Shown in pieces: positions 1-20,000 of a stretch of 20,000 bases of DNA. The translations under genes were made by a program, and so were the position numbers. Origin of the DNA: an uncultured virus (IMG/VR IMGVR_UViG_3300045738_001030) (taxonomy: Duplodnaviria > Heunggongvirae > Uroviricota > Caudoviricetes). The DNA lies in the IMG/VR virus record IMGVR_UViG_3300045738_001030; one strand, given 5' to 3'. The notes under the pieces are model-generated. The model saw nothing but the letters and a program-made list of their open reading frames with translations, was not told the DNA's origin and did no database searches. How positions within the stretch are numbered: the stretch's first letter is position 1; every line of letters begins with the position of its first letter.

Positions 1-2
1 CG

Positions 3-725
3 TATGACAAATTTTTCAAAACCCTCTACTTGAACGATTACGTCGAATTTCAAATGCGGGCTACGCAGGAAAATCCTTTGGCTGCTGTTGGTATTTTATC
101 TCCGGTTGTCTCGGCTACGGGTGCGCAGTGGGTTACTGAACCAAAAAGCCCCCAAAGAGGTTACACGTGCATTGGTGGTCAGTACCCGAAGACACCTAAA
201 CCACAGGGGCAATATCTGGCTTTAGATGCTCCCGGCTGGTTTCAGCAGGTTCTAGAGAGCAGTAAGGGAGCTAGTGAAATAGCTAAGGGAGCTAATGAGA
301 TATCTAATCCCAATCAGAAGCAGAACAACCGCCCCACAAGTTACGAGGCATACAAAGCTCCGCTTACCGAGGCGATGAATAACATTGCGCATGTCTATTA
401 TGCGGCCAATGCTTTGCGAGGTCGTGTCGGTTCTTTCAGCAGCAAGTTACGTTTTGATATACCTCCCGGCGCTATGGTTACCTTAAAAAAGAGCCCCAAG
501 GCGGCGGGAGGTGCCACTAAAGACTTACCCTCTGACTTTCACGTGCAAATTACGCGGGTGTCCTATAACATTAATTCAGATACCCCTGTAGCGAGAACAG
601 AGTTTCAATGTGCAACTATTCGCACCCCAAGGGAACTTAAGGACAAAGATTATACGTTGAGTTCGCATCCTTTTGTTGATGGGACATGGAATGGTGATGA
701 ATTTGTAAAAGGATGGGGATTCTAA
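3..725 (+). CDS. 5'-truncated putative baseplate hub/tail protein (gp27/gpD-like C-terminus)
   Basis: Frame is open from position 3 (YDKFFKTLYLNDYV...), so TTG at 30 is probably not the true start. The C-terminal GRVGSFSSKLRFDIPPGAMVTL...VQITRVSYNI...TEF resembles the terminal beta-barrel of hub proteins, and the gene lies upstream of wedge genes. Confidence 0.5.
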   Translation, partial: YDKFFKTLYLNDYVEFQMRATQENPLAAVGILSPVVSATGAQWVTEPKSPQRGYTCIGGQYPKTPKPQGQYLALDAPGWFQQVLESSKGASEIAKGANEISNPNQKQNNRPTSYEAYKAPLTEAMNNIAHVYYAANALRGRVGSFSSKLRFDIPPGAMVTLKKSPKAAGGATKDLPSDFHVQITRVSYNINSDTPVARTEFQCATIRTPRELKDKDYTLSSHPFVDGTWNGDEFVKGWGF

Positions 726-1447
726 TGGATTACTTAGAGCCGGAATACCGGGAAGCTTATGAGGCGTGGGAGCAAGATCAAACTCCCACCGGAAATGCGG
801 CTATATTGGGGGCCATTGATCCAGTGGTACGAAAAGGCACTTCAATGTATGGCGGTGTAAGTCCTTTGACGCGCAGTCGTGGGCGGAAGTTGGCGCTAGA
901 GGGTTTGCGTACTTATGATCGAAGCCGATCTCGTCTTCAAAGTCACCTTATAAATCAGCTAAAGGGGCTTCAGCGTATTTCTAAGCAGCAACATGAGGTA
1001 GTACATGCCCCCGAAAGAGTCTTATTAGATCGTTTCAAGCTACAGAGATACGAGCAAGAATTAATGGACACATTAGGACGTGACGGGACAGACGCTGAGT
1101 TGGCAGACCAGTCTGGATTTTCGTTGAAACGTATAAAGCATATTCGAGGCTGGCAACCCGGAATGACAAGTAGCCAATTAGAGGACATTAGTCCTAATTT
1201 GGCGGGTGGTCAGTTTGTAGGGGGCGTTAGCAGTCAGGCAGCTTGGTTGGAAGTAGTTTATGACAGTTTGGCCCCCATGGATCAGAAGATCATGGAATTT
1301 TCGATGGGACTTCACGGACGAAAAGAACTATCCAATCAGGAAATTGCCAAAAAGTTAAAGCGTACTCCCGGTGCGATAAGTCAACGCAAGAAAAAGATAC
1401 AAGAGATTATCAGACAAGAAGAAGACCTTTCTCCCTTTATAGGATAA
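725..1447 (+). CDS. Sigma70-family sigma factor-like protein (group 3, FliA/SigB/SigF-like architecture), 240 aa
   Basis: Region 2-like ALEGLRTYDRSRS...QQHEVVHAP; region 3-like LMDTLGRDGTDAELADQSGFSLKRI; region 4-like LAPMDQKIMEFSMGLHGRKELSNQEIAKKLKRTPGAISQ. ATG at 725 overlaps the upstream stop (TAATG); the track's start at 713 is an alternative. Confidence 0.85.
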   Translation: MDYLEPEYREAYEAWEQDQTPTGNAAILGAIDPVVRKGTSMYGGVSPLTRSRGRKLALEGLRTYDRSRSRLQSHLINQLKGLQRISKQQHEVVHAPERVLLDRFKLQRYEQELMDTLGRDGTDAELADQSGFSLKRIKHIRGWQPGMTSSQLEDISPNLAGGQFVGGVSSQAAWLEVVYDSLAPMDQKIMEFSMGLHGRKELSNQEIAKKLKRTPGAISQRKKKIQEIIRQEEDLSPFIG

Positions 1448-1452
1448 GTATC

Positions 1453-1911
1453 ATGGGTATTATAATCAAAGTAGATGCGCTGCTTGAAGAATTGATGAAG
1501 GACTTTAAGAAGCAAGCTAAAGAGGATGGCAAAGAACGCAAAAAGAACGAGCAAGTTCAATGGATAATGCCCCCGAAGCACAAGAGCTGGCAGGGGGATT
1601 TGTACGATTGGCCGTCTATGTACGATGCTTATGAGTCTGAAGAACTTAATGATCTTATGAAGTTCTCGATTGAATTGTCAGGGGAGTCATCCAATGGTAA
1701 TGATGGTGATGTGCTTCTGGGGCAATCTCAGATGGAATACAAGTCAATGCTAGAACGTGCTTTTCGTGCGAGGCATACGATGACATTTCCAAGAAACGTT
1801 GCCCATACCTGTGCCCGCAAGAAGGGGCAAGGAAAAGATGAAGGGCCTCTTGAGTATGGAGTGATAGATTACATGAGGCAGCTGGATAAAGTCGCTAAGA
1901 GGATAGTTTAA
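1453..1911 (+). CDS. Hypothetical protein, 152 aa, charged
   Basis: Fills the gap between the sigma and gp25-like genes exactly, with a TAATG overlap into the next gene. No motif recognised. Confidence 0.8.
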   Translation: MGIIIKVDALLEELMKDFKKQAKEDGKERKKNEQVQWIMPPKHKSWQGDLYDWPSMYDAYESEELNDLMKFSIELSGESSNGNDGDVLLGQSQMEYKSMLERAFRARHTMTFPRNVAHTCARKKGQGKDEGPLEYGVIDYMRQLDKVAKRIV

Positions 1912-2384
1912 TGAGCACTCTTGCAGATTATAAAGACCGGACTGTAGATGTGGCTGCTTTCACGGGGTGGGAGCTGGGGGCTGAACGACAAGTAACGCAA
2001 GCTCTTGCGCTTCCCGGTTATAGCGGTTCAATCATAGCCGGTATCGAAAAATTAGTTCAAAGATTCACTATTGAGCTTTTCACCGAACTTGGAAGTCTTC
2101 TCTATCTTCCTGCGCGTGGCTGTTCTTTTATGATAGATGCCCGAAGTGGTATATGGCGTACGGTGGGAGACGTAGAAGAATCTTTTTCTTCAGCTCTTCT
2201 CACGGTTGCGACGAACTTGGGACTTGAAGAAACAGATGATGATCCTGATGACGAAGTTTTTTCTTCGGCTGAGGTGGTGGCAGTATCTTTGTTAGGAGAT
2301 TCTGTGACGTTACGTTTAAAGATCATAAGCGCGGCTGACACATCTTTTACGGTTCTGTTACCTTTAACCGTAACTCCGTATTGA
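1911..2384 (+). CDS. Baseplate wedge/sheath initiator, gp25/gpW-like
   Basis: IAGIEKLVQRFTIELFTELGSLLYLPARGC matches the gp25-type helix plus T-x-x-G-x4-P-x-x-G pattern; three C-terminal beta-strands; size 157 aa; directly upstream of baseplate J. Confidence 0.7.
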   Translation: MSTLADYKDRTVDVAAFTGWELGAERQVTQALALPGYSGSIIAGIEKLVQRFTIELFTELGSLLYLPARGCSFMIDARSGIWRTVGDVEESFSSALLTVATNLGLEETDDDPDDEVFSSAEVVAVSLLGDSVTLRLKIISAADTSFTVLLPLTVTPY

Positions 2385-2395
2385 GGTACTTATAA

Positions 2396-4048
2396 ATGGT
2401 TTATGAAATTACAAATCTTAATGACCTAGACGCTACAGACGTTACCGCTCTGCTTACTAAAATCACGGAAGAACTACAGGAAAAAAATCCCACTTTAGAT
2501 TTAAAGCGAGGAGTGCTCCACGATAGTGTGGTCTATTATCACGCTGTGCTAGAAACTGCTATTCGAGAAAATTTAGATCGTTACTTGTCGGCACGTAGTT
2601 TGAAGCAAATTGAAGTAGACCCCACAATCGCCGATACGACTACGGTTGACGACATATTGAGTAACTGGGGAGTTTCGAGACGTGACGGAACGCAAGCACA
2701 GGGCGAAGTGACCATTATTGTCAGTACTTCTTCCAGCGTTTCTTTTGCGTCAGACGCCGTGTTTGAGGCGAATGGACTCTCTTTTACCTCCGATCTTGCT
2801 TATTCGTCTACGTCTAATTCGGCGGCAGTAGCTACACCTAATGATCGTCTTATGACGCAGCTTAGCGATGGTAATTGGTCATTTACTATTTTTGTGACAG
2901 CAGTTGAAACTGGGGCCGATGGGAAACTAACTGCTAACACCTCGATTATTCCTGAAACTCCTATTTCGAACTACGTTTCCAGTTATGTAACTGCTGACTT
3001 TGCAGGGGGGACGGAGACTGAAACAAATAGTGAGTTGCTTAACGTGTTGCAAGATGGGCTTGCTGCAAAAGCGCTTTCTAACCGCGTTAATATGCGTTCG
3101 TTCCTTCGTTCTTTATCGCAATTTCCGGCTGTCACTAATCAATCAATAGTGGGTTATGGTGACGCAGAGATGTTGCGAGACAAGCATTCTCTTTTTCCTG
3201 TAAGTTACGGGGGCCGGGTTGACTGGTATATCCGGGGACAAGAGGGGCTTCAAATAGTCACGTTAACTAAATCAGCGACATTGATCAGCGTGAACACAGA
3301 GGGAGAAGGGACGTGGCAGTTCACGTTAGTAAAAGTAGATGCTCCCGGGTTTTATGAAGTTTCTCGTATCTCTCTTCCCTCGTCAGATCCCGAGGAAACA
3401 GGAACTTTTAGTGTTACTAGCGATGTTCGGGGGTTGGACTTGACGGGAAGTGGATTCATACCCGACATTAAGACGCAGGTGGAAGGTGCGTTTACGGCAT
3501 ATCAGACAGCGACGATTCAGTTTGTAGACACTGTCACAGATGCCTCTTCACTTTCGGCTGGGGACAAAAAAGATTACACAGTCAATGTGTCAAATACACC
3601 TTCTATTGGAGAACTCCAAGATTATGTGGGTGGTCGAGACGTTCGAAGTTACGGTGCCGACGCTTTAATAAAGGCACCAGTTCCTTGTTTTGTTCAAGTT
3701 TCATGCGTAATTAATAAAACTGGTGCGGACGCGGACCCAGATTTAGCGGGTATTAAGAATTCAATTATATCCTTAATTAACAATACTGGATTTATTGGTC
3801 GTTTGGACGGTTCTAGGATACTTGATGTAATCCATGGATACATTCAAAACGATGTTAGCATCACAGATCTAGATATTCTGGGTCGAATTTTAACGCCGGG
3901 CGGTACAACTACATGGTTGCATGATTCTTCTTCTATTGTTGTGGTAGATGACTCTTCTGGTATGGTAACAGCTAAAACGGTTCAATTTTTTGCCAGTGTT
4001 TCCGATATTTCTGTAGATGTGCAGACAACGATTCCAACGTTCACTTAG
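2396..4048 (+). CDS. Baseplate J-like wedge protein (P2 gpJ/Mu gp47/T4 gp6 family)
   Basis: Family motifs VDDILSNWGVSRRDGTQAQGEVTI, VTAVETGADG and FAGGTETETNSELL; GAGGT upstream at 2383-2387. Confidence 0.9.
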   Translation: MVYEITNLNDLDATDVTALLTKITEELQEKNPTLDLKRGVLHDSVVYYHAVLETAIRENLDRYLSARSLKQIEVDPTIADTTTVDDILSNWGVSRRDGTQAQGEVTIIVSTSSSVSFASDAVFEANGLSFTSDLAYSSTSNSAAVATPNDRLMTQLSDGNWSFTIFVTAVETGADGKLTANTSIIPETPISNYVSSYVTADFAGGTETETNSELLNVLQDGLAAKALSNRVNMRSFLRSLSQFPAVTNQSIVGYGDAEMLRDKHSLFPVSYGGRVDWYIRGQEGLQIVTLTKSATLISVNTEGEGTWQFTLVKVDAPGFYEVSRISLPSSDPEETGTFSVTSDVRGLDLTGSGFIPDIKTQVEGAFTAYQTATIQFVDTVTDASSLSAGDKKDYTVNVSNTPSIGELQDYVGGRDVRSYGADALIKAPVPCFVQVSCVINKTGADADPDLAGIKNSIISLINNTGFIGRLDGSRILDVIHGYIQNDVSITDLDILGRILTPGGTTTWLHDSSSIVVVDDSSGMVTAKTVQFFASVSDISVDVQTTIPTFT

Positions 4049-4070
4049 TATTAATTCAGGAACGGTAAAA

Positions 4071-4277
4071 ATGGACAATACACGATTCAAGCTTACAAAA
4101 ACCGATTTAACCAAAGTAGGTAAGGGGGTTCTAGTTGCTATAGCTGGGGCTGCTTTGACCTATTTAACTGAGTGGGCTGCTAACACGGATTTCGGGTCTT
4201 ATACGCCTGTTATTGTGGCTGGACTTTCAATTTTAGCCAACATAGTCCGAAAGTGGTCTACTCCTAGCTCAGAGTGA
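4071..4277 (+). CDS. Holin-like small membrane protein, 68 aa, two TM helices
   Basis: Likely ATG at 4071, which avoids overlap with baseplate J. Hydrophobic segments GVLVAIAGAALTYL and YTPVIVAGLSILANIV, basic N-terminus and RKW after TM2. Confidence 0.6.
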   Translation: MDNTRFKLTKTDLTKVGKGVLVAIAGAALTYLTEWAANTDFGSYTPVIVAGLSILANIVRKWSTPSSE

Positions 4278-4278
4278 G

Positions 4279-4286
4279 AGGAGGAG
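4279..4286 (+). promoter_or_regulatory. Shine-Dalgarno sequence (AGGAGGAG)
   Basis: Lies just upstream of ATG 4289 and supports that start over GTG 4274. Confidence 0.65.
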
Positions 4287-4288
4287 TG

Positions 4289-4747
4289 ATGAGACGAAAA
4301 GAACTATTTATCCTGCTGATCGGGATGCTGCTGCTGATCGGATGCAGGAAGTCATCGGACCCTGTGTATGCAACAAAGGCAGGCGCGGAGAACAATGAAT
4401 ATATACCATCAGCTGAACTGCAAACTCTTGTAAGTCCATTACGGGATTTGGGTATGAGTGCGAAAGATGCCGCTAAAATGGCTAAGTTTTTTGAAGATTT
4501 TGCCGATGTCCTTAGTCGGGATGATTCGATTCTAAAGACGACGGAGGATATTCGAGAAGGGTATATTCGCGCAGAAACGTTGATGTTGCAAAAAACAGAA
4601 CTGGTAGGGAAGTACCCGGGATTTGGTAAGGCTAAAGACGATATTCTAGCCGAGACTCTTGGACTTAATCGTGTTCTTTTGACCTCTGAAAAACGTTCTA
4701 AAGCTGTCGATGCGTTTAAGGCGATGGCTTGGGCATTGGGAGGTTAA
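4289..4747 (+). CDS. Predicted lipoprotein, 152 aa, helical
   Basis: Signal peptide II: MRRK, hydrophobic LFILLIGMLLL, lipobox LIG-C19. Confidence 0.8.
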   Translation: MRRKELFILLIGMLLLIGCRKSSDPVYATKAGAENNEYIPSAELQTLVSPLRDLGMSAKDAAKMAKFFEDFADVLSRDDSILKTTEDIREGYIRAETLMLQKTELVGKYPGFGKAKDDILAETLGLNRVLLTSEKRSKAVDAFKAMAWALGG

Positions 4748-4749
4748 CG

Positions 4750-5691
4750 ATGCCCGCAAATTTTCCAGACAATCCTACCCCCGCAGAATTGCGCAGAGCA
4801 TACGCGGGGGGATTTGAAGGTGCTAAATGCGATCCCGAGGGTCTTGCAAATCTCTTGGGAGACTTACTGCACCCGCTTTTTGGTGCTTCAGCTTATTCGC
4901 TAGAGGGCGACGGCAAAGGCAAAGTTTCCTTGCCGTTCAAGTCATTATTGAAGTTTGACTCGGGTTTTGGCCCTTCAGAGAGCCAAACCACCGGAGACTG
5001 CGTCAGTCATGCCACTAGGAACGCTGTAGACGTCACCAGAGCCGTTGAGATCGACATTAAAGGGGAAGAGGAGGGTTTCCTGCACCGTGGCGCTACAGAG
5101 GCCATATACGGCTCTAGGGGGCATGGTGGGCAAGGAATGGCATGTTCAGAGGCTGCCCGTTTTGTTAGTCAGGAGGGAGGAATTCTCCTTCGTAAAGACT
5201 ATGGATATGTCGACTTTTCTGTGTATGACAGTTCACTCGGTGCAAAGTGGGGACGCAGGGGAGTTCCTGACTCTATCGAGAAGGAAGGACGTCGACATCA
5301 AGTGAACACTGTTTCCTTGGTGGTATCTGTGGCAGAAGCCCGGGATGCCTTAGCAAATGGCTATGCATTGTCGGTGTGCAGCAGTGTGGGGTTCTCATCG
5401 CGACGAAATGACAATGGCTATGCGAATCGTAAGGGCTCTTGGAATCATGCGATGGCATGGGTTGGTTGTAACGACACTAAGAAAAACGGGGGTCCCGGCT
5501 TCTTAGTACAGAACAGTTGGGGAAGATGGAATGGGGGAGGTAAGAAGTTCGATCAACCTGACGGTAGCTTCTGGATTAACTACAATACGGCTGCGAGACT
5601 GATTGATGCACGCGGTTCGTGGGTTTTTTCAGATGTTGACGGTTTCCCGCCGCGAAAATTACCTGATTACGGAAAATCATTATGGGGGTAG
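4750..5691 (+). CDS. Papain-like (clan CA, C1-type) cysteine peptidase, 313 aa
   Basis: Catalytic motifs in the correct order: QTTGDCVSHA (Q79, C84), WNHAM (H233), FLVQNSWG (N255), then GSFWI. GGAGGT at 4739-4744 supports ATG 4750. No signal peptide evident. Confidence 0.88.
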   Translation: MPANFPDNPTPAELRRAYAGGFEGAKCDPEGLANLLGDLLHPLFGASAYSLEGDGKGKVSLPFKSLLKFDSGFGPSESQTTGDCVSHATRNAVDVTRAVEIDIKGEEEGFLHRGATEAIYGSRGHGGQGMACSEAARFVSQEGGILLRKDYGYVDFSVYDSSLGAKWGRRGVPDSIEKEGRRHQVNTVSLVVSVAEARDALANGYALSVCSSVGFSSRRNDNGYANRKGSWNHAMAWVGCNDTKKNGGPGFLVQNSWGRWNGGGKKFDQPDGSFWINYNTAARLIDARGSWVFSDVDGFPPRKLPDYGKSLWG

Positions 5692-5695
5692 TACA

Positions 5696-5983
5696 ATGGA
5701 TGTACGAACCGGAAGACTTGTTTTAAGTGTTGTTTTCTTGATCGGTGGGTGCGGTCAGTTTCTTCCTTCCGCATATGTTGATACGACGGATTGGACTCCC
5801 ACCATCTCTGTTTCTCTAGCTATGGCGACGTTGAACGTCCCGGCTCCTGACGATACTACGCCAGCACCAGATCCGGACCCGGCTAAATGTCCGTGCAAAG
5901 GTACTGGCATCATTACGCATGGAGACGGTCATACAACGCCATGTCCATACCACGGCGAAGACAACAAACCAGATGAAGGATAA
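5696..5983 (+). CDS. Small Pro-rich predicted lipoprotein with C-terminal Cys/His motif, 95 aa
   Basis: ATG 5696 follows the peptidase stop. MDVRTGRLVLSVVFLIGG-C19 is lipobox-like; linker PAPDDTTPAPDPDPAK; tail CPCKGTGIITHGDGHTTPCPYH. Confidence 0.7.
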   Translation: MDVRTGRLVLSVVFLIGGCGQFLPSAYVDTTDWTPTISVSLAMATLNVPAPDDTTPAPDPDPAKCPCKGTGIITHGDGHTTPCPYHGEDNKPDEG

Positions 5984-5984
5984 T

Positions 5985-7541
5985 ATGGTTAAGTATGTTT
6001 ATCCAACAAATGATCTAGATCGTGCTGACAGGTTATTGGACTTGTTAGGTAGCTACTGGTCTACCACGTATCTAGGCATGGATTTAGTACAAGATATTTT
6101 GAGGGCTAAAGCGCATTTGACTGCTCAAACTTGGCTCAACTTTATGGAGCTTATTGCGGCAGTATCCAGATTTAATGTTCCCGTATACCACCAAGAAAAT
6201 TGGTACGCGCTTACCCTAAAAGAATCCGAATTAAATAACTTTGATGTGCTTATATCCGATTACAAAACTGGTACATCTCGCACATATGACGTATCGGAAG
6301 GTTTAGAGTATGGGAAAATAGCTGCGGTAGACGGGTATTTTTCAGTGCCGTTACCCGCATCGGTCATAAAAGTTAATACTATTTTGAACCGTATTGTTTC
6401 CCCGTCGTTGACGCTGTCATCCGGAGTAGATTATTGGATTGAAGAGTCTGGCGTCCTGACTTTCAGAGAGAATCCGTTTAATAACGATGCTATTACAGTT
6501 CGAGACATTGTTAAGGATAGTGTTGTTGTTGATCGAGAGTGCATTTTATGGCTTTACCACGGCCAGTGGGATTGGGATACCGTTTATAAGCAGTTCGGAT
6601 ACGCGTTAAATCTGCGTATGAAATCCAGCAGCGGCTACCGTGACATTATTAATGCGGTATTGGATGCTTTTGCTGGTGGTACCACCATAAGAGACATTCA
6701 GTTTGCGTGGTCTGCGATTACCGGCGTATCGCTCGTCGTTGAACAAGAGGAGACCGTAGAGCTTGTTCAAAAAGATGTGCGATCATTAGTCGTCGTGACG
6801 GATAAAAATGCATACAATTTCAATCCGCTTTCCGGGGCGATTGTCGTTGAGGGCGAAAAGGTTTACGCAGGAAACGAGTTAGTTGACGCAGTTCAAATTT
6901 TCGAATTTAACCGTGGGGAAGTGCCTGCGGACTTAGCGGGGCTTGTATTGGGCCCCGGATTTTTGTCCTTGGGATTCTTTGGGGACCTTTCATTCGAGAA
7001 TAAAGACGTGGCTATCGTTGTTGAAGAGGACGTGGACGATTACACGAAGGTTTCGTGGGATCTTGGCGGTTTTCCCGGTGACGTCGTTAAATTCTGGGAA
7101 GATACGCACGCTTCGGGGGTGGCAGCGGGTAAAACGCTTGCCATGTATTTGGATATTCGATCCGACCCTGTCGGACAACCGGTGGCTGCCAATCTTCCGA
7201 CTACAATTAATCCTTTAGAGTTTCTTTGCGAGAATTTTTTACGGTATAATACGTTTTTGGTCCGAATTAAGTCGAATCAGCTGGGAGTTGACAAATTACC
7301 GTCAATACCCGCAGATTCACTTCGAAAAATTATCCCGCCCCAAACGGCAATGATTGTCTTAGTCGAATTGGTTCACACTGACAATCCTGTTATTATGGAC
7401 GGAGCTGGAAGTACTTCTGACGCAGGATATGAGGAAGAATTAAGCGGGTTTCCGTGTATGCCAACGGACGAAAGCATGCTTGGAACCACTTACATCACTG
7501 AAGAAATTCGTCTAGTTCAGATTGCTGGGCGCTGCCAATAG
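5985..7541 (+). CDS. Baseplate wedge subunit 2 (gpI/gp7/XkdU-like, extended), 518 aa
   Basis: Likely ATG 5985, 1 nt after the upstream TAA. FGYALNL...GYRDIINAVLDAFAGGTTIRDIQ...ITG and LRKIIPPQT resemble the 'YR..I...GT' and 'IKPAHT' motifs of gpI-like proteins. Confidence 0.6.
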   Translation: MVKYVYPTNDLDRADRLLDLLGSYWSTTYLGMDLVQDILRAKAHLTAQTWLNFMELIAAVSRFNVPVYHQENWYALTLKESELNNFDVLISDYKTGTSRTYDVSEGLEYGKIAAVDGYFSVPLPASVIKVNTILNRIVSPSLTLSSGVDYWIEESGVLTFRENPFNNDAITVRDIVKDSVVVDRECILWLYHGQWDWDTVYKQFGYALNLRMKSSSGYRDIINAVLDAFAGGTTIRDIQFAWSAITGVSLVVEQEETVELVQKDVRSLVVVTDKNAYNFNPLSGAIVVEGEKVYAGNELVDAVQIFEFNRGEVPADLAGLVLGPGFLSLGFFGDLSFENKDVAIVVEEDVDDYTKVSWDLGGFPGDVVKFWEDTHASGVAAGKTLAMYLDIRSDPVGQPVAANLPTTINPLEFLCENFLRYNTFLVRIKSNQLGVDKLPSIPADSLRKIIPPQTAMIVLVELVHTDNPVIMDGAGSTSDAGYEEELSGFPCMPTDESMLGTTYITEEIRLVQIAGRCQ

Positions 7542-7550
7542 GATTATAGA

Positions 7551-8156
7551 ATGTCTTTAATTGACCCAAACCAAGATAAGCGAGAAATTATCCCGCCTCC
7601 TGTGGGTCGCGTACGTGCCTACAGTATCCCTGCTCCCTACACAGATTCGCCATGGGAACTTATGACAGACTGGTCTACGAACCTCGTTGTGTACGAGTGG
7701 GCGAGTATTGTCGGCAATCTCCTGAATGGCACGGGATTGAACTATCGAATTGGGGGTATGTACCTCGAATTTGATAACGACGGGAGTCCAGTTACTCCCC
7801 CTTCGTTTGATAGAACTCGCAATGTCGGTTATTACAACGACTTGACGGGTAATCGAGACTATTTGCGTGTGGGTTTAACTTCCGCGCTACTTACATCTTC
7901 GGATGCAACGCTCTTTCCGGGCGGCAATAAATGTACTTTCTTTTCTCGTAGTCAAGGAACCCAAGGCGTGCATTCAACAGCGTTCAGTAATGCTGCCGGT
8001 TCCATCATTTTCGGGGCCTCATTAGTTGCCTATGTCGATGATACTGATTCGACACAGGATTTGATTCTTAGCAGCATGTATTTTGATTCTGGTGATCAAC
8101 AGGAAAAGCTGTCTACGAGTCAAATCGGACTAGAGTGGGAGCTTACACTGCAATAG
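7551..8156 (+). CDS. Putative baseplate peripheral/tail-fibre attachment protein, 201 aa
   Basis: NLVV...IVGNLLNG...IGGMYL near the N-terminus and KLSTSQIGLEWELTL at the C-terminus resemble small beta-sandwich tail-collar proteins; lies between wedge and fibre genes. Confidence 0.5.
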   Translation: MSLIDPNQDKREIIPPPVGRVRAYSIPAPYTDSPWELMTDWSTNLVVYEWASIVGNLLNGTGLNYRIGGMYLEFDNDGSPVTPPSFDRTRNVGYYNDLTGNRDYLRVGLTSALLTSSDATLFPGGNKCTFFSRSQGTQGVHSTAFSNAAGSIIFGASLVAYVDDTDSTQDLILSSMYFDSGDQQEKLSTSQIGLEWELTLQ

Positions 8157-8167
8157 GGAACTCACGG

Positions 8168-10006
8168 ATGAGCCTCGAACGATTTATCAAGTTTATTAAA
8201 GAGGGAGAGCCGGTAGCCCCGGGTACTCCTAATCGTCCTTTACGTCAGCTGGATCAAAACGTCCAGTATCTCTGGGATGTAATTCAGGCTGCGGAATTAG
8301 GATCGACCGTCTATGCCCGAGAAGTAGTAATTGAAGCCGATGCTCAAGTGGGTATGCCGGTTTACTGGAATACCGTTGAGAGTCGTTTTGATCGTGCTGT
8401 TGCTGGCATGCAAACGGATGCTACAACAGGCTATTTGATTCAGACGGATTCATCGCATGTGTGGGGTATTGTCGCTGAAAAGCATAGTGCCACATCCGCA
8501 GACTTATTATTGTTCGGGTATGCCAAGATTGATGTGTCTGCGGCTACTGATTCTACGGGTGGTGTTCCTGCCGGTACTTATTACCTGTCGGGAACAGGCC
8601 TTGGGAAATTGGTTCTTCAGAAACCACCAGTTTCAGTTCCCGTTCTTCGTTCTGACGGTGGCGGGAACATCTTTGTTAATCCATCATTCATGGACTCACT
8701 GGATAACCACCAGCATTACAAGTTCGACTTAGTAATGTTACCTGCTGGTGACGTATCTCCTCCTGCGGAAGGGGCCATACATACGATCACCAGTCCGGAT
8801 TCTGATCAGACGGGGTGGTTACCGGCAGATGACGCTATATTTGACAGCAAAGCTCCGGCGGGAGCCAAGTTTGGTTACAACATCAGCGTAGATTATTATC
8901 TGAACAACTTGTGGCCCCCAATACCTGTTCAGAGCGCTGACGTAGAGCTTATACGTCCCTCGATTTATGATTCGGCGGATTTGAAGCTAAGGGAGAAACT
9001 TGCCGGTCAGATTCTTGCTGACATCGTACAAGTCGATAGCAACGGTATCTGGTGGATGACCGATTGCTATGATCAAGTGCCGTGGCCCACAGATTACACC
9101 ACAGGCGATTCCCTGTCATATTCGCTAGATACGTGTCCGCAGGAGTCTGTTCCTGCGATGCTGCTGTACTTTACTAAGGTCAATTTCGCTACGGATATTA
9201 CAGTTGTTCGTAGTTTGAAATCTTTGGATGGACGTCTGAAGATTTATTGTGCTGGAACTACCACAATCGAGTCTGTCGGCGATCTGGAACTTGACTTAGA
9301 TTTGAATTTCGTTATCGGCGACGATGACACAGCTGGTTATTTGGCATTTAAAGAGATTGACGGTAATAGTTTCAAACGTGGTCCTGTGGTGGAAGGCCTT
9401 TATAAGGGCAGTACGAATGTTATTTTGGCCGGAGATGCGTCTAAATCCCTAGTTATTGATGGGGAAACTGAAACTGTTTGGTACGGCAATATCAGTGTCG
9501 GTATTTTAGCTAATCCGACGCAAGAATTAGCTAGCCAGCTTGTCAGGCTTGATGGGGTTACAGAAGAACATTACCCGGTATTGTATTTAGGTTTTCCTTC
9601 GGACGTAGAAACGAGTTTTATAGTCAAATTTGAGATTCCCGCAGATGCCCCTAACACCAAGTTTAGATATCGGCCAAGAATTATTGGTCGTGCTGCTGGT
9701 AACCTTCCAGCTTTGCTAATTGAATACCAGAGAGCTGAACGTCCAGCCGAGGCACCTGTTAATGTAGCCGGTAGTACAGGGGCTACCGGTATTCTCGTGC
9801 CTGATGCTGCGTTCGCCACATTAACCTCAGATACAGCCTTTAGCAGCCTTACCGCGAATTACGCTATTGAAGCTTTGACTGCCGCTGTAGACGTAGTGGC
9901 TGGAGACGTTGTGTATGTCAGGGTGACTCGGGTGAATCCAAGCGGTGATGGTTATGTGGGTGAATTAGGGGTTATGCAACAAAATGGAATTTTATCGTCA
10001 ACCTGA
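8168..10006 (+). CDS. Putative tail fibre/fibre-network protein, 612 aa
   Basis: Likely ATG 8168. N-terminal GEPV...NRPLRQLDQNVQYL resembles baseplate-anchoring N-termini of fibres; followed by a GMPVYW...GIV...YYLS..G.L beta domain seen in virion proteins. Confidence 0.55.
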   Translation: MSLERFIKFIKEGEPVAPGTPNRPLRQLDQNVQYLWDVIQAAELGSTVYAREVVIEADAQVGMPVYWNTVESRFDRAVAGMQTDATTGYLIQTDSSHVWGIVAEKHSATSADLLLFGYAKIDVSAATDSTGGVPAGTYYLSGTGLGKLVLQKPPVSVPVLRSDGGGNIFVNPSFMDSLDNHQHYKFDLVMLPAGDVSPPAEGAIHTITSPDSDQTGWLPADDAIFDSKAPAGAKFGYNISVDYYLNNLWPPIPVQSADVELIRPSIYDSADLKLREKLAGQILADIVQVDSNGIWWMTDCYDQVPWPTDYTTGDSLSYSLDTCPQESVPAMLLYFTKVNFATDITVVRSLKSLDGRLKIYCAGTTTIESVGDLELDLDLNFVIGDDDTAGYLAFKEIDGNSFKRGPVVEGLYKGSTNVILAGDASKSLVIDGETETVWYGNISVGILANPTQELASQLVRLDGVTEEHYPVLYLGFPSDVETSFIVKFEIPADAPNTKFRYRPRIIGRAAGNLPALLIEYQRAERPAEAPVNVAGSTGATGILVPDAAFATLTSDTAFSSLTANYAIEALTAAVDVVAGDVVYVRVTRVNPSGDGYVGELGVMQQNGILSST

Positions 10007-10007
10007 T

Positions 10008-10014
10008 AGGAGGT
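10008..10014 (+). promoter_or_regulatory. Shine-Dalgarno sequence (AGGAGGT)
   Basis: Consensus SD ending 4 nt before ATG 10019. Confidence 0.75.
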
Positions 10015-10018
10015 ACGG

Positions 10019-10978
10019 ATGCCTCTCTCACAATGGAATCTAGAATGGCTAGATCACAATAGCCAAAGAAATTACCCTCTCGCAGAGGATGCGACGGGTC
10101 TTGACAGCACAGACAGCTTCAAGATTCCAGAAGACTTCATAGTCGAAATGGATTTACCTATCCATGCTGCAATGGATATGGACCCCTCTAGGTTCTTTAT
10201 TCGTCAAATTGTGGCTGCTGGCACCGGTTACTCCATCATCGTGTCTTATTCTGGTGATAGCGGTGTTCAGGATGTAGCGTCTGCCAATATTCCGAAAACC
10301 TCGCACACAAGGTGGACGGTATATGCCTTAGGCGGTATCGAGCCTTTTGACGATACTGTCGGCAAAGTCACCATCAACAAGCTGTCTTCTATTGACGCAC
10401 AGCCTCCGGGTCTGTGGGAATTCACTTACGCGGGTTCTAGAATTGAACCAGACACCGTTCGCCCGATCATACGGGGTGTGCAGTCTATTAAAGTTCAATC
10501 TGGTACTGTTAGCAGCGAACGATTTTACGGTGATATTGAGTTAGTGGCTGGTAATAACATTCAACTGACTCCGGTTGCTGTTGAAAGCGGCGTTTCAAAA
10601 ATCATTATTAGTGCTTTAAGTGGTGAGGGGCTGGATGAGCCATGTGTTTGTGAGGGTGACGCAGCTAAGGTCCCCTGCATTAAAACTATCAATGGCGTTT
10701 TTCCAACTCCTCAAGGTGAATTTAATCTTATTGGTGATGATTGTATCGAGTTAGAAGACCTCGCTGAAGCGCATGCGATCAGGATGACTGATGTATGTTG
10801 TGCTCCGTGTTGTGGTTGCGTTGAACTTGAAGCAATTACACAAGACCTCGAACGTTTTAATCAGCAAAAGATTAATTTAGAACTTTTCGTCAACACGTTA
10901 CAGTCATCTGTAACTGAAATGAATATGGTTGTCCTTGGAGCCCGACTGGGTGACAAAGGCTGCATGACTTGTGAGTAA
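10019..10978 (+). CDS. Cys-rich putative virion protein, paralog 1 of 5
   Basis: WLDHNSQRNYPL N-terminal motif, YGDIELVAGNN, CIKTINGV, CCAPCCGC followed by a coiled-coil-like tail; 11 Cys counted. Confidence 0.8.
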   Translation: MPLSQWNLEWLDHNSQRNYPLAEDATGLDSTDSFKIPEDFIVEMDLPIHAAMDMDPSRFFIRQIVAAGTGYSIIVSYSGDSGVQDVASANIPKTSHTRWTVYALGGIEPFDDTVGKVTINKLSSIDAQPPGLWEFTYAGSRIEPDTVRPIIRGVQSIKVQSGTVSSERFYGDIELVAGNNIQLTPVAVESGVSKIIISALSGEGLDEPCVCEGDAAKVPCIKTINGVFPTPQGEFNLIGDDCIELEDLAEAHAIRMTDVCCAPCCGCVELEAITQDLERFNQQKINLELFVNTLQSSVTEMNMVVLGARLGDKGCMTCE

Positions 10979-10984
10979 TATAAG

Positions 10985-12694
10985 ATGGCAGACCCCCGAG
11001 GTCGTCAGCCCATCGGCGTCAATCAGCCGCCGGGTGGCGGCACTAATTATCCATTTAATCGCCCTTCCTCGGATATTCAATATCTACTAGGCGATTTTTA
11101 TCTGTCCTTTACTGATATTACGTGTCAGTACTCTTACCCTTTTCACGTGGAGTGGATGTACGGGTTTGGTACTAACTCTGTAACGCCTCCTTCGGGCTAC
11201 CCCGCTCCTGTTCATACTCGTGACATCATTATCAAGGATGCTAGTGGTGTGACAGTTTTTGACTCTACTCGGGATGGTACTCTGTATTCTGCCAACGTGT
11301 GGGGTACTCGTTTGCTTGTTCATGAGTGGGTTGATTCCGATAAGTACACTGTCTGTCGCTGCACAGAGCACACTGAATGGACTCAAGGGGACATCGATGC
11401 CGGTCTCGACAAAACTTATGACGATTACATCGTTCCTACGGATGGAATACTAGATGCGCGGACGTATAACAGGTTGCCTCAGCGTGTTAATACAATAACT
11501 GTCGGTTTGGTGACTTTAGACGGTCAAATAAGCTTTGAAGAGGGATACAACATTGGGCTGACAGGAACTCTAAGAACTAGTGATATTGCTAAACTGACGT
11601 TGGCGGATATTGGAGTTGAAACGCAATCTGCTGAGGTAATTCCGGGCGAGCGTAGAACTACATACCTAACGTTAGACGCCACGCCGGGGCTTGGTTTAGG
11701 AACTTTTCCAAGTTGCGAGAACCTTGCGGATAATTACCAGACTGATTTGCGTAAATTGAACGGGGTTATAGGTGATGCGTCTGGAAACGTAAATTTGGAT
11801 ACTGAAGATGAGTCTTGTCTGCGTATCCAAAGGCCTACGGTTCTCACGAGTCTTGATCCTCGCGAATTTATATACTACTCACCCCTAGCGCCGGTCGATC
11901 AGCTGGTTCAGTCGAAATCAGCACTTGAGCTTCGAAATGACTGTGGTCCTTGTTGTGATTGCGAATATTTTGCAAGAACTTACCAAGGCTTAAAACGGCA
12001 ATGGTTCTTTTATCAAGATATAGCCACGGATGCGGAAGAAACTCGGGATACTCATAATTCTAATATTCTCCGCTGGAATGCGCAAAAAGAATGCCGTGAA
12101 GCTAGGCCAATTAGCGTATCTACATTGGCAGAGCCTGACTGCAAGATCATACATTCATCAATTTTTGGTAACACTAGCAAATGCTGCCTGCTAAAAGTTC
12201 ATTTTCGGTTTACTTTTTACTACTACCGCGCGGGTGGAATTATTAGTCCGCCTGAGCTAGCGTATTTTGATTGTAAACGCACAGAGATTTTGGGATCTCC
12301 TCAGGGAAATGGGCCGGAGGCTTATACATTAATCGGTGATTACCCGGTGTACGAAACCATTATTGACTACATGGAGCCTCAATCTAACGCCCGTACAACA
12401 TTCAGATTCTGTTTTCCCAGCTGCCTAGAAAATGACCGAGTACAGATACGGACACACATATATTGGGAGGGTGTGCGTACTGAGGCCGAGTATCCAGAAT
12501 GGCCGCTAAAAAACTTAACATGCTCTTATCCGACTGTAGACATCGACGCTGCGCTATACTCCCTTTGGTCTACTTCTTCGTTGGGCGTTCCCTCGGAGGA
12601 TGTGCGGTACGATAAAGACACAAAACTTATAACAACTAACCCCATAAACAAATATTGTGTTCAATGCGATTGTGATAGCGTAAGCATAGGTTAA
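10985..12694 (+). CDS. Cys-rich putative virion protein, paralog 2 of 5
   Basis: NYPF, DGQISFEEGYN, LRKLNGV, DCGPCCDC plus helix, extra C-terminal beta domain; 20 Cys counted. Confidence 0.8.
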   Translation: MADPRGRQPIGVNQPPGGGTNYPFNRPSSDIQYLLGDFYLSFTDITCQYSYPFHVEWMYGFGTNSVTPPSGYPAPVHTRDIIIKDASGVTVFDSTRDGTLYSANVWGTRLLVHEWVDSDKYTVCRCTEHTEWTQGDIDAGLDKTYDDYIVPTDGILDARTYNRLPQRVNTITVGLVTLDGQISFEEGYNIGLTGTLRTSDIAKLTLADIGVETQSAEVIPGERRTTYLTLDATPGLGLGTFPSCENLADNYQTDLRKLNGVIGDASGNVNLDTEDESCLRIQRPTVLTSLDPREFIYYSPLAPVDQLVQSKSALELRNDCGPCCDCEYFARTYQGLKRQWFFYQDIATDAEETRDTHNSNILRWNAQKECREARPISVSTLAEPDCKIIHSSIFGNTSKCCLLKVHFRFTFYYYRAGGIISPPELAYFDCKRTEILGSPQGNGPEAYTLIGDYPVYETIIDYMEPQSNARTTFRFCFPSCLENDRVQIRTHIYWEGVRTEAEYPEWPLKNLTCSYPTVDIDAALYSLWSTSSLGVPSEDVRYDKDTKLITTNPINKYCVQCDCDSVSIG

Positions 12695-12735
12695 TACGCT
12701 CGCACTTAATTGCCAGTTATCCCGAAATGTAACTC

Positions 12736-14349
12736 ATGGCCATCCGTAACCAAGCTTGGTACAACTTAAATTCGACAAGGGATTACCCTCTTGCCGATAC
12801 GGCAAGTGCTATTTCTGACGCAGAAGATAGGTTGCCGCAGACTATCATTACGGATTTGCGTATTCGATGGCCTGATCTGCTGGGCGCATATACGTTTTTC
12901 GGTTCAGTATCCGCTACAAAGGGTGCAGTTACTGCCACTATTTTAGCATCTCCTGACCTCTCTAATGCTGGTTCTTCGTACACCCCCGTGGCGTCTATAT
13001 CAGTCCCGTTGGCTTCTCTAGTAATTGGAAAGCAGTATCCCCTTGAGGCAATGTATCCTGCTGTGTTTGGCTATATTGCGTTCGGAGAGGGAGCGCTGGT
13101 GCCGTGGCGCGGTGCATTTTCTAGTCCGGAGCAATCCTTATTGACTTCCCGCGCAGCACGTGCTCATGCCGCATTACCGGTATCAAGTTTGGGCAGACTA
13201 CATGATGCGGTTGCTTTGACAGGTGTGGTAAATATTAATGCCACTAAGCCTTTGGAGATTGTCAAAGGAGAACGAGATATCGGAGGTATTATTCGGGATA
13301 CCATTATCCTTCGACTCAGGGATGAATCGAATACCGGTATCGAGAGTGATAATACACCGCAAAGAGTATCTGCGTTCGAGGAATATGTGGGTGAATGCGG
13401 GAAACGTCCGGAGTCTAATAATTGCGGTAATCCTATTCCTTTTGAGACGATAAATGCTGTTCCCCCGGATTGCGATGGGATTGTATGTATCAATTTTAAG
13501 GGGTGTGCCACCGTAGGTAAAAATACAGATGATTGCGGTATCGTAGTGGATTGCGATATCGGGTTGTCTGAGACGTGTGATCCTCCTCAAATACCTACAC
13601 TGGAGGGGGTTTTACCTTCAGAGAAGACCCCTTCGATACCTCCGGTTCCTCCTGACCCGGAACCTGACCCACCAGATGCGGAAGACAGTGTTAGTGATAC
13701 CGTAGTCACGTCGATTACTTTGCCATATTGTGATGCTTTTGAAGACGAAATCGCGGATAACTTTTCAGTTATAAGTGGCAGTTGGGTGTTTGTACCGGGC
13801 AATAGCCCTGACGAATTATGCGAGGGAGCTTATAGCTATTCCACTGAATCCGGGGTTAGTGGTGGTACGCAAAATATCTCATTATTCACCGCTGATGCTC
13901 AAACTCTTTATCGTAAATATCAAACTGACATGAAGATAATGGGCGGTGATACGGGCATGAAACGTAATGGAGGCATTATTGTAGACTACAAAGCCACTGG
14001 AGATGGAACTAGCACTTTCTTTCTGCTGGAATTGAGTCACGACGATGCAGAATTTCGTCTCGTGTATTACAACGGCCTTGCTTATGTGCCTCTAGCTACT
14101 CAAGTATTGCCGGAATTGGCATTAGAGTATTGGTATAACCTAGAGCTTCGCGTACATCCGAGTGCGTCTTTAACTGGCATTACATTTCATTGTATTTTGA
14201 CAGGAATTACTGATACAAGTGTCAGCGTAACGATGGATTACACGTCTTCTTGGTCGAATTACCGCGAAGATTCTGAGTTAGCAGGATTCCATACCGATAG
14301 AGCATACGCACGCTTCTCATACTGGAGGGTGTCAGAATACGTACCTTAA
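12736..14349 (+). CDS. Cys-rich putative virion protein, paralog 3 of 5, with Pro linker and C-terminal ConA-like beta-sandwich
   Basis: WYNLNSTRDYPL, FETINAVPPDCDG; Pro-rich linker at about 13582-13680; C-terminal DAF...GSW...GGIIV...WYNLELRV...AGF...ARF pattern like lectin/glucanase (DUF1080-like) folds. Confidence 0.75.
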   Translation: MAIRNQAWYNLNSTRDYPLADTASAISDAEDRLPQTIITDLRIRWPDLLGAYTFFGSVSATKGAVTATILASPDLSNAGSSYTPVASISVPLASLVIGKQYPLEAMYPAVFGYIAFGEGALVPWRGAFSSPEQSLLTSRAARAHAALPVSSLGRLHDAVALTGVVNINATKPLEIVKGERDIGGIIRDTIILRLRDESNTGIESDNTPQRVSAFEEYVGECGKRPESNNCGNPIPFETINAVPPDCDGIVCINFKGCATVGKNTDDCGIVVDCDIGLSETCDPPQIPTLEGVLPSEKTPSIPPVPPDPEPDPPDAEDSVSDTVVTSITLPYCDAFEDEIADNFSVISGSWVFVPGNSPDELCEGAYSYSTESGVSGGTQNISLFTADAQTLYRKYQTDMKIMGGDTGMKRNGGIIVDYKATGDGTSTFFLLELSHDDAEFRLVYYNGLAYVPLATQVLPELALEYWYNLELRVHPSASLTGITFHCILTGITDTSVSVTMDYTSSWSNYREDSELAGFHTDRAYARFSYWRVSEYVP

Positions 14350-14365
14350 ATAGTGGAATTTAAAC

Positions 14366-15196
14366 ATGCCTAGTCAAATCAGACATCCCGAGTGGCGGTC
14401 ATCTCTGGAGGATACTAAGTATCCTTTTGAGCCCGGTGCCAAATTAGTAAATGGATCAGGGGACATAATCCCCCCTGATTCTTTTCTAGACGCACATCTT
14501 TACCCGATAGGGGGAGGGGCTCCTATATATTTGTCCTCCATAGTAATTACCGTAGACAACATTATTTTTCATATCGGCGACAATTCGTCTAATGATATTG
14601 CTTCGGGGTCTATAGCTGTAACGGGGTCAAGTGACACAGTCAGATTAACGGACGCATATGGTCGGCCAGCAGGTATTCTTGTTTCAGAAGCTGCTAGATT
14701 GGGGTTATTTCGTTCATTCGGCATAGGTGAACATGTTTTCACAAAAGAGCAAACTCCATTCGTGGCTACTGTTTGCATGCCGACTCCGCAAATAGGTGTC
14801 AGAGGTATAGTTATTCCCGACGGCACTGTATTCACAGGCCCTGTGTGGATTGTTGGAGAAGATGGCGTCGTCGTCAGCAAAGAAACGGTTACCTCTCCCG
14901 CGACGTGCGATAGAGGAGAGGAGACTTACGAGGTTATTCGAGTAGATGTGGTGGGCGATCCTCTCTTCAGACGACGTCTATGTATTCCCGCTGATCTTTT
15001 CACAACTCCTAATTTTATGCGGGGGATTAGAGTCGTTAATGGATCTGAAGAGTGGGTATGCACCCCAGATGAACACGGTTATTTTTACATTCAAGGTAAC
15101 GATTCGCTTGCGGGAGATCCCGCATTACGTGTCAGAACAACTACCCGGGGCGAATTAAAATTCGAGGTGGTTGGAACTTCAAACTTCGATAGCTAG
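14366..15196 (+). CDS. Putative virion protein, paralog 4 of 5
   Basis: EWRSSLEDTKYPF...IPPDSFLDAHL N-terminus, GVRGI...TGPVWIVGEDG, PDEHGYFYIQG. Confidence 0.75.
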   Translation: MPSQIRHPEWRSSLEDTKYPFEPGAKLVNGSGDIIPPDSFLDAHLYPIGGGAPIYLSSIVITVDNIIFHIGDNSSNDIASGSIAVTGSSDTVRLTDAYGRPAGILVSEAARLGLFRSFGIGEHVFTKEQTPFVATVCMPTPQIGVRGIVIPDGTVFTGPVWIVGEDGVVVSKETVTSPATCDRGEETYEVIRVDVVGDPLFRRRLCIPADLFTTPNFMRGIRVVNGSEEWVCTPDEHGYFYIQGNDSLAGDPALRVRTTTRGELKFEVVGTSNFDS

Positions 15197-15204
15197 GTGA
15201 ACAA

Positions 15205-16209
15205 ATGCCACGACCAAATTGGTACAACGATAACATTAATCGTGCTTTTCCGTTTGAATACAAGACTGTAGGGATTAGTGTTCCTGAGTCTGGTACAGTG
15301 ACAATGGGTGAGCTACCAGACGATTTTATCGCCGATTGCGGGTTTACTATTGGGCCTTCGGCAGATTTTAACAATCTGGAAAAACCCCCAGATTCTGTTT
15401 ATCTAAACAAAATTTCGCGCGTAGGCAATACTGTGCTTTTCGAATTCATAACTACCGAAGGGAGTATGGCTGACTTTCCCCTCATTTTCACTAGAGACAT
15501 TTCAGATGAGGAGTACACCTTAGAGTACTTGGATAGCGATGCTCCTGAGAAACGTAACGAGAGCATTTCGGATTCAGTGGGTGGTTTGTGCCGCGAGCCG
15601 TTTTGGAGTGGGTACTTGGTAACTGGAGACATGTCTTCAGTTGCGTCAAGGTTGTCAGATGGTGGATCTATCTTTCGATCATCCGGTGAAGCCATCGTCG
15701 AGCCAGCTTTGGTAGAGAACCTATCCAATTCCATAGTTAATTCGTTTGAATTAGCCAATTCAGACAGAACACGGTCTACGTCTCCCGATGATTGCGATCC
15801 GATTGAATGGCCTTTTGTCACGGGACTTACTTATGTGAAAGAACGTTGTATACAGGGAGATGTCAAAATAAAGGCAGGTTACAATGTTCGAGTTTCAGTT
15901 AATTTAGGCTCTAATACGATTACACTTTCACCCGCTGTGGGATCTGGAGCGGGGTCTCCTTGCGGGGAAGTAAGTTTGTTTGACGGGGAGGTGCCTCCTG
16001 ACGATGCTACGAACAACTTGTTTGAAGGAGGTTTACTTTGTAATGAGGTCATTCGTGCTATCAACGGTCTTGGGGGTCCCAATTTAAAGGTAGTAGGGGG
16101 ACAAGGGGTCTCGGTAAGTCCCGATCTAGAAAATAATTGTATCAATATTGATGTTAACTTCCTTGGTTTGGACCTGTGTGCGTATTCATACACGTCTGAA
16201 TCGCTCTAG
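15205..16209 (+). CDS. Cys-containing putative virion protein, paralog 5 of 5
   Basis: WYNDNINRAFPF...LPDDFIADC, QGDVKIKAGYN, GSGAGSPC, IRAINGL. Confidence 0.78.
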   Translation: MPRPNWYNDNINRAFPFEYKTVGISVPESGTVTMGELPDDFIADCGFTIGPSADFNNLEKPPDSVYLNKISRVGNTVLFEFITTEGSMADFPLIFTRDISDEEYTLEYLDSDAPEKRNESISDSVGGLCREPFWSGYLVTGDMSSVASRLSDGGSIFRSSGEAIVEPALVENLSNSIVNSFELANSDRTRSTSPDDCDPIEWPFVTGLTYVKERCIQGDVKIKAGYNVRVSVNLGSNTITLSPAVGSGAGSPCGEVSLFDGEVPPDDATNNLFEGGLLCNEVIRAINGLGGPNLKVVGGQGVSVSPDLENNCINIDVNFLGLDLCAYSYTSESL

Positions 16210-16223
16210 TAAGAATTAAACTC

Positions 16224-19200
16224 GTGGCCGCAACTACTCAATGCCCGCAAGGTCCTCAAGACCCGGTATTTAATATCCAAGCGTGCCAAGTTCCCTGCAT
16301 TTTTCCAGTGCCGGAAGGGAATTGGGGTCAGTTTTGGGTACCGCAAGGACCGCAGGACATTGATGACACTCTGAATGTGGATTTTATATTTCCGGAGCAG
16401 GAGATACCGTGTCCGACGCTAACATCGGCGAGTCCTTTATTAACAATTACTGAGGGAGCTTGTTGCGACTTCGAATTTGACATCAATCTCGATATACCAT
16501 GTCCTCTTCTGACGGCTGCACAGTCAATAACGTCAATTGTTGATGTCGGGTTAGAATTTGCAGAACTGATTATTGAAACACCGGGCTCTGCTGACTCTGA
16601 GTCGGCAGAGGATTGTGCGTTCGAATTTCAATTGGATATTGCTTTCCCGTGTCCGATTTTGATTTCTCAGCAACAGGCATGGACGACTGTTGTTCCAGTC
16701 GGCGAAGAGAGTGCTTCTCTTACCATTCTCAATGCGCAACAAGACTGTAATTTCGAATTTGAGTTGGATATTGCTTTCCCGTGTCCGGATCTTTCGGTGG
16801 GAGGGCAGGCACAAATATCTATTGTGCCTGTGGGACAGGAGTGGGCAGAGATCGTCATTGCCACTGTGCAACAGGTCGATTGCACTTTTGAATTCGATCT
16901 TATTGTTGACTTCCCATGTCCCGAAATAACTGGTGCTCAGGCGCAAACCTCTATTGTACTGATAGGCGATGAGGCCGCTGAGGTTATCGTTACGAAGTCT
17001 CAGGCTCAAGATTGCACTTTTGACATAGATATTAACATTGATTTCCCTTGCCCCCAGATAACCAGTGCTCAAGCACAAGTAGCTATTGTGCCGGTGGGCG
17101 AAGAGACGTTTGAACTAACCGTCACAAAAGTGCAGGAATGCAGTTTTGAGATGGATATTGTTATTGATTTCCCCTGCCCTCAAATAACTGGTGCTCAGGC
17201 TCAGACATTTATCGTTCCGGTGGGCAAAGAAACGTTTGAGATAATCGTCACGAAAGTGCAGGACTGCAATTTCGAGATGGATATCGTCGTTGATTTCCCG
17301 TGTCCGCAAATCACGGTTGGGGTTCAGGCTCAATACAGCGTTGTTCTTATTGGTCAGGAAGATGCTGAATTTACTGTCGTATTGACGTCTCCCCAGTCCT
17401 GCACGTTTGATTTTGAATTTGATTTAGATGTCAAGTTTCCCTGTCCTGTAATAACTGGTTCTCAGGCGATAACATCTGTTGTTTTAGTGGGGTCAGAATA
17501 CGCTGAGATCATCGTTACCAAAAGTGGCGATTGCACTTTTGATTTGGATCTTGACATTGATTTTCCATGCCCGCTGATCACGGTGGATAATTCTCCCGGT
17601 TACTGGAGTGTTGTCCCGGTTGGATCTGAAAAAGCAGAAATTTATGTCACTAAAAGCGGCGACTGCAATTTCGAATTTAGCGTAGAAGTTGATTTTCCCT
17701 GTCCGTCTATGAGCGTAGATAACTCTCCCGGTTACACCAGTGTTGTGCCGATTGGGTCTGAAAAAGCAGAAATTTATGTCGCCAAAAGCGGCGACTGCGA
17801 TTTTGAATTTCATATAGAAGTTGATTTTCCATGCCCTCAAATAATTACCAGCGCGACTTATAGCGGTGGCGGCACAGGAACGGGAGGAGATGCTGGGTTA
17901 ATCGTTACTAAAAGTGGCGATTGCACGTTTGAGATAGCTTTAGACATAGAGTTCCCATGTCCTACAGTTCTTACTCCTAGTACGGTCACAGCTCAAACAA
18001 AGCTTGTTCCGTATGGGGATGAGAAAGCGTTTTTATATCTCACCAAGACAGATGCTTGTACTTACGCTTTTGCATTACAGATTGAATTTCCGCAATGTCC
18101 CATTACCCTGCAAACTGTTCAGTCAGGTGTATCGTGGGGGACCGACGATACGCCAGAAGCTGCTGAAAACTACTTAACTATTACCAAATTCGATGAGTGC
18201 AAGTATGACTTTAAACTCACCGTACAGTTTCCATGCCCGGAACTAAAAGTCGATCCGGCGGTTGATGATGGTCATTACGTTGCTGTTGGTATTCCCGGCG
18301 TTTTCGATATCACAATCACGAAGAATCCATTCGAGCCGGAAAAATGTATATGGTATTTCATCATAGATGTCGATTGGCCATGTGTCGATCTTCAGCCGCC
18401 TATTGTTGATTCTACTGATTATTGGTGGGACGACGCGGCTGCACCAGTCGCCCGTAACCTCGGCGAGTATGGGGATGCTTACTTATACATTACGAAAAAC
18501 GTAGTTGCAGATACTTGCAAGTATGACTTTAGTTTAGATATTTTTTGGCCATGCCCTCTGCTTTACCCTCACATCGGCAATCCGGATGACTTCGTTGACT
18601 CTGAGGACTTTTGGGCCGCCTCCGTCGGTACTGTCGGAGATGCTCGTTTATACATCACGAAAAATGAGACTGATAACCCGGTACGTTGCAGATACGATTT
18701 CACTTTAGATATTTGGTGGCCATGCCCTTGGCTTGACCCCTACATCACCGGCCACAATCCGGACAACTACGTTGACTCTGCTGACCTTTGGGTGGCCGGA
18801 CTTAATCATGGAACGCGCGGTGCAATCGGAGATGCTCATTTAAGCATCACGAAAAATGAGGATGATGACCCGGTACGTTGCAGATACGATTTCACTTTAG
18901 ATGTTTGGTGGCCATGCCCTTGGCTGACCCCCTCCTCCGTCGATGGTCACCCGCACGTTACCTCTAATGACTTTTGGGCCCCCGTCGGTGGATTCGGTGA
19001 TACTCAGTTACACATCACGAAAAATGAGACTGATGACCCGGTACGTTGCAGATACGATTTCGTTTTCGATATGTTTTGGCCATGTCCCAAAATAGAGACG
19101 ACATATACTGAATACGCGGGGTGGTTGAGCCCCAATGGTTGGAACACAGCGGGTTATACGGGTGACCTGAAGATTGCAGAGTTTACGGCGGTCAATACCG

Positions 19201-20000
19201 GTGATTGCGTATGGAATCTTGACCTCGATCTGGAGATTGACTGGCCATGTCCATCACTCGAATACGATACAGCTAAACAGCATCTTCGTCTTGTTCGTGC
19301 TCCGGACTGGAATCCTCTTTATAACACGATTGTGATTCAACGGGCGACTTCTCCAGCTGGCCGGTGTATATGGGAATTTGGTCTGGAAGTGGAATTTCCA
19401 TGTCCGGCGTGGATCATGGGAGGGGTTGGAGCAAACGAAGCAACATACACTGCTCTAGTTACTCGTTCTCCCGGTCCGATGACTGAAACATTGACAGTTG
19501 AAGTGTATCATTACTCTGGTGATGGTGGAGCGCAGTGTGCCAAAAATTTAGTTTTAGGTCTCGATCTTGAGGCCGCCACTCCCGGGCCTCCCGGCCCCAG
19601 TGGAGGCCCCGGCCCCAGTGGAGGCCCCGGCCCCGGTGGCGCACCCGGCCCTGCCGGAATATCTTGGAAAGGTATTTGGGTTACTTCTACGGCATATGCC
19701 TTAAACGATGTAATCGTTTACATAGATGGCACAACTTACATCTGCATACAGGCTCACACCTCATCTGTCTCTATTACACCAACTGACGCTGCCTATTGGG
19801 ATATTCTTTCCGAGGCAGGCGATCCCGGCATAGACTGGCTGGGGTCTTGGGCCACTGCTATTGTATATGCCATAGGCGATTCGATAGCTTACGGCACAAG
19901 TCCGAAATCTTCCTTCATTTGCACAGCTGCCCATACTTCATCCGGTGCGATCTTACCCACTAATACATCTTATTGGGATATTCTTGCCGAACGGGGAGAT
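16224..20000 (+). CDS. Giant repetitive tail fibre/adhesin, 3'-truncated, at least 1259 aa (absent from ORF track)
   Basis: Manual translation from GTG 16224 (MAATTQCPQGPQDPVFNIQACQVPC...) gives no stop through 20000 (...YWDILAERGD). About 21 Cys repeats, a Gly-X-Y stretch and CBM-like modules all stay in this frame. Confidence 0.93.
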   Translation, partial: MAATTQCPQGPQDPVFNIQACQVPCIFPVPEGNWGQFWVPQGPQDIDDTLNVDFIFPEQEIPCPTLTSASPLLTITEGACCDFEFDINLDIPCPLLTAAQSITSIVDVGLEFAELIIETPGSADSESAEDCAFEFQLDIAFPCPILISQQQAWTTVVPVGEESASLTILNAQQDCNFEFELDIAFPCPDLSVGGQAQISIVPVGQEWAEIVIATVQQVDCTFEFDLIVDFPCPEITGAQAQTSIVLIGDEAAEVIVTKSQAQDCTFDIDINIDFPCPQITSAQAQVAIVPVGEETFELTVTKVQECSFEMDIVIDFPCPQITGAQAQTFIVPVGKETFEIIVTKVQDCNFEMDIVVDFPCPQITVGVQAQYSVVLIGQEDAEFTVVLTSPQSCTFDFEFDLDVKFPCPVITGSQAITSVVLVGSEYAEIIVTKSGDCTFDLDLDIDFPCPLITVDNSPGYWSVVPVGSEKAEIYVTKSGDCNFEFSVEVDFPCPSMSVDNSPGYTSVVPIGSEKAEIYVAKSGDCDFEFHIEVDFPCPQIITSATYSGGGTGTGGDAGLIVTKSGDCTFEIALDIEFPCPTVLTPSTVTAQTKLVPYGDEKAFLYLTKTDACTYAFALQIEFPQCPITLQTVQSGVSWGTDDTPEAAENYLTITKFDECKYDFKLTVQFPCPELKVDPAVDDGHYVAVGIPGVFDITITKNPFEPEKCIWYFIIDVDWPCVDLQPPIVDSTDYWWDDAAAPVARNLGEYGDAYLYITKNVVADTCKYDFSLDIFWPCPLLYPHIGNPDDFVDSEDFWAASVGTVGDARLYITKNETDNPVRCRYDFTLDIWWPCPWLDPYITGHNPDNYVDSADLWVAGLNHGTRGAIGDAHLSITKNEDDDPVRCRYDFTLDVWWPCPWLTPSSVDGHPHVTSNDFWAPVGGFGDTQLHITKNETDDPVRCRYDFVFDMFWPCPKIETTYTEYAGWLSPNGWNTAGYTGDLKIAEFTAVNTGDCVWNLDLDLEIDWPCPSLEYDTAKQHLRLVRAPDWNPLYNTIVIQRATSPAGRCIWEFGLEVEFPCPAWIMGGVGANEATYTALVTRSPGPMTETLTVEVYHYSGDGGAQCAKNLVLGLDLEAATPGPPGPSGGPGPSGGPGPGGAPGPAGISWKGIWVTSTAYALNDVIVYIDGTTYICIQAHTSSVSITPTDAAYWDILSEAGDPGIDWLGSWATAIVYAIGDSIAYGTSPKSSFICTAAHTSSGAILPTNTSYWDILAERGD
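16461..19406 (+). repeat. About 21 in-frame protein repeats (42-64 aa), core C-x-[FYW]-x-h-x-h-x-h-x-[FW]-P-C-P
   Basis: Examples: CAFEFQLDIAFPCP (16614), CNFEFELDIAFPCP (16746), CTFEFDLIVDFPCP (16881), CSFEMDIVIDFPCP (17139), CTFDLDLDIDFPCP (17532), CKYDFKLTVQFPCP (18198), CRYDFTLDIWWPCP (18687), CIWEFGLEVEFPCP (19365). Confidence 0.95.
18558..19088 (+). repeat. Three tandem DNA-level repeats (171, 192, 168 nt) with conserved core and variable loop
   Basis: ATCACGAAAAATGAG and ACCCGGTACGTTGCAGATACGATTTC are identical in all three units (18558-18728, 18729-18920, 18921-19088). Confidence 0.95.
19584..19658 (+). repeat. Collagen-like (Gly-X-Y)8 segment including an exact 18-nt tandem duplication
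   Basis: GPP GPS GGP GPS GGP GPG GAP GPA G; CCCGGCCCCAGTGGAGGC at 19590-19607 and 19608-19625. Confidence 0.92.
19659..20000 (+). repeat. Two tandem CBM5/12 (chitin-binding type 3)-like modules, probably continuing past the window
   Basis: WKGIWVTSTAYALNDVIVYIDGTTYICIQAHTS...P...YWDIL (from 19659) and WLGSWATAIVYAIGDSIAY...FICTAAHTS...P...YWDIL (from 19830) match the W-x5-Y-x-x-[GN]D-x-[VI]-x-Y...C-x-x-AHTS...W pattern. Confidence 0.8.

What the first reader, a model, noticed from the sequence alone, without database searches (positions are those of the whole stretch)
16224..20000. Hidden giant fibre ORF with an unfamiliar C-x11-C-P repeat shaft
Seen: the track misses this ORF, presumably because it has no stop in the window. 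It has about 21 repeats, each with three strand-like segments (e.g. AQAQTFIVPVG / KETFEIIVTKVQD / CNFEMDIVVDFPCP), strict hydrophobic-acidic alternation and two nearly invariant Cys, usually 11 residues apart (12-13 in three units). The downstream collagen stretch implies a trimer. Inference: a trimeric beta-shaft with six Cys per repeat forming a periodic disulfide ladder or metal sites, analogous to the His-coordinated iron sites of T4 gp37. I do not recognise this repeat family.
Basis: partly seen in the sequence, partly recalled or inferred. Interest (0 to 1): 0.8.

Follow-up and report, generated by a model that had tools for sequence, protein, structure and literature searches.

The report
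Disulfide-beaded tail fibre of giant phage
A large uncultured marine phage builds its tail fibre from 22 copies of an uncatalogued small protein module whose cysteines are gained and lost in pairs across relatives, so the fibre is probably stapled along its length by disulfide bonds rather than by metal ions.

Summary
The ORF is real: 1259 aa, no stop, open at the window end, right after a myophage baseplate gene run. The 21 C-x11/13-C-P motifs are exactly as described, but they are not the unit. The unit is a ~45-aa three-strand module, C2-P-β1-β2-C1-β3-P, present 22 times, with its two cysteines 29-51 residues apart (17 in module 1). Single modules embedded in collagen in relatives fix this register.

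About 100 protein relatives and 30 contigs carry 1-21 copies. No Pfam, PHROG, NCBIfam or PDB-sequence family covers the repeat. Accessory cysteines appear in pairs: a turn Cys in module n goes with a loop Cys in module n+1 in 41 of 53 cases, against 1 of 502 without it. This supports disulfides and argues against gp37-like metal sites (one HxH motif only).

Trimer state is inferred from the collagen; intra- versus inter-chain bonding is unresolved and no geometry was measured. The nearest analogue, Milano gp31, is not homologous. Earlier scan notes report similar disulfide-laddered fibres on other DNA; I could not link them by sequence. Verdict: a new variant of a known kind.

The parts
16224..20000 (+). 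Tail-fibre ORF, at least 1259 aa, runs off the window
   Evidence: the same N-terminus starts the relatives; PHROG tail-fibre hits over the collagen/CBM part only
16224..16409 (+). Conserved Pro-rich N-terminal segment with Cys7, Cys21, Cys25; inferred baseplate anchor
   Evidence: invariant columns in A1 and A2; anchor role is inferred by analogy with Pam3 gp24 Cys28 and Milano gp31 Cys38
16410..19574 (+). Shaft of 22 modules C2-P-β1-β2-C1-β3-P (aa 63-1117); 44 paired Cys plus accessory Cys80 in module 1; 163 D/E against 43 K/R
   Evidence: parse; secondary structure of a low-confidence model; couplings
17013..17311 (+). Recent DNA-level duplication, period 126 nt (one module), 79% match
17557..17836 (+). 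Recent DNA-level duplication, period 132 nt (one module), 83% match
19584..19664 (+). Collagen-like stretch, 9 Gly-X-Y triplets
19665..19814 (+). CBM5/12-like repeat 1 (one Cys)
   Evidence: Pfam PF02839 above cut-off; chitinase A1 binding domain 1ed7 at E 0.021
19836..20000 (+). CBM5/12-like repeat 2 (one Cys), cut by the window end
   Evidence: sequence similarity to repeat 1
10019..16209 (+). Five upstream unannotated genes richer in Cys (1.4-3.5%) than the inner baseplate genes (0.4-0.7%); inferred outer baseplate and possible disulfide partners
   Evidence: the gene just upstream is recognisable by its N-terminus in L001-L008, 8 of 9 viral loci (L009 has no upstream DNA); no Pfam, PHROG or NCBIfam match at E<=0.01
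2396..4048 (+). Baseplate J / wedge gene, marks a contractile tail
   Evidence: Pfam PF04865 E 1.4e-11, phrog_6 E 2.6e-14

Best explanation
This is the long tail fibre of a large contractile-tailed phage. A Cys/Pro-rich N-terminus anchors it to the baseplate (inferred). The shaft is a string of 22 beads. Each bead is made of three chains, each giving a three-stranded antiparallel meander whose hydrophobic face packs on the axis while the acidic face points outward (meander supported; trimer inferred). The Cys at the start of strand 1 (C2) and the Cys at the strand 2-3 turn (C1), about 30 residues later, sit together at the base of a bead and form a disulfide: 66 per trimer. Weak couplings hint that strand 1 pairs in parallel with strand 3 of a neighbouring chain, which would make the bond inter-chain (about 55:45). 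Relatives add optional bead-to-bead disulfides. A short collagen segment leads to carbohydrate-binding-like repeats that probably grip host surface glycans. Module number (1-22) and collagen length vary between phages and so tune reach. The bonds most likely form after lysis in oxic water or through host oxidases (inferred).
For: Shown. (1) Context: baseplate J gene and the same gene position in 8 of 9 viral loci; a related complete 204,794-bp record encodes terminase, RNA polymerase β/β' and a weak sheath match. (2) Register: 7 of 7 collagen- or Gly-rich-to-module starts begin with C2 and have no Cys upstream; L028 and L031 carry single whole modules inside collagen; DNA repeat periods equal one module. 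(3) Topology: 7 of the top 30 couplings fall on the β2-β3 hairpin diagonal and 4 on β1-β2, in 794 units; the AlphaFold monomer shows three strands per module with C1 at the β2-β3 turn (pLDDT 60). (4) Pairing: a Cys in the β1-β2 turn of module n goes with an extra Cys in the β2-β3 loop of module n+1 in 41 of 53 adjacent pairs, against 1 of 502 without it. In discordant cases the counts are 24 of 27 against 0 of 24 (14 and 11 clusters at 50% identity). At 43 module-to-collagen junctions a trailing Cys is present in 13 of 13 where the last module has a turn Cys and 0 of 26 where it has no extra Cys. Both core Cys are lost together in 6 of 399 pairs. In P0046, all 11 pairs that lack C2 have a turn Cys instead. 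Known precedent: inter-chain disulfides in the bead domains of Milano gp31 (PMC10811340) and disulfide-tethered Pam3 fibres (PMC9942802).
Against: The counts are not independent events: the junction classes fall into only 3 and 3 clusters at 40% identity, and the 6 joint losses come from 4 proteins, 3 of them close relatives. Single losses exist: 5 pairs lack only C1 and 14 only C2 of 399. Four junction rows (L019, L020) carry extra Cys in strand 2 with no evident partner, and P0059 has lone extra Cys. The β1-β3 couplings (z 2.3-3.8) could be indirect. The collagen here is short (9 triplets), and only 30 of 101 proteins have five or more triplets. No intact thiol oxidase was found in 192 of 215 ORFs of the complete relative. 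The C-terminus and the host are unknown.
Confidence: 0.74

Rival explanations
1. The cysteines are metal ligands: three or six thiolates per bead bind Zn, Cu or Fe on the threefold axis, like the His-iron ladder of the T4 gp37 needle.
For: Both Cys are about 98% conserved (777 of 790 units keep both, a count biased by the profile) and cluster at one end of the module. Assembly in a reducing cytoplasm favours thiolates (general knowledge). No intact oxidase was found in the relative.
Against: No CxxC or CxC in the shaft, one HxH, 11 His in 1055 aa. Accessory Cys arrive in pairs across modules. Joint losses go mostly to Phe/Tyr, not His/Asp. In P0046 a Cys moved to the other end of the strand stands in for C2, which a fixed axial site would not easily allow.
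Confidence: 0.08
2. The fibre is as described, but the cysteines are mostly free or only transiently or sporadically bonded (folding aids or buried small hydrophobes), so there is no continuous covalent ladder.
For: Pam3 fibre-baseplate bonds were called sporadic, 3 of 6 found by MS (PMC9942802 passages). The P22 tailspike uses cysteines in folding without native disulfides (PMC3357383, search listing only). Modules without either Cys exist in 4 proteins.
Against: Strict pairwise gain of accessory Cys in variable surface loops is hard to explain without selection on bonds in the mature protein.
Confidence: 0.1
3. The disulfides are real but the architecture differs: the strands run across the axis in a continuous β-prism or triple-β-helix shaft like T4 gp34, or the protein is a non-trimeric baseplate appendage.
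For: The accessory-Cys geometry also fits a continuous meander; a few weak β1-β3 couplings are antiparallel. Many relatives lack collagen. gp34 uses antiparallel sheets around a triangular core (PMC5537660 passages).
Against: Single modules work alone inside collagen. Linkers take Pro-rich inserts. No inter-module strand ladder appeared in 609 module pairs.
Confidence: 0.08

Closest known systems
Agrobacterium phage Milano short tail fibre gp31 (PMC10811340; PDB 8FQC)
   Same: Trimeric myophage fibre with tandem bead-like domains, two Cys per bead in inter-chain disulfides (C84-C102, C127-C144), N-terminal Cys bonded to the baseplate, glycan-binding-like tip.
   Different: Two beads of hairpin plus helix against 22 all-β three-strand modules; Cys 17 apart against about 30; no collagen; no sequence relationship (module profile: no hit in that ORF; hhalign probability 0.2%).
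Cyanophage Pam3 fibre gp24 (PMC9942802)
   Same: Trimeric fibre tethered to Cys-rich wedge proteins by disulfides; a model for the N-terminal Cys here.
   Different: In the passages read, its disulfides are at the anchor; it has no described disulfide repeat shaft. Sequence not compared.
Collagen-like phage tail fibres (PHROG 5073, 9851, 819; Pfam PF01391, PF02839)
   Same: Gly-X-Y segment and CBM5/12-like repeats at the distal end; position after the baseplate genes.
   Different: These profiles match only aa 1088 onward; none covers the 1050-residue Cys shaft.
T4 gp37 needle and gp34 β-prism/triple β-helix (PMC12609058, PMC5537660)
   Same: Trimeric β-rich fibre with periodic stabilising elements.
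   Different: gp37 uses seven HxH-iron sites; here there is one HxH and periodic Cys pairs. gp34 repeats are α/β or five-stranded prisms, with no disulfides mentioned in the passages read.
mReC phages, large tailed phages with multi-subunit RNA polymerase (PMC7481178)
   Same: The complete relative G001 (about 205 kb) encodes β and β' subunits, terminase and baseplate genes.
   Different: No tree was built; the window itself holds no polymerase gene, only a sigma-like ORF.

Membership tests
Phage tail fibre (collagen-like class) | Gene at the distal end of the baseplate cluster | tested here: met
   conserved in 8 of 9 viral loci
Phage tail fibre (collagen-like class) | Gly-X-Y segment | tested here: met
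   9 triplets; up to 436 in relatives
Phage tail fibre (collagen-like class) | Distal binding-type domain | tested here: met
   CBM_5_12 above cut-off; true C-terminus lies beyond the window
Phage tail fibre (collagen-like class) | Homotrimer present in the virion | not testable with these tools
   inferred from the collagen and from modules embedded in collagen
T4 gp37-type metal needle | Periodic HxH motifs | tested here: not met
   one HxH, 11 His in 1055 aa; definition from PMC12609058
T4 gp37-type metal needle | Bound metal | not testable with these tools
   needs ICP-MS or a structure
Milano gp31 bead domain | Sequence or profile homology | tested here: not met
Milano gp31 bead domain | Two Cys per bead in an inter-chain disulfide | tested here: inconclusive
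   two paired Cys per module; chain partner unresolved
Milano gp31 bead domain | Hairpin followed by a short helix | tested here: inconclusive
   model shows three strands and no helix but pLDDT is 60
T4 gp34 β-prism / triple β-helix | Fold match | tested here: inconclusive
   fold searches used a low-confidence monomer
Any catalogued repeat family (Pfam, PHROG, NCBIfam, PDB sequences) | Profile match over the repeat | tested here: not met
   none for P0001. In 51 relatives Pfam gave only composition-type hits with no significant stretch, e.g. Enas and Anti-TRAP on P0025. PHROG similar for 23 proteins. PDB profiles: none for A2, collagen-type or non-significant for A1
mReC phages | β and β' RNA polymerase subunits | tested here: met
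   in relative G001 only
mReC phages | Placement in the mReC polymerase clade | not tested
   no tree built

The most novel reading that the evidence does not exclude
An undescribed mobile trimeric β-barrel bead, closed by inter-chain disulfides, is used as a stackable length unit by a whole clade of ~200-kb aquatic phages. In this phage the three chains would be covalently laced by 66 disulfides along the shaft, far more periodic cross-links than in the phage fibres of the papers I read. They would be laid down without a phage-encoded oxidase, and lineages add optional bead-to-bead staples that tune stiffness.
Probability: 0.4. Interest if true: 0.72.

Novelty: new variant of a known kind. 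Interest (0 to 1): 0.56.

Why it matters
Disulfides in virions built in a reducing cytoplasm are known from a few structures (Milano, Pam3, siphovirus tubes), and how they form is open. PMC13576161 states that no thiol oxidoreductase machinery has been described in phages. This family offers about 790 natural copies of one 45-residue module with an explicit cysteine-pairing rule, so when and how the bonds form, and what they do for stiffness, can be tested on a small expressible fragment. It also adds a probable new fibre fold and a candidate modular, redox-lockable protein rod. It does not change how tail fibres are thought to work.

Tried and rejected
No genome is held for the window, so the ORF could not be extended; one contig of run X1 passes position 20000 by 51 bases but the letters were not shown. 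Single-protein searches found no relative in viral contigs or cultured phages; only the small alignment A2 worked. GTDB gave 1 locus of 48 candidates, a 21-aa match judged spurious, so there is no host link.

The trimer prediction gave no verdict (score 0.00, fold uncertain), which is no evidence either way. A two-module model had pLDDT 50 and was not used. Fold searches with the pLDDT-60 monomer gave nothing meaningful: PDB no E<=0.001, best Z 4.6, one viral hit at TM 0.10; this does not show the fold is new. ESM Atlas: no usable hit for P0001, collagen clusters under 0.9 for P0003.

The top mean-field coupling C2-C1 (z 9.5) was set aside, because other invariant columns also scored high and it vanished in the pseudo-likelihood run. 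A phage Erv1/Alr oxidase was considered: G001 has an Erv-like domain below cut-off that lacks CxxC; no convincing copy in the other records searched (0 of 4 with the family; one weak hit at E 0.03 in 5 with the domain, not examined). The split-domain 'plug' idea of note e1-5653845 was tested: no free-standing C1-β3 strand outside fibre genes in 1369 frames. A tiled self-alignment (A3) mis-registered and was dropped. P0096 and P0102 were dropped as unrelated. Five of 48 junction rows were dropped as Gly-rich module interiors. A joint skipping 19406-19577 in two runs may come from a relative and was not used.

Literature searches found no description of this repeat. The library lacks most subscription papers, including the PD491P1 structure cited in PMC13576161, and no supplements were read.
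Full report
Observation. The + strand from 16224 to 20000 reads as 1259 codons without a stop. It has 50 Cys and 21 C-x(11-13)-C-[PV] motifs, 18 of them with 11 residues, against a mean of 0.57 and a maximum of 4 in 2000 shuffles. After the repeats come nine Gly-X-Y triplets and two CBM5/12-like repeats. Pieces of the region occur with 0-1 differences in runs X2, X3 and X5 from three marine, seawater or vent studies besides the possible source X1.

Context. The window is one co-oriented tail region: a sigma-like gene, a small baseplate gene, baseplate J, then unannotated genes, the last five richer in Cys. An alignment of the N-terminus found 9 viral loci among 27 candidates and 21 metagenome loci among 84. 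The same upstream gene, judged by eye from N-termini, stands in L001-L008 (output partly cut). One relative, G001, is a complete 204,794-bp record with terminal repeats. Of its 215 predicted ORFs I scanned 192: terminase, PolA, RNA polymerase β and β', baseplate J, many glycosyltransferases, no thioredoxin or Dsb family. It resembles the mReC phages (PMC7481178, passages), untested by tree. The host is unknown.

Family. Protein searches gave 10 and 97 hits, 102 distinct proteins, of which 2 were dropped as unrelated. With 30 locus proteins, a module profile finds 790 units in 128 of 131 proteins, 1 to 21 per protein. Many continue into collagen of up to 436 triplets and end in varied tips (output partly cut). 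No library profile covers the repeat.

The unit is not C-x11-C. In the window protein the array opens with a Cys-Pro lacking an upstream partner (C63) and closes with a Cys and an acidic-type strand lacking a downstream one (C1105). Read from Cys-Pro to that strand, there are 22 whole modules. In relatives the x11 spacing stretches to 13-16 through Pro-rich inserts. Seven of seven modules that follow collagen or a Gly-rich run start at Cys-Pro with no Cys upstream (two of the seven come from near-identical contigs, two from one protein). L028 and L031 hold single complete modules inside collagen, which also implies three chains. The AlphaFold monomer (pLDDT 60) gives three strands per module, with C1 at the β2-β3 turn and C2 just before β1. 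Couplings in 794 units give the β2-β3 hairpin (7 of the top 30), the β1-β2 hairpin (4) and a weaker parallel β1-β3 set. These registers put C2 beside C1 at the base of the module. The β1-β3 set may mean that β1 pairs with β3 of the next chain in a nine-stranded barrel, making the bond inter-chain, or it may be indirect; I cannot decide.

Disulfide or metal. Accessory cysteines give a natural experiment. Among 555 adjacent module pairs, a Cys in the β1-β2 turn of module n is followed by an extra Cys in the β2-β3 loop of module n+1 in 41 of 53 cases, and that extra Cys appears in 1 of 502 other cases. Where only module n has the turn Cys the partner is present in 24 of 27; where only module n+1 has it, in 0 of 24. 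These come from 14 and 11 clusters at 50% identity, 7 and 6 at 40%. Two of the three exceptions have another extra Cys at the end of β3; P0059 is unexplained. At 43 collagen junctions (48 rows, 5 dropped), a trailing Cys occurs in 13 of 13 after a turn Cys and 0 of 26 with no extra Cys; 4 rows from two near-identical contigs have unpartnered Cys in β2. With strands found independently of Cys, 374 of 399 pairs keep both core Cys, 6 lose both (4 proteins, 3 related; mostly to Phe or Tyr), 14 lose only C2 (11 in P0046, each with a turn Cys instead) and 5 only C1. Pairwise bookkeeping of this kind is what disulfides predict. The gp37 needle uses seven HxH-iron sites (PMC12609058, passages); this shaft has one HxH, no CxxC and 11 His in 1055 residues.

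Mechanism. Shown: ORF, context, module register, pairing rule. Supported but weak: the three-strand meander. Inferred: trimer, 66 disulfides, anchoring by the N-terminal Cys to the Cys-rich upstream proteins, glycan binding at the tip, and oxidation after lysis or by host enzymes. The only oxidase-like sequence found, in G001, lacks CxxC. PMC13576161 (abstract and first part of the discussion) notes that phages have no described oxidoreductase and that bonds may form through host enzymes or air.

Comparison. Milano gp31 is the closest working analogue: a trimeric fibre with two beads, each with one inter-chain disulfide (PMC10811340, passages and sections 12-13). It is not homologous. Pam3 has disulfide-tethered fibres (PMC9942802, passages). 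T4 gp34 shows other trimeric β architectures (PMC5537660, passages). PMC12619734 (passages) was not relevant. Five literature searches found no account of this repeat; supplements were not read and could list such proteins. The scan's own notes describe disulfide-laddered 60-residue fibre repeats (e1-5340484, e1-5390989) and a peptide like β3 (e1-5653845) on other DNA. Sequence look-ups with P0001, P0025 and P0011 returned nothing, so their relation to this family is open; they are not support.

Verdict. A real, uncatalogued disulfide-paired β module forming the shaft of a phage tail fibre: a new variant of a known kind, interest 0.56.

Noticed in passing
window 4017-5983: Between baseplate J and the next structural gene sit a small membrane protein (weak DUF7144), a lipoprotein-like ORF, a papain-like C1 peptidase (E 0.0014) and a small Cys-containing ORF. 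G001 has an M10 peptidase with a peptidoglycan-binding domain in the same slot. Possibly a swappable lysis or envelope cassette.
   Followed up: no
window 713-1447: A sigma-70 region 3/4-like gene embedded in the tail cluster, conserved at the same place in G001.
   Followed up: partly
L037:8216-8512 (G001): Erv1/Alr-like domain inside a 541-aa ORF; keeps the flavin-site-like motifs (recalled from the family, not tested) but lacks CxxC.
   Followed up: partly
L001:11668-12165, L002:12101-13018: Very Cys-rich small genes (9.1% and 7.2%) directly after the fibre in two relatives; possible tip proteins.
   Followed up: no
L041:2673-4652 and equivalents in L001-L009, L022, L030, L031: A GT9-like glycosyltransferase follows the fibre gene closely in most relatives, and G001 has many more glycosyltransferases and two sulfotransferases; the fibre or virion may be glycosylated.
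   Followed up: no
P0004, P0006, P0007: A ~250-residue insert, by eye concanavalin/LamG-like (no Pfam hit for P0004), sits in the middle of the module array, and neighbouring modules have lost both Cys.
   Followed up: partly
L019, L022, P0002, P0005, P0013 C-termini: A shared ~130-residue C-terminal domain with no Pfam match closes many family members; candidate trimerisation or chaperone domain.
   Followed up: no
window 19811-19990: A variant contig in run X1 goes back 180 nt here, suggesting a relative with an additional CBM-like repeat.
   Followed up: no
window 18381-19082: Modules 16-19 have longer, Trp/Asp-rich β1 loops than the proximal modules; they might form secondary binding surfaces.
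   Followed up: no
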